Origin: Felis catus
Lineage: Eukaryota
Length of the DNA stretch: 64,000 bases
Reading direction: 5' to 3'
Assembly (NCBI RefSeq): GCF_018350175.1
Contig: NC_058368.1
Span: 83,454,001-83,518,000 of the forward strand
How positions within the stretch are numbered: position 1 is the first letter of the stretch; each line of letters starts with the position of its first letter. Of this stretch, positions 1 through 64,000 are shown piece by piece. The notes under the pieces are model-generated. The model did not search any database, was not told where the DNA came from, and was given only the letters and a program-made list of their open reading frames with translations. The position numbers were made by a program, and so were the translations under genes.

Positions 1-187
1 TCAAGTCTGGGATTGTGATGCCTTCTGCTTTGGTTTTCTTTTTGAACATCACTTTGGCTATTCAGGGTCTTTTCTGGTTCCATATAAATTTTAGGATTAT
101 TTGTTTTATCTCTGTGAAGAATGCTCATGTTGTTTTGATAGGGATTGCATTGAATATGTAGATTGCTTTGGGTAGTATCGCCATTTT
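1..187 (-). mobile_element. L1 ORF2 fragment, left part of the inverted 5' segment of a 5'-inverted L1 that is interrupted by the ERV retrocopy
   Basis: Reverse complement encodes ORF2-like ...KAEGITIPDL. The sequence continues seamlessly at 4001 across the TSD. Confidence 0.9.
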
Positions 188-202
188 ATTTTATTTTTTT
201 TT

Positions 203-592
203 CAATAAATTGGGGTTTTACTTCCCACTTCCATTCCCCATCATTGGAGGTAACACAACTCCAGGCTGCGCAATAGAGGGTTTCAAACCCTCCACATGTG
301 TGCCTCATCGCCCCCGTCCTAAATCCTGGACATGCATAAAATCCATTTCTACTTATTGATACCCTCCTTTGCAGTTGCCTCCATTTACCTCCTTCCATTT
401 CTTCTAATGGACTAACTTTTTCTAAATTAAAATATAAATCTGGCCACCAGGTATTTAATGGGGCAGTTCCTAGGGTTTTGTTGTAGATTTCATGAGTCTC
501 TAAGTAATTTCCCATGTCAAATTATAGGGGGTGTGCAGGTTTGGATTTACAGACAGAATTTGCAGAACAATCAAGAGGAGGGCAAGTACCAT
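203..592 (-). pseudogene. env: Truncated gamma-type env (signal peptide plus N-terminal SU/receptor-binding region), frameshifted near codon 30
   Basis: MVLALLLIVLQILSVNPNLHTPYNLTWEIT, then in another frame TWWPDLYF...FYACPG...TCGG...YCAAWSCVTSNDGEWKW (MLV/PERV-like SU motifs). Ends at the poly(A) tail. Confidence 0.85.
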
Positions 593-594
593 AG

Positions 595-2352
595 TTACGG
601 CTCAGTCCGTTGGCGGCGTAGGGTCAATTTTAAAGGATTGTCCTTAGTCCGATCAACAGTCCAGGTTGCCTTTGAAGGTCCAATGAGGTCTGAGAATGGG
701 TCCACTGGTTTGGCGTGGGTGTAATGGATCCAGGAGGTGATTCCGTCTACTTTGATGGCCGTAGGCATTGTCAGGATGACCTGGAAGGGTCCTTTCCACC
801 TGGGTTCCAGAGTCTCCTGCCGATGACATTTGATGGGGACCCAATCCCCCGGTCAGAATTGAGGAATAGGCGGGGGTCCAGTCTCATAAAGTTCTTTTAA
901 CTTGGGCCATACATCTTCATGGACCCTCTGCAAGGCTTGTAGGGAGAACAAGAGTTCAAGACCATTATCATTCTCAGTTTTGACAAGGTCATCTTTTAGG
1001 TAAGGGATGATGGGGGGTGGTTTACCATGCATTATTTCATAGGGTGTGAGTCTCAGTTTGTATGGGGAGTTACGCACCCTGAACAGAGTGTAGGGGAGAA
1101 GGACTGCTCAATTAGTACCAGTCTCCATGGTCAATTTGGTTAGGGTCTCTTTTAATGTTCTATTCATTCTCTCTACCTGTCCTGAGCTTTGGGGTCGGAA
1201 TGCACAATGTAATTTCCAATCAGCCCCAAGTATGGAAGCCAGTCCCTGACTTACCTTAGAGACGAATGCAGGTCCATTGTCTGACCCTATCATTACTGGA
1301 AAACCATACCTGGGCAGGATTTCTTCTAGGATCTTTTTGGCTACAATCTGTGCCGTTTCATTCTTGGTTGGAAAGGCTTCAGTCCATCCTGAAAAGGTAT
1401 CTACAAAAACTAGCAAATACTTATATCCATATTTTCCTGGTTTTACCTCAGTGAAATCTACTTCCCAATAGGTCCCCGGTCTGCTCCCTCTTTGTCTTAC
1501 CCCTGTTGTCTGAGGATTGCTACTTGCATTGTTGAGTTGGCACACTGTACATTTAGTGACTACTTGATCGACCTTATCAGAGACATTTCTGATTTTTAGT
1601 CCAGTCTGTCTCAGTAAGTCCAACATTCGCCGGGAACCTAAGTGGGTGCTGCGATGGATCCGCTCTAGAACTTGCCATCCTAGTTTATCTGGGAGTATAA
1701 TGCTGCTTTTGGAGTCTCTCCACCAGCCATCTTTGATCCGGGTCATAGGAAGTTTACGCATCCATTGAATGTCGCTTTCTGAATACTCAGGGCTGGGGGG
1801 CAATTCCCGGGGTCCGGGGTCTGGCAGCTGTAGGGTCAGCAATTGTGCTGGGGGCCAAGCTATGTTTTTTTTTTTTTTTTTTTTTTTTTGCAGTCTGATC
1901 GGCCAAATTGTTGCCCCGGGAAACTGGGTTGGTTGTCTTCTGGTGTCCTGGGCAATGCACAATCGCTAGCTTTTTGGGTTCCCATAAGGCTGCTAGCAGG
2001 GCTAGAATCTCTTCCTTATTTTTGATGTCTTTCCCTTCAGCTGTGAGGAGCCCCCGTTCTCTGTATATCACCCCATATACATGAGCGGTGGCAAAGGCAT
2101 ATCGGCTATCAGTGTACACGGTTAGCTTTCGGTCTCTTCCTAATTTTAGGGCCTGGGTTAAGGCTATTAGTTCAGCCTCGTGGGCCGAGGTTGGGGGGGG
2201 GGGGTTGGGCTTCTGCCCAAACCACCTTGGTTTCTGAAGTTACGGCCGCCCCCGCATACCTTTGTCCCTGGTGAAGGAAGCTGCTTCCATCGGTGAACCA
2301 GATGGCATCCGCATCCGATAATGGTTGGTCCTGCAAGTCCTCCAGGACCCCT
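595..2352 (-). pseudogene. pol: pol 3' part: RNase H plus integrase, disrupted
   Basis: [27 protein letters not shown] and HCPGHQK (RNase H). HHCC zinc finger, WEVDFTE/SDNGPAF/ERMNRTLKE (DDE) and EPRWKGPF (IN C-terminus). Stop at 1108-1110; frameshifts near 855, at T25 (1865-1889) and at G12 (2193-2204). Confidence 0.93.
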
Positions 2353-2499
2353 TTGCCCTGTCCGGCGGCTCCTGCCAAGGCCCAGTCGCGCGCGGGGCTG
2401 CGCCCCGGGGATGCGTGCCGCAGCAGCTGCCCGCGGGACGCCACGTTGTCACCCGCTGCTGCGCGAGCTGCGGCCCCGCCCCCGCTCCCCGCTGGCGAT
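2353..2499. other. GC/CpG-rich segment of non-viral appearance replacing the RT domain
   Basis: About 147 bp with about 22 CpG (hand count) and a GC box ccccgcccc, lying between protease end QIHFQPG and RNase H start (GV)LEDLQDQPL. No RT motif is present. Confidence 0.75.
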
Positions 2500-2814
2500 C
2501 CCCCGGTTGGAAATGAATTTGGGCCCCCATTTTGGTAAGCAAATCCCTCCCCAACAGGGGGCAGGGGCTGTCGGGAATGACCAGGAAGGAGCGGGTTACC
2601 TTCCCAGTTCTTAGGTCCACAGTCCTCTGAGTTGTCCAGGGGTACATCTTTATTCCAGTGGCCCCTTGTACCCAGGATGATTTTTCAGATACTTTTCTAT
2701 GGGGCTTGACCAGAACTGAGTGATGTGCCCGGTATCAAGTAGGAACTGGACCGGGGTCCCCTACACTTGCAATGTTACCCTAGGTTCGGGGAGGGGATCC
2801 GAACCCCGTCCTCC
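2500..2814 (-). pseudogene. pro: Gammaretroviral protease, disrupted
   Basis: [28 protein letters not shown], then a frameshift, then [26 protein letters not shown]. Confidence 0.9.
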
Positions 2815-2817
2815 CTA
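2790..2817 (-). promoter_or_regulatory. gag-pol UAG readthrough signal (start of the pseudoknot)
   Basis: UAG GGAGGACG GGGUUCGG AUCCCCUCC CCGAACCU resembles the MLV UAG, 8-nt spacer and stem arrangement. Confidence 0.75.
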
Positions 2818-3771
2818 TTCTGTATCTTGGGTAAACAGTATGGGGGCTATTTTAGGCTGCCATTGTCCTTGGCCTTGTTTCTTCTTGGGGCATTCTCGTA
2901 TCCAATGGCCTTTTTCTTTACAATAGGCACATTGATCTTTATCTAAGTGCTGCCTGGGAGGGCGTGTTGTTTGAGTGCCTTCTGGGGGTGGCTGTTCTTT
3001 CTGGACTATAGCAGCCAGGACTTTAGTCATTTTCTCTGTGGCCTTGATCTGTCTCTCTTCTGGGGCGTCCCTGTTGTTGTAGACCCATTGCGCTATATGG
3101 AGCAGATCCTGGATCTGTTTACCTTCTAAATCCTCTAGACTTTGGAGTTTTATTTTAATGTCAGGAGCTGCTTGGTTTACAAAGGACATAACAACAGCAG
3201 CCTGGTTCTCAGGGACTTCTGGATTCATGGGGGTAAACTGTCTAAAGGCTTCCATTAATCTAAGTAAGCAGCTGGACTCTGCCTTTCCCTGTACGACCGA
3301 ATATACCTTAGCCAAATTGGTGGGCTTGTGAGCTGCAGCCCGGAGACCCACCATCAGAGTCTGGTGATAAATGAGTAGCCTTCCCCTACCTTCTGCAATG
3401 TTGTAGTCCCATTCGTCCTGTGGAGGTCTGGTTAGGGGGAAAGTCGCATTAATGAGGCCAGGGTTAGATGTCGGCTGACCGTCGTCTCCGGGAACCAGCT
3501 TTCTTGCTTCTAATTGGATCCTCTCTCGCTCCTCTGTAGTGAACAGGATGCGGAGGAGCTGCTGACAGTCGTCCCAGGTGGGCTTAGGGGTTATAGGGAA
3601 GCAAAAAGTTCCTTCGGTTGGCCATCCAATGCTGAAGGTTGGCCATTCAGAGCGGCAGAGGGTTATTAATTTTCCCCTCCGGATGTCTAGACTCAAATTC
3701 TGTCCTCTGGTTCTAACATCCCTGAAGTTAGCAATGAGGAGAGAAAGGGGAGTGCTTTGAGATTGGCCCAT
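2815..3771 (-). CDS. gag: Open 318-aa internally deleted Gag (63 aa of MA fused to CA lacking its N-terminus, plus NC)
   Basis: MGQSQSTPLSL myristoylation start; WPTF.IGWP.EGTF (MA); PTWDDCQQLL..LFT.EER (CA); CAYCKEKGHWIREC (CCHC zinc knuckle). No stop until the UAG at 2815. Expression is unknown. Confidence 0.8.
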   Translation of the reverse strand: MGQSQSTPLSLLIANFRDVRTRGQNLSLDIRRGKLITLCRSEWPTFSIGWPTEGTFCFPITPKPTWDDCQQLLRILFTTEERERIQLEARKLVPGDDGQPTSNPGLINATFPLTRPPQDEWDYNIAEGRGRLLIYHQTLMVGLRAAAHKPTNLAKVYSVVQGKAESSCLLRLMEAFRQFTPMNPEVPENQAAVVMSFVNQAAPDIKIKLQSLEDLEGKQIQDLLHIAQWVYNNRDAPEERQIKATEKMTKVLAAIVQKEQPPPEGTQTTRPPRQHLDKDQCAYCKEKGHWIRECPKKKQGQGQWQPKIAPILFTQDTE

Positions 3772-3830
3772 CTGTATCCGATCGGTCTCAGGGACGACCT
3801 GTTGACTTGGGGTCTGGTGGGCTTGGGGGG

Positions 3831-3848
3831 ATCCCGGACAAGTGCCCA
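3831..3848 (-). promoter_or_regulatory. Primer binding site, tRNA-Pro type
   Basis: TGGGCACTTGTCCGGGAT matches the tRNA-Pro PBS TGGGGGCTCGTCCGGGAT at 15/18 and follows U5 ...CA-TT. Confidence 0.8.
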
Positions 3849-3850
3849 AA

Positions 3851-3985
3851 TGATATGCCCCAATTCGAGAGACCCCCCGAAAACAAACTGCCAGAGTCCA
3901 GAGTCAAAGCCAAGCGGCAAGGGTCGTTTATTGCAGGTTCGAACCCAGTCCTCAGCGCACTCATTGCCGGTGACGCTAAGAGGCC
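3851..3985 (-). promoter_or_regulatory. R-U5 portion of the 5' LTR (no U3)
   Basis: 135 nt containing AATAAA (3927-3932) and ending ...GGGGCATATCA before the PBS. Directly abuts the TSD. Confidence 0.8.
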
Positions 3986-4000
3986 TAGTATCGACATTTT

Positions 4001-4612
4001 AACAATATTTGTTCTTCCTACCCAGGAGCATGAAATCTTTTCCCTTTTTTTGTGTCTTCTTCAATTTCTGTCATAAGCTTTCTATAGTTTTCAGCATATA
4101 GATTTTTCACCTCTTTGGTTAGATTTATTCCTAGGTATTTTATGGTTTTTGGTGCAACTGTAAATGGGATTGATTCCTTGATTTCTCTTTCTGTTGCTTC
4201 ATTGTTGGTGTATAGGATTGCAACCGATTTCTGTGCGTTGATTTTATATCCTGCAACTTTGCTGAATTCATGAATCAATTCTAGCAGTTTTTTGGTGGAA
4301 TCATTTGGGTTTTCCATATAGAGTATCATGTCATCTGAGAAGAGTGAAAGTTTGACCTCCTCATGGCTGATTTGGATGCCTTTTACTTCTTCCTATTGTC
4401 TGATTGCAGAGGGTAAGACTTCCAATACTATGTTGAATAACAGTGGTGAGAGTGGACATCCCTGTCTTGTTTCTGACCTTAGGGGGAAAGCTCTCAGTTT
4501 TTCCCCATTGAGGATGATATTAGCATTGGGTTGTTCATATGTGGCTTTTATGATCTCAAAGTATGCTCCTTCTATCCCTACTTTTTTGAGGGTTTTTATC
4601 AATAAAGGATGC
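4001..4612 (-). mobile_element. L1 ORF2 (RT region), inverted 5' segment
   Basis: ORFs ..[16 protein letters not shown].. and [18 protein letters not shown].. Confidence 0.92.
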
Positions 4613-6040
4613 TGTGTTCATCAAGACATTATGGTACTGGCACAAGAACAGACACTCAGATCAATGGAACAGAATAGAGAACCCAGAAATGGACCCACAA
4701 ATGTATGGGCAACTAATCTTTGACAAAGCAGGAAAGAATATCTAATGGAATAAAGACAGTCTCTTCTGAAAGTGGTGCTGGGAAAACTGGACACCAGCAT
4801 GCGGAAGAATGAACCTGGACCACTTTCTTACACCATACACAAAAATAAACTCAAAATGGATGAAAGACCTCAATGTAAGACAGGAAGCCATCAAAATCCT
4901 CAAGGAGAAGCAGGCAAAAACCTCTTTGATCTTGGCCGCAGCACCTTCTTACTCAACACGTCTCTGGAGGCAAGGGAAACAAAAGCAAAAATGAACTACT
5001 GGGATCTCATCAAAATAAAAGGCTTATGTGCAGTGAAGGAAACAATCAGCAAAACTAAAAGGCAACCAACAGAATGGGAGAAGATATTTGCAAACGACAT
5101 ATTAGATAAAAGGGTTAGTATCCAAAATCTATAAAAAACTTATCAAACTCAACACCCAAAAAACAAATAATCCAGTGAAGAAATGGGCAAAAGACATGAA
5201 GAAACACTTCTACAAAGACATCCAGATGGCCAACTGACACATGAAAAAATGCTCAACGTCACTCATCATCAGGGAAATACAAATCAAAACCATAATGAGA
5301 TACCACCTCACACCTGTCAGAATGGCTAACATTAACAACTCAGGCAACAACAGATGTTGGCATGGATGCGGAGAAAGAGAATCTCTTTTACATTGTTGGT
5401 GGGAACACAAGCTGGTGCAGCCACTCTGGAAAACAGTATGGAGGTTCCTCAAAAACTACAAATAGAACTACTCTACGACCCAGCAATTGCACTAGTTAAT
5501 ATTTATCTAAGGGATACAGGTGTGCTATTTTGAAGGGACACATTCAGCCCCAGGTTTATAGCAGCACTATCAACAATAGCCAAAGTATGGAAAGAGCCCA
5601 AATGTCCATCGAAGGATGAATGGATAAAGATGTGATATATATATATATATATATATATTCCTCGGCAATCAAAAAGAATGAAATCTTGCCATTTGCAACT
5701 ACCAGGATGGAACTGGAGGGCATTATGCGAAGTGAAATTAGTCACAGAAAGATAAATATCATATGAATTCACTCATATGAGGACTTTAAGAGACAAAACA
5801 GATGAACGTAAGAAAAGGGAAACAAAAATAATTTAAAAACAGGGAGAGGGACAAAACAAAGAGACTCATAAATATGGAGAACAAACTGAGGGTTATGGGA
5901 GGGTTGTGGAAGGGGGAATGGGCTAAATGGGTAAGGGGCACTAACGAATCTACTCCTGAAATCATTGTTGCACTATATGCTAACTAATTTGGATGTCAGT
6001 TAAAAAAAATAAAGAAATACAAGTTAGAATAAAAAAAAGA
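4613..6040 (+). mobile_element. L1 3' segment (ORF2 C-terminus, 3' UTR, A tail)
   Basis: [17 protein letters not shown] and [18 protein letters not shown] motifs; A-rich tail at about 6001-6040. Confidence 0.92.
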
Positions 6041-6355
6041 AATTACAAATTCAATAGAAAACACTAATATCAGACCTGATCTAACAGAGAAAGAACTTGT
6101 GAGCCAAAAATAATTTGAAATTATCCAGTGAGAACAGAAAAAAAAAATAAAACAAAAAGAATGACAAAAAATGAAGACATCCTATGTGAGTTATGGGAAA
6201 TTGTGAAAAAAACAACAAAACAATGTATACATTATTTGGTGATCCCAGAATGAAAATAAAGAGAGAGGGGCAGGAAACTTCATCTAAGTTCATGATTATT
6301 ATGAATCTCCAAACGTTTTATTCAGTAACTTAAATAATAAAATATTAATCAATTT

Positions 6356-6573
6356 ATTTTATTTTATTTTTTAAAGTTTATTTATTTTTGAAACAGAGAG
6401 AGACAGAGCATGAATGGGGGAGGGTCAGAGAGAGGGAGACACAGAATCCGAAACAGGCTCCAGGCTCTGAGCTGTCAGCACAGAGCCTGACGCAGGGCTC
6501 GAACTCATGGACCGTAAGATCATGACCTGAGCTGAAGTCGGCCGCTTAACCGACTGAGCCACCCAGGCACCCC
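6356..6573 (-). mobile_element. Can-SINE (SINEC_Fc-like)
   Basis: tRNA-derived head, (CT)n and A tail; perfect TSD aatattaatcaattt at 6341-6355 and 6574-6588. Confidence 0.95.
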
Positions 6574-7044
6574 AATATTAATCAATTTAAAATAAAACTG
6601 TTAAAATTGAACAGAGGAAGTTTTAAAGCTTGAAGGGAAAAATACATTTACAAGGAATCCTCATAAAGCTGTCAGTGAATATTTCAGCAGAAAACTTGCA
6701 GGCCAGATAAAGTTATAAAATATCCAAAGTGCTAAAAGGAAAAAAAAACTGCTAACCAAGAAAACTGTACCCACCAAATGTATCTTTCAAAAATGACCAT
6801 GATAAAGACTTAACAAGACAAAAAAAAAAAAAATGTTCAGGGGCTTATTACCACTACCCCTTCCTTATAAGAAAAGCTGAAAGGACATCTTTAAGTTTAA
6901 ATAAAAGAACACTAATAAGAAACTTGAAAACATCTGGAAGTATAAAAGTTCTAAAGATAATCATATATTCAAGGTTAAAGTACTCTAATATTGTAGTATG
7001 ATAGTGTATTATCAATTAATTCTAGTATAAAAGTCAGAGGAATA

Positions 7045-7281
7045 GTGCCTGGGTGTCTCAGTCAGTTAGGTGTCCAATTCTCGATTTCAACTCAGGTCAT
7101 GATTTCACCGTTGGTGAGTTTGAGCCTCATATCGGGCTCTGTGCTGATAGCATGGAGCCTGCTTGGGATTCTCTCTCTCGCTCTTTCTCTGCCTCTCCCT
7201 TGCTAATGCTCTCTCTGTCTCTGTCTCTGTCTCTCTCACACACACAAAATAAATGCATAAAACTTTAAAATTAAAAAAAAA
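7045..7281 (+). mobile_element. Can-SINE
   Basis: gtgcctgggtgtctcagtcagtt head, (CT)n and aaataaa tail. Confidence 0.9.
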
Positions 7282-8536
7282 TAAAGGAAAATTAAAAAAA
7301 TAAATACAACTACTATAATTCAATAATAAATATATAATATAAAAAGAGGTAAGTTGTGATATATAAAACATATGAAAAATGGTACTAAAAACGGTAGAGT
7401 ATTTCTATGCAAATATAGATAAGTTTTCATTACCTTAACATAGACTGGTATAACTATAGGATATTTTATATTAGCCTCAAGGTAAACACAAAACACAAAC
7501 TTACAAATGATCAATAACAACAACAACAACAACAAAAGTGAACCAAAGTACACTGAGATGTAAAATCATCATTCACAAAGGAAGACAGAAAGAGAAGAAA
7601 GTACAAAATAAGAAAGATCAGGAGAAAAAAAAAATGAATGAGATAGGAGTAGTAAGTCCTTAAGTATAAATACTTATTTTAAATATGAATGTATTAAATT
7701 CTTTGATAAAAAAAACATAGAGTCACTAAATGGATTAGATAAAAGATTGAGCTATATGCTGCCTACAAAACACTCACTTCAGCTTTAAGAAAACATGTAG
7801 GTTCAAAGTGAATGGAAGGAAAAAGTTATTCCATGCAAATGGAAACCAAAAGAGAATAGGGGAAGCTATAATTATATTAGACAAAATAGATTCTAAGTAA
7901 GAAAACCGAATAAAGGCACACAACAGGTCAACATACAATATACAGGAAATAATCATTCAATACTATATAACTGGTAAATATATATGCACCTAACATTGGA
8001 GCAACCAAATATAGTAAGTAAATTCTAAGAGAAAAAGGGAGAAATAGACGACAATACAATAATAGTAATAGACTTAAGTAAACCATTCAACAATGGAAAC
8101 ATTGTCAAGACAGAAATTCAATATGGAAATATTGCACTTACACAATGCTTTAGAACAAAAAACTTAGTAGACAAATCCCAGACAATCCAAACACAGTAAT
8201 ACAATACACATTCTTCTCAAACACACACAAAATATTTTCCATAAGCAAGTCTTACTAAAGTTAAGAAGATTAAAATCATAACAAATATTATTTCTGACCA
8301 CTATGGTTTGAAACAGAAATCAACAATATGAGGAAATCCGGAAAACTTACAAATATGTGAAAACTAAATGACACACACATAAAAACCAATGGGCAAAGGA
8401 AGGAATCAATTGTGAAATCAAGGAATATCACAAAACAAGTTAAAATGGGAAAACAACATACCCAAACCTATGGGATGCTGGAAAAGAAACTTAAGGGGAA
8501 TTTTCTATCAATAAATGCATGTATTAAAACCTTATA

Positions 8537-10488
8537 GAGAGTGATGTCATTAAGATGGCAACACAAGTTATTTCCAAGTCACTTTCTTTCACAAACACAA
8601 CAAACAACTATTCATGGAGAAAATACCACTGAGAGAATCTTAAAACATGGGGGTGAAGTTGAAACACCCCCCTGTACCATAAAGACAGAGAAAACTACAT
8701 TAGAAAGATAAGAGAAGCAGCTACATTCTGACTGCATTGTCCCTCACCCAAGCCAGTGCAGCACTGTACTGAAAGGGCTCTCCTAAATCTATCAGTCACC
8801 CAGTGGGAAAAGAAAGTGCACAGTTGACACCCAGCTCCCCAGTTTTTGAAGTTATTTCTTGAGATCCTTTACCCTGGTCTTGCACCACAGGGATTGTAGG
8901 GAAATTTATGGGGCTTAATTACTGAAAATCTGGTTGTGATGGAGAAGGGTGGGAGAATAACAACAATCAGCACTCAGATACTAGCACAACAACTTCCTAC
9001 CTGCTATGCCCAAGTAAAAGTTCCAACCACAAAGTATGTTCATCTGGAGAGATAAAATGGAGATGCAGTCTAACCAAAGAACTAACTGGATGGGGTTCAT
9101 GTCTGCCTGATTGAGGCCCTGAGACAATAGCCTTTCTAGATCTGGAGGCTTGTCATTCCACATCAAAGGAAGGGAGCTGAGTCATAGCCTGGGAATCTTC
9201 TGAGTGTAACTCCCGGCCCCATATGACAAGAAAGCCTGGCTGTAACACCTTGAAATTGTGTAGCCCAGCAACATTCAAGCAGAGAGTATGGTAGGCAGAG
9301 ATTATTTCCACATAGTAAAGCCAGTGGCACTGTTCAACCAAGGAATTTGGAGAGTGATATGGCTTGAGTCAAGACCATAAACAAAGAGCCTTTGGGGGCT
9401 ATGGGTCAGTTCCCTCACTCTGCCCAGTGAGGGGAGGTAATTCATAGCCTCACCCATTGTTGAGTATAGCTCTACACTCCTCTGGACAGGTAAGCCTGAC
9501 TGGGAACATTTGGAAGGTAACTTGGAACTGGTCTTCCCATTCTGCTCTTGTAGAGGAACTAAATCGAGTACCACTCACCAATCAATTTAGCTCCAGGCTT
9601 CACCCAAACAGAGAGATTGGCTAGAACACCTGGAAAACTGTGTAACTCAAAATACTTGCATACAGAGTATAATAGTCCTAGCTTATTATATTCACCACAA
9701 CTTCAGTTGCCCCATTTGGCCAGGTTATTTAGAGGCATGTGTCAGCTTTATTCAAGACAACAAAGATCCTTGGCAGCCTTGGAGCCAGTTTTCTGCTCTA
9801 CCTGGCTAAGAATCTAATTTTAAGCCCTACTTTTGAAAAGGGCCTTCAGCCCATCTGACCAGATGACTTAAGCAAAGTACATGGAAAGTTGCTTAGCCCA
9901 CCCAATAACCCTGCTTAGAGTGCCAATTGAACTCAAAACACAGTCTATGGCTTTTCACCATCTGTAAGGCAAAACCTTAAGTTCTTTCTGCCAGGAAATT
10001 GAGTCTACCATCTTGACTTACTTGACTTCCCAAACAACCATCCATGTAGGCTCTGGGTTCCATTTGAGTGTTTTGCCAGTTAATCATAGCCCTGACTATT
10101 ATTGAGTGTAGTACCAAGTTCCCAAATCCAGTAATGCTGACCAGAAATGAAGACCAACACTGAACCCATTCTACAGCCTTGCTAGACAGAGATACTACGA
10201 ACAATTCTATCCAACTATTCTCAGCAGCAGCACACAACCACTGATCTAAAAGTTCAGGCAGCAGCCTTTCCCCAAAATAGATCCTGATAGCAAGCCCTAC
10301 TTGCCCAGGAACACTACTAGCAGAATTGTTCAAAACCTGAACGGAGCTAACTGCTGAAAAACTGTCTCTGCCAAAATGAATCTGGAAAATCTGGAAAAGG
10401 AGACTTCTTTCTCACATGTGAAGATAATAACTTAGGAAATCAACTCTAATAAAAAATCAAGAATCGTGAAAAGTCAAGCAACCATTAC

Positions 10489-10523
<35 letters not shown>

Positions 10524-12120
10524 CTAACATATCCCTGTAACAGATTATAAAGAAATGGATATCTCTGAATGGCCGAAGAATTAAACATAATCCTTTTAAA
10601 GTTTAGTAAACCATAAGAACATACACACAACTAAACACAACAGAAACACAGTGCATTAACAAAAGAAGTTCACCAAAAAAGAGAAATCATAAAAAAAGAA
10701 AAATAGAACAGGAAAATACAATCACTGACCTAAAGAATAAAATAATGAACTTCAAAATAATACTTGACCATGTAGAAAAAAGAATCAGTGCCCTAGACAA
10801 CAGGACATTTTAAATTATCCAGTTAGAGGAACAAAAAGAAAAAAAGAATAAAAAAAAAAGTTAAGGAAAGCCTACAGAACTTATGAGACATAGTCAAAAG
10901 AAGCAGTGTCAACATTATGAGAATTCCACAAGGAAAAGAGTAAGAAAAAGGAATATAAAGCATATTTAAAGCAATAAGGATTGAAAATTTCCAAAATATA
11001 GGGACAGAAATGGACATTCAGATCCAATAAGCCCAACTAATTTGAATCCAAAGACGGCAACACCATGACAGAAATGAATAAATGGAAAACAAGAAAACAA
11101 TAGAAAAAATAATGAAACCAACAGACGATTTTTAAATAGATAAAATTGACACGTTTTTAGCTAGATTAAACAAGTACATAAGGGAGATGACCCAAATCTA
11201 CAAAATAATAAATTGAAGCAGACATTACAACTACCACAAAAATGCAAAACATCATAAGAAGCTACCATGTACAGCTACATGCCAACAAACAGGGCAGCCT
11301 AGAGGAAATTGAAATGTACTGGAAACATACAAAATACCAAGGCTGAATCATAAAGAAATAGAAATTTTGAATGGTGAAGTTATTAGTAAAAGGAGATTGA
11401 ATGTGTGATAAAAAAAATTCTAATGAAAAAATTCCAGAACCAGATTGTTTCAATAGGTGAATTTTATTAAACATTTAAAGAAGACTCCATGCCAATCCTT
11501 ATAAAACTTTTCCAAAAAATTGAAGAAGGAATACTCCCAAACTTATTTTGTGAGGCTAGTATTACCCTGATATCAAAGTCAGAAAAGAATATTACAAGAA
11601 AACTACAATACAATACAGAAAAATATTTAAAAAACTCATTAAAAAATCATTCACCATGACCAAGTGGGATTCATAACTAGTATTCAAGAATATTGCAGCA
11701 TATGCAAATCAGTAAGTGTGGCACATCACATTTATAGAATGAAAAAAATCACATGATCATTTCAATAGAATAAAAAAGTATAGGACAAAATTCATCGTCC
11801 TTTCATAATAAAAACTCTCAATGAGGTAGGTTTAGAAGAAACATACTTCAACATAATAATGGCAATATATGACAAACCCAAAGCTAACATCATACTAAAT
11901 GGTGAAAGACTGAAAGTTTTTTCTCTAATGAGGAAGAAGGCAAAGATGTCCCCTTTCTTTATTATTTATTATAGTACTGGAGTCCTACACAGTGCATTCA
12001 GTAAAAAGATATAAAAGATATCACAATTGGAAAGGAAGAAGCAAAATGATCTCTTTGCAGATATCATGAGTTTACATACAAAAAACCAGTAAGTCTCCAT
12101 AGAAAACTGTTAAATCTAAT
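8537..12120 (+). mobile_element. Old L1 with long 5' UTR, ORF1 remnant and internally deleted ORF2
   Basis: Starts with L1 5'-like gtgatgtcattaagatggc; ORF1-like sequence at about 10430-11040; ORF2 RT-like sequence at about 11070-12120. Confidence 0.65.
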
Positions 12121-14180
12121 CAATGTGGTGAGGATGCAGAGAAAGGGGAACACTTTTGCACGGTTGGTGGGAATGCAAACTGGTGTAGCCACTCTGGAGA
12201 ACAGTTTGGAGGTTCCTCAAATAAAAATAGAACTACCCTATGTCCCAGCAATTGTGCTACTATGTATTTATTCAAAGGATGTGAAAATGCTGATTCATAG
12301 GGGCATGTGTACCGCAATGTTTATACCAGCGGTATTAACAATAGTCAAATCATGGAAAGAGCCCAAATATCTATCAACTGATTAATGGATAAAGAAGATA
12401 TATAAATACAGATATAGGTGATATATAGATAGATATACATGATATAGATACAGGCATAGATATAAATGTAGATGATATAGATGCAGATATAGATATTGAT
12501 ATAATGAAATACTACTTCACAATCAAAAAGAATGAAATCTTGTATTTGCAACAATGTGGATAGAACTAGGGTGTATTATGCTAAGTAAAATTAGTCTGTC
12601 AGAGAATGACAAATATCATACGATTTCACTCATATGTAGAATTTAAGGAACACAACAGATGATTATGGAAAGGGAAGGGAAAATAAGATAAAAGCAGAGA
12701 GGGAGGCAAACCATAAGAGACTCTTAAATACAGAGAAAAAACTGAGGGTTGCTGGAGGGGAGGCGGTTGGGGGGATGTGCTAAATTGGTGATGGGTATTA
12801 AGGAGGACACTCATTAGGATGAACACTGGGGGTTGAATGTAAATAATGGATCAGTTTTCTACTCCTGAAACCGATACTACACTGTACATTAACGAACTTT
12901 AATTAGAAAGAAGAACTACCACATGATCCAATAATCACATTTCTGGGTATTTACTCAAAGAACACTAAAACTCTAATTCTAAAGGATATATGCAGCCTTA
13001 TGTTTATTGAAGCATTATTTACAATAGCCAAATTGTGGGAGCAGCTTAAGTGCCCATTGATAGATGAATGAATAACAAAAATGTGGTATATATTTATACA
13101 ATGGAATATAATTCAGCCATAAAAAGAATTAAAATCTTGAAATCTGCAACAGCATGTGTGGATCTAAACAGTATAATGCTAAGCAAAATAAGTCAGTCAG
13201 GGAAAGACAGATACCATACTGTTTTCCTCACATGTGGAATTTAAAAACACATGCTAAATGGGTAAGGGCACTAAGGAATCTACCCCTAAAATCATTGTTG
13301 CACTATATTCTAGCTAATTTGGATGTAAATTTTAAAAAATAAAAAAATAAAATTAAAACAAAAAACAAAGAGGCAAACCAAAAAACAGACACTTAACTTT
13401 TGAGAACTAATACATGGTTACCTAATAGATGGGGAGATTCTGGGAGTTGAGGTGAAACTGGTAAAGGGGGTTAAGAGTACACTTATCTCAATGAGCAATG
13501 AGTAATATATGGAATTGCTGAATTACTATATTGCACACCTGAAATGAATATAGCACTGTATGGTAACTAAACGGAAATAAAATTTTAAACAACAAAAAAA
13601 GAAAAATGATTAACAAAATGAAAAGGCAACTAACGGTATGGGAAAGACTATTTGCAAATCATTTTTCTGACAAGGCTTAATATACAAAATATATAAATAA
13701 AGCATAAAATGTAATAGTATGAAACATAATATAAAAAAATGAACAGACGTGAATAGTTTTTTTTTCTTTTCTTAGAAAGGTATATGAATGGGCAACAGGT
13801 ACATGAAAAAGTGCTCAACATCACTAATCATTACGGAAATAAAATGAAAATCAACCCACAATGAGATATCACCTTGCACCCCTAGAATAGCTATTATCAA
13901 AAAGATAATAGATTAAAAAAAGAAAACCTACGGGCAAGGATGTGCAGAAAAGAGAACCGTATTCACTTTTCATGAGATTGCAAATTGATATTGCGACTAC
14001 GGAAAACAATAAATTGAAAATAGCACTACCATGTAATCTGGCAATCCCACTTCTGGTAATATATTCAAAGGAAATACACTATGTCAAAGAAATACCTGTA
14101 CCCCTATGTTTATAGCAGGATTATTTACAATAGTCAAAACAGGGAAATAACCAAAGTTCCCATAACAGAAATAGATAAAT
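12121..14180 (+). mobile_element. Stacked 5'-truncated L1 3' ends
   Basis: Repeated ORF2 C-terminus/3' UTR signatures starting at about 12125, 12910, 13255 and 13600. Confidence 0.7.
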
Positions 14181-17100
14181 AGGGAACTGACACACAATAG
14201 AAAATATCAACAAAATTAAACGTTCTCTTTTTATTTTTTTTTTCAACGTTTATTTATTTTTCGGACAGAGAGAGACAGAGCATGAATGGGGGAGGGGCAG
14301 AGAGAGAGGGAGACACAGAATCGGAAACAGGCTCCAGGCTCTGAGCCATCAGCCCAGAGCCCGACACGGGGCTCGAACTCACTGACCGCGAGATTGTGAC
14401 CTGGCTGAAGTCGGACGCTTAACTGACTGCGCCACCCAGGTGCCCCGAAATGTTCTCTTTTTAAAAGTGGCATACAAACTGGAAAATTTAAATAAGAAAA
14501 ACTAAGAAAACAGAGGGAAGTCTGAAATAATAAAATCAGAAACAAAAGAGAAACAATTACAACTGATACTTCAAAATAAATAGGATAAAGAGACTACCAT
14601 AAACAGTTATTTGCCAATAATTAAAAAATCTAGAAGAAATGGATAAGTTCAAAGAATCAAACAACCTCTCAAGACTAAGCCAGAAATAAATATAAATTAT
14701 GAACAGAAAAATATCAAGGAGATTAGTTAAATCATTAAAAAAAAAAAAAACAAAACACAGATACACCCGGAGTAGTTGGCTTCACTGGTAAATTACATAA
14801 AACATTTAAAGAAGAATTAATGTCAATCTTTCTCAAATAAATACATGCCCCACAAATTGAAAAAAGAAGGAACACTGCCAAATTTATTCTGCTTCACCAG
14901 CATAACCCTAATACCAAATTTGGATGAACATACTATAGACAACATAGGCTGATATCCCTAATGAACATAGATGCAAAAATTCTCTACAAAATACTATGAA
15001 ACATAATTCAAGAATTTATTAAAATGATATACATTGTAATCAAATGGCGCTTATGCCTGTGCTGCAATAATTGTTCAAAACATCCATATAAGTAAATGTG
15101 ATAGGCCACATTATTAAATCAAATATAAAAGTAATATAATCATCTCAATGGATACAAAGAAACACAACGTTTGACAAAAACATCATTGCATGATAAAAAT
15201 CCCTGATAGATTGAGCATAAAAGGAACATACCACAAAATAATAAAGGGGATACATTACAAACCCCTGCTAACAATATACTTCATGGAGAAGATATAAAAG
15301 ATTAGAAACGAGAGCAGTGTATCCACTTTGACTACTCTTATTAAACGTTGTAGTGGAAGACAGCTAGAGCTATCAGTCAAAGCAATCAATCAATCAATCA
15401 ATCAATATTGGAAGGGACAAAGTAAATTTTCACTATTTAGTGATACTATAATCTTCATATTGAAAATAAAAGATTCACTAAAACAATTGGACATAATTAA
15501 CATATTCAGTAAGTTTTCAGGATATAAAATCAATACAAGGAATCAATTGCATTACTATAACTAACAAAACATATGGAAACAAAAATTTTACAGTTCCCAT
15601 TCACAGTTGCACCAAATTAAAATAAAATACCAAGAAATGTATTTAACCAAGGAAATGAATTTTATGTCTGATGAAAACTAGAAGACTTTGCTAAAAGGCA
15701 TTGAAGAAGACACCATGTGTTCGTGGAATAGGAAAGGTAATATTGCTAAAATGTCCATGCTACATAAACCCACCTATAGATTCAACAAAATTCCTATGAA
15801 AATCATAATTGCATAGAAAAAAACAATGTCAAAATTATATGGAACTACAAAACACCCTGAATAGCAGAAGCAATCATGAATAAGAATAGTAAAACTGGAG
15901 GCATCACACTTTCTTATTTCAAAATATATTACAAATCTGTAGTAATTTAAGTAGTATGGCACTGTCATAAAATAAACACACAGACCAAGGGAACATAATA
16001 GAGAGCCCAGAATTAAACCCCACAAATAATTTTTTAATTAGTATTGTACAAGTGGCCAAGAATATTCAATGGGAAAAATATAGTCTCTCTAACATATGGT
16101 GTTGGGAAAAGTGGATAACCATTTACAGAAAAATAAAATTGGACCTATATCTTATACCACTCACAAAAATTACTTGAAAATTATGAAAGACTTAAACATA
16201 AGGCCTGAAATTGTAGAACGTCTGGAAGAAGAAATAAGGAAGAAGATCCTTGGCCTTTGTCTTGGCAATGACCTTTTTAAAATATAAAACCTAAAGCAAA
16301 ACAACCACAATAATAAATTAACAAGTGGGATTCCATCAAACATAAAGCTTCTATACTATAAAATAAATGATCAACAACAACAAAAAAAGGCAATCTAAAA
16401 CATGGGAGAAAATATTTACAAAATATATATTAGATAATGGTCTAATATCCAAAATTAATAAAGATGTCATACAACTTAATAACAACCCTCCCCCAATCTG
16501 ATTAAGAATGGGGAGAGGAATTAAATAGAAATTTTTGTTTTTCAAAGAAAGTATCCAAATGGCCCTCAGGTTCATGAAAAGACACTCAACATCACTAGTC
16601 ATCACCAAAATGCAAATCAAAACAACTGCGCTATTGGTGGGATTGTATCTAGTTCCCATTTACCATACAATTCAGTAACCCCACTTCTGGGTATATATAC
16701 GAAGTTAATGAAAACAGGTTATCAAAGAGATAGATGTACTCCCATGTTTATTGCATCATTATTCCCAATAACCAAAGTGAAAACATCCTAAATTTCAGCC
16801 AACAGATGAATGGGTGAAGAGGATGTGGCATATGTAATTAATGGAATACTATTCAGATATCACAATAAAGGAAATCCTGCCATTTGCAACAACATGAATG
16901 ACTTTAAGAACATTATACTAATGAGATAAGGCTGCTACAGAAAGACAGATATTGTAAGATATCTGTCACATGTTGAAAGACCAAAAACAAGACAAAACAA
17001 AATAAACAACAAAACAACAACAACAAAAGGAAGAAATAGAATGGAACGATGATTATCAGAGGCTATGTGTGGTGGTGGAGGGGTAGAGAATATAAGAGAT

Positions 17101-17400
17101 CCTTAAGGGTATTAACTTGCAAGTAGTAAATAAATAAATTTTGGATATTTAATACATGGCACAGTGATTATAAATAACAGACTATATTATAAATTTTGAA
17201 CTTAAGAGAATAGATATTGTTTCCACTACTAGAAGAAATAGCGATGTGATGCCACAGGGGTGTTAGCTAATTTTATAACGGGAATATCACAATGTAAATG
17301 CATCAAATCAATACATGGTTCCGTTTAAGCTGCACAATGTCATATGCCAATTATATTTCAAAACAAAAATGAAACAATCACATTTACTATACCATTGAAA
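14181..17400 (+). mobile_element. Old L1 ORF2 and 3' UTR, degraded
   Basis: ORF2-like text: gatatccctaatgaacatagatgcaaaaattctc and ggaggcatcacactt; 3' UTR features. Confidence 0.8.
14232..14446 (-). mobile_element. Young Can-SINE
   Basis: CpG-rich consensus-like copy; TSD aaa(c/t)gttctctttt. Confidence 0.95.
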
Positions 17401-17470
17401 AATAAATAAATTATAAATAAATCTAACCAAGGACTTGAAAGATGTACATACTTCAAAACGATAAGACATC

Positions 17471-17585
17471 GGGATGTCTTGCTGGTTCAGTCTATAGAGC
17501 ATGGAACTCTTTCTTGATCTTAGAGTTGTAATTTCAAGCCCCACATTGGGTGTAGAGATTACTTAAAAATAAAATCTGAAAAAAA
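17471..17585 (+). mobile_element. Short tRNA-derived carnivore SINE
   Basis: tRNA-like head plus gtagagattacttaaaaataaa; degenerate TSD aaaac.ataa.acat. Confidence 0.75.
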
Positions 17586-17589
17586 AACT

Positions 17590-17880
17590 ATAATACATTG
17601 ATGAAAGAAAGTGAAGAGGCAACTAAATGGAAAGATACCCATGTTCATGAGTTAGATGAGTTAATGGTTTTTAAATGTCCACGCTTGGGCTCTTTCCATA
17701 ATTTAGCTATCATTGATAATATTGCTATAAATATCAGCATGCCTGTATCCCCTTGAATTAGTATGTTTTGCATTCTTTGGGTAAATACCTAGTAATACAA
17801 TTGCTGAACTGTACAGTAGTTCTATTTTTAACTTTTTGAGAAACCTCCAATATGTTTGTACTCATACAACTCAATAGTAA

Positions 17881-17917
<37 letters not shown>

Positions 17918-19151
17918 TTGGGCAAAGATGTGCATAGACATTTTTTCCACAGAAGAAATACAAGTGACCAACAGATAAATGAAAAAGTACTCAGCCTTAT
18001 TTATAAGGTGACTTTTATCAAAAAATCAACAGATAAATGTTGACAAGGTTGTTGAGAAAAGGATACCCATGTGTGTTGGAATGTAAATTGGTAACCATTA
18101 TGGAAAATGGTATGAAATTTCCTCAAAAAATAGAACTACCACATGAATCAGTAATCCCTCTTCTGGGTATACATCCAAAGAAATCCAAAGCATTGTCTTG
18201 AAGAAATATTTGCATGTCCATGTTCGTTACATCATTATTCACAATAGCCAAGTTAGGTAAACAACCTATGAATTTTTCTATACATTAATGGATAAAATAG
18301 ATGTTACATATATATAATGTATAGATATTATATATAGTAGATATTTTATGTACATATGACTATAGAATATATATGAACCATAAGTGTGGAGTTATTTCTA
18401 GACAATGTATTGTATGCCCTGGGAAAGTTAATGGGGGTAATTTCTGAAACGTCAGCGATGTTCTAGTCTCAAGGCTGTCAAACCTGATAACATGGGAACA
18501 GAGACCCATGAACTCCTAGTAGCCAGTTAGGTAACAGACCCACTATAATTGTCTAGCAGACCTTGAAATTGCACATACTTCCTGTGTGGTTTCATGTAAA
18601 CACCAGATGTGTGTTTGGTTTGTGTCTGGTGGCTCTTTCTGTTTTCCTCCCACGCTTTAGCCTTCTTTGATGTTTATATCTGGTGAACATGAAATAAACA
18701 ACTATGTGTGTTGCTGCTGCTTCTGCTGTTTCATTGGCAGAGGCAGCCCTGCATGTCTGCTCAGTCTAAGTGTCTGAGAACTTTTTCTTCAGTGTGCAGC
18801 TACACGTAAGAATAATGGAAATTTTACCATTTCCAGAAACATGGATGAACCTAAAAGGATTTTATGTTGATTTACATTAGCCAGATGGAAAAAGACAAAT
18901 AGTATGTGATTTCACTTTTATGTGAAATCTAAATAATTGTTCAACTCAGAAACAGTAGAAGGACAGTTATCAGTCACTGAAAGTGGGGTGGAGGAGATGG
19001 GCAGACGCTGGTCAAAGGGTACAAGTCTTCATTATAAGATGAACAAGCTCTGAGTTCTAATGTAAAGACTGGTGACTTTAAATAATAAAAGTTGTGCAAT
19101 TAAAACTTGTTAAACATGTAGACCTTATGTATTTTCATCATACACACACGT

Positions 19152-19183
<32 letters not shown>

Positions 19184-19245
19184 CCATACATAGCAGTTGT
19201 GAGATGATGGATTAACATGATTGTAATAATTATTTTGCAAAGTAA
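17590..19245 (+). mobile_element. Old L1 fragments (with a minus-strand piece at about 17690-17850), hosting a solo LTR
   Basis: ORF2 C-terminus and 3' UTR signatures. Confidence 0.6.
18385..18804 (+). mobile_element. Solo LTR (420 bp, 6-bp TSD)
   Basis: TG...CA termini; flanks cataag (18379-18384) and cgtaag (18805-18810); AATAAA at about 18693; interrupts an L1 3' region. Confidence 0.75.
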
Positions 19246-19250
19246 ACATA

Positions 19251-19860
19251 TTTTATTGTGTCATTAGCTATCTGTATGTCTTCTGTGGAAAACTGTCCAT
19301 TCATGTCTTATGCCCATTGTTAATTGGATTATTCACTGTATGGCTGTTGAGTTTTATAAATTCTTTGTATAATTTGGATACTAATCTTTATCAGATATGT
19401 CATTTGTAAATGTCTTCTCTCATTCCATAGGTCATGATTTAGTTTTATGATTGCTTCCTTCACTGCGCGGAAGATTTTTCTTTTGGTGAAGTCCTAATAG
19501 TTCATTTTTGCTTTTGTTTCCCTTGCCTCAAGAGACATATCTAGAAAGAAGTTGCTATGACCAATGTCAAAGATATTACTGCCTGTATTCTCCTCTAAGA
19601 TTTTAGTGATTTCCTGTCTCAAATTTAGGTCTTTAATTCATTTTGGAATAGACTTAACTATAGAGAACAAACTGAGGGCTACTCGAAGTGGGAGGTAGGA
19701 AGGGGGATGGGTTAAATAGGTCATGGGTATTAAGGAGGGCACTTTGATGAGCACTGGGTGTTGCATGTAAGTGATGAATCTCTAAATTGTACACCTAAAA
19801 CTAATATAACACTGTTTGTTATCTAATTGGAATTTAAATAAAAATTTGGAGGGAGAAAAT
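19251..19860. mobile_element. Probable 5'-inverted L1 (minus ORF2 piece 19251-19647, plus 3' UTR 19648-19850)
   Basis: Strand switch near 19647; flanking direct repeat gtaaacata at 19242-19250 and 19861-19869. Confidence 0.6.
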
Positions 19861-19942
19861 GTAAACATAAGTTAAATCATCACATTTCACAATTTAAATA
19901 AATACAATCTGTCAATTACAGCTTGTTAAAGCTGAAAAATAT

Positions 19943-21190
19943 TTTTTTTCTAACGTTTTATTTTTTTCCTTCCCCTCCCCCATGTGTTCCTGTTAAGTTT
20001 CTCAGGATCCACATAAGAGTGAAAACATATAGTATCTGTCTTTCTCTGTATCACTTATTTCACTTAGCATAACACTCTCCAGTTCCATCCATGTTGCCAC
20101 AAAAGGCCATATTTCATTCTTTCTCATTGTCACATAGTATTCCGTTGTGTATATAAACCACAATTTCTTCATGAGTTGATGGACATTTAGGTTCTTTGCA
20201 TAATTTGGCTATTGTTGAAAGTGCTGCTATAAACATTGGGGTACAAGTGCCCTTATGCATCAGCACTCCTGTATCCCTTGGGGAAATTCCTAGCAGTGCT
20301 ATTGCTGGGTCACAGGGTAGATCTATTTTTAATTTTTGGAGGAACCTCCATACTGTTTTCCAGAGCGGCTGCACCAGTTTGCATTCCCACCAACAGTGCA
20401 AGAGGGTCCCCATTTCTCCACATCCTCACCAGCATCTAGAGTCTCCTGATTTGTTCATTTTAGCCACTCTGGCTGGTGTGAGGGTATCTGAGTGTTGTTT
20501 TGATTTGTATTTCCCTGATGAGGAGCAACGTTGAGCATCTTTACATGTGCCTGTTGGCCATCTGGATGTCTTCTTTAGAGAAGTGTCTATTCATGTCTTC
20601 TGCCCATTTCTTCACTGGATTGTTTGTTTTTCGGGTGTGGAGTTTAGTGAGTTCTTTATAGATTTTGGATACTAGCCCTTTGTCTGAAATGTCATTTGCA
20701 AATATCTTTTCTCATTCCGTTGGTTGCCTTTCAGTTTTGTTGATTGTTTCCTTTGAAGTGCAGAAGTTTTTATCTCCATGAGGTCCCAATAGTTCATTTT
20801 TGCTTTTAATTCCCTTGCCTTTGGAGATGTGTCAAGTAAGAAATTGCTCTGGCTGAGGTCTGAGAGGTTTTTTCCTGCTTTCTCCTCTAGGGTTTTTGAT
20901 GGTTTCCTGTCTCACATCCAGGTCCTTCATCCATTTTGAGTTTATTTTTGTGAATGGTGTAAGAAAGTGGTCTAGTTCCAATCTTCTGCATGTTGCTGTC
21001 CAGTTCTCCCAGCACCATTTGTACAAAGCTGTAATCATCAAGACAGCGTGGTATTGGCATAAAAACAGAGACATAGACCAATGGAATAGAATAGAGACTC
21101 CAGAATTGGACCCACAAAAGTATGGCCAACTAATCTTTGACAAAGCAGGAAAGAATATCCAATGGAAAAAAGACAGCCTCTTTAACAAAT
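19943..21190 (-). mobile_element. Young 5'-inverted L1 (minus 3' part to about 21020, inverted plus part 21021-21190)
   Basis: The inverted piece ends ...KDSLFNK and the minus piece starts KWCWENW, which are contiguous in ORF2. Confidence 0.85.
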
Positions 21191-22044
21191 TAAAAAGGAT
21201 TTTTAACATATATTTGTGAAATCTGTAAGTAAAATCTTTAAAGGGTCAACATAAAAAGTGTGGAAAAATAGCACAGAAAAATAAAAGACAAAGTATGTAC
21301 TATTTACTGTAAAAGAAAGAAAAACTTGTGAAATTAAAAATTTTACCCTTCTCTGAAATTCACCATATTTGTTATTTTAGTTATTATATTTACATTAAGA
21401 TATTTTAGAATATTTTATACATAATTATTTTAATCATATACTTATAATGGTGTTTCTATCAACTGATTCCCCAGATTTAATTGTGAATGGGTTGCTCTGC
21501 CAAGGAAATTATTTTATTAATATTAATATTAATAATTAATGTAAAAGCAAGAAATTCTTGTAAATATTTTTTTGGTGACTGGTTCTCATCCATACCTCCA
21601 CTTCTATCTCACCTCTAAATCTTCTTGGTTGTATAATTATATCCTTGTTTTCAGGATTTGTGATATCTTTATTCCATTATTTTGTCATACTTAAAAATTA
21701 CCAAAGAATGTATTTTAGAATTACAAAATTTAAAAAAGTATATTGGAGTTAGTCATATCTGAGTACTTATCATCATCATTGTGAAGTTTGGCAAAATTCA
21801 TTAAATTCCCTGACTATGGATTCCATATCTGACATTGTGTTTTTTTTCTGAGAATTAATGGAATTTATGCATAAAGTGTTTAGTAATATGTCTGGATCAT
21901 AGCTGGTATTCATCAGAAAATAACTCTTTTTATCCTAAGTGTTGCCTTGATCAAGACTTCTTGGAGGAAGCACAATTAAATAGTTATAAAATTATGATCA
22001 TACATTCACCCTAGGTTTTTACTCTCTACATTCTCTGCTAGTTG

Positions 22045-22103
22045 GAATGAGCACTGGGTGTTGTATGGAAACGAATTTAACAATAAATTATACTTTTAAA
22101 AAA
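22045..22103 (+). mobile_element. Very short L1 3'-end insertion
   Basis: atgagcactgggtgttgtatggaaac...aataaa, followed by an A tail. Confidence 0.7.
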
Positions 22104-22447
22104 TCCCTCAGTCAGTTATGCATGGATATTCTTATCCAGGTACTCAAAACTTTTGATTTTTTTAAAATGTTCAGAATATGTAACGTGTAATTTGTAGGTA
22201 AACCAAGCTGATTCTTAGTTTATGTTCAGCACATTGCAATAATATATTCTCTGTAACTCTCTTTTAAAAATATCTAAATACTTTAAAATAATGTGTTGTT
22301 ATAGGTTCTCCAAGTATGTACATATCTATAGTATTGATATCCCATTCTGGTATATGTGCTTAAATTTTTAACATAATTAATAGTAATATTTTGCTCTGTA
22401 AATAGTAGGTGAATGCTGTACTAAAGTTTTACTTCCAGCATCTCATT

Positions 22448-22660
22448 TATTTCCTTTTTTTCCCCTTGGGGCGCCTGGGTGTCTCTGTCAGTTAAGTATG
22501 TGACTTCAGCCTGGGTCATAATCTCACAGTTCGTGGGTTTGAGCCTCACATTGGGCTCTGTGCTGACAGTGTGGAGACTGCTTGGGATTCTCACTCTCTT
22601 TCTCTCTCTGACCACCCTCCAACTCGTGCTTTTTCTTTCTCTCAAAATAAATAAATGAAC
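22448..22660 (+). mobile_element. Can-SINE
   Basis: ggggcgcctgggtg head and aaaataaataaa tail. Confidence 0.9.
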
Positions 22661-22661
22661 T

Positions 22662-23715
22662 TATTTTTTTTTCTTGAATATAGTTGAAACACACTGTTAC
22701 ATTAATTTTAGGTGTACAACATAGTGATTTCACAAGTTTATACATTATTCTATGTCCACCACAACTATAGCTACTATATGCCAATATATGATGATATTAC
22801 AATATCATTGCCTATATTCTTTATGCTGTGGCTTTAAAAAAATGTGTATTTATTTACTTTGAGAGAGAGAAGTAGGGAGAGAGAGAGGAGAATACCAAGC
22901 AGGCTACACGCTGTCAGTGCAGAGCCTGACATAGGGCTTGAATTCATGAACCGAGAAATCATAACCTAAGCCTAAATCAAGAGTCAGAGGTTTAACCAAC
23001 TGAGCCACCCAGACAACCTGCTGTGCCTTAATTCCCATGATTTATTCATTGCATAACTGTAAACCTATAACTCTTACTACCCTTTACGCATTTTGCCTAC
23101 CACCCCCACCCATTTCTCCTCTGGCAACCATCATTTTCTTCTCTGTATATATCTATTCTGCTTTTGTTTGTTTATTCAATCCCTTTTTAAAAAAAAATTT
23201 CATATATGAGTGAAATCATATGGTATTTGTCTTTCTCATTCTGAGAAAGATATATATCTATATCTATATCATCTATATTATAACTATATCTTACATCTTT
23301 CTTACCCAGTTGTCTATTAATGGGCACTTAGTTTGCTTCCATATCTTGGTTATTATAAGTAATTCTGCAATAAACACTAATCATCAGGAAAAGAAAATCA
23401 AAAACACAATCAAATATTACCTTATACATATCAGGATGGCTAAAATCAGAAACAGAAAAAAATAACAACTGTGGGAAAAATGTGAAGAAGATGGAAACCT
23501 CATACACTGCTGGTGGGAATGTAAATTTGTACAGTCACTGTGGAAAAACATAAGGATGTTCCTCAAAAAATTAAAAATAGAAAAACCATATTATATAATA
23601 ATTCCAGTACTGGGTGTTTACCCAAAGAAAATGAAAAAAAAAAGTAATTGAAAATATTCATGCCCTCTTTTGTTTACTGCAGCATTATTTACGATAGGTT
23701 AAGTATGGAAGCAAT
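22662..23715. mobile_element. L1 3' fragment with inversion (minus to about 23375, then plus), containing a minus SINE at about 22845-23018
   Basis: Reverse-complement L1 3' UTR followed by plus-strand cactaatcatcaggaaa... Confidence 0.65.
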
Positions 23716-23782
23716 ACTTTTATTGATGTAGTCATATGTGAATTAATTTCCTTATGTGCTATTATTAAATGATTTGAATTCT

Positions 23783-23912
23783 CAGGACCCTCTGCTGGCT
23801 CAGTCGGTAAAGCATGTGAATCATGTGAATTTTCAACTTGGGGTTGTGAGTTTAAGCCCCACATGGGATGTAGAGATTATTTAAAAATATAATCTTTTAA
23901 ATAAATAAATAA
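23783..23912 (+). mobile_element. Short tRNA-derived carnivore SINE
   Basis: ggctcagtcggtaaagcatg...gtagagattatttaaaaat. Confidence 0.75.
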
Positions 23913-24169
23913 ATGATTGGAAGTCTCATCACAAACTTTGTTACTATAATTTCCTCACTCATTACTTGGTGGACTGAGATTTGTTCTAAATCAATTTTAT
24001 CATAAAAGAAATATTGATAATCTGTTTCCTAAAGCATCACATACTTGAAGTTTCTCTTCTTTTCTATTTCTCTTCCCAAACTTGAAAAATGACTTTGCTT
24101 ATATTAAAACAGCCCACTAATATTTTGATAAATATTGCTTTGTTTTTTTCTATCATTTTATGTTCTTTT

Positions 24170-24360
24170 TTGTAATATTTATTTCTTTATTTTGAGAGAG
24201 AGAGAGAGAGAGAGAGCATGAGCAGTGGAGGGGCAGAGAGAGAGGGAGAGAGAGAATCCTAAGCAGGCTCTTCGCGAACAGATTTCATGAACCATAAGAT
24301 AGTGACCTGAGCTGAAATTAGGAGTCATATGCTCAACCAACTGAGCCCCCAGATGTCCTT
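24170..24360 (-). mobile_element. Can-SINE
   Basis: (GA)n plus SINE body. Confidence 0.85.
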
Positions 24361-24834
24361 ATCATTTTATATTCTTAATGGAATTTCAGAGGTCACTTTA
24401 ATATGTCTATATATAAATATATATGGGACATTGTTTTTGCCCAATAATTTCCCAAGAATTCTCACTTGTATAGTTACAGTTCCATATTTTTTGCAGGATA
24501 CATTATGATTTGTTATAGAAAATGCAATATAATATTTTGAAAAACACATCAGAGTATTGTTTTCATTTTATTCATTTATAGTTATATTTTTCAAACATCA
24601 TACATATGATTTACTTGACACTTTTGGTTGGTTTTCAAAACTATCAATAGATTTTTGATGCTCTACTTTTTTTTCCTGATTTATTTCCTTCAGAAATTTT
24701 ATGTCTCCTTTTAAGTTCTTAATCACTTTTAGCTATTTTCACTCTTCTTTAGATCTTAACATCACAAAATGGATTTTTAAAATGTAAAAAAATCAAAATC
24801 TTACCAAGTGTCTTCTATTTTTAAATATCTTAAA

Positions 24835-25033
24835 AAATATTTTATTTATTATTGAGAGAGAGAGAGAGAGTGACAGGGAAGGGGCAGAGAGAGAGGGAGA
24901 CACATTACGTGAAGCAGGCTCCAGGCTCTGAGCTGTAAGCGCACAGCCCGACACAAAGCTGAAACTCACAAAACGTGAGATCATGACCTGAGCCAAAGTC
25001 AGATGCTTAACTGACTGAGCCACTCAGGTGCCC
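24835..25033 (-). mobile_element. Can-SINE
   Basis: SINE body; TSD-like ttacca(a/g)gtgtctt on both flanks. Confidence 0.9.
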
Positions 25034-25034
25034 T

Positions 25035-28000
25035 TTACCAGGTGTCTTTTCTGACAGTAATGCAATGAAACTAGGAATCAGTAAAAGTGACACAATAGAC
25101 AAATTCAAAATATGTGAAAATAAAGTAATCCTCTTTAAAAAATAATTGGGTCAAAAAGAAATCAGAAAGGAGTTTTAAATTATTTTGAGATAAAAACAAA
25201 AACAACAGTTACCAAAACTTATCATATGCAGCAAAAGTTGTATTAATGCCTCTGATAAAAAGAGAAAAATTTAGGGGCACCTGGGTGGCTCAGTTGGTTG
25301 TGTTCAACTTCAGCTCAGGTGATGAATTCACAGTTTGTGAGTTTTAGCCCCGCATCAGGTTCTGTGCTGACAACTCAGAGTCTGGAGCCTGCTTCAGATT
25401 CTGTGTCTCCCTCTCTTCCTGTCCTTCCCCTGCTCATGCTCTGTCTCTTTATGTCTCTTAAAAATAAATAAAATGTAAAAAAAAAATTTTAAATAAAAAA
25501 TGAGAAAAATTTAAAATAAGCAATTTACACCTTCAATAAGTAGGAAAAAGAAGAAGACAAACTAAACATAAACTTCTTAGAGGGGAATAAATATTAAATA
25601 AATGACAAAATAAAATACAGAATACAAAAAATTAAAATTAAAATTAAAAATTGTTTTATTTAAAGAATAAAATAAGCAAACCTTTATTGAAACTATGAAA
25701 AAAGAGAAGAGACTAAAACAAATTTAGAATTGAAAGAGGTGATGTTACAATGAATGTTTCCAGAAATAAAAAAAGAATCAAATGGTCAGAAGTTAGATCC
25801 TGAGCTTACATCCCATGGACACACCAAGATAACAGCCATATCAATACAGTAACTCTTAAAATGACCCAAGATCAGGAGAAATAGCTGATTATCTTCATTT
25901 ATAGAAACAAACACAGAGAGCTAGACAAAATGAGGAGACAGAAGAGTTGGATCCAAATGAAAGAACAGGACAAAAAGACAACAAAAGAGCTAAATGAAAC
26001 CAGAAAAGCAATATGCCTGATAAATAATTTAAAGTAATGGACATAAAGATATTCAGCAGCCTTAAGAAAATAGTAGAGGATCTCACTGATACCTTCAGTG
26101 AAGAGACATAAAATATAAAGAAGAACCAAAGGAGAAAAAAATTGAATAACTGAAATAGAAAATACACTAGAGAGAATGAATAACAGATTAGAGGAGGCAG
26201 AAGATAAGATCAGGGGCCTGGAGAACAGGATAATGGAAAGAAAACAAGCTTAACAACAAAAAGAAAAAGGAATAATAAAACATGAGAAGAGGTTAAGAGA
26301 ACTCAGCAAGATCATCTACTGTAATATCACTGTCATTATAGGTATCAGAGATGGGTAAGTGGGGGGAGGGGTGTGCATAAAACGTATTTGAAGAAATAAG
26401 AGCTGAAAATGTTCCTAATCTGGGGAATGAAATAGACTTTCATATACAGGAGGCATGGAGAACCCTCAACTAGATGGCTTCACAGGTGAATTTTAACAAA
26501 TATTTAAATTTTTTGAATGTTTATTTATTTTAGAGAGAGAATAAGGGAGCACAAGCTTGGGAGTGGCTGAGAGAGAGGGGGGCAGAGGATCTGAAGTGGG
26601 CTTCATGTTGACCAATGCAGGGCTTGAACTCACAAACTGTGAGATGATGCCCTGAGCCAAAGTTGGATGCTTAGACTGAGCCACCCAGGTGCCCCTGAAT
26701 TTTAACACATTTTTAAAGAAGTGTTAATACTTATTCTTTTCAAACTATTGCACTAACAACAACAAAAAAAAAAAAAGAGGAAGGAATGCTTGCAAAAATG
26801 TTTTACAGGCTGGCATTACTTTAGTACCAAAACCAGATAAAGATACTATGAAAAAAGAAAACTACAGGCCAATATGTCTGTTAGATATAGGTGAAACAAT
26901 TCTTAACAAAATATTAGCAAACTAAATCCAACAATACCTTTAAAAAAATCATTAAACACAATCATGCAGGATTTACTATAGGGATGCAACAGTTCAATAT
27001 TTGCCAATTAATCAATACAATATATCACATTAACAAAAGAAAGGATTAAAATAATGAAATTATCTCAATTGATGCAGAAAAAAACATTTGGCAAAGTAAG
27101 CATCCATTCATGATAAAAACTCTCAACAAAGTAGTTTAGAGGGAACATATCTCAGTATAATAAAGGCTATATGTGAAAAGCCCATAGCTAACATCATATT
27201 CAATGGTGAAAAACAGGACTTTCCTTCTAAGATCACAAATAAGAGTAGGATGTCCAAATCAGCACTTTTATTCAACATAGTATCAGAAGTCCTAGCCATA
27301 ACCATCAGACAAGAAAAAGACAAAGATTTCCAATTGGTAAGAAAGAAATAAAACTTTCACTATTTACAGATGACATGATACTATATGTAGAAAACCTGAA
27401 AACTCGTCCTCCAAACAAAACAAAACAAAACAAAACAAAACAAAACAAAACAAAACAAAAAAACCCTACTAGAATTGATAAATGAATTCAGTAAAGTATT
27501 AGGATATAAAATCAATGTGGAGAGATCTGTTGCATTTCTATACACTAATGAAGCAGGAGAAAAAAATTAAGAAAGCAATACCATTTACAGTAGTGTCCAA
27601 AACAATAAGATAACTAAGAATAAACCTAACCAAAGAGGTGAAAGACTTATGCTCTGAAACTGTAAAACATCCATGAAACAATTGAAGAGGACACAAAGAA
27701 ATGGAAACATATTCCATACTCATGAATTAAAAGAACACATGTAGTTAAAATGTAGTATAGACCCAAAGCAATCTACACATATAATGTAAGTCCAATCAAA
27801 ATACCAATAGCATTTTTCACAGAGCTAGAACAAACAATCCTAAAATTTGTATGGAACCACAGAGAACCCTGAATAGTGAAAGCAATCTTAAAACAAAAAA
27901 ACAAAAAAACAAAACATTAAAAAAGGAACAAAGCTGGAAGAATCACAAGATATAATATATCACAAGATATATTACAAAGCTTAAGTAATCAAAATACAAT

Positions 28001-28400
28001 GGAAATGGCACAAAAAAAGACACATACTCAATGGAACTAACTAAAGAGTCCAGAAATAATTCCACATAGCATTATTCACAATAATGGTGCAGAGCTGGGG
28101 AAATTCCACATAGCATTATTCACAATAAGGTGCAGAGCTGGGGAAAATTGGAGATATGTTGGTCAAGAGTAAAACATTCTAGTTTTGATGTTTCAATAGC
28201 CTAGAAATCTAATTGTCTGAATTATGGTTATGATTATGAGTATATAACAATACTGTATTGAATACCATAAATTTGCCAAGCGAAATTTCAGATGATCTGA
28301 TCACCAATAAAAAAATAAACTTTATTAGGAGAGGGGATTTTAATTATTTTGGCTATAGTGATCATTTTACCATTTTAATGCATATTAAAGTCTACATGCT
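25035..28400 (+). mobile_element. Old L1 fragments (ORF2 pieces and an ORF1 piece at about 25790-26470), with SINEs at about 25274-25500 (+) and 26505-26696 (-)
   Basis: aaagaaaactacaggccaatat and gatgacatgatactatatgtagaaaacc signatures. Confidence 0.75.
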
Positions 28401-31247
28401 ACTACATAGTTATTGTTTTAAAAATATTTTATTTATTTATTTATTTATTTATTTTTAAATATTTTAAAATAAAAGCAAAATTAAATTACAAGAAGACATT
28501 TTCAGAAACAAAAATGAATGCATGATTCTTTGCCACTCATTGAAAGAACAATTATGTTTAAAACATATATATACAAGAAGCAAGGGATTGGAAATGAAGA
28601 CACAGTCAAGTTTTAGAAGCTGGAAAGCAGAATGGCTGATATTTAACTATTACATCTAGAATGCCAAAAGCTAAGCTGACAATCAGGAAAATTCAGAAAC
28701 AAGTTAAAGCCTGCCAGAAGAACACCTCCAGTGGCTTGAAATTGGAGTGACCAGTTATGTCTAAACACTATAGGTAAAACTGAAACAGAGGCTTGGATAA
28801 AAACCTGTTCGCGTCCAAATATTCTTACATCATCAAGTTGGAAAACTGTTCCATCCCTACTTAGCACAGCACTAGAACTTTACTTAATGTGATGTGAAAC
28901 CCAAGGGATCTGGTTTTGGAAAAAATACGCATGGTATAGATGTATAATGGAACATTGACATGCCAGATTGTGAGAAACTAGCTCTTTTTAGTTCTGCAGA
29001 TGCTGGAAGTCCTGAGAGAGACACCTCCCAGGAGAAACAAATCACTGCAAAACAAACAAACAAACAAACAAACAAACATACAGACAAAACCCAGAGATAC
29101 TGGCATTTGGGGTTTCCAACTCATTGTATTACTGAATCATAGTTTAGTGAAGCTTCCGGTTATTGAGACTTACTTTGGCCCAGACACCTTTGCATCAGCA
29201 GAGAGCCAGTGAAGATTTTCTAAAATTAAAAAAAAAAAAAACAGAAATCAAAACAAATAAGTAGGAGAAAAAAGGACATGGAGAATGCAGTGAACAAAGT
29301 CACTCAAAATAAATCAAAGAAGGAACAGTGATTAATATGCTCATAAAGATAATAGGTATTAGCTAGAACCTGATGTTATAAAAACAAAATTAGAGGAATA
29401 AAATAACATAATTATAAAATATCATAATATTTAAATTATGGCAGTGGAGACAACAATACAGAACTAAAAGGCAAATATAAAGACAAGGTGAACATCGAAA
29501 ATAAAATTAGAGGTTCATTTTGAGAAAAAAAAGCAAATAATAGGAATTTAAGAAGAAAAGAATAGGAAAAAATTGCTCCAATAAAATGAGGGAGAAAATC
29601 AAGAAGGAGGAAAACATAAGACTGAGAGAACAAGGAATCCAGGGAAGTGGGTAGGTGGTGAGGAGAATGAAGAAGGAGCTCTGTGCAGGTAAGCTAGGTC
29701 AAGTGGTCTGAGTGGGAGCAGGAAGACCAAGATTGTAGAAAGGTGGTCTGAGTGAGAGCAGGAACACAGAGGTTGTAGAAAAAATTGGGAGAACTCTGAA
29801 GTATTCACAATTTCTAGAGAATAATTACCAAGAGGAAATGTATACCTATGGCAGTGAAGCAAATAAAAATTAACTAACCAAAATAAGATCTAATGAATTC
29901 TAGGAAGAAAAAAAAAGCATGTCTTTAAGGAAATGCAGCCACAGTGCTAATGACTCACTTGTCAACATGTATACTGTCTTAATAATATAAACGCTGAATT
30001 TTAGTTTGACAAAGTCAGTGGAGTTATAACTTTCTTAGGCTGATGGGTGAATAAGTGCATATGTGTACAGAGTCCAGAAGAAGGGAAAAGAGCTAAATCT
30101 ACATCACTGGTAGTGGAACTTACACTTTTATGTCCCTATGGACTCTGAAAACAGTGCTAACGAACTAGATGACAAAGGTAGGACTTCCTGTACTGCAAGG
30201 AGTAAAACTCACAGACTGCAACCATACTGCATTATAAGCCGTGTGAAGGAAAAGCTTTTTTTTCTCCACTATGCTATAATCTAGCCCCTAGTACAGTATG
30301 TAATATCTGTGCATGTGCACCTCACAGACCTCATTGCCACCCACTGTAGTTCTTCAGCAGGACGCTGGTGGTAAAAAACATTGTGCTTAAGTAAAACATA
30401 TTAGTCTAAGGCAAATTATTTTCAATTTTGAATGTTCATATTACAAGAGAAACCCCTTAGTGACAGCTTAATGAGGTAACCTCTGTCATGGAATAAGATA
30501 ATGTGCATTCATTTTTAAATTATAAGGAATGTTCAACAGTATCTTAAGTGCATATGCTAGAATGGTAAGCAGATAAAAGCATATTAAGCATTCAAAGAAA
30601 ATTTTATATAAAATAGTTACAAATAAATTTATCAAAGAATTTCTTCCTCTATGTTCTGAAACTTTGGGTAACTAGCTTCCTTTTAGTTTCACAAAAATGA
30701 AAGGAGAGAAATTGCCTTAGAAAAAATATTTAAAACAATAAACCACTATTAAATTCATAATTACAGAAATATGCATCGATGAAAAGAAGAAATACAACAT
30801 TTTATTTTATCTTCTTAATTGTTTTTATAGTAATACAGTATACAAATGAGACAGGACAGGTAAGCCCAGTGTCAGGTAGAGACAGCAGCAGCAGACAAAA
30901 CTGCAATGGGCTAATGATAGTTCACACCTCAGGACTGTTAACTGACAGGTAACTAAGATTATCAATGTTCCCACCAAACCTACCTCCATATAACGAGGCA
31001 GGTTTAATGGTAAGCCAATTTTTATCTATGAAAAGTCCAGGGACCTGAAGATAGTAAACTTCCCTTATACCATAAGACTCTCATTTAGGTACCTGACTCT
31101 CAAGACTGAACCCTTGATCCAGAATGTCTCCTGAGTGCTGGGGACAAAAATGATGGTAAAGGTGCTGCTGATAATAACTAACACAAAAGTTATGAGCCAG
31201 GAAAGAACTCCACTCATATGAACATACCTGACGCCTACACACAAAAA

Positions 31248-31330
31248 GAAAATAAGGCACAAAGAGGTTAAGTAATTTGTCCAAGGTTGTAAGTGGTGTA
31301 ACAGATTGTGACTCAACCTATCTGCACAAC
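31248..31330 (+). mobile_element. MIR core fragment
   Basis: gaaaataaggcacaaagaggttaagtaatttgtccaagg. Confidence 0.65.
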
Positions 31331-32028
31331 ACAAAATACCTCTGAAGATAATGATAAACATCTGCTCAAGGAAGAAAATGTTTAATGACAAAAGAAAAAG
31401 AAAATCAACATTAATCCTTCAAAGTCACCTATAATACCAATCTGTTGTTTTTCATCGTTTTTATTTTATTTCCCTCATGATACACACTGATTTAAGTAAT
31501 ACACCAAGGACATAGAGTGTTTGAGGATAATGTATTGCTATTAATTAACCTACAAGGTGAATGGCTAAAGGCTAATGCCAAGTTGGTCCATAGTAATACC
31601 TATTGGAGACATAGATTTGAAAATAATCTTTTGGGAATTTTTATTTATTCATAGATTTCTTCTGTGAATCAGATCAGCAAGCCAAAGCATAAAGGGGAGA
31701 CATATAGAAGTCTCAGATATAATTGCAAATGGCTATGCATTTAGTACCTAAGCTATCAGCTACTTAATGAACCAAGGGAGACTCCTGTTGAGGTCTGTGC
31801 CCTGAGAATACACAGAAGAATGCTAAGTATACAAATGACAAAGGCCAAATTTTATTTACCTCAAGGAGCAGTATACTCAGAAAATCTCTATTCTAAAACT
31901 CCCTTCCACTCGATTTTTTATTAACTTCTTTCTCTTGTTGAGACTGGTACTGAGAAGTTAGGAAACATACTGAAGGCTACTGATACCAAAAATAACAAAG
32001 CCACAGTTAAAACGTCAATTGAGTTTTG

Positions 32029-32226
32029 CAGGCATACCTTAGAGATATTGCAAGTTCAGTTCTACACCACTTCAAAAAAACAAATATTACCCAAAAAAGT
32101 GAGTCCAATATGTTTTTTGTTTCCCAATATACATAAAAGTTATGCTTACTTTATGTCATAGTCTTTTAAGTGTTCAATAGCAATTAATCTAAAAACTTGC
32201 ACACCTTCAAAAATACTTTATTGCTA
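32029..32226. mobile_element. Tigger1-like DNA transposon end
   Basis: caggcatacct.agagatattgc TIR end and subterminal sequence recalled from the Tigger1 consensus. Confidence 0.75.
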
Positions 32227-32227
32227 T

Positions 32228-33776
32228 TGACTGAGAAAAGAGGCAGAGCTGAAATAAATAGGTATATGCATTTGGGGTCTCAGAATTGCAATTAGGGAAG
32301 CAAAGATTTAGGTAGCAACCCAAATTGTGTCCCTCTAGGGAACAAAAGTCAAGGGTTTTAAAAGACAAAAGGGAATGCTTGTGTGCATTATTTATAAAGA
32401 ATTTTGATTGGTGTTGGTGTCAGAAAACTAATCTTGGCTGAACATAATTGTTTGCTTATCACTAAGCAAAGTCTCTTACCACAAGGAGTTGCGGGTGTTT
32501 AGGCAGAGTCCTCATAATATTTGCAGTTTGGCCCAGTTAGTTTAGTTTTATCCAATGAGGATGCACCAAGGACCACTTCCTTAATGACCTCATGTCTCCA
32601 TTTTATTTTATTTTATTTTATTTTATTTTATTTTATTTTATTTTATTTTATTTTATTTTATTTTACTTTATTTTAATGTTTATTTTCAAGAGAGAGAGAA
32701 ATAGCAAGAAAAGGAGAGGCAAAAAGAGAGAGAGGAAGACACAGAATCTGAGGCAGGCTCCAGCTGTCAGCACAGAGCTTGATGTGGGGCTTGAACTCAC
32801 TAACTGTGAGATCATGACCTGAGCCAAAGTCAGACGCTTAACCAACAGTAGGGCCCCTAGTGTCTCCATTCTAAAAGCTCCTGACATATGTGTTTGCATT
32901 TCATTTTACCTTTCACATTTCTCCCTTTTGATCAAGATTGTTCTCTAAAATTATTGCTGATCAACTATAGATTTATTTAGTCCTGTGTGCCTGGTTAGAC
33001 CTGCCCCAGAAAGTCATGTCACATGTTGGGGGGAATTTTAATCTCTCTGTCATTTTAAAAAGTCACTGTTACTAGGGTTAGGCCACACTTTGTTTTTTAA
33101 TTTTTTTTTTACATTTGTTTATTTTTGAAAGACAGAATGAGACAGAGCATAAGCAGGAGAGGGGGAGAGAGAGAAGGAGACACAGAATCCAAAGCAGGCT
33201 CCAGGCTCCTCACTGAGCCACAGAGGCACCCCATGGTTAGGCCATTCTTCAGTAACAAGGAGGCTGTCAGGAAATAACTTCTAGGCAGTTTCCTCATCTG
33301 GGAACTTTAGGACACCCTCTGGATTTCAGATGAATATGTTATATTTATTATTTCAACATATTGTGTGACCATAATCTTGGTGGTTGTAGAGGTTCTAGAT
33401 CCAAAACTATCAGCTAATTAAGTAGAGTTTTCTTAGAAAGGTGATGGACATAAGCAGTACCAATATCTCAAAAACTTCATGGACAATAAGCATACCAATC
33501 TAGGTAATTAGGAAATACTTAAGAATGTTGAATTATTAAGTCTCTAAGGTTCTCAATAAATGTATCAGTACAATAAAACAGATACAAGGAAGTAAACAAA
33601 CTTTATAACAGTTGTTTACCAAGAATTTAGATTTGGGGTAAATTTATCTCCTACAGTTTATTGGTTGATCAAGGAGATTTTATCTATTATTATGAAAGGC
33701 TTTGTACTGCCTTCAAAAAGTGCTTTTTTAGCAAATAATTTGTTTAGGTTTTTTGGACAGGTCAGCAAGGTCAATA

Positions 33777-33827
<51 letters not shown>

Positions 33828-35060
33828 TTTTTTTTTAATGTTTATTTATTTTTGAAGGAGAGAGACCAGAGTGTGAGTGGGGGAGGTGCAGAGAGAGAGG
33901 GAGACACAGAATCTGAAGCACGTTCCAGGCTCTGAACTGTCAGCACAGAGCCCAACAGGGGGCTCAAACTCATAAGCCCAGAGATCATGACCTGAGCCGA
34001 AGTCCAACGCTTAACCAACTGAGCCACCCAGATGCCCCAATACTGTTATATTTTTAACAAGATGGAGTATACAGTACAAAATGCAGTCATTGTTGATAAT
34101 TTTTTTAAGTATTACAAAAATTAATGCTTATGTATTTTGAGAGAAAGACAGAGTGCGAGGAGGGGAAGGGCAGAGAGAGAGGGAGACACAGAATCTGAAG
34201 CAGGTTCCAGGCTCTGAGCTGTCAGCACAGAGCTTGATGCAGGCAGGGCTCAAGCTCAAGAGCCATGGGTTCAAGACCTGAGCCGAAGTTGGACACAACC
34301 AACTGAGCCATCCAGGTGCTCTGACAATTTTTTAATAAAATGCTTAGTTGAGCTAATATGGTTAAGACTGAGGAAAAGTTGAAACAAGATATGGGGACTC
34401 CTGGTTATAATAACTTCACCCAATTGGTAATATCTGTAGGCTAAGGGGTATAACTGAGAGTGGCATTTGGGACCAAAGAGAGATTAGGAAAGATCAAGCA
34501 GTCTCTGACATTGTGAACAGATAAGAGTTTTTGGTGAGATTTTCCCTCTTGTAATAGACTGAAAGATGTAAATAAGAGCACTATCTCTCTAAGAGAGAAA
34601 GGGGGGAAAAAAACAATGTAAGAAGCAGCAAGATAAGGGTATGCAGGCCTGCTCCTGTCATCTTGAGAAAGCTGTCTCCTTTAGCTGTCATCTGCTTTAT
34701 TTTCTGGAAATCTTTCCTTTTGGGTCACCAGTTAGTTGGTGTGTAGGTTCAGTAGGGGTTTGGTGTTTTCTTTAGATGTGATATGTGAATTCAAGCGTCT
34801 ATTTCATGGAATTTGGACTCCAAAAAGGTTGGGTTAACTGTACCTGATAGTTTTTCCTAATGGGATTGAAAGAGTTTCTTGAGGCATTTTTTTTTAACCA
34901 GATGAAGTCCCCAGGTTGTAACTTGTGATGTGTAAGTTTTTTATCTCCCAGGAGCATGCTGTGAATTCTTCTACCAAAGCATCATTATTTTTAATAAAAG
35001 TAAGTAGGCCTTTACAACATTAAAATATTTCTTATGTTATCAACTGTGGACGAAAAGAGC
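32228..35060 (-). mobile_element. Old ERV1 remnant: 3' LTR (about 32228-32916), PPT and degenerate internal region
   Basis: Minus-strand aaaagggagaaa (PPT) followed by TG; integrase C-terminus-like HHKLQPGDFIW...YQV at about 34830-34935. Confidence 0.6.
32600..32857 (-). mobile_element. Can-SINE with (TTTTA)n tail
   Basis: SINE body; TSD tgtctccatt. Confidence 0.9.
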
Positions 35061-35178
35061 AGGGGCTATGTTCAACATTTATAGTCACACACACAAAAAT
35101 ATTTAACAGTCTCCACCACAAGTCTTCATTTTTTAAAACTGTTTTAAAAAAAATTAATATTTATTTATTTTTGAGAGA

Positions 35179-35229
<51 letters not shown>

Positions 35230-36875
35230 GGGTTAGGGCAAGGAGAAGGAGACACAGAATCAGTAGCAGGCTCCAGGCTCTGAGTTGTCAGCACAGAGCC
35301 TGACGTGGGCTCAAACTCATGAACCATGAGATCATGACATAAGCTGAAGTCAGAAGCCCAACTGAATTAGCCACCCCTCCACTGTAACTCTTCAAACATA
35401 GGTTTCACAAGAAAAACAGAAAAATAATTACATAAACATTAAATTTGTATTTTCTTTTTATTTTTTTTTAATTTTTTTAATGCTTATTTATTTTTGAGAC
35501 AGAGAGAGACAGAGTGCAAGTGGGGGAGGGTCAGAGAGAGAGGGAGACACAGAATCTGAAACAGGCTCCAGGCTCTAAGCTGACAGCACAGAGCCCAATG
35601 TGGGGCTCGAACCCACAAATGGTGAGATCATGACCTGAGCCAAAGTCGGACGCTTAACCGCCTGAGCCACCCAGGTGCCCCTAAATTTGTATTTTCATGT
35701 GTTAAACCTTTTAAAATGAAATGACCTTTGTTCATTCATTCAACTAATAATTTCTTTTTTTAAGTTTATTTATTTATTCTGAGACAGAGTGAGAGAGAGA
35801 CCACTAGAGCATGGGAGCGCAAATGAGGGAGGGGTGGAGATAGAGGGAGAGAATCACAAAATCACAAAATCACACTCAAAAAGTGCAGAGATCGATGTGG
35901 GATTCAAAATCTCAAACCATGAGATCATGACCTGAGCCGAAATCAAGAGTCAGATGCTTAACCCACTGAGCCACCCACGTGCCCCCAACTAATAATTTTT
36001 TTAACACATATTCTATATCAGGAAGCTTTTTTGTGCTTGAGATGCATCAGGGAACAAAATCAAGATTTGTGTCCCTGTTTGTATTGTGCATAAAATCCAA
36101 TATAATTGGATAAGCAATAAAAAAATGAACTAAACAATGTGGAATAATCAGAATTGATGCTCTAGGTATTTATCACCTCTACATTCTTAGCTAGTTGTGC
36201 AAACCAAAGTATTATAGCAGAAACAGAAATTTTAAATATTTTCTTGAACTTTGAATCTCTGGGCTCTTGAAGGAAGCACTCATTGGGATGTTAGGTAACT
36301 GTGACAAGGGCATAGTAGGCATGTTGGTTTAACAAAACGTAGTAGCCAGCACAATCCCAAGTGGAAAAAAAATTATAAAGGCATCTAGTTTTAGGTATTA
36401 TATACTTATGAATCCAACTGTTGTATTAGTTAAATAACCTTTCAATATCATAAAATTAACTATTATTACTGTCTCATGTAAATCATTTCTGTATAGTAAG
36501 GATTTCATATTTCAGATACCTTGTATTCAGGTTGTTATCAGACTTCACTTACCAGGACTTCACTTCATCCAATGTAATCTAACTTTGTCACCTTCTAGGC
36601 AACAGAGGTCTGAATTCTCTTCTCTAAATAAATAATTGTCTACATATTTTCACTTTCTCGATCACTCTATTTTAAATTTGTATTTCATTTTATTTATTTT
36701 AGAGAGGGAGAGGAATCAGGGAGAGGGAAAGGGCAGAAAAAGAAGAAAACAGAGAATCCCAAGCAGGCTCCTTGAGGTCAGCACAGAGCTCGTGCAGGGC
36801 CCACGAACCATGAGATCATGACCGAGCTGAAATCAAGAGTCAGATGCTCAATTGACTGAGCCACCCAGGCACCCC
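33090..36875 (-). mobile_element. Cluster of seven minus-strand Can-SINEs (about 33090-33232, 33825-34038, 34120-34322, 35150-35378, 35455-35681, 35755-35986, 36680-36875)
   Basis: Each has a T-rich tail, (GA)n and gagccacccagg.gcccc-type end. Confidence 0.88.
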
Positions 36876-37497
36876 TCTCAATCACTCTTTAATGTCCAAT
36901 ATGTTTTTTGGACATTCATTCAATAAAGTATTTAATAAAGTATGCAAGAAGTAGACTTTATAGTATTAACTATTATAATTTTTATGTTTTGTAAATATAC
37001 TTTTTAAAATTTACTATATCAATTAAATATGCAGAAACAAGGGTTCAGTTAATTTCCTGTCCAAATCCCTCTCCTGTAGAAAGATCCCACAGGAGTCCTA
37101 CTGCCTTTCAACAAGGATCATCATGTCCTTCTTGGGCCAGGAGAGATGGTATCCAACACAAAATTAACATATATTTTATTAGCATGTCACCCCAGAAGAA
37201 CATTTTTTCTGCAGGTCACTCTCAAGATTAACAAGCTGGCAGCTGTATGTTGTGCTACATGTTTCTTTCTTTTCTATCAATTAATAAGATTTGGCATAAA
37301 AACACAAGACCAAAAATCAGAAGACATGGTTCTGAAGCTCCCATTTGCCTCCTGCTTGAAAGAAGCAATGATTTTCTCTGAATATCAGCTTCTCCATGTC
37401 CCATGAGGTTAATTCTTTCTCTAAATATTTCTTAGAATTTTGTGATAATCAAAATCAGATAATTCAGCGAATATCCTTTGAAAAATAGGGACAGTTT

Positions 37498-37529
<32 letters not shown>

Positions 37530-37592
37530 CATTTTTGTTCCCCTCCCCACTCCGCCCTCATCTTTCTTCAGAATTTAGAATAGTACCTGACT

Positions 37593-37775
37593 GGGGTGCC
37601 TGGGTGGGTCAGTCAGCTAAGTGTCTGACTCTTGATTTTGGCTCAGGTCATGATCTCACAGTTAGTGAGTAGTTTGAGCCCTGCATCAGGATCCACACTG
37701 ATAGTACTGAGCCTTCTTGGGATTCTCTCTCTCTCTCTCTCTCTCTCTCAAAATAAATAAGTAGACTTAAAAAAA
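37593..37775 (+). mobile_element. Can-SINE
   Basis: SINE head; TSD aatagtacctga. Confidence 0.9.
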
Positions 37776-38143
37776 TAGTACCTGATATTTTGTGAGAATT
37801 CAATTTATATGTTGTTAATAATTAAAAATTATAATTATCATTTGCAAGTTATATTTTAAGAAACAGGAAACACTGATGACCACAAATTATCATATATAAA
37901 AATTTGGTATGATTATTGGGGAAAAACCCTTGATCATCCCTTGTAAAATAGAACTAGTTCTATGAGTGAGAAGAGAGGATATCCATGATACATATTGTGT
38001 GATTTTTTAAAAATTTAAAAATTGTGTTAAAGTATATCATATAAAAGAGAAGTGCATAAGTCTTATATGGTGAGACTGATAAATTGTCACAAAGTGAACA
38101 CACCCATGCAACCACCAGTAAGGTGGAAAAACATTAAAAAAAT

Positions 38144-38338
38144 GTTTATTTATTTTTGAGAGAGAGACAGAGTGTGAGCCGGGGAGGAGCAGAGAGAGAG
38201 GGAGACACAAAATCTGAAGCAGGCTCCAGGCTCTGAGCAGTCAGCACAGAGCCCGATGTGGGGCTCCAACTCACAAACCGTGAGATCATGACCTGAGCTG
38301 AAGTCAGAAACTTAACCGACAGAGCCACACAGAGCCCC
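38144..38338 (-). mobile_element. Can-SINE
   Basis: SINE body. Confidence 0.9.
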
Positions 38339-38880
38339 AATAGCTCTTAACAATATCAGAGAGGTCCCCTCCTTCCCTACCCCAGACATGAACTTTTATG
38401 ACACCTCCCCTACAAGTTGTTTTTAAATAATTTTGAAATATTTATCAAAATCTGTGTTAAATACCTTTCTTAAAGGTGCAAAAGATTCATCTTGCAAATG
38501 TGAAAACAAAAGCTCTATTAGATATTAATATAAAGAACACAGTTCTAGGCAGGACTCTGAGTAAATGAGGGACACAAATGTCCAAAGTAGAGGGCGAATG
38601 GAAACTGTGAAATGAAAGATTTTGAGAAAGGAAAAACCAGGAGAGATGCTAACAAAGGCAGGGAGAAGGAGAAAATAGAAAGTATCAGTGCAAAGACTAA
38701 AGGGAATTAAACTGAATTGAAACAACATTGAGTATATTTCATAGATGAATCTTAGTCAATTTCTCCACTTGAAGAGATTTAATATGTCCCAGAAATTCTT
38801 CCATTGTTTGATATCAGGGTATGATCAGGTTATTAGGAACCTTCTAAAGCAAACATAACCTTGAAAAGCATATTGATGAT

Positions 38881-39052
38881 GGGGGTGCCTGCATGATCTC
38901 ACAGTTCATGAGTTTAAGCCCCACATTGGGCTCTGTGTTGACAGCTCAGAGCCTGGAGCCTGCCTTGGATTCTGTGTCTCCTTCTCTCTCTCTCTGCCCC
39001 TCCTCCACCTATTTTTTGTCTCTCTCTCAAAAATAAATAAGAATTTAAAAAA
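38881..39052 (+). mobile_element. Can-SINE with internal deletion
   Basis: ggggtgcctg joined directly to catgatctcacagttc. Confidence 0.85.
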
Positions 39053-39555
39053 GCATATGAATGAGAATGTTTTACTTGCATCAACGTTGTTGAAGAAAAC
39101 ATTTTCTCCTCTATGTTGATATTAGATTAACTTAAGGCTAAGTAACCATTTATTAGTCTTTGTTAATTGCGAAACCACTCCAACATGTGTCCAACATTTT
39201 CTAAGCAAAATAAGCACCAGATGAATCAAAAGTTCTTTTTTATTTGTGATATTTCAGAACCATACATTCAATAGGAAGTTAAAATTAGGTAAATCAATGA
39301 ACACAGTTCAGTCAGGGTGGTTTTTGTTTAGTTAATAGTCTACCAAAGTCTGGAATATATCAAGACACCACACTTAACCAAAAGCTAATTAAAAGAAGAA
39401 ATATTTGTCTACTAGTATAACACCTCAAGAAGTTGAGAAAAAGGAGAATTGACCATGAGAGCTGAGTTAGCTAATGAAATGTCTTGATTTATTCATTCTA
39501 TGTTTATCTATACTATATTTTAGGGCATGAATGCAAGTTTTTGAAACATCGTATC

Positions 39556-40604
39556 TGCTGGAAGTGGAGCTATCCCAGCCTGAATGGCAGGGCCCAGGCT
39601 GTGGACGGATTGGTGACTGCAGGGCGGCCCGCCGACAGTGAAGCTTCTTGTACTCCCGCTTTTAGGTAATTTGGCCTTAAAACTACCTAGGGTATTGTCT
39701 GTTGGGGAATTGCCCTCAGCAGGCCCCCTGGGAAAAGAACCATTAGGAAGAAAATAAGATTCCTCAAGAAATTGTGTGGCCTTACTTTTAGCCCTTGCCA
39801 TCCCCTATGGAGACTCCTCTACTTATAGGAAGGATAGCCTCATACATTTGCCAGCAAAGAGGGCCTGTAAAGAAGAGACATATGGATTTGAAAGCCTCAC
39901 TCTGGCAACTAAGGAGTGTATCTCTGGGCACAGGTGACTTCAACCCCCTAGGCCCACCTGGCCCCCCGGAGGCATTCCAGATGATGAGTGAACCTAGTCG
40001 GTTAAGCTACAGAATGGTTCATTGGTTCCTAGGTGCATTGTCTCTCTGAGAATGTATGAGGCATGGGTTTCTAAGGCTTTTTCAGCCCCTTTCTGGCACC
40101 TCGGACTGAGGCAAACACATTGTTCTTCTGGTCTCATGTGATTACCCTGTCCCTGTAACTGTTCCACTTCAGGTGTTGAGAAATGGAGGGCCTTTCACGA
40201 GAACAGCAAATCAAATGCTTTGTATATTATAGATAAACACAGATGCATAATGGAATAATGTAAGAAATTAATCTATAATCAAAGGGTATGCGGGAAAGTT
40301 AGGGGAAAATCACCATGTTATTTTTTAAAGGTTGTTTATACATAGGAACATTTTCAAAATTAGGTAATGTTAGAAAAACATAGATGACGTATGTTACAAG
40401 GAAATCACTAGCATATATAATGCCACGTTTACTACAATAAATTGGCCAGTTCAACACACTGCTGTTGTCTGTGTCCATTTTTATTTTAGTTTTAGTTTTT
40501 TATTTTAGTTTTTTATTTTCCAGTTTTTTATTTTAGTTTTGTTTTATTTTCACCGACGCCATTCTTCCTTTGGGAACCCCTGGTTGCTGAAGCTGTCTCC
40601 GGCA
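39556..40604 (+). mobile_element. Solo LTR, about 1.05 kb, 6-bp TSD (class II/ERVK-like)
   Basis: Termini tgctgga...tccggca (imperfect inverted repeat); flanks cgtatc and catatc; TATA-like tatataa at about 40414 and AATAAA at about 40436. Confidence 0.75.
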
Positions 40605-41275
40605 CATATCAATGTTGTTACCTTAAGTATAGAAGTAAGCTTTTAATTAACTAGTAAATGTTGATTTCCAGGCACATATTAAACTCTATGTGAATAAAAG
40701 TATGATAACTACCTACAGTTTAATTTTGGTGGTTAGAGAATACAAGTATTCATAAAACGTGAACAAGAATGTAGAACCCAAAATATAATTAAATTGTCTT
40801 CATAAAATTTTCCTAAATAAAGTTTCTACATTATTATTACTAGAAAATATTTAATTGACACTGAATGTTTGATATTAAATCCTCGAGGACATGGTGACTG
40901 GTCCTTGCAACTTCTATTCAAAAGTTGGTCAATAATATAGACATAGACACATGAACATGTGTAACCTGAAAATATGTATCCAGTACTCTTCAAAGGGGCA
41001 TTTGGCCTATTTTGGATTGTTTATAGTGTTACTTGAAGAAAATGCTCTCTGGAAAATGTTTTTCAGTGAATCCAGACTAGCCAATGGGCTAATTCTGATG
41101 CTTGTGGGCTACAGCTATTGTTTCTAAATGATGCTTGCAAAGAGATGATTTTGCCTGTTGATAACTCAGGATTATTAAAATGGTAGTGAATTTTTTTTCA
41201 TAATCAAAAACATAGTTTCTTATATGAAGGTGTGCCAGTGGCCATAGCAGCAATGATATTTGTACTTGGCCCTGT

Positions 41276-42250
41276 CTAGTGTTTCCTGGACAAATCCACC
41301 ACTCTGGTTTTCTGGGAGGAGGGGCATCTACTCAGCACTTTTCTTAGAGCTGTAGCCACATCTTTATTCCTCAAGCTGTAGATGAGTGGATTGAGCATTG
41401 GGGTGAGGATGGTGTAGAAAGCGGATACAATCTTGTCTTTCTCTGGTGTGTGGTAGGAATGTGGCAACACATTGGTGTAGAAGGCTGCCCCATAGAAAAT
41501 GCTTACTACCATTATATGGGAAGAACAGGTAGCTAAGGCTTTGCGCCGGCCCTCAGCAGAATTAATGTGATGGACAGTGAGCAGGATGCGTGTGTAGGAA
41601 ACAGAGATTACGGATATAGGAATGAGCAGCATTAGCACGCAGCAGGTGTACATCAGAGTCTCATAGAGAGACGTGTCAACACATGACAGTTTCAGTACAG
41701 CTGGGATCTCACAGAAAAAATGATTGATTTCTCGGGAGCCACAGTAGAGGAAACTCATAGTGAAGGGGGTCAGCATGAACCCATCTAAGGAGCCACCAAC
41801 CCAGGAACCCACCACCATGAACAAGCAAATCCTGCGATTCATGAAGAGAGGGTACCGAAGGGGTTTGCATACAGCCACGTATCGGTCATAAGCCATGAGA
41901 CCTAGCAGGAAAAATTCACCTCCAACTAGTGTCAGGTAGAGGAAGATCTGAAGTGTGCATCCAAAGAAAGAGATGATCTTTTCCTTGGACAGAAGGTCTT
42001 GCAGCATCTTGGGAACGGTGATACAGATGTAAACTGTGTCCATAATGGAGAGCTGGCTGAGTAAAAAGTACATGGGTGTATTCAGGCGAGAGTCCACATG
42101 GATGAGCAGAATCATGACCACATTGGCTGTTACAGACACCAGAAAAATGGAGAAGACTACTGCAAAGATAAGCCCAGGGAATTCAGGGTGGGTGATGAGG
42201 CCCAAGAGGATGAAATCAGTGGAGTTCTGGAGAATGGCTTCCATGATCAT
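41276..42250 (-). CDS. OR2T2: Olfactory receptor, OR2T2/OR2T35-like, intact 324 aa
   Basis: Seven-TM OR motifs [30 protein letters not shown] and [12 protein letters not shown]; sequence recognised as close to human OR2T2/OR2T35 (orthology not tested). Confidence 0.93.
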
Positions 42251-42339
42251 CTCACATGGTGGTTCTTAGGTCTTCAAAGGCAAAATTTTGGTGGGTTAAT
42301 AAATAATCAATATTTACGCAGAGCCCACCAGTGTAATAT

Positions 42340-42530
42340 ATTAGAAGCAGTATGGGATAGAGGAAAGAATATAGACTTCAAATCATTTTGAATTCTAGTT
42401 TTAATATTAACGGTCTTTGTGACATTGAACAAATATATTAATCTATAAGTTAATACTTTCATTATCTATGAAAGTTTATCATAAGTCTATATCTCTTTAG
42501 GCTGGATGTGAGATGTAAATATAATAGTTC
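42340..42530 (+). mobile_element. Degenerate MIR
   Basis: tttgaattctag...tttgtgacattgaacaaatatattaatct... Confidence 0.45.
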
Positions 42531-44426
42531 ATACAGAACCACTTTTAAAATTTGATTTATTTTTATTTTATTTTGATCTTCTTTATAGTCTTTATAATCA
42601 TATTACTTTAGGCTAAATATTTCCTGAGGTTGATATAGTGCCTCGCAACCAATATCCATGAGTTGATTGAATTTGAGTTGTTCTCTGCCATTTAGATGAT
42701 TACACTGTTAAGATTGTACATAGACATACATTTGTGATGTAATAAATTGACATAAAATAAACATGGGCCCAATAAATCTAGATAAATTTAACATTTGGGG
42801 CTGCTGGATCAGGGTCAAGTGAGCTATAGGCAGATGTGCTGCCAAAAAGTTAATGTTTTAGGCATAGGTAACTTTAAGAAGTCAGGTCTCTTTGTTCTTA
42901 TGGGATAATTTGGAGTGATAAATCTCTAATAAGGATCGCCATGAACTCTATTCCACAATAAGGGGTTTGGTTTCATCTTTGTGGCAGTCTTTGGTCGCCA
43001 TAATGGAGTAGGTTGAAATTTTAGGACTTAACACTGGCTCATATTACTCTATGGTGACCTAAACTTTTCTTAAATTATTGGTCAAACAAAACATTAACAT
43101 AATTTTTCTGATAGGGTGGCATTCTGATTCTATTAATGGATTCCTAAGAATCCATTACTTTGTTGTTGTTGTTTTTTCATTCTTTAACATTTATTTTTGT
43201 ACTGTGTTATACTGGTCCTTCATGTTTATAAGTAAAGATAACTCCAGATGGGAAAATGATTTCTGAATTTAGATGGAAAAATATACAATAGTATTATTAC
43301 AACTCCCATGAACTAAATGGAATCAATTGTCATACCTTTTATTCTTGAAGAATATAAGTGTGCATCTTTTAGATATGTTCATGGATATGAGGAATGAGTT
43401 GTTTATTATCATCATCATCGTCCTATTGTAGTGTTCCTCTTCTCCTATTTCAGTGACAGAATTACTAAAGAAGTTTATTTCTATAAAATGTATTGGCCAC
43501 CATAAATATACCCATATTTTTTGGAGAGAAATATGTAGTCTCTGAAGCATTAAAAAGGAATAATTATCTCTTTATGTGGAACCAAAACTAATCAGAGCAA
43601 CAGAGAGATTTATTTTCCTTTCTAAATATTCATCAAAGATGAATTTACATTATGAGTAATACTCTAAAGAAATAAGTAAAATCTGGAGGGGTAAGTAAAA
43701 TCAGTTTTGTGTTAACTTAAATTTATCACACTTTATTAGCTAACCAGGACAAAAACAAATGTCTGGATAATTAACAAACCATATCTGAATATCAACTGTA
43801 ACTCTCAACAAATTTGATGAGCATCAGCTACTTCTGCCTTCTTTAATATATGAAAGAATTTTTTATGAGAGATCCAGATCTGACTCATATACAAAAAGAC
43901 AGAATTTAAGATTTACAAATGAAATTGTGTTTATAGTTCTTCACAATAACTGGTTGAATATTAAAATATTCATCCAGGCAGGCAGTAATTTTATCTTGAC
44001 CAGCCATATTTTTTCTACTTAGATACATTGTAGATTTTATATTTCATTTACCAATAGTACCAAATCAACTGCCAATAATAACAATCCCTTTAAAAATACA
44101 ATGAAAAACTTAAATAGCAAAGAAAATTACCAATCTGAAAACCGCCTAATAACAAATTACTTTTTAATCAAAATACAGACTACATAATTTTATCTTATAC
44201 AAACACTCATACTGGACACTACATAGTGTTCACAGGAATAAATCACTCTTATTGCCTCAAATATCTTTGATTAAGGAATGAAATTTTTCTAAATTCTGGA
44301 TCTTTTTTTTTTGTGTTTATCCTATAATAATAGGTTATGCAAGTTGAAGGAAAGATATAATTTTAAACCAAATCCTTTATTCCAAAAATAACCATAGACT
44401 CATTGTGTTAAAAAAAATGGATCTAG

Positions 44427-44428
<2 letters not shown>

Positions 44429-44464
<36 letters not shown>

Positions 44465-44492
44465 TGTTTGTGTGTGTGTGTCAGAGAGAGAG
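44429..44492. repeat. (TG)n microsatellite
   Basis: Direct reading. Confidence 0.95.
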
Positions 44493-45392
44493 AAAGAAGA
44501 AAGAATGTATATTGGGAACAGAGCATGCTAAAGGAGTAGCACATTAAAGGCTTAACACAAAGAAGCATATTTTACTTTGTCAATGAAACAAATTTATAAA
44601 AAAAATGTGACACATGGTCAAAATACATAATCACTATTGTAGGATATTTGGAATGGTAATTAAGCCATGAAAATATATACATTATGAATACAATGATATT
44701 TTATGATTAATATATGTTAACTGATATGACGTAAACTAATGTTTACATCAGCTCCTAATATGTAAATTTAACATTAGTGTTCACACTATTGCTGAAAGTA
44801 ATGTGTTATTTGACTAATTCACACTACAAGATCCCAGATTCCATTCCCCACAAAGTAACCTTTCCTCTACTATCATTTTCTGCTATTCAAGGGTCTAGGT
44901 TTTTTTTCCGTTTCCTTTTCAAACAAGAGTTTTTTTTTTTTAAGAGAAAGGAGAAAACAAACAAACAAACAAACATTTTATCTGCATGAGACTCAGGCCT
45001 TTCTGCTGTTCAAGTCAGAAAATACTCTGCCCCACAGACTGGGTTCACTATTACCCAGCCTTGTTAGTTAGGACATGGGAGTGGGGGAAGATCCAGCCAA
45101 GGTGTGGAGAGCACTGTGGACAGAAGCTTTGGATCTCTGCAGTGAAAAAAAAAAAAATGGAAGAGTAAGTTTTGTAAGAGGTGTTGATTCTCCTTGTGGT
45201 CTCTATATGAAGAGAAGTAAAGAGATGTAGGAGAAGTTCTGTGCAAGGTACTGGTTGGTAGATGTGGCACATTTCAAGACAATGGGGAGTTGTTTGGGGA
45301 GAAGCCACAGAAGTCCAGGCAGTTTGTGACCCTCATGGCTTCTTGTAAGGAGAGACTTCCAAGTAAGATAAGGCAATATTTTATAAAGTGCT

Positions 45393-46058
45393 GTCCAAGA
45401 AGTTGAGGTCTTGGGCCAATCCTTTCTGATAATCTGTATGTAGATATTTTAAGTTTTCTGTATATTACCATGTTCTGGCATCTTAAACAATTTAACTATG
45501 GAACGGCTGACCCTTCCAGAACTACCCAAATCTTTAAAAGATAGCAAAGGATTGAGGAGGGCACCTTTTGGGATGAGCACTGGGTGTTGTATGGAAACCA
45601 ATTTGTCAATAAATTTCATATATATAAAAAAAATAAAAGATAGCAAAGGGCTTAGCTACAAGCATGCCTTTGATATGAAAACTAACCAATCTAGGCTCAG
45701 ACCTCCTCTATCTGATATGTGCACCCTTACAGAAAATATTTCTCTGCCTTAAATATTTCAGAATTAGGTACCAGGCAACTAGAGACCGCTAAAGTCAGAC
45801 AACATTAACTAACTAGCCAATCCTAAACAGTTTCCCCTGTCTGGCTTTATATTTCCAGCAGAAACCCCAATAAAAACTGTGTCCTCATTCCTGCCTTTTG
45901 CCTCTGACCATCCCAGTAATTTGGCCCTCGGTGTTGTGACATGATTTCTTTCTCTAAGAATAGAACAGTAAGTATAATGAAGGTTTTTGTTGTTTGTTTG
46001 TTTTTACTGAGCGTGGTCTCTGTCTCTTCCTGTGTTTATTCAGGGCTGACATTTAACA
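45393..46058 (+). mobile_element. Possible old solo LTR
   Basis: CCAAT-like motifs, aataaa at about 45868, ends ...tttaaca; boundaries uncertain. Confidence 0.35.
45551..45634 (+). mobile_element. 84-bp L1 3'-end insertion
   Basis: Perfect 15-bp TSD aaaagatagcaaagg (45536-45550 and 45635-45649) at a tt/aaaa site; matches the 3' end of the full-length L1 nearby. Confidence 0.92.
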
Positions 46059-47199
46059 TATCTCAATTCCCTCCCAAGCATACAAAAAAACCTTCAACAA
46101 TACCTAACTACATATGAAGGAGGTAATCCTTGCCTCAAAAATATTCAGAGGAAAATCCATGCTTCTCCCTTATTAACTTATATTTGGCACCTACACACTA
46201 ATGTTTGTAAACTACTCATAATGAATACTAGGCACTCTCTTTCAATCAATCAGCTCTTAAAAGCCTGTTTCTTCTTCAGTGAACCCATTTATGCCCTTCC
46301 AAACAATACCAGATTCTCCTCAATCTCCCATATTTTAAGCTAAAGTGTCCCTTTTCCAATAATCTAGTTGCCAAAAAGCGAATGTATAAATTCATCCTTC
46401 TTAATCTTGAAGAGACTTTCTCAAGTTCCAGAGTGGTGCCTGAAGAAAACATCCCACTCACTGGGGAATGTATTATCTAGCTTCCATGAAAATCTAAGAT
46501 CCTACCTCAAAGCAGCTGAGTCCAAGCCTTAGGTAAGGCAACAGTGGAAGAGAGGACTTCTTAACTACTTGAATATGGAGGTGGCATTGGCCCAAAATAT
46601 TTTTCATTAATAATGGGTTTCAGCATCTTGCAGAAGGAATTCCCAGGTTAGCAATTAGTCTAAATTTACAAGATTTACCTTGTGCACTATAGGAAACTCA
46701 ATCAAAGCCCATCCCTTTTAGTGGAGTGTACATTATTTTCCCAAGTAAAAGATTGTAATTATTCCTGGAAATTTCATCATAGAACTACTTATCTAATCCT
46801 GGCATCATTCTAAAGTAGTTCAAAAGAAATGTAGTCTAGGGGTGACAGGAAGGGTCACTTAAATTTAAAATTAAAAAAATAATTCTAAAAGAAGTTATGC
46901 AAAACTGGAATTTCTTTCTTCCATGGGATTGGCCTATTTTGTTTGAATAATTTTTTTTAATATATGAAATTTATTGTCAAATTGGTTTCCATACAACACC
47001 CAGTGCTCATCCCAAAAGGTGCCCTCCTCAATACCCATCACCCACCCTCTCCTCCCTCCCACCCCCCATCAACCCTCAGTTTGTTCTCAGGTTTTAAGAG
47101 ACTCTTGTGCTTTGGCTCTCTTCCACTCTAACCTCTTTTTTTTTCCCTTCCCCTCCCCCATGGGTTTCTGTTAAGTTTCTCAGGATCCACATAAGAGTG

Positions 47200-50100
47200 A
47201 AACCATATGGTATCTGTCTTTCTCCGTATGGCTTATTTCACTTAGCATCACACTCTCCAGTTCCATCCACGTTGCTACAAAAGGCCATATTTCATTCTTT
47301 CTCATTGCCACATAGTATTCCATTGTGTACATAAACCACAATTTCTGATTCCATTCATCAGTTGATGGACATTTAGGCTCTTTTCATAATTTGGCTACTG
47401 TTGAGAGTGCTGCTATAAACATTGGGGTACAAGTGGCCTTATGCATCAGCACTCCTGTATCCCTTGGGTAAATTCCTAGCAGTGCTATTGCTGGGTCATA
47501 GGGTAGGTCCATTTTTAATTTTTTGAGGAACCTCCACACTGCTTTCCAGAGCAGCTGCACCAATTTGCATTCCCACCAACAGTGCAAGAGGGTTGCCGTT
47601 TTGCCACATCCTCTCCAGCATCTACAGTCTCCTGATTTGTTCATTTTGGCCACTCTGACTGGCGTGAGGTGATGTCTGAGTGTGGTTTTGATTTGTATTT
47701 CCCTGATAAGGAGCGACGTTGAACATCTTTTCATGTGCCTGTTGGCCATCCGGATGTCTTCTTTAGAGAAGTGTCTATTCATGTTTCCTGCCCATTTCTT
47801 CACTGGGTTGTTTGTTTTTCGGGTGTGGAGTTTGGTGAGCTCTTTATAGATTTTGGATACTAGCCCTTTGTCCGATATGTCATTTGCGAATATCTTTGCC
47901 CATTCCATTGGTTGCCTTTTAGTTTTGTTGGTTGTTTCGTTTGCTGTGCAGAAGCTTTTTATCTTCATAAGGTCCCAGTAATTCACTTTTGCTTTTAATT
48001 CCCTTGATTTGGGGATGTGTCGAGTAAGAGAGTGCTACAGGTGAGGTCAGAGAGGTCTTTTCCTGCTTTCTCCTCTAAGGTTATGATGGTTTCCTGTCTC
48101 ACATTCAGGTCCTTTATCCATTTTGAGTTTATTTTTGTGAATGGTGTGAGAAAGTGGTCTAGTTTCAACCTTCTGCATGTTGCTGTCCACTTCTCCCAGC
48201 ACCATTAGTAAAGAGACTGTCTTTTTTCCATTGGATGTTCTTTACTGCTTTGTCAAAGATGAGTTGGCCATACATTTGTGGGTCTAGTTCTGGGGTTTCT
48301 ATTCTATTCCATTGGTCTATGTGTCTGTTTTTGTGCCAATACCATGCTGTCTTGATGATGACAGCTTTGTAGTAGAGGCTAAAGTCTGGGATTGTGATGC
48401 CTCCTGCTTTGGTCTTCTTCTTCAAAATTACTTTCGTTATTCGGGGCCTTTTGTGGTTCCATATGAATTTTAGGATTGCTTGTTCTAGTTTTGAGAAGAA
48501 TGCTGGTGCAATTTTGATTGGGATTGCATTGAATGTGTAGATAGCTTTGGGTAGTATTGACATTTTGACAATATTTATTCTTCCAATCCATGAGCAGGGA
48601 ATGTCTTTCCATTTCTTTATATCTTCTTCAATTACCTTCATAAGCTTTCTATAGTTTTCAGCATACAGATCTTTTACATCTTTGGTTAGATTTATTCCTA
48701 GGTATTTTATGCTTCTTGGTGCAATTGTGAATGGGATGAGTTTCTTTATTTGTCTTTCTGTTGCTTCATTGTTAGTGTATAAGAATGCAACTGATTTCTG
48801 TACATTGATTTTGTATCCTGCAACTTTGCTGAATTCATGTATCCGTTCTAGCAGACTTTTGGTGGAGTTTATCGGATTTTCCATGTATAATATCATGTCA
48901 TCTACAAAAAGTGAAAGCTTGCTTCATCTTTGCCATTTTGGATGCCTTTGATTTCCTTTTGTTGTCTGATTGCTGATGCTAGAACTTCCAGCACTATGTT
49001 AAACAACAGCGGTGAGAGTGGGCATCTCAGTCTTGTTCCTGATCTCAGGGAAAAAGCTCTCAGTTTTTCCCCATGGAGGATGATGTTAGCTGTGGGCTTT
49101 TCATAAATGGCTTTTATGATCTTTAAGTAAGTTCCTTCTATCCCGACTTTCTCAAGGGTTTTTATTAAGAAAGGGTGCTGGATTTTGTCAAAGGCCTTTT
49201 CTGCATCGATTGACAGGATCATATGGTTCTTCTCTTTTTTTTTGTTAATGTGATGTATCACATTGATTGATTTGCGAATGTTGAACCAGCCCTGCATCCC
49301 AGGAATAAATCTCACTTGATCGTGGTGAATAATTCTTTTTATATGCCGTTGAATTCGATTTGCTAGTATCTTATTGAGAATTTTTGCATGCATATTCATC
49401 AGGGATATTGGCCTGTAGTTCTCTTTTTTTACTGGGTCTCTGTCTGGTTTAGGAATCAAAGTAATACTGGCTTCATAGAATGAGTCTGGAAGTTTTCCTT
49501 CCCTTTCTATTTCTTGGAATAGCTTGAGAAGGATAGTTATTATCTCTGCTTCAACCGTCTGGTAGAACTCCCCTGGGAAGCCATCTGGTCCTGGACTCTT
49601 ATTTGTTGGGAGATTTTTGATAACTGATTCAATTTCTTCCCTGGTTATGGGTCAGTTCAAGCTTTCTCTTTCCTCCTGATTGAGTTTTGGAAGAGTGTGG
49701 GTGTTTAGGAATTTGTCCATTTCTTCCAGGTTGTCCAATTTGTTGGCATATAATTTTCCATAGTATTCCCTGATAATTGTTTGTATCTCTGAGGGATTGG
49801 TTGTAATCATTCCATTTTCATTCATGATTTTATCTATTTGGGTCATCTCCCTTTTCTTTTTGAGAAGCCTGGCTAGAGGTTTGCCAATTTTGTTTATTTT
49901 TTCAAAAAACCAACTCTTGGTTTGGTTGATCTGCTCTACAGTTTTTTTAGATTCTATATTGTTTACTTCTGCTCTGATCTTTCTTATTTCTCTTCTTCTG
50001 CTGGGTTTAAGCTGCCTTTGCTGTTCTGCTTCTAGTTCCTTTAGGTGTGCTGTTAGATTTTGTATTTGGGATTTTTCTTGTTTCTTGAGATAGGCCTGGA

Positions 50101-51009
50101 TTGCAATGTATTTTCCTCTCAGGACTGCCTTCGCTGTGTCCCAAAGCGTTTGGATAGTTGTATTTTCATTTTCGTTTGTTTCCATATATTTTTTTTAATT
50201 TCTTCTCTAATTGCCTGGTTGACCCACTCATTCGTTAGTAGGGTGTTCTTTAACCTCCATGCTTTTGGAGGTTTTCCAGATTTTTTCCTGTGGTTGATTT
50301 CAAGCTTCATAGCATTGTGGTCTGAAAGTATGCATGATATAATTTCAATTTTTGTAAACTTACGAAGGGCAGTTTTGTGACCCAGTATATGATCTATCTT
50401 GGAGAATGTTCCATGTGCACTCAAGAAGAAAGTATATTCTGTTGCTTTGGGATGCAGAGTTCTAAATATATCTGTCAAGTCCATCTGATCCAATGTCTCA
50501 TTCAGGGCCCTTGTTTCTTTATTGACCATGTGTCTAGATGATCTATCCATTTCTGTAAGTGGGGTGTTAAAGTCCCCTGCAATTACCACATTCTTATCAA
50601 TAAGGTTGCTTATGTTTGTGAGTAATTGTTTTATATATTTGGGGGCTCCGGTATTCGGCGCATAGATATTTATAATTGTTAGCTCTTCCTGATGGATAGA
50701 CCCTGTAATTATTATATAATGCTCTTCTTCATCTCTTGTTACAGCCTTTAATTTAAAGTCTAGTTTGTCTGATATAAGAATGGCTACTCCAGCTTTCTTT
50801 TGGCTTCCAGTAGCATGATAAATAGTTCTCCATCCCCTCACTCTCAATCTAAAGGTATCCTCAGGTCTAAAATGAGTCTCTTGTAGACAGCAAATAGATG
50901 GGTCTTGTTTTTTTTTTTTTATCCATTCTGATACCCTATGTCTTTTGGTTGGCGCATTTAATCCATTTACATTCAGTGTTATTATAGAAAGATACGGGTT
51001 TAGAGTCAT
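47200..51009 (-). pseudogene. L1 ORF2p (EN/RT), multiple frameshifts
   Basis: MTLNPYLSIITLNVNGLN, CLQETH, GDFN, SDH, YRPISL and YLGI in different frames; 3' end approximate. Confidence 0.9.
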
Positions 51010-51059
51010 TGTGATGTCTGTATGTTTTATGCTTGTAATGATGTCTCTGGTACTTTGTC

Positions 51060-51951
51060 TCACAGGGTCCCCCTTAGGATCTCTTGTAGGGCTGGTTTAG
51101 TGGTGACAAATTCCTTCAGTTTTTGTTTGTTTGGGAAGACCTGTATCTCTCCTTCTATTCTAAATGACAGACTTGCTGGATAAAGGATTCTTGGCTGCAT
51201 ATTTTCTTCTGTTTAGCACACTGAAGATCTCGTGCCAATTCTTTCTGGCCTGCCAAGTTTCAAAAGAGAGATCAGTCACGAGTCTTATAGGTCTCCCTTT
51301 ATATGTGAGGGCATGTTTATCTCTTGCTGCTTTCAGAATTTTCTCTTTATCCTTGTATTTTGCCAGTTTCCCTATGATATGTCGTGCAGAAGATCGATTC
51401 AAGTTACGTCTGAAGGGAGTTCTCTGTGCCTCTTGGATTTCAATGCCTTTTTCCTTCCCCAGTTCACGGAAGTTCTCAGCTATAATTTCTTCAAGTACCC
51501 TTTCAGCACTTTTCCCGCTCTCTTCCTCCTCTGGGATACCAATTATGTGTATATTATTTTTTAGTGTATCACTTAGTTCTCTAATTTTCCCCTCATACTC
51601 CTGGATTTTTTTATCTCTCTTTCTCTCACCTTCCTCTTTTTCCATAACTTTATCTTCTAGTTCACCTATTCTCTCCTCTGCCTGTTCAATCCGAGCTGTG
51701 GTGGTTTCCATTTTGTTTTGCATTTCGTTTAAAGCGCTTTTCAGCTGCTCGTGACTGTTCCTTAGTCCCTTGATCTCTGTAGCAAGAGATTCTCTGCTGT
51801 CCTCTATACTGTTTTCAAGCCCAGCGATTAATTTTATGACTATTATTCTAAATTAACTTTCTGTTATGTTATTTAAATCCTTTTTGTACAATTCATTAGC
51901 TGTTGTTATTTCCTGGAGATTCTTCTGAGGGGAATTCTTCCCTTTGGTCAT
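51060..51951 (-). pseudogene. L1 ORF1p, frameshifted
   Basis: ATG ACC AAA GGG AAG AAT at 51951; IIGIPE, EAQRTP and ILKAAR motifs; ends GTL*. Confidence 0.85.
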
Positions 51952-52907
51952 TTTGGATAGTCCCTGGAGTGGTGAGGACCTGCAGGGCACTTCCCCTGTG
52001 CTGTGGTGTATAACTGGAGTTGGTGGGCGGGGCCACAGTCAGTCCTGATGTCTGCCCCCAGCCCACCGCTGGGGCCACAGTCAGACTGGTGTGTGCCTTC
52101 TCTTCCCCTCTCCTAGGGGCAGGATTCACTATGGGGTGGCATGGCTTGTCTGGGCTACTTGCACACTGCCAGGCTTGTGGTGCTGGGGATCTGAAGTATT
52201 AGCTGGGGTGGGTAGGCAAGGTGCACGGCAGCAGGAGGGGCAGGCTTAGCTTGCTTCTCCTTAGGTGATCCACTCCAGGAGGGGCCCTGTGGCAGCGGGA
52301 GTCAGATCTGCTGCTTGAGGTTTGCCTCCGCAGAAGCACAAAGTTGGGTGTTTGCATGGAGCAAGCAAGTTCCCTGGCAGGAACTGGTTCCCTTTTGGAT
52401 TTTGGTTGGGGGATGGGCGAGGGAGATGGTGCTGGCGAGCGCCTTTGTTCCCCACCAAACTGAGCTCTGTCGTCTGGGGGCTCAGCAGCTCTCCCTCCCT
52501 TTGTCCTGCAGCCTTCCCGCTTTCCAAGCAGAGCTGTTAACTTATGACCTCCCAGACGCTAAGTCGCGCTTGTTGTCGGAACACACTCCGTCCCTCCGGC
52601 CCCTCTGCTTTTGCAAGCCAGACTCGAGGGCTCTGCTTGGCCAGCAAGCCGCCCCTCCACCCCGGCTCCCTCCAGCCAGTCCGTGGAGGGCGCACCGCCT
52701 TGCCGCCCTTCCTACCCTCTTCTGTGGGCCTCTCGTCTGCGCTTGGCTCTGGAGACTCCATTCTGCTAATCCTCTGGTGGTTTTCTGGGTTATTTAGGCA
52801 GGTGTAGGTAGAATCTAAGTGATCAGCAGGATGCGCGGTGAGCCCAGCGTCCTCCTAAGCCACCATCTTCTTCCCTCCTGTTTGAATAAATTATATTAAA
52901 ATTATAC

Positions 52908-53028
52908 AGGGTCACCTGGGTGATTCAGTTGGTTAAGCATCCAACTCTTGATTTTGGCTCAGGTACCTCATGGTAGGGAGACGGGGCTCTGTGTCTGGCT
53001 CTGCACTGAGCATGGAGCCTGCTTAAGA

Positions 53029-53063
<35 letters not shown>

Positions 53064-53140
53064 CTCCTGCCACTTCCCTGCTTACATGCTCTCTCTCTCT
53101 CCTGAAAAAAAAAATTAAATAAAGAAAGAAACAAATAAAT
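52908..53140 (+). mobile_element. Can-SINE
   Basis: SINE head, (CT)n and A tail. Confidence 0.88.
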
Positions 53141-56100
53141 AAATATATGCATTTGACACAGAGTTTAAGTGTTTTTCATAATTGTTTAATGATTAGTTGG
53201 AATTCAAATTCAGTATGAAATAAAGGACACATGATAAAGAGAAAATAGAAGAGAAGAAAGTATTAAAAGAAGCAAAGAGGGAGGGGGAAAGGGGAACCAA
53301 AGGCAAATAAATAGGAGATAAAATAAAACAGAAGTCATACATTTTCTAAAAGTTACTACTAAAAATGAAATTAATTGTATTTCTCTAAAGAGATAAATTT
53401 AAAAAAAGTGGTCTTGTCTGGGGAGGTGAGCAACTTAACTACTGCTACTAAAATAATAATAGTAATAATAATAATAACAATAATAATAAATATCATGTTA
53501 GAATGCATTTCAAGACTACATCTGGTGATGGGCACATTACTCACATGATTTCTAATCCTTACAAATTTATTAGATTTAAGTTTCATAACCTCTAAATTAC
53601 AGATGAAAACACATACACACTTTCAGCCACTTAGAATACTATTTAAAAACTATTATTGAAGAATATTTTCTATGTCTCTAATAAATATAAAGTATTCTCA
53701 ATTAGATGTGCAGTGGATTTTAATAGAATCTACCCTTCGCTGTGATGTGAAGGGCCACAAATGGGTTACAACCAGATATTGACCTTCTCAGTCCTGGATT
53801 GGTCTACACTTCCTGAACTGACTACAGCCAGCAGGAAGTTGATCTTTTGTCAACAGCCACCTCAGTTTACCCCAGTTTGCCATATGACTACAATTTATTT
53901 TGATATCCATGTCATGAAAATAATTGAGATGTTCTGATATAACAATTAATTCAAACTTCTATTATCTAACATGCTAAGGAAAGTAGCACAGCCTGTGAAC
54001 ATCACAACTTTTCATTTAGTGTTGAATTTAGGTATCTTTTAAAAATACAAGAGTTCAAATTATTTACATATGATAGATACATTGTGCTTCACAGTCTGGC
54101 TTTTCATGTTCTTCCTTCATCTTTGTTTTTTTTTTTTTTAGCTTTCCTCCTCCTATTCTTCCACTCTTTCAGGCCTTTCCAGTAATATGCCTTGCATACA
54201 GGTGTAAATAAGCATGTCCCTATATTCAAAACAGCAATTCTCAAAGTCTGGATGTTTACATTCCCAGTGTTTGGTTTGAGTTCAAATAATTCTGTCCACC
54301 CACACCATTACAAAATGCTACTTGGCATTTATAGTGAATTATATTTGATTAAGACTCTGTTATTTATTATGATAATATCTACATCTATATGTTTTTAGAA
54401 TGTTCTTTCTAAATTTCCAAAGATTTTAACTCTGCCCTTGTCCCAGAAAGACACACATATCAATGTTTTCTAAACGGGGATTCAGACAAGAAAGAATCAA
54501 GCATGAAGACACTCAGATAACTGGAATAAGGAAAATTTCACAGCTGGTAAAATATTGGATCTTAACAATGACTCAGAATTTATATAATTCAACCGTTTAC
54601 CCTTTGAGGGATGATTAAATTAAAGGGCTCAGAAGAAATGCTAAAAATTCCTGGACTTGGGATGAGGATATTAGGGCTGCAGCTAAAGTTCTGACATTTC
54701 CTGTTTGGCATGGAATTCCATTCTCATAAGTTTTATTTTATTTTATTATTTTATTTTATTTTTTAATTTTTTCCCTATTTTGGCACAGTCATAACCAAGA
54801 TTGCTTCAAGTTCCAATGTTCCATGATACAGTATTTCAATATTTCCTTATTTTCTGTTTTAATTCTTGTCTTATTATGTTTACTTCATCTCTAGTAATCC
54901 TATAACTATTACCAAAGTGAACATAATGTATTTAATTCCTGAAAATAGCTAAGTGAAGACAATCATGTTCAGAGAATTTCTCCCAAAATTATTGAAGAAA
55001 CTCTGGGATATCTATAAACAAACACTAGGAATCACTAAAATCAAAGTCTACACTCTAAGGCAAAATGTGTTGACGTAAACACCAAAGTAGCAGTCATAAA
55101 GTGATGAAAGAACCTGACCAGAGCACTCATGAAGGATGTGACACCCAAGACAGAGGGAATGTACAGTCACAAGTTGAGAATCAGCTTTCTTCCCAGAGTA
55201 GGAATTTTTTTTTTCTACAGTTATCCGCCTTACTCTGGAACAATAGAATCTGTAATGTTGCTGGGTTTTCACCTATTTTAGACTAAAGATTATTTATATT
55301 TATACATCAGAACCAAAGAAGACTACTTAGCATACTATAAAAGTGGGTATAGATTTGCCTATGTTTTCTTTTATATAAACTTTCTGGCTACAACTAAGTG
55401 CATATAACCAAGACAAACACATCTGTGTTAAATAAGTTTCCATTACAAATTCCTCAACAGTAGCCATATCTCCTTTCTCCCTCATATCATTCCCAATACA
55501 CTTCAGAAGACCATTTAAAAAAAAAACATGGATTTTCCTTTTCTTTGGATATGCTGCTAATCTAGGCTAATTCAAACTTCATCCACCACTAGGGAAGTGC
55601 AGCATCACCTCAGATAGCAGTGAGTGCTGGAATATAGTCAAAATAGCAGAAAAAGTAGAAATGGACAAAGTGCAAGAGCACGGTGAGAAAAATAAAAGTG
55701 AAAAAATGTTAGGAGGTAAAGATTGTTAGGAATGGAAGATGGATATAAATCAGGGAAGAGAAAAAGAAGAGGTATAAGAAAGAGGGAGGGGAAAAACGCT
55801 TAAATTGGGGAAAGGCAGAGCCCACTAATGGCAAAAATGCCATGAGTTTGCTAACACTACTCTAGAAAGGAGAGAATGGGCTGATATTGAAAAGAACTAT
55901 ATTATAGAAAATTTGACGTTTATTTCATTCTTTCAATTTATATTATTTAAGTGCCAATTATATGTTAAAACTAAACAGAAAAATAAAAGCAAACATACAT
56001 GACAAATATGCCTAGAAGCATGAGACCCTTTTTGATTCACTGGGTTGAGAAAGTAAGGAGTCAAGCACTATATAGGTGGTTGAGCAGTTTCCTTCCAACA

Positions 56101-57731
56101 AAAAAATCTTCATGTTGAGGAGTTTTTGCTTATGTTCTTTAATTTCTGAAGTTAGGTGAAAATCAATGTTAAGGGTCATTATACCACCCAGCCCCTCATG
56201 ATACTATAGAGACATTCTATCAGAAGGATGTGTAATGGCCAGGTAGACTAACAGCCTTAAACATTTTCTGTTTGTTTTATTAGAGGTCTTATGTTAGAGT
56301 TAGAAGGCATTGGTGACCTCTGTAATGTCATTTCTGCAAGAAAGAATTACTTTAAGTGCAATGTCAACAGAAAAGACTAGAATAGAAGTGAATGAGGGAA
56401 GCAGATTTCACTGCCTGTGCCTTATAGTGATGAGTTAATTTTAATAATACCGCATGGTATACAGCACCTTTCAAAGCTAAAGTTGCTTTGCACCGGTAAT
56501 CTCATATCCTTTTAAAATTATCTTTCTGAGGTAAGAAGTAGGTTAGACTATCCTAATTTAATAATTTAGGAACAGGAGTTCAAGAAATTACTTTCTTCAA
56601 TTTTAACATAGTAAACTTATTTATAATTAGAATTTTACAAGTGTTACAATGGCAAGATTTTTTTATATAATGATAATGTAATTTTCCTAATCTATTTCTT
56701 TAATACAAGAATCCACCTTTAAGGCATATCCACTATTACCAAACCAAAGAATGTCCAAAACTGACTAATCCTGGTCAAAGTCACTGTCTCCATGGCAGAG
56801 GTGTTAGAAAACAAAGTTCAAAGAGAATGAAAGATTGGGTTGAAGAATCCTGTGATATCAAAATAGAGTGGTGAAATCTAAAAGGTAACTCCAACTTCTG
56901 GTTCCAACTTGAATGTTATTGAGGAAAAAATAGGACAGATGCCTACATTTAGGGATAAGAAACAATATCATCACCATTTGTTTTATGTGGGAATGCAAGA
57001 TAGAACAATAAGGTGTCTTTGAAAGCTCTATAATGATATATTTCTCTTTTTCTTTTTCAGAATGTAAAAGCATTGGATTTTTGGAAGCATATATCAACTG
57101 CCTGTTGATTTGTCTATACACATTTAAACCACTCCAATAGTAGGAGAATTTTAAAATGAGATTTTCTATAACCACATGTTTTTCTTTGTGTTGCAAAATA
57201 TTTTATCCATGAATAATGAAATATAAGATAAGTAAACTAAGATATGAAAGCAGGAAGTTGGAAAGACAGAGGATTTAAAATAGAATAAGTTTTGTCAAGC
57301 ATGAAAAAGAGAAGAGATAAAAATAACTTTCTCTACCTCAGAAGAATACTGGTTAACATACAATTATTAAAATAATTAAATATATTAAGCTATATTAAAA
57401 TATTATAAAAAATACAAAAAGTATCAATAATTGGATAATAAGTATATTCATTTCCAAAAGAAGAAATCAACCTTTAACTCTCAAAAGAATCCTGTTCTTT
57501 TGCATAATAATTGTTAAAAATAAAATATGTTAGGCCATCAGACAAGTTAAGTACAGTGAAAAAGATGCATTTCAAAGTGCCCTGGTTGTTCCTTTTAAAT
57601 GGTATCATTAAGAATTTGGGATAAGGAAGGATAGAAAACGTAGGAGCCATCCATGTTTAACAATGCATCAACACCAAACTTTCTAAACATTGAATTCATT
57701 GTTCTGGAATGATTTTAGTAAAACCTTTATG

Positions 57732-57942
57732 TTTTTTTAAGTATTTATTTATTTATTTATTCATTCATTCATTCATTTATTTAGAGCATGAGCAGAGAGG
57801 GGCAGAGGGAGAGAGAGAATCTCAAACAGGCTCTGCACTGTCAGTACAGAGCCTGACACGGGGCTTAATCTCATGAACCCATGAGATCATGATCTGAGCT
57901 GAAACCAAGAGTTGGACATTTGACTGAGATACCCTGGTGCCC
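57732..57942 (-). mobile_element. Can-SINE
   Basis: SINE body; TSD-like ttttagtaaaac. Confidence 0.88.
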
Positions 57943-58599
57943 ATTTTTAGTAAAACTTTAAGGCAAAAAAAACCGTTTCTGGCCTCTTACAAAAATTGAC
58001 GTGTACTGTTGTGTCTACAGACCATTTTGATGAGATTTAGTTGAGAAAATTAGTTACATGGAGTCAAACCATTTTTTTTTAACAAATAATGATGCCAATA
58101 TTGGCTTGATTGAATTAAAGATAGAATACAAAAAAATCACTTGTAGAGATTGAAATAACATTTGAAATACAATCAAAATATTTGGCAAGTTGATTTCTTT
58201 GAAGTAGTCAATTTGTAAAGTTTCTAAGAGACTGTGGTAAGAAGTCAGAGGAATAGCTGAAGATGAGCATTTCTTTTGCCATGACTGACCATTGCAAGAA
58301 ATGGACAACTGCATGGTTTCCAGTGGCATGCATACTTTATGGAAAACAAACAGGTGACTCCTACTTTATTGCCACACATCCAAAACCATCCATGTTCAGA
58401 AACCTATACTTTTAAAAAAAAAGCCAAGTTCTCAAAATCCCAGAGTCAACTTTTTAAATCCTAAGAATAACCCACCATTGCTTGCTGGCACGTGAATGTC
58501 TTTGTTAAGTTTGCAGGCAGAGAATATGTAAATCCTAAGATAATGATAAAGTTTTGTACATATATTTTTTTCAAATATCTAGAAGCAAATGCAATTTCT

Positions 58600-59553
58600 T
58601 TAGAACGTGGATACACTTCCTGATGACAAACACTTGCCCAGAGCTTTCTGTAGAGCCCCTGTAACATCCTTGTTCCTGAGGCTATAGATGAGTGGGTTGA
58701 GCAAGGGAGTGAGGATAGTGTAGAAGGCAGACACAGCCTTGTCCTTGTCAGGGGTATGGTAAGAGTGAGGCAGCACATAGGTGTACATGGCAGCCCCATA
58801 GAAAAGGCTGACAACCACCATGTGTGAGGAGCAAGTGGCCACTGCCTTTCGTCTCCCCTCTGCTTCACTCATTCTATAAACAGTGATGAGAATCCTTGTA
58901 TAAGAGGCTGAGATGACAGAGAAAGGGATGAGGAGCATCATGATGCAGCAGACATACATGGCTGTCTCGTAAGTTGATGTGTCAGTACAGGAGAGCTTCA
59001 GAAGGGCAGGAACCTCACAGAAGAAGTGGTTGATTTCTCGAGAGGCACAGAACGGGAACTGCATGGTGACTGGGGTAAGCAGGAAGCCATCTATGGACCC
59101 TCCCAGCCAGGCTGCCAGTACAATCAACATGCAGACCTTTCGGCTCATGAGGACAGGATAGCGCAAAGGGTTACAGATGGCTACATAGGGGTCATAAGAC
59201 ATGAGTCCTAGGAGAAAAAACTCAGCCCCTGCCAATGTCAGGTAAAGGAAGTGCTGGGCAGTGCATCCTGCAAAGGATATGGCCCTCTGGCCCAAGATCT
59301 GGTCAACCAGCATTTTTGGCACAATGGTGGAAATGTACAAGATGTCCATGAGGGAGAGTTGACTGAGCAAGTAGTACATGGGGGTGTGGAGGCGGGAGTC
59401 TATGTGGATCAGAATGATCATGATGGTGTTGCTGGCTATGGAGATGACAAAAATGAAGAGGATGAGGGCAAAGAGAAGCCAGGGAAAATCATTGTCACTG
59501 AACAAGCCCAGGAGAAGAAAGTCGCCATACATGGAATAATTGCCCCACTCCAT
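58600..59553 (-). CDS. OR2T27: Olfactory receptor, OR2T27-like, open 317 aa but with DRY changed to DPY
   Basis: [30 protein letters not shown] and [12 protein letters not shown]; recognised as close to human OR2T27 (orthology not tested). Confidence 0.92.
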
Positions 59554-59569
59554 AGTTCTGTAGGTTACA

Positions 59570-59590
59570 CTAAAAAGACATGAATATGAT
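59570..59590 (-). promoter_or_regulatory. Probable splice acceptor of the OR2T27-like coding exon
   Basis: Minus strand ttcatgtctttttAG, 16 nt upstream of the ATG; OR genes typically have 5' non-coding exons. Confidence 0.5.
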
Positions 59591-60224
59591 AGGTAAAGTT
59601 GGGCACAAAAGATAAATATTTAGTTTGTTTAAAATATTATAATGCAGTCATGGACAAAATCAAGACAAATCAATCAATCTCAGTGTGTAATTCTCTCCCT
59701 TTTCTAATAATTCCTGGGATTGATTCTGATATGTTTCTTTGAGAAATGTATTTTTAACTTTGGGCCCTAAGGATGATCCACCCTATGCATAAAGCTCAAA
59801 AATTCCAACTTCCTGGAAGAAGAACCTCAGAAGATTTATATATGCAGCACCATATAATCACTCACTCAAGGATGATATACTTGATTTGGTATTACTTTTA
59901 AAGTTAGACGTCATAGTGAGACAATTTTATGTCCTTTTACTTAAAAATACGTATTTATTTATTTATTCATTTACTTTGTGTTTATTTTTGCTCAAACATA
60001 ATTTTACATAAGGAAAGATACACATAAAAGAGAAATATTTGAACTTGTCTGATTGAATAGAGATAGGAGTGTTGGGTAAAGAAGGGACAAAATCCCCACT
60101 TTATATTTCTGTCTCTACATCAGGCTCTAGATCTTACAATCAAAATTTACTCTGAAAGCCATTCATCAAGAGAACATATTTTGCTTATGAAAGGATAACC
60201 ACGTTGACCTTTTACCTAATTTGC

Positions 60225-60560
60225 ACTATTTTTTATTATAATTTCAATATAGTGAACATACAGTGTTATATTACTTTCAGGTGTACAATATAATAATTCA
60301 ACAATTCTATATATCACTTGTTGATCATCACAAGTGCACTCCTGAATCCACATCACTTATTTCAGTCATTACTCCACCAACTTGCACTCTGGTGATCATC
60401 AAGATTCTTCTCCATAATTAAGAGTCTGTTACTTTATTTGACCCTCCCTCTACCTTTTTTTTTCCTTTTGAATCATTTGCTTTCTTAAATTCCACATATG
60501 AGTGAAACCATATGATATTTGTAATCCTCTGACTGACTTATTTCCCTTAGCATTATACTT
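60225..60560 (-). mobile_element. Old L1 3' UTR fragment
   Basis: aaattccacatatgagtgaaaccatatgatattt signature. Confidence 0.8.
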
Positions 60561-61049
60561 ATAAACACTAATTTATACTAGTCTTGACACATCTGTACAT
60601 TATAAATTTAGGATGTTAGCTGATATTTATTAGGTCTTGGATATTTACAAATAATGATTGTATGATGAATAAAAAAAAAACAAGACCTCTCAGTTCTGAG
60701 AAACAATCTAAGAATTATTAGAAAGAAGAAAATCAAGGGGAAATTGTTTAAGGTCAAGTGGTGATCATTTTACTTCTTTTAGTATAAAGCTACTGATTAA
60801 TATTCTATAACTCTTTAACATGATTAGTGAGATGAGAGCAATAACCACAGGGTGACTTTTTTAATAGAAAAAGTAATAAGAAAACTGTAAATCTTTTAAA
60901 TAATACTAGAGATCATTGTCTCCCAAAAAAGGGACTTTTCTGCTTAAACCTGAAGTTTAATTTTATATATATATTTCAGTTAAACAATAGTTCATCACAC
61001 TTATGAACAGGTAGGTTGTTGGGACAGTTTCTATCAGCAACATATAGAA

Positions 61050-61500
61050 TTTCCCTGTCCAATGTAGTAGTCACAAGCCGCATGAGGCTATTGAGGACCT
61101 TAAACATGGGTGTTCTGAATGGATATGTGCTGAAAGCACAAATTACATTAAGAATTTTAGACTTATGGGGCGCCTGGGTGGCTCAGTCGGTTAAGCGTCC
61201 GACTTCAGCTCAGGTCATGCTCTCACGGTCTGTGAGTTCAAGCCCCGCGTCTGGCTCTGGGCTGATGGCTCAGAGCCTGGAGGCTGCTTCCGATTCTGTG
61301 TCTCCCATTCTCTCTGCCCCTCCCCCGTTCATGCTCTGTCTCTGTCTCAAAAATAAATAAACGTTCAAAAAAATTAAAAAAAAGAATTTTAGACTTATAT
61401 GGGAAAAAAAGATATGCAAATATCTCATTAACATTTTTATATTGATTATGTGCAGAAAAGATAATATTTTAGATGTATTTACTTAAACAATGTAGAATAA
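61050..61500. mobile_element. MER3/MER33-like hAT fragment, interrupted by a SINE
   Basis: ctgtccaatgtagtagtcacaagccgcatgaggctattgag. Confidence 0.6.
61167..61384 (+). mobile_element. Young Can-SINE
   Basis: Near-consensus copy; TSD aagaattttagacttat. Confidence 0.95.
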
Positions 61501-61970
61501 TTTTTTTTAATTTTTAAAAATTTATTTATTTTTGAGAGACAGACAACAAGGGGTGGGAGAGGCAGAGAGAGAGGGAGGCACAGAATTTGAAGCAGCCTCC
61601 AGGCTCTGGGCTGTAAGCACAGAGCCTGACACGGGGCTCAAACCCACAAACCATGAGGTCATGACCATGACGTTAAATCGACTGAGCCACTCAAGTGCCT
61701 CTAACTTAGACTAAATTTATTTCACCCATTTCTTTTTACATTTTTGATGTGGCTAATAGAAGGTTTAAAATTACCAGAATGCCTGGTGACTCAGTTGGGT
61801 GAGCAGTGGACTTCGGTTCAGGTCATGATCTCAGGGTCCATGGGTTTGAACCCACCATGGTCTTGTGGCTGTCAGTATGGATCCTACTTCATATCTTCTG
61901 TCCCTGTCTCTCTCTTCCCTTCCCCTGCTCATGGTCTCCTCTCAAAAATAAATAAAACATTAAAAAAAGA
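61500..61970. mobile_element. Two Can-SINEs (minus about 61500-61700, plus about 61778-61970)
   Basis: SINE bodies in divergent orientation. Confidence 0.85.
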
Positions 61971-61991
61971 AAAATTAAAATTACCTCTGTG

Positions 61992-62113
61992 CTAGAGACT
62001 ATTACACTAAGTGAAATAAGTCAGTCAGAGAAAGATAAATACCATATATTTTCATTCACATGTGGAATTTAAGAAACAAAACAAATGAGCAGAGGAAAAA
62101 AAGAGAAAGAGAT

Positions 62114-62160
<47 letters not shown>

Positions 62161-62360
62161 CAAATAAATGAACAGACTCTTAATTATAGAAAAAAAATTT
62201 ATGGTTACTAGAGGGGAGGTGTGTGCAGTAGGGTATAATAGGTGATGGGGATTAAGGAGTGCACTTGTATTGAGCACAGGGTGATGTATGGAAGTGTTGA
62301 ATCACTGTATTCTACACCTGAAACTAATATTACACAGTATGTTAACTAACTTGAATTTAC
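61992..62360 (+). mobile_element. Old L1 3' UTR fragment with (GA)n, followed by an AT-rich tract to about 62520
   Basis: ctaagtgaaataagtcagtcagagaaagataaataccat. Confidence 0.8.
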
Positions 62361-63201
62361 ATTATATATATATTTTATATAAAAAATGTATATTTATATA
62401 AATATATATAATTTACATAAAATATATATATTATATAATATATATATTTATATAAATAAATATATAAAATATATAAAGCATATTATATGCTTTATATATT
62501 TTACTGCTTTATATATTTTACTGATGAAAAATAATTAGACTTGAGGTTAAGAGACATTATCAGGAACACAAGACTCTAGTTAACCAGTAGCAGAATAATT
62601 GCTCTTTGATGTTTTTCAATAAGCTTATTAGAGATCAATTTATTCATTCCAAAAATATTTCCTGAGTCACACTGTGTGAGCCAAAGTTTTAATTTCTGAA
62701 AAGACCTAAAAGAATGTATAGGACATGGCCCCTGCCTTCAAGGACACTAGAAGTGAAGCAATATATATGACTATAGGTGCATTTTAAGAATGATTTTGAT
62801 TAAAACCTTTAGGGTTTTGTCTTCTCCTGGCCTGGTGTATAACTGAAAGCATGAAAAGAGAAGGACATAGTGAGAAGAGGACAATGGAACCCGAAGTCAA
62901 GTGGCTGGTTCATGAGAACTTCATATCGGGCCCCTCTGTATATTTCACCAGAACTAAGTCACAACAGATAGATCTGTAACTATGAAAAGTAAATTCTCAG
63001 CCAGTTATTTATTAATGAGATCCACATTATGTCCTTACAGATTTTTTGCTTTCTCATTCTTGAAATATTGTTAGCTTTACATCAAGACTTTCACCAGCTG
63101 TTTCCTAATGTGGGTCCTTGTTCTGTTTCTGTCTTTCTTTTTCCTCCACTGTGTTAAAACACTGGGGAAATTAAAAGCAAACACTTAGAGGAAATCCACA
63201 A

Positions 63202-63245
<44 letters not shown>

Positions 63246-64000
63246 CTCACTCAGCCCTGCTCATCAGAAGTTCAATAAGAACAAGCTCCTTAGAGGGCTC
63301 TGCTCATTATTTCACTATAAATTCAGAGGTTAGTAGATGGCTAATATAGACCAAACATAGTGACTAGTGTTGGTCCAAGGGGAACATTAGAGGCCATGAG
63401 AGACCAATGGGCCCCAAAATCTCCCCTTCAGGGCACAGGTGTCCCCAGCCCTGACCATGAATATTCCTGGTGCTGAAACTCACTAATGAGGCCCTAGAGA
63501 ACTCTCCAGCATTCTGCACAAAGGGAAAAGATTTTAGCAAATCCGTAACTCTCCAGATCTTAAAAGCACCTCCCTCTCATTCTGTCAGTGCTGACTCGTG
63601 ACCTGAATTAAAAAAAAAAAATTATAAAGCAGTAAAACAACATTAACGAGTATTGGGAAAATAAGAAAATGAAAAGAAGTCAACTGGAACCCTCCATGTC
63701 CCCAAATAATGATTATTTATATGTCTATGCATATTTTTATACTTAGATAACATTCAATTTTGTTATATATGTAATAATGTTAAATGCTATTAAGTATCCC
63801 TTTTCTATGTAAATGTATAGTCTTTATACAGAATCTCATTATAGTTGAATGATGTAACATGCATTTACTTATTCCTCAATTGGTTGACATTTATATTGCT
63901 TCTAAGTTTGCTTACAATGTATACTCCTGTGGCATAATTTCATGGGATAGACCATGGGAGATGGCTTATAAGATGGTTTTTGAAGTCCATCACCACTAGG

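Follow-up and report, generated by a model that had tools for sequence, protein, structure and literature searches.

The Locus and Its Coding Content

The window analyzed here is a 64,000-nt stretch of Felis catus DNA. Near its start lies a 3.8-kb endogenous retrovirus (ERV) copy (188..3985), inserted in a remnant of LINE-1 (L1) ORF2 that is older than the insertion. All features described below are on the minus strand. The Pfam domains of the copy follow the gammaretroviral order Gag_MA, Gag_p30, zf-CCHC, RVP, RNase_H, rve, MLVIN_C, and TLV_coat, with Gag_MA, Gag_p30, RVP, RNase_H, rve, MLVIN_C, and TLV_coat above the curated cut-offs. Judged by this domain set and order, the copy is a gammaretrovirus-like (class I) ERV.

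The gag remnant (2815..3771) is an open frame of 318 codons with matches to Gag_MA, Gag_p30, and zf-CCHC. In it the MA N-terminus is joined to CA-NC through removal of an intron described below. Co-option of this gag was considered and rejected: the frame is open only via compensating -2/-4 deletions that scramble about six CA residues, NC carries a -9 deletion, and every other gene is broken. The protease region (2499..2814) contains in-frame stops, and RVP matches an ORF at 2240-2734. The 3' part of pol, encoding RNase H and integrase (595..2351; Pfam RNase_H, rve, Integrase_H2C2, and MLVIN_C), is 92-95% identical to proviruses. Its domain-bearing ORFs (1787-2239, 1108-1965, and 595-852) are separated by several stops and frame changes. 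It also holds a run of 25 A (A25; 1865..1889), expanded from a short A run that is A6 in 9/10 relatives and A4 in one. The env portion (200..592) starts with an ATG (592-590) and a signal-peptide-like sequence, and it comprises an N-terminal SU fragment that matches TLV_coat (ORF 186-521, E 3.3e-6), is broken by a stop or frame change, and is truncated at 200. The copy is a well-preserved but apparently non-functional fossil, with no present function indicated.

Reverse Transcriptase Deletion and Source Lineage

Compared with full proviruses, the copy has three internal losses, namely two introns and a deletion of the reverse transcriptase (RT) region with a filler in its place. The GC-rich filler (2352..2498) is 147 nt long and replaces about 1.55 kb of pol that encodes the RT polymerase and connection domains. 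The filler comes from the ITS2 of rDNA, in antisense and circularly permuted, and the alignment is equally compatible with a donor in rDNA directly and with one in the L043 ERV family. A literature search on capture of rDNA or ITS sequence by proviruses found nothing relevant.

An LTR-bearing provirus on another contig (L034 on C18) contains the same filler with identical junctions, and the rest of the two elements is 92-95% identical. Both LTRs are present in L034, as are the leader intron and part of the gag intron, and a deletion of its own affects env; it spread via the retroviral route, unlike the window copy. Because an LTR-bearing provirus shares the RT deletion and the filler, the source lineage was already defective. 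A tree of the RNase H-IN region groups the copy as sister to a different provirus, L033 (support 0.998), whose pol is complete and includes the RT domain missing from the copy, and places L034 elsewhere. The assembly that contains the copy also contains LTR-bearing relatives, but none was identified as its exact source. Since the copy groups with L033 yet shares its RT deletion with L034, the source is either a recombinant or missing from the assembly. Internal deletions are common in this ERV family: L035 has only about 4 kb between its LTRs, and both L034 and L040 carry large deletions. Repeats have also grown in the family, with an A-rich expansion in L034 gag and a repeat of CAAA in L040.

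The 5' End

The copy begins with an R-U5 of 135 nt (3851..3985) that lacks U3, and matches confined to LTRs cover element positions 1-135. The sequence-only reading had described such a start, with neither U3 nor a 3' LTR. The comparison with relatives bears this out: R begins at 3985, no U3 lies beyond that position, and no LTR sequence is present at the 3' side. The R-U5 ends in CA and is followed by two T and then by an 18-nt primer-binding site (3831..3848; TGGGCACTTGTCCGGGAT), which we take to be of the tRNA-Pro type. Of the seven relatives displayed, six differ from TGGGGGCTCGTCCGGGAT at the primer-binding site by no more than one base, and one differs by two. U3 is contiguous with R in 39/39 other R-U5 loci examined (drawn from the 40 scored among 336 first-look candidates) and is missing in the window copy.

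The same reading had asked if 3985 sits at the U3/R boundary, about 25-30 nt past a TATA box. In all 13 LTRs displayed (seven 5' LTRs and six 3' LTRs), the equivalent position follows the first T of TATAAAA by 30 nt. Because of this spacing in the relatives, we place the probable transcription start site of the source provirus at 3985.

The 3' End

The copy stops within the 5' part of the env SU region and not at the viral 3' R. After ...TTGAAA, the seven proviruses that retain this part of env all continue with TGTCCTATG, while the copy continues with 12 A-rich bases and then the target-site duplication. These 12 bases (188..199; AAAAAATAAAAT) are absent from relatives and form an untemplated A-rich tail, a remnant poly(A) in which ten bases are A and two interrupting bases are T. 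An A-rich tail had been proposed for 188-202 (AAAAAAAAATAAAAT on the minus strand). That holds for 188-199, but the AAA at 200-202 has a template, as shown by ...TTGAAA|TGTCC in relatives. The env/A-tail junction is unique in the 2.43-Gb assembly at up to 2 mismatches.

An AGTAAA hexamer (217..222), present in the seven relatives displayed, ends 17 nt upstream of the last templated base, and relatives have a T/G-rich stretch just downstream of the site. AGTAAA is a weak variant polyadenylation signal, and here it is a candidate cryptic signal in env.

A competing account accepts L1 as the maker of the copy but denies that it ends at a viral polyadenylation site. The A-rich end would then come from a local A-rich mutation or insertion at this env position in the source provirus, or from internal priming or template switching by the L1 RT. 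The tail is just 12 nt long, the hexamer is non-canonical, and A runs have expanded elsewhere in the family, as in the A25 of this copy and in the repeats of L034 and L040. As the source provirus was not found, its env may have differed here from that of the relatives. Against this, 7/7 relatives have only GAAA at the site, and a hexamer at the usual distance together with a T/G-rich downstream stretch fits a cleavage site. Tails of old retrocopies commonly shrink, which would account for the length. We therefore regard a non-polyadenylated 3' end as unlikely, and we retain premature polyadenylation in env as the preferred reading.

The Missing Introns

The first internal gap corresponds to a leader intron of 345-406 nt between the leader splice donor and an acceptor that lies 7 nt upstream of the gag ATG, and it leaves a junction at 3778..3779. 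Relatives supply the boundary motifs: 7/8 of those aligned read ATCG|GT(A/G)AGT...CCTCCACCT(C/A)CAG|GATACA, and the eighth (L038) has a substitution beside the AG. The second gap corresponds to a gag intron of 635-658 nt with its junction at 3582..3583. Here 6/8 relatives are aligned at both boundaries and read AAG|GTGAA(G/A)...CACCCACCAG|CCCAC. The exceptions are L034, whose acceptor is gone through its own deletion, and L036, which is unaligned at the donor and shows GGGTGAAA. In LTR-bearing relatives, both missing segments are thus exact GT...AG introns with pyrimidine tracts before the AG. The two junction strings occur once each in the 2.43-Gb assembly at up to 3 mismatches, and at that stringency no LTR-bearing copy with either junction was found.

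The gaps could instead be DNA deletions that arose in the source provirus or after insertion. Junction 1 shows a few bases of microhomology, which leaves the placement of the G/GG ambiguous, and unrelated internal deletions are frequent among relatives. However, both gaps match GT...AG to the base, a coincidence expected at only about 3/256 per junction given three placements each. They also match extended splice consensus sequences (GTAAGT and AAG|GTGAAG, with pyrimidine tracts before the AG), and their junctions are confined to the window copy. Deletion in place of splicing is therefore very improbable.

Splicing of the template bears on the earlier description of the copy as a full-length cap-to-poly(A) transcript. 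The start at the transcription start site and the A tail stand, but the template would have been doubly spliced and prematurely polyadenylated and was not full-length genomic RNA. The more general expectation that the copy preserves RNA-processing events of its parent virus is borne out by two exact GT-AG intron gaps and a 3' end 17 nt past AGTAAA.

A more speculative thought is that the copy is the faithful fossil of a regular viral mRNA, in contrast to an aberrant transcript. The virus might have routinely made a leader-spliced gag mRNA without the packaging region, polyadenylated in env. For this it would have used its major splice donor and the acceptor 7 nt before the gag AUG, and that acceptor, with its pyrimidine tract, is kept in 7/8 relatives aligned at the boundary. 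We consider this rather doubtful. If it were true, an unpackaged RNA would have been open to L1, which would account for the retroposition of this RNA in place of genomic RNA. A literature search on an acceptor upstream of gag found nothing relevant.

The Insertion Site

The copy is flanked by a 15-bp target-site duplication (TSD), as had been claimed from the sequence. In window orientation the two copies read tagtatcgCcatttt at 173-187 and tagtatcgAcatttt at 3986-4000, and they are identical at 14/15 positions. At a single fixed offset, a match of 14/15 or better has a probability of 4.3e-8. On the minus strand, the 5' copy (3986..4000) reads AAAATGTCGATACTA and the 3' copy (173..187) reads AAAATGGCGATACTA. 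They directly abut the first R base and the A tail, respectively. The TT/AAAA context noted earlier is likewise present, since the minus strand reads TT|AAAATG... with TT before the 5' copy of the TSD. The full insertion context is ...ATTGTT|AAAATGTCGATACTA, and 4/6 L1 paralogs have the same sequence; the remaining two have CTT or GGT ahead of AAAATG.

The host L1 ORF2 remnant continues on both sides. Upstream of the insertion, its RT region (4001..4617; Pfam RVT_1 on ORF 4018-4392) is 94-96% identical to 39 other L1 copies, and the downstream part (1..172) is collinear with 6/6 L1 paralogs. The sequence-only reading had the host ORF2 reading through across the insertion; the remnant is indeed continuous by homology, but it is not an intact ORF, as an in-frame TGA follows. 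The paralogs provide a paralogous empty site. All six fetched contain the 15-mer once, followed by the downstream flank, and read ...ATTGTTAAAATGTC(G/A)A(T/C)ACTACCCAAAGCAATC....

It could be argued that an ordinary integrase-made provirus was inserted here, that deletions then removed its 5' U3 and all sequence from env onward, and that the flanking 15-mers are coincidental. Internally deleted proviruses are common in the family (L035, L034, and L040). Nevertheless, the end points of such deletions would need to coincide exactly with the transcription start on one side and an A-rich tail on the other, and U3 is kept at all the other R-U5 loci examined. The flanks belong to one L1 sequence with a 15-bp duplication at TT/AAAA, and the paralogous empty site contradicts this account. 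Gammaretroviral integration produces 4-bp duplications and LTRs ending in TG...CA. The copy has neither U3 nor a 3' LTR, and its duplication is 15 bp in place of the 4-6 bp of integrase-made proviruses. We give a decayed provirus hardly any credence. An assembly chimera that joined an ERV contig into L1, conceivable in a repeat-rich region, is just as implausible, because a 15-bp direct duplication at an L1 endonuclease motif, bordering an A tail on one side and a transcription start on the other, would not result from a mis-join.

Origin of the Copy

The size of the TSD, the TT/AAAA site, the untemplated 3' A, the loss of introns, and a start without promoter are those of an L1 processed retrocopy. 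The earlier proposal of an LTR-less ERV copy retroposed by L1 is thus supported, and all checks on it that could be run were favorable. The segment 188-3985 is very probably a processed retrocopy of a gammaretrovirus-like ERV mRNA, generated by L1 target-primed reverse transcription. Its template was in all likelihood a spliced, polyadenylated viral mRNA that was handled by the L1 machinery and not by the viral integrase.

The structure, the boundaries, the intron-exact gaps, the uniqueness, and the paralogous empty site are direct observations, and from them we infer the enzyme, the use of AGTAAA, and an order of events. The 5' LTR of a family provirus, from a lineage already without RT and with the 147-nt rDNA-ITS2 filler, would have been transcribed from a start about 30 nt past the TATA box. 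A first splice would have joined the leader splice donor, about 50 nt past the primer-binding site, to the acceptor 7 nt before the gag AUG, and a second would have taken out the intron inside gag. Premature cleavage and polyadenylation would have followed in env SU, 17 nt past AGUAAA. L1 ORF2p acting in trans may then have nicked TT/AAAA within the older L1 ORF2 remnant, primed on the poly(A), and copied the RNA as far as its 5' terminus. The 15-bp duplication would stem from another nick, 15 bp from the first. Later decay presumably introduced stops in PR, RNase H, IN, and env, expanded A6 to A25, and shortened and mutated the tail.

We also counted other LTR-less copies, as had been suggested. 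Neither splice junction, nor the env/tail junction, had a match anywhere but in the window copy. A pattern of R followed by poly(A) gave 0 matches, a weak negative since the 16-mer used is exact in only 28/39 LTR loci. The copy is a single instance, from which the recurrence of such copies in the genome cannot be inferred, and no burst like that of HERV-W was seen.

Significance

The copy is a clean non-primate example of retroviral RNA mobilized by L1. Because it froze an RNA, it records the transcription start, two splice events, and the cleavage site of an extinct virus. It also indicates that a defective, RT-less lineage carrying rDNA was still transcribed. The practical use lies in annotation, where pieces of this kind should be kept apart from degraded proviruses and out of LTR-based dating. 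One dead copy leaves the general picture unchanged.

Comparison with Known Systems

Cellular processed pseudogenes and retrocopies are said to be made by L1 in trans, a finding attributed to work of Esnault and colleagues in 2000. The hallmarks of an L1 retrocopy are a 5' end at the transcription start, intron loss, a poly(A) tail, and a TSD at an L1 endonuclease motif. The window copy carries all the hallmarks of cellular processed pseudogenes, but its template is a viral RNA that normally has its own route of reverse transcription and integration.

A close viral precedent is HERV-W, described in one review as the sole human ERV group mobilized by L1 (PMC5537654). HERV-W processed pseudogenes are primate ERV RNAs mobilized by L1 (Pavlicek et al. 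via Grandi et al., 2016, PMC5016936). They resemble the window copy in that the 5' end is R-U5 without U3 and the element is collinear with the RNA and not the provirus (PMC5016936). The reduction of the 5' LTR to R-U5 is seen here (135 nt), whereas the 3' U3-R followed by poly(A) is not: the 3' end of HERV-W copies is U3-R, at the viral polyadenylation site (PMC5016936), and the window copy ends inside env SU without 3' LTR sequence. The same paper describes HERV-W copies as collinear with proviral mRNA and nowhere uses the word 'spliced' (PMC5016936), while the window copy is without two introns. It classes 135/213 HERV-W elements as pseudogenes (PMC5016936), against one copy found here. The non-primate host and the ERV family set the window copy apart from HERV-W by context only.

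A second parallel is the retroduplicated ARTenvV of Hippotraginae, an intronless copy of a spliced ERV-derived mRNA that is attributed to L1 (PMC9604959). Its 14-bp TSD, TTAAAA motif, and short A run are comparable to those of the window copy. ARTenvV stems from the mRNA of a co-opted env gene driven by a host-gene context (PMC9604959), whereas the window copy stems from an LTR-initiated gag-pol-env(5') transcript of a decaying ERV and is without signs of co-option. The copy at 188-3985 is therefore one more case of a known process, alongside HERV-W processed pseudogenes and other ERV mRNA retrocopies.

Layout and Insertion Site of the Element

With its flanking 15-mers the element occupies window 173–4000 on the minus strand, and the element coordinates (el) used below are counted along that strand from el 1, window 3985. 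Read in this direction, a host L1 ORF2 remnant precedes the feature and resumes after the second 15-mer. The first 15-mer, AAAATGTCGATACTA, lies at 4000–3986 with TT directly before it. It is followed by an R-U5 of 135 nt that begins GGCCTCTTAGCG and ends in CA (3985–3851), an 18-nt primer-binding site (PBS) after TT (3848–3831), a short leader, and a gag remnant open over 318 codons (3771–2815). A protease region with stops separates the gag remnant from a GC-rich block of 147 nt (2498–2352), 3' of which RNase H and integrase are interrupted by stops and frame changes. Pol terminates with a stop codon at 597–595, and the env ATG is at 592–590. About 390 nt of env SU follow, then an A-rich tail, AAAAAATAAAAT (199–188), and the second 15-mer, AAAATGGCGATACTA (187–173), with one change relative to the first. 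The Pfam order is Gag_MA, Gag_p30, zf-CCHC, RVP, RNase_H, Integrase_H2C2, rve, MLVIN_C, and TLV_coat. The Pfam search of the element found no reverse-transcriptase domain; an L1-type RVT_1 was matched in the flank.

Over 400 bases upstream of the insert, identity to 39 other L1 copies is 94–96% (40 scored of 4181 candidates, the window included). Comparison of the continuations showed that AAAATGTC[G/A]A[T/C]ACTA is single in 6/6 best-matching L1 copies, directly followed by CCCAAAGCAATCTACATATTCAATGCAATCCC, the sequence that runs from window 172 downward. The flanks of the element are a single, interrupted L1. Because the 15-mer is single in all six copies with the downstream flank adjoining, it is a true target-site duplication (TSD). 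The flanking 15-mers agree at 14 of 15 positions, for which the chance at one fixed offset is 4.3e-8. The pre-insertion site is TT/AAAA, the motif of the L1 endonuclease. The same motif is also described for this enzyme in PMC5016936. A plus-strand L1 ORF2 C-terminal segment (window ~4590–5800) adjoins the minus-strand host L1 at 4001–4617; the two may represent an inverted L1 of the twin-priming type or two separate L1 insertions.

Two Introns Missing From the Leader and gag

The element's ERV family is present in many copies in the Felis catus assembly (G000; 2.43 Gb, 71 contigs), and eight regions were compared. The relatives L033, L036, L037, L038, and L039 are proviruses of 8–9 kb, large internal deletions affect L040 and L035, and in L034 (contig C18), also a deleted provirus, both LTRs are kept. 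Between its two LTRs, L033 shows 93.7% identity. L035 (G000:C47:112327500-112335499), of the same family as the element, measures only ~4 kb from 5' LTR to 3' LTR; it has one large gag-to-integrase deletion and keeps the flanks of both introns described here.

The first gap, between el 207 and 208, lacks 345–406 nt of proviral sequence. In 7/8 relatives aligned at both boundaries, GT(A/G)AGTGA stands right after ...ATCG on the donor side, and ...CCTTTCCTCCACCT(C/A)CAG is followed by GATACA(G/A)ATGGG on the acceptor side (7/8). Exact mapping failed for L038 because of a substitution next to the AG, which is itself present. The second gap, between el 403 and 404, lacks 635–658 nt, and 6/8 relatives have GTGAA(G/A) after ...CTAAG and ...CACCCACCAG before CCCAC; the exceptions are L034, whose own deletion covers the acceptor, and L036, which is unaligned at the donor. 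Both missing segments are exact introns: splicing predicts precise GT-AG boundaries with an extended consensus, as seen at either gap, and random deletion does not. The first donor lies ~50 nt after the PBS, and the major splice donor of gammaretroviruses (MLV) is found at a comparable place. Seven nt separate the first acceptor from the gag ATG that follows, and the region from donor to acceptor is removed. Excision of the second intron deletes p12 together with the C-terminal portion of MA and the CA N-terminus, and the reading frame of gag stays open. Each junction string is single in the genome with up to 3 mismatches allowed, and at this tolerance the genome search found neither splice junction in any LTR-bearing copy.

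Probable Ends of the Transcript

The sequence-only reading had proposed testing whether position 3985 maps to the U3/R border, some 25–30 nt past a TATA box, and the LTRs of the relatives bear this out. Upstream of the base aligned to window 3985, ...TATAAAAGAAGCTGTAAGATCC...GG is present in 7/7 5' LTRs and 6/6 3' LTRs compared, and in all 13 TATAAAA has its first T at -30, the usual spacing from TATA to start. From this spacing we infer that the 5' end of the element corresponds to the transcription start. U3 is contiguous across the U3/R border in 39/39 other R-U5 loci (L002–L020 and 20 further). Of the 40 R-U5 loci, only the window copy lacks U3; these 40 were scored out of 336 first-look candidates, which makes the count a lower bound. 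The family R end followed by poly(A) had 0 matches in the genome, a weak negative, since the motif is exact in just 28/39 LTR loci.

At the 3' end, 7/7 relatives that keep the corresponding stretch of env show ...GGGAAGTAAAACCCCAATTTATTGAAA/TGTCCTATGTCC..., whereas the element reads ...TTGAAA, then the tail and the duplication; only GAAA of its A-rich 3' end is templated. From the end of an AGTAAA hexamer to the last templated base there are 17 nt, and T/G-rich sequence comes next in the relatives, past the end point of the element. AGUAAA is a used variant of the polyadenylation signal. This arrangement suggests that the RNA was cleaved and polyadenylated prematurely, at a weak signal in env. 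The env/tail junction is single in the genome with up to 2 mismatches. The retrocopy ends with a signal peptide and N-terminal SU fragment (window 200–592). The same Env portion occurs in truncated-Env antiviral factors of cats and other species, as described in PMC9245640. No such role is suggested for window 200–592, where the frame is broken after ~30 codons.

An Inherited pol Deletion With an ITS2-Derived Filler

From the end of protease to RNase H, ~1.55 kb of proviral pol is swapped for the 147-nt block; the replaced segment corresponds to L033 4004–5554 and, in the L033 pol frame, covers the RT connection domain as well as RVT_1. The same filler is present in the LTR-bearing L034 (~4091–4241 on its reverse strand), with identical junctions and short G-rich microhomologies at both. 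The RT lesion therefore came down from a lineage of defective proviruses and is unrelated to L1; deletion and filler are older than the retroposition.

The filler is 84–87% identical to a GC-rich repeat on contig C37 (G000:C37:13096675-13096840). Rfam identifies this repeat as rDNA, with 18S and 5.8S upstream and the start of 28S downstream, which places the filler-matching part in ITS2. The filler runs antisense to the rRNA, with a circularly permuted order relative to ITS2. The rDNA cluster (C37 ~12.96–13.10 Mb; L047–L052) has at least 4 units, one inverted, spaced ~28–58 kb apart, and a pRNA match lies upstream of 18S. At one unit the whole 28S model is matched over only 779 bases (288 bits), which may reflect truncation or mis-assembly of the 28S there.

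Inside the gag of a second, distinct gammaretrovirus-like ERV family, ~339 nt of rearranged, sense-oriented ITS2 take the place of part of p12/CA. This family has at least 4 copies that are ~96–98% alike over 3.1 kb (L043–L046; C17:17815422-17818551, C2:66807250-66810379, C2:28838802-28841931, and C1:45456942-45460071), and one of its ITS2 blocks is 99.5% identical to rDNA. The presence of pre-rRNA spacer sequence in two ERV lineages is curious.

Relationships, Age, and Decay

Divergence of the element from 10 relatives, measured over 2 kb of aligned RNase H-IN-env sequence, is 3.9–5.9% (2.2–4.5% without CpG sites). In the corresponding tree it is sister to L033 (support 0.998) with a terminal branch of 0.023. 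At an assumed neutral rate of ~1–2.2e-9 per site per year, the branch would very roughly be of the order of 10–20 million years old. L034 has the filler in common, yet is not the element's sister in RNase H-IN-env; the source was therefore either recombinant or a locus that the assembly lacks.

Stops or frame changes are found in PR, RNase H, IN, and env. An A25 run in pol (T25 on the plus strand; 1865–1889) has grown from a short tract that is A6 in 9/10 relatives and A4 in L034. At this position L040 carries a CAAA microsatellite; in gag, L034 shows expansion of an A run. Deletions of 2 and 4 bases in gag AG repeats (window 3262–3281) compensate each other, scrambling ~6 CA residues while the frame stays open, and a further 9 bases are deleted in NC (~2875). 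The 2-base deletion is common to L038 and the 4-base deletion to L039, which suggests recurrent slippage at these repeats. The open gag frame does not count as a sign of selection, as it rests on the compensating deletions and 9 bases are lost in NC.

Comparison With Known L1-Mobilized ERV Copies

Surveys in various mammals have found retrocopies of genes, ERVs among them, and ARTenvV is described as an intronless L1-made copy of an ERV-derived mRNA with a 14-bp TSD (PMC9604959). Among the papers listed on feline ERVs and processed pseudogenes, no title or abstract appears to report a retrocopy of this sort from the cat, though one may be in print. HERV-W is, according to PMC5537654, the only group of HERVs that L1 specifically mobilizes. 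Its processed pseudogenes are described by a 5' R-U5, a 3' U3-R, a poly(A) tail, and TT/AAAA with a 5–15-bp TSD (Grandi et al., 2016; PMC5016936). The element fits all four of these described features save the U3-R 3' end and, compared with that definition, is additionally spliced. The L1-made ERV retrocopy is a known kind, of which the element is a further instance with an unusual transcript form.

Follow-up and report, generated by a model that had tools for sequence, protein, structure and literature searches.

The window (the whole 64,000-nucleotide stretch of Felis catus DNA that was analysed) contains a 3.8-kb gammaretrovirus-like ERV element that spans positions 3985 to 200 on the minus strand. 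We compared this element with two full-length relatives (L033 and L034) and one short relative (L031). Its features are given below in the order in which the minus strand is read, with a caret marking each joint or cut.

3986..4000, minus strand: 5' target-site duplication AAAATGTCGATACTA, preceded by GTT (GTT^AAAA, of the L1 endonuclease type)
3779..3985, minus strand: exon 1, with R, U5, a degenerate primer-binding site and leader sequence as far as the major splice donor
3778..3779, minus strand: putative leader exon-exon joint CCGATCG^GATACAG, from comparison with relatives
2815..3771, minus strand: gag frame of 319 codons, with MA 1-63, CA from PTWDD, the NC zinc knuckle and the natural gag stop
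3582..3583, minus strand: putative intra-gag exon-exon joint AAG^CCC (MA K63^CA PTWDD), from the sequence and genome comparison
2344..2501, minus strand: 158 nt of GC-rich filler in place of about 1.55 kb of RT, not GT..AG, inherited from the source lineage
200..2343, minus strand: RNase H, integrase and the 5' part of env, ending ..CAATTTATTGAAA
217..222, minus strand: AGTAAA hexamer, a likely variant poly(A) signal by its sequence and spacing, 17 nt before the copy end
188..199, minus strand: non-templated A-rich tail AAAAAATAAAAT, where relatives read TGTCC..
173..187, minus strand: 3' target-site duplication AAAATGGCGATACTA, after which the same L1 ORF2 fragment continues

The gag frame is uninterrupted from the ATG at 3771 to the stop at 2815 and is translated across the joint as ..FCFPITPK^PTWDDCQQLL... 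The minus-strand letters at this point are ..TTTTGCTTCCCTATAACCCCTAAG^CCCACCTGGGACGACTGTCAGCAG.. (with a longer left flank, ..GGAACTTTTTGCTTCCCTATAACCCCTAAG), with the last base of AAG at 3583 and the first of CCC at 3582. These letters and the open frame confirm the in-frame MA-to-CA junction at 3583/3582 from which the original prediction set out. Beyond the joint, CA runs unspliced via ..DYNIAEGRGRL.. into NC and protease.

Pfam matches were obtained to Gag_MA (residues 3-58 of the window protein, profile positions 1-56 of 113), to Gag_p30 (residues 61-233, profile positions 29-200 of 201) and to zf-CCHC. Because of the MA^CA joint, the Pfam search of the 319-codon frame gave no p12 match; relatives of the window copy have the full set of MA, p12, CA and NC zinc knuckle. 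The C-terminal half of MA, p12 and the N-terminus of CA are therefore gone, in frame. A cat Gag model (P0036) shows that the PPPY motif falls within the segment that is absent from the window copy, so the predicted loss of the remainder of MA, of p12 with its late domain and of the CA N-terminus is borne out both by Pfam and by the position of PPPY. The product of the spliced mRNA would be a 319-residue Gag that lacks the C-terminal half of MA, p12 with PPPY and about 55 N-terminal residues of CA. This mini-Gag, made of MA 1-63, CA minus its first ~55 residues, and NC, begins with MGQ, a likely myristoylation signal.

Ends and flanks of the element

The copy begins at 3985 with GGCCTCTTAGCG, about 28 nt past the position of the parental TATAAA, the distance expected of the cap site at which R begins. 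In place of U3, the sequence ahead of this start is L1 ORF2. TATAAA is present upstream of R in 21 of the 22 other leader-bearing copies. The primer-binding site is one that we take to be of the tRNA-Pro type. At its other end, at window position 200, the copy stops inside env (..AAGTAAAACCCCAATTTATTGAAA), and relatives continue with TGTCC... The AGTAAA hexamer that precedes this end presumably acted as a variant poly(A) signal. The tail is short, 12 nt including two T, and cleavage was in env, behind AGTAAA and not AATAAA.

The target-site duplication is 15 bp long, and its 5' and 3' copies are identical at 14 of 15 positions. The insertion target reads ..ATATTGTT^AAAATG.., a TT^AAAA-type endonuclease site. 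When aligned to an intact L1 copy that the window carries at 48600-48521, the two flank ends land on the same positions; this L1 copy has the 15-mer once, between the flanks, with GTC ahead of it (GTT in the target). The original prediction treated the element as a provirus. This did not hold, as both the 5' U3 and the 3' LTR are absent and the element carries the marks of an mRNA copy made by L1.

Segments missing at the two joints

We searched the genome from which the window comes with a query of 221 bases that spans the gag joint, and scored 40 of 118 candidates. Among these 40, the only single-piece match was the window's own locus; the others were split in two (query bases 1-118 and 117-221), with the parts about 640-770 bases apart. 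Fifteen split-match loci were extracted so that the segment ends could be read (two of these, L014 and L015, are identical duplicates). All 15 are unspliced relatives from the same genome with 635-665 extra bases at the position of the joint. In 14 of 15 the extra segment follows ..GCTAAG and starts with GTGAAG, GTGAAA or GTGGAA; in L009 the BLAST alignment ended early, and GTGAAA was found a few bases further on, after GCTAGG. The 3' end is ..TTCACCCACCAG (..CACCAG) in all 15, directly before CCCACCTGG or, more generally, CCCAC(C/T)TGGGA. Thus the codons that had been expected around the breakpoints, K^V-K and H-Q^P, occur in relatives as AAG^GTGAAG or AAG^GTGAAA and as CACCAG^CCC, and inspection of the end dinucleotides, as had been proposed, gave a GT start and an AG end in 15/15 relatives. 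A 2-base AG overlap at the joint allows three placements, one of which is GT..AG.

A second segment is missing from the leader. The window reads CCGATCG^GATACAGATGG at 3779/3778, and relatives read ..CCGATCG^GTAAGTGAGCC.. and then, about 357 bases later, ..TTTTAATCCTTTCCTCCACCTCCAG^GATACAGATGGGC. This segment runs from the major splice donor to a strong acceptor, made up of a pyrimidine tract and CAG, that stops 8 nt short of the gag ATG. It is 345-449 nt long in relatives, starts with GTAAGT, GTGAGT or GTAGGT, and is removed exactly in the window copy. The GT start together with the pyrimidine tract and CAG end was seen in 16/16 rows (15 distinct places), and the GT after the major donor is retained in all 22 other leader-bearing copies (23 in the genome). 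Here too there is a 2-nt overlap (GG), with three placements, one of which gives GT..AG.

The sites at the gag joint are of a quality comparable to sites that are seen in RNA. The MA donor AAG^GTGAAG has 7/9 matches to the donor consensus, equal to the RNA-seen donors AAG^GTAGGG and GAG^GTAACT. Sites as good as this donor number 16 in 7754 nt, with 4 in gag. The CA acceptor has 11/16 pyrimidines, as compared with 9 and 11 in RNA-confirmed acceptors. On a full-length relative, GT and AG account for 3.9% and 7.1% of positions, so that about 0.8% of random deletions for which three placements are possible would have GT..AG ends by chance; the chance of hitting sites of this quality is about 6e-5 per deletion.

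The window element has three gaps, two of which are exact GT..AG and the third, in RT, is not. The LTR-flanked provirus at G000:C18:91914501-91924500 shares the filler at the RT gap (92% identity) and has lost neither the leader intron nor the MA donor. As it is shared with the C18 provirus, the RT gap is older than the copied RNA and a property of the source lineage. We considered the C18 provirus as the direct source and rejected it, since it has p12-CA and env deletions of its own that are absent from the window copy; it is at most a sister. Other gaps among copies of the family include 248 nt in p12-CA (the C18 copy) and 127 nt (a C2 copy), neither of which is GT..AG. L031 (C47:112328001-112338000) is LTR-flanked and has CA joined to the integrase/env region, a break that is GT..AG if one CpG-type change is allowed. 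L011 was considered as a second copy with a CA break of this type and was rejected, as its CA runs on.

Both joints are unique. The gag joint occurs once in the genome (up to 2 mismatches) and the leader joint once (up to 3 mismatches); a second match in the search for the gag joint (C16:85006781) is unrelated sequence. An LTR-flanked provirus with the same deletion had been named as the case that would speak for a deletion made by RT, and the genome contains none; the joint is present only in the window copy. Each joint's single genomic copy may be the record of one RNA molecule.

RNA reads and gene models of other felids

Among the sequencing runs listed as carrying this sequence, none is recorded as RNA; twenty contig runs contain 0.98-0.99 of the sampled words, and their assignment to RNA or DNA is a guess. 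One raw-read RNA run (X24; 1139 reads, at least 90% likeness) and three contig runs were aligned to L033:900-9000. Two joints with GT..AG ends were identified on L033: one from 2591 to 4208, in 6 reads and in contigs of two runs, and one from 4317 to 4915, in 2 reads and one contig. The donor of the first is AAG^GTAGGG, right after ..DYNTAE, which is where MLV has its SD' donor. It lies 193 nt downstream of the CA acceptor, and in this respect the prediction that the intra-gag splice is distinct from the env splice and from the SD'-type splice stands. The proposed check for junction reads was negative: the MA^CA joint was present in no read group or contig of the four runs, where raw reads cover gag only about 5-15 deep and rare forms are lost from contigs. 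The leader joint was likewise not found in these runs on L033, at the same raw depth of about 5-15 over gag. The absence of the joints from four runs is weak evidence against them.

Protein searches identified NCBI gene models, which were mapped on the full-length relative L033. Four models from other felids have the same MA^CA joint, ..GWPTEGTFCLPIIAK^PTWDD(C/N).., in which the MA side ends in LPIIAK:

cheetah, P0095, isoform X3: ..LPIIAK^PTWDD..
leopard cat, P0122: ..LPIIAK^PTWDD..
jaguar, P0003: ..LPIIAK^PTWDD.., 87% identical to the window protein
jaguarundi, P0195: ..LPIIAK^PTWDD..

On L033, the MA exons stop at GCTAAG^gtgaag (1753) and CA restarts at 2401 (CCCACC). LPIIAK is what unspliced cat copies encode at this point and the window has FPITPK; these parental-type residues indicate that the four models are not orthologues of the window retrocopy. 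The tiger (P0136) and clouded leopard (P0219) models share this MA donor and join it to an acceptor that lies in p12. After ..DYNTAE, the next exon of P0122 starts at L033 4209, the acceptor side of the RNA-read joint from 2591 to 4208, so that at this point the models follow real RNA. In models from cat (P0160) and cheetah (P0095), the SD'-like donor is joined to the integrase C-terminus. The common N-terminus of P0122, P0195 and P0136 may reflect one orthologous locus. As unverified gene-model predictions, the felid models suggest independent use of the MA donor and the CA acceptor. The leader joint is absent from all the felid models that we found.

Origin, known counterparts and age of the copy

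The start at the cap site, the A-rich tail, the duplication and the GT..AG gaps together make an mRNA retrocopy produced by L1 the most likely identity of the element. Our preferred reading is that the MA^CA junction is an exon-exon joint within such a retrocopy, the template having been a doubly spliced, early-polyadenylated ERV mRNA; we put its probability at roughly 0.88. What the sequences show directly is a 5' end at the cap site that lacks U3, an A-rich tail, a target-site duplication, flanks that continue one another, and GT..AG ends of both missing segments in relatives. From these we infer that splicing made both gaps and that L1 did the copying. The placement of both breakpoints on splice sites, and with it the intra-gag splice of the original prediction, is supported by the GT..AG ends, by the marks of a copied mRNA and by the four felid models.

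The proposed sequence of events begins with a provirus of a subfamily in which RT had already been replaced by the 158-nt filler, and which would have been transcribed from the LTR cap site. Splicing would then have removed the leader intron of about 357 nt, with CG^GTAAGT as the major donor and ..CCACCTCCAG^G as the acceptor 8 nt ahead of the ATG, and also an in-frame intron of about 645 nt from AAG^GTGAAG, after MA residue 63, to ..CACCAG^CCC, before PTWDD. Early polyadenylation inside env may have followed, after which L1 endonuclease and reverse transcriptase would have put the RNA into an L1 ORF2 fragment at GTT^AAAA, with the 15-bp duplication as the result. The leader intron takes up nearly all of the sequence from the donor to gag, which is the part of the MLV leader that contains the packaging signal. 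By analogy, we infer that the leader intron takes out the packaging region; the spliced RNA would therefore be kept from particles, which fits its re-entry into the genome through L1 instead of by the viral route.

How regularly the splices are made is a separate matter. It is quite possible, although the odds fall somewhat short of even, that both are real but cryptic, having occurred a single time in a defective transcript that lacked RT, and do not define a regular isoform. There is one genomic record only, the joints are absent from the four RNA runs, and the source lineage was already defective. Such an event does not by itself account for the retention of donor and acceptor in 15/15 copies (although these letters are also codons), for the retention of the non-coding leader acceptor and its pyrimidine tract in 16/16 rows, or for the recurrence of the MA^CA joint in four felid models. 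This alternative concerns the frequency of splicing and not the identity of the junction, and it overlaps with the preferred reading of a spliced and retrocopied mRNA. We consider it unlikely that the products are a regular, conserved isoform, in which a mini-Gag with a likely myristoylation signal would have an accessory or interfering role like that of P50 and would be accompanied by a leader-spliced gag mRNA without the packaging region.

Splicing could also have come earlier, if a spliced RNA was packaged and integrated virally and the unspliced transcript of the resulting deleted provirus was later copied by L1. SD' RNA of Friend MLV has been packaged, reverse-transcribed and integrated, according to the accessible part of PMC1936429, and L031, LTR-flanked and with CA joined to integrase/env, is GT..AG with one CpG-type change allowed. 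We nevertheless regard this route as very improbable: the window's genome contains no provirus with either joint, and the leader intron would cut out the region in which MLV has its packaging signal. Marginally less probable again would be chance DNA deletions or reverse-transcriptase template switches at microhomologies, without any splicing, which would fit the 2-nt overlaps at both joints and a family in which deletions are common (the RT gap, 248 nt in C18 and 127 nt in C2, none of them GT..AG), but which would have had to produce two exact GT..AG gaps out of three with consensus matches equal to those of RNA-confirmed sites (about 0.8% chance each), one of them at the major splice donor, in an element that carries the marks of a copied mRNA and with the same donor and acceptor joined in the models of four other felids.

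Retrocopies of ERV RNAs made by L1 are known from HERV-W, HERV-H and one rec-like spliced HML-2, as described in the available portions of PMC3590776 and PMC5537654. The processed pseudogenes of HERV-W start at R-U5 without U3, have a poly(A) tail and a TT/AAAA-type target, and are flanked by a duplication of 5-15 nt (PMC5537654, available portion); all four of these features are also present in the window copy. In the same portion of that source, the HERV-W copies, 135 in human, end in U3-R at the LTR poly(A) site, whereas the window copy ends in env. Unlike the HERV-W copies, the window copy is the sole one of its kind among 23 leader-bearing copies, and it would come from a doubly spliced RNA. 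Another counterpart is HERV-K(HML-2) 2q32.1, a rec-like ERV mRNA that was spliced and then retrotransposed in the L1 manner, leaving a duplication and a stretch of A (PMC3590776, available portion). As far as that account extends, it is betaretrovirus-like and uses the known env/rec splice sites, whereas the window copy is gammaretrovirus-like, lacks a leader intron and an in-frame intra-gag intron, and keeps gag-pol.

Alternative splicing from gag is known in MLV. The accessible part of PMC1936429 places the SD' donor after the first 110 capsid residues and describes a 4.4-kb RNA that is packaged and integrated. MLV SD'/SDARE/P50 likewise involves an alternative gag donor, the felid equivalent of which, AAG^GTAGGG after ..DYNTAE, was seen in RNA reads. 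As compared with MLV SD', the donor reported here is in MA and its acceptor is 193 nt upstream of the SD'-like donor, a site that is unspliced in the window copy. As compared with an SDARE-type provirus, the window copy is without complete LTRs, its CA donor is not joined to an env or integrase C-terminal acceptor, and it was apparently returned by L1 and not by packaging. In Akv MLV, a doubly spliced RNA includes an SA'/SD' gag exon of 235 or 180 bp (PMC1936429, accessible part), and the likeness to the window copy lies in an acceptor in CA upstream of SD' and in a gammaretroviral RNA that is doubly spliced. As far as that description goes, Akv joins its acceptor, 235 nt before SD', to the leader donor; in the window copy the distance to the SD'-like donor is 193 nt, and the partner of the CA acceptor is the MA donor, with the frame kept. 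On these lengths alone, the CA acceptor of the window copy would probably fall 42 nt downstream of its Akv counterpart. The leader donor, which in the Akv-type SA'/SD' exon is joined to the CA acceptor, is in the window copy joined to the acceptor 8 nt before the ATG.

Our literature search for a leader intron or a spliced gag mRNA found neither in the papers listed, although such a search is not proof of absence. The kind of object (a retrocopy of an ERV RNA) and the process (alternative splicing of gag) are known and, as far as the accessible parts of the sources go, these particular introns appear to be undescribed. Retrocopies freeze single RNA molecules, and the window copy would be a fossil of two splice events. 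If the leader splice is regular, there would be a gag mRNA without the region in which MLV has its packaging signal, which bears on the choice between translation and packaging of full-length RNA in simple retroviruses. If the gag splice is regular, a truncated Gag would join the few gammaretroviral accessory products (P50, glycoGag). The copy also points to an ERV transcript mobilised by L1 in a carnivore; among human ERV groups, L1 mobilisation is presented as particular to HERV-W in the available portion of PMC5537654. The present basis is one fossil and unverified gene models, and its value is that it offers a precise and cheap test of splice use by RT-PCR.

The age of the copy was estimated from a CA-NC tree of the window copy and 12 proviral copies. 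The tree is star-like, with a terminal branch of 0.027 for the window copy as compared with 0.007-0.058 for the others. Mismatches within LTR pairs number 9 in a 416-column alignment for C18 and 16 in 386 for L033. Taken together, the tree and the LTR divergence suggest that the retrocopy is as old as the family's spread and would thus date from its spreading period. If a substitution rate near 2e-9 per site per year applies, the age would be roughly ten million years, a rough figure.

We also considered co-option of the 319-codon gag frame and rejected it, because the frame is open only via offsetting losses of 2 nt and 4 nt, 19 nt apart (window 3278/3279 and 3259/3260). A 172-aa record, P0123, is identical to the window protein at 164 of 166 positions and has the same joint. 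Its frame shifts after ..QGKAKS, as would be expected if the 4-nt loss had occurred but not the 2-nt one, and it ends after ..AAYLD. The frame of P0123 and the offsetting slips indicate that the open frame of the window copy is not conserved. CA-NC is also open in the relatives L002 and L007, as judged from lists of their indels.

Joints within gag-pol and from the leader donor

Two GT..AG joints within gag-pol of L033, a full-length relative of the window copy in the same cat genome (G000:C27:7709501-7719500), were supported by RNA reads and contigs:

L033 2591-4208, GT..AG joint in gag-pol
L033 4317-4915, GT..AG joint in gag-pol

These joints bound an exon of ~110 nt in RT. The donor of the first joint (2591) is the counterpart in L033 of MLV SD', and in the cat (P0160) and cheetah (P0095) gene models this SD'-like donor is joined to the integrase C-terminus, an arrangement like that of MLV P50. 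The major leader donor is joined to an acceptor inside MA (..AACTTCAG/GGATGT; L033 ~1613) in the felid gene models P0122 (leopard cat), P0195 (jaguarundi) and P0136 (tiger), and the joint bypasses the gag ATG. As modelled, this is a predicted third use of the leader donor, beside env and the leader intron of the window copy.

Also present in the genome is a short copy with LTRs on its flanks (L031, G000:C47:112328001-112338000), in which CA (..GGAGACGAC) abuts the integrase/env region (AAGGGTCCATGAAG) at ~2499/2501. The ends of this joint are compatible with G/GTCAGC .. TTGCAG/, given one CpG-type G-to-A change, and this copy may represent spliced RNA that returned via the viral route.

Transcript ends and a block common to another family

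Poly(A) read ends were located at L033 1074 and 8838, the R/U5 border of both LTRs. They were also found at L033 7348, inside env, and thus early env polyadenylation occurs today, although this site lies at a different env position from the end of the retrocopy. About 50 RNA reads matched L033 only across a 40-nt block (2390-2429, the PTWDDCQQLL region) and were unlike it beyond the block on both sides. Another gammaretrovirus-like family, expressed at a higher level, has this block, and no other part, in common with L033.

Apparent inserted and duplicated segments

In the window copy, a GC-rich filler occupies the place of RT:

window 2344-2501, minus strand, 158-nt filler

The filler has 85-87% matches, in the opposite orientation, to a different, more distant ERV family, where the similar stretch is found ~125 nt upstream of a CA-like region. 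Matches in that family are:

L037, G000:C17:17816922
L038, C2:66808750
L039, C2:28840302
L040, C1:45458442
four further places on C37

The filler looks like a piece of the gag of another ERV, inserted backwards in the source lineage.

Two related copies are 100% identical across the 879-nt MA-to-CA segment compared:

L014, G000:C47:52067255-52070359
L015, G000:C47:51976527-51979631

Given this identity, their location ~90 kb apart and their opposite strands, a recent inverted segmental duplication is suggested.

Length changes at short repeats

A runs have grown at short A-rich sites in the window copy (25 A at 1865-1889, minus strand, where L033 has AAAAGA) and in CA of L002, L018 and L036 (16-33 A at an AAGAAAA site). 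The window copy also has a 2-nt loss (3278/3279) and a 4-nt loss (3259/3260), both on the minus strand in AG repeats and spaced 19 nt apart, which offset each other, and the window gag stays open. Because L004 carries the 2-nt loss without the 4-nt one, and L003, L017 and L018 carry the 4-nt loss without the 2-nt one, we conclude that both sites slip repeatedly.

Follow-up and report, generated by a model that had tools for sequence, protein, structure and literature searches.

The window is a stretch of 64,000 nt of the Felis catus genome (C1:83454001-83518000), and it was compared with the whole assembly, i.e., 2.43 Gb in 71 contigs. On its minus strand, the window carries a retroviral element that spans positions 3985 to 200 (coordinates below follow this strand and thus descend). 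Class I, gammaretrovirus-like domains were found with Pfam (Gag_MA, Gag_p30, zf-CCHC, integrase, and TLV_coat), and the closest Gag relatives are felid ERV proteins, with 73-79% identity; judged by its sequence, the element is a gammaretrovirus-like (class I) ERV copy. FcERV-gamma4 is a candidate family name for it (see PMC10878261). The element opens with an R region (3985-3904), at whose first base every LTR match starts and which contains an AATAAA (3932-3927), followed by U5 (3903-3851), ending in ...TATCA where the solo and 3' LTR matches also end (query position 145, i.e., window 3851). After a TT comes a decayed primer-binding site (PBS), the 18-mer TGGGCACTTGTCCGGGAT (3848-3831), which shows 3 differences in the alignment with TGGGGGCTCGTCCGGGAT; the latter, which we take to be a tRNA-Pro PBS, is present in two copies (L002 and L008), the remaining aligned copies differing from it at 1-2 bases. 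The next 59 nt (3830-3772), made of 32 nt ending in GTCAACAG and 27 nt starting with GTCGTCCC, lead to the gag ATG (3771-3769) and to a Gag N-terminus reading MGQSQSTPLSLL... The gag ORF (3771-2815, 318 codons, stop at 2817-2815) is followed by a protease region with stops and frameshifts (2814-2499), by a 147-nt GC-rich filler (2498-2352), and by a part collinear with full-length copies that covers RNase H, integrase, and the start of env SU (2351-200).

The preliminary description of this DNA had noticed the 59 nt between PBS and gag, and had explained them by the splicing of the leader between the major donor and an acceptor ahead of gag. The spacing is exact, and such a short one departs from the norm of all 17 copies with which it could be compared. 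Indeed, a query of 296 nt, running from R to early gag, matched many copies in the genome, and in these the parts lying on either side of window 3779|3778 sit several hundred nt apart. Eighteen copies besides the window were compared at the leader, both flanks being present in 17 of them (L033 has no gag side; two of the 17, L003 and L004, are near-identical duplicates). All 17 carry, between the flanks, an extra segment of 334-449 nt. After ...GA(T/C)(C/T)G, this segment begins with GTAAGT (13 copies), GTGAGT (3 copies), or GTAGGT (1 copy), and it ends with a long pyrimidine tract, ...CTCCTTTTAATCCTTTCCTCCACCTCCAG (CAG), ahead of GATACAGATGG. The window reads GACCGATCG|GATACAGATGG, i.e., the remainder of leader exon 1 (3830-3779) is joined precisely to exon 2, which starts at 3778. 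Since the extra segment is bounded by GT and CAG in the other copies and the window joins its flanks exactly, the missing leader segment was removed as an intron, as had been proposed.

The comparison also fixed the splice sites themselves. The donor, GATCG|GTAAGT, lies 52 nt past the PBS, which agrees with the expectation of a major donor soon after it, and the acceptor, CCTCCAG|GATACAG, with its pyrimidine tract and CAG, lies 7 nt ahead of the gag ATG. The exact positions had been misjudged: the junction had been put near 3799/3798, 20 nt away from the real one at 3779|3778, and GTCGTCCCTGAGACCGATCG is contiguous with the PBS-proximal exon 1 in every full-length copy. Likewise, neither the predicted donor, CAACAG|GT(A/G)AG, nor an acceptor just ahead of GTCGTCCCTGAG corresponds to the actual sites. 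The comparison with parental leaders that had been suggested came out in favor of splicing: all 17 copies keep the GT and AG ends, and the short leader occurs nowhere else, the junction 28-mer, with up to 3 mismatches, having a single match in the 2.43 Gb, which is the window locus. The 17 copies are 82-94% identical to the window over the leader stretch, and their retention of GT and AG could result from simple descent among similar copies, so that it does not by itself demonstrate selection.

What the intron contains bears on the nature of the RNA that lost it. In all 17 copies, a block of 86 nt of the leader intron folds as two adjacent hairpins (RNAalifold energy -33.9), and in 14 of them each hairpin carries a GACG loop, the exceptions being the loop variants GAUG, GACA, GACC, and AAUG. 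C-G to U-A changes in the first hairpin were not counted as covariation, as they could equally be products of CpG decay. According to the accessible text of PMC13736810, the MLV leader has its major splice donor and then a packaging signal with the GACG tetraloops of SL-C and SL-D, and such a GACG hairpin pair is, with reference to Konings 1992, a hallmark of MLV-type leaders. The claim that the removed segment holds the packaging signal is thereby borne out at the level of the motif, a GACG hairpin pair typical of gammaretroviruses. Rfam gave no match at gathering scores in a full-length copy (L010) or in the window locus and, with E values up to 10, only chance-level matches in the L010 leader (mir-922, blv_FSE, and sno_ZL1), none of them to a packaging signal. 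Hence, the packaging claim rests on folding, the GACG motif, and position, from which we infer that the pair is probably the packaging core of this felid ERV family. With the intron, the window copy has lost the pair and, as the intron holds these hairpins, the RNA that was copied would have been an mRNA of gag type devoid of the packaging core.

A second segment is missing from the window inside gag. In the 12 copies compared there, AAG|GTG...CACCCACCAG|CCC surrounds a segment of 635-664 nt (657 nt, the modal length, in 5 of the 12), whose donor reads GTGAA in 11 copies and GTGGA in one. In the window, the flanks meet exactly at 3583|3582 (CTAAG|CCCACC) and the frame is kept. Like the leader junction, this gag-internal one has no second match in the genome (up to 3 mismatches), and the segment is best read as another in-frame GT-AG intron, of about 657 nt, that was spliced out. 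By its outcome, positions 1-56 of the 113 of the Gag_MA profile are fused to positions 29-200 of the 201 of Gag_p30, followed by zf-CCHC, i.e., the 318-codon ORF links the N-terminal half of MA in frame to CA, of which the first ~28 profile positions are absent, and to NC. We considered a co-option of this open frame and rejected it. The 15 private changes in the ORF comprise 3 synonymous and 12 non-synonymous ones, for an unweighted expectation of 1:3.3, and the probability that 15 private substitutions create no new stop is, by our arithmetic, about 0.49. With a neutral 3:12 split and such a chance of remaining stop-free, the open gag frame needs no special cause.

The third gap is of another kind. 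About 1.55 kb of RT has been swapped for the 147-nt filler, and this gap is not a splice, since GT/AG ends are absent and a filler is present. A two-LTR provirus on C18 is collinear with the window through the RT deletion and the filler (window 3536-235, one block, 92.3%). As both are common to this provirus, they were inherited from an already defective proviral lineage. As for its source, the filler, read in antisense, shares about 85% identity with a GC-rich insert that another, younger family (Gag beginning with MGQTLTTPLTLTHFSDV...) carries within its gag; this family presumably resembles RD-114/ERV-DC. The gag insert of that younger family is itself 99.5% identical over 203 nt to a CpG-island-like region of about 2 kb that is present four times on C37 (12.96-13.10 Mb). 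From this comparison (loci L023, L016-L019, and L021-L022), the filler looks like a fragment of a host CpG island captured by ERVs.

The ends of the element show how it may have come to its present place. An integrase-made provirus has two LTRs (U3-R-U5) and a duplication of 4-6 bp, while an L1 processed retrocopy is flanked by a target-site duplication of about 7-20 bp. In the window, viral sequence begins at 3985 (GGCCTCTTAGCG...), a base that corresponds, in 10 of 10 LTRs, to a position 30 nt downstream of where TATAAAA starts, and U3 is absent. At the other end, viral homology stops at 200, inside env SU: after the viral GAAA, an A-rich tail (AAAAAATAAAAT, 199-188) replaces the continuing env, which the full-length copies read on with TGTCCTATG. 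This tail is short (12-15 nt), interrupted, and lies directly ahead of the 3' copy of a 15-bp duplication, AAAATG(T/G)CGATACTA. The two copies of the duplication (AAAATGTCGATACTA at 4000-3986 and AAAATGGCGATACTA at 187-173) have 1 mismatch, and a TT stands just before the 5' one, so that the 5' flank, ...ATTGTT|AAAATG, is an L1 endonuclease-type TT|AAAA site, TT|AAAA being the consensus site of this enzyme. The target is an L1 ORF2 sequence, i.e., an older L1 received the insert. An uninterrupted paralogous L1 ORF2 within the window (48767-48382, minus strand), 84-86% identical to the recipient L1, served as an empty-site control, against which the flanks of the insert overlap by the duplicated bases. 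A hexamer, AGTAAA (222-217), lies about 16 nt upstream of the end of viral homology and, as a candidate cryptic polyadenylation signal, may have driven the premature 3' end in env. The element thus combines the duplication, the TT|AAAA site, the A-rich tail, exact intron loss, and a promoterless start that mark processed retrocopies. In contrast, R-U5 stands at the 5' end only, the 3' LTR is absent, and the duplication measures 15 bp, not 4-6 bp; with its A-rich tail and TT|AAAA target, which are L1 features, and this duplication, the element does not fit an integrase origin. We therefore consider that window 3985-200 (minus strand) is, with a probability of about 0.9, an L1-made processed retrocopy of a spliced ERV RNA. 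Its private substitutions amount to 71 of 3599 positions (2.0%), many of the CpG-decay type, which at a rate near 2e-9 per site per year would make the insertion, as a rough figure, no older than some 10 million years; as a genome feature, the retrocopy is an ordinary pseudogene that decays neutrally.

Four sequencing runs were mapped to a full-length copy (L010:836-8992, on C46), namely two metatranscriptomic contig sets (X1 and X3), a contig set presumed to be RNA (X13), and oligo-dT raw reads (X24, about 2% of the run used, with a joint listing threshold of 3 reads). Judged by the poly(A) loose ends at L010 917 (75 reads) and at 8939 (31 reads), R measures 82 nt. Two raw reads link the leader donor to 6347/8, where an acceptor of the env type sits in the 3' part of pol, some 300 nt ahead of the env ATG; in two more, the same donor is linked to 1506/7, an acceptor (TTTCAG|GG) lying 57 nt inside gag. 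The latter joint would take out the gag AUG. As these four reads connect the leader donor to downstream acceptors, including the env-type one, this donor behaves as the major one, in agreement with what had been proposed from its place after the PBS. In X24, the sense-strand depth of 54 over R-U5 drops to 1.8 in the bin of the intron, then recovers to 12.2 in the one after it. The search for junction reads that had been called for gave a mixed answer. The exact 406-nt GT..AG leader skip was found in one X3 contig with a depth of 4.4, i.e., in 1 of the 4 runs; no joint from the donor to the pre-gag acceptor appeared among the X24 raw reads at the 3-read threshold, in about 2% of the run. Moreover, the X3 contig could come from the retrocopy's own DNA or transcript, and the RT-deleted form, known to be present as DNA, is found in X3 too. 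The leader splice thus has weak support from RNA-seq, and none of the 4 runs showed the gag-internal joint.

Taken together, these observations suggest the following course of events. A defective gammaretrovirus-like provirus, which already had the RT deletion and the filler, would have been transcribed from the LTR cap site. The leader intron would have been spliced out between the major donor, located 52 nt past the PBS, and the acceptor 7 nt ahead of the gag AUG, and the in-frame gag intron of ~657 nt would also have been spliced from this transcript. The spliced RNA would then have been polyadenylated prematurely in env, and LINE-1 ORF2p would have reverse-transcribed it into the TT|AAAA site of the older L1, giving the 15-bp duplication. 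The preliminary interpretation of the leader is thus retained for the removal of the intron and for the hallmarks of L1, and given up for the position of the junction, the predicted sites, and the spread through L1 (see below).

The same end product could be reached in two steps, if the spliced RNA had first integrated retrovirally as an intron-less provirus, whose transcript L1 later copied. The source lineage was already rearranged, the RT deletion and filler being found in a two-LTR provirus, which implies that defective variants did propagate as proviruses; furthermore, in the accessible text of PMC3590776, a spliced HML-2 copy made in retroviral fashion is proposed at 10q24.2. However, neither junction is found at any other locus, with up to 3 mismatches, and the simpler, single-step path accounts for all observations, which makes the intermediate provirus improbable. 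Still less probable is a deletion at the DNA level, arising once the copy had been inserted or through a template switch in reverse transcription, instead of splicing. The third gap, in RT, is clearly of non-splice type, with a filler and without GT/AG, and each junction shows a one-base microhomology (G); each has a placement ambiguity of 1 nt, GT..AG suiting one of the two placements, so that we estimate the chance of GT..AG at about 2 x (1/16)^2 per junction. Against a deletion, two independent gaps match to the base strong donors (G|GTAAGT and AAG|GTGAAG) and a CAG preceded by a pyrimidine tract, and raw RNA reads use the leader donor. Finally, that the family is natively short-leadered, the long-leader copies carrying an insertion, can be practically discarded, as the long form, with its GACG hairpin pair, is found in 17 of 17 other copies and the short form only in a copy without LTRs.

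The L1 copying of the spliced RNA thus remains our preferred reading, and it concerns one event. The preliminary description had also suggested that the element spread through L1, for want of a packaging signal. The R-start 26-mer occurs 185 times in the genome, and a pattern made of the end of R and an A run gave 0 genomic matches, i.e., no R-plus-poly(A) retrocopy was found. As the leader and gag junctions are both unique in the genome, the family was not spread by L1, and the window retrocopy is a one-off event. At a low frequency, L1 makes copies of whatever RNA is polyadenylated, so that the loss of the packaging signal is unnecessary as a reason for the L1 route.

Fossils of this kind are already known from HERV-W, HERV-H, and HML-2, to which the window copy adds another case. 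Goodchild et al. reportedly described, in 1995, spliced HERV-H sequences in genomic DNA, returned there by retrotransposition. For HERV-W, L1-made copies of ERV RNA are well known (PMC5537654, accessible text), and a small subset of its processed pseudogenes is without a GT..AG pre-gag segment, which was read as an intron (2020, Mob DNA, PMC6995185, accessible text). To that extent, the resemblance with the window is one of mechanism alone: in both, L1 copied the RNA of a gammaretrovirus-like ERV minus a GT..AG segment located between LTR and gag. The HERV-W retrocopies, as far as these sources go, result from many L1 events and reach the 3' R and poly(A), whereas the window holds one copy with a premature end in env. 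In the window, unlike in these HERV-W accounts, the intron spans nearly the whole PBS-to-gag leader and holds the GACG hairpin pair; furthermore, a second, gag-internal intron was also removed, and the host is a felid. A further precedent is HERV-K(HML-2) at 2q32.1, given as a retrotransposed rec-like mRNA (Schmitt et al. 2013; PMC3590776, accessible text). Like the window copy, it goes back to an ERV mRNA that had been spliced more than once and was copied by L1, and it shows a target duplication as well as a poly(A) stretch; on the contrary, it is betaretrovirus-like, and the env and rec introns were spliced in it, not a pre-gag leader intron. We found no published description of an L1 copy of a spliced ERV in the cat or another felid genome, within an incomplete coverage of the literature.

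In MLV, an acceptor just upstream of gag is not known, and the gag mRNA is the full-length RNA itself. The ERV family of the window differs, by its sequence, in that a strong acceptor precedes the gag AUG by 7 nt. The likeness with MLV lies in a donor that follows the PBS by a few tens of nt, and in a GACG hairpin pair downstream of it (PMC13736810, accessible text). As the pair is downstream of the donor, spliced MLV-type RNA is without it. We infer that the leader splice may be a regular product of the felid ERV, not an occasional one. A stronger version, which we hold to be rather doubtful, is that the leader intron is built into the lineage, so as to give routinely, from donor to pre-gag acceptor, a dedicated gag mRNA without packaging signal. 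If this were true, splicing would separate the translated from the packaged RNA pools, unlike in MLV, and the retrocopy would be the germline fossil cDNA of a normal, not an aberrant, mRNA. As a frozen cDNA, the retrocopy demonstrates the removal of the leader intron and its GACG pair at least once in the germline. The exact splice sites are now available for a felid ERV family, the HERV-W observation of a pre-gag intron is extended to carnivores, and the question whether some gammaretroviruses make a spliced gag mRNA without packaging signal becomes testable.

Several minor observations were made along the way. In the mapped runs, another GT..AG joint leads from gag CA to RT (L010 2493-4126), skipping 1632 nt, and is carried by 6 X24 raw reads and one X13 contig. 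MLV has an alternative donor in CA, of which the position of L010 2493 is reminiscent. A loose end at the start of R in X24 (129 reads) was considered as a second retrocopy and rejected. It corresponds to a second U3 subtype (L042-L044), ending in ...CCAACCCTGATCG(T/A/G) directly ahead of the same R, which has 28 genomic matches and is, with these 129 reads bearing its loose end, the more highly expressed in X24. Inside the integrase region of the window, a run of ~25 A (1890-1865, minus strand) was considered as a second tail and rejected as well; it is a simple-repeat growth from A6, the site reading A6 in 3 other copies and A4 in one, and yet another copy bears a (CAAA)n expansion there. 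Finally, the proviruses at C47:51.98 Mb (+; L004/L013) and C47:52.07 Mb (-; L003) are identical wherever compared and lie ~90 kb apart in opposite orientations, which suggests an inverted segmental duplication that included the provirus.
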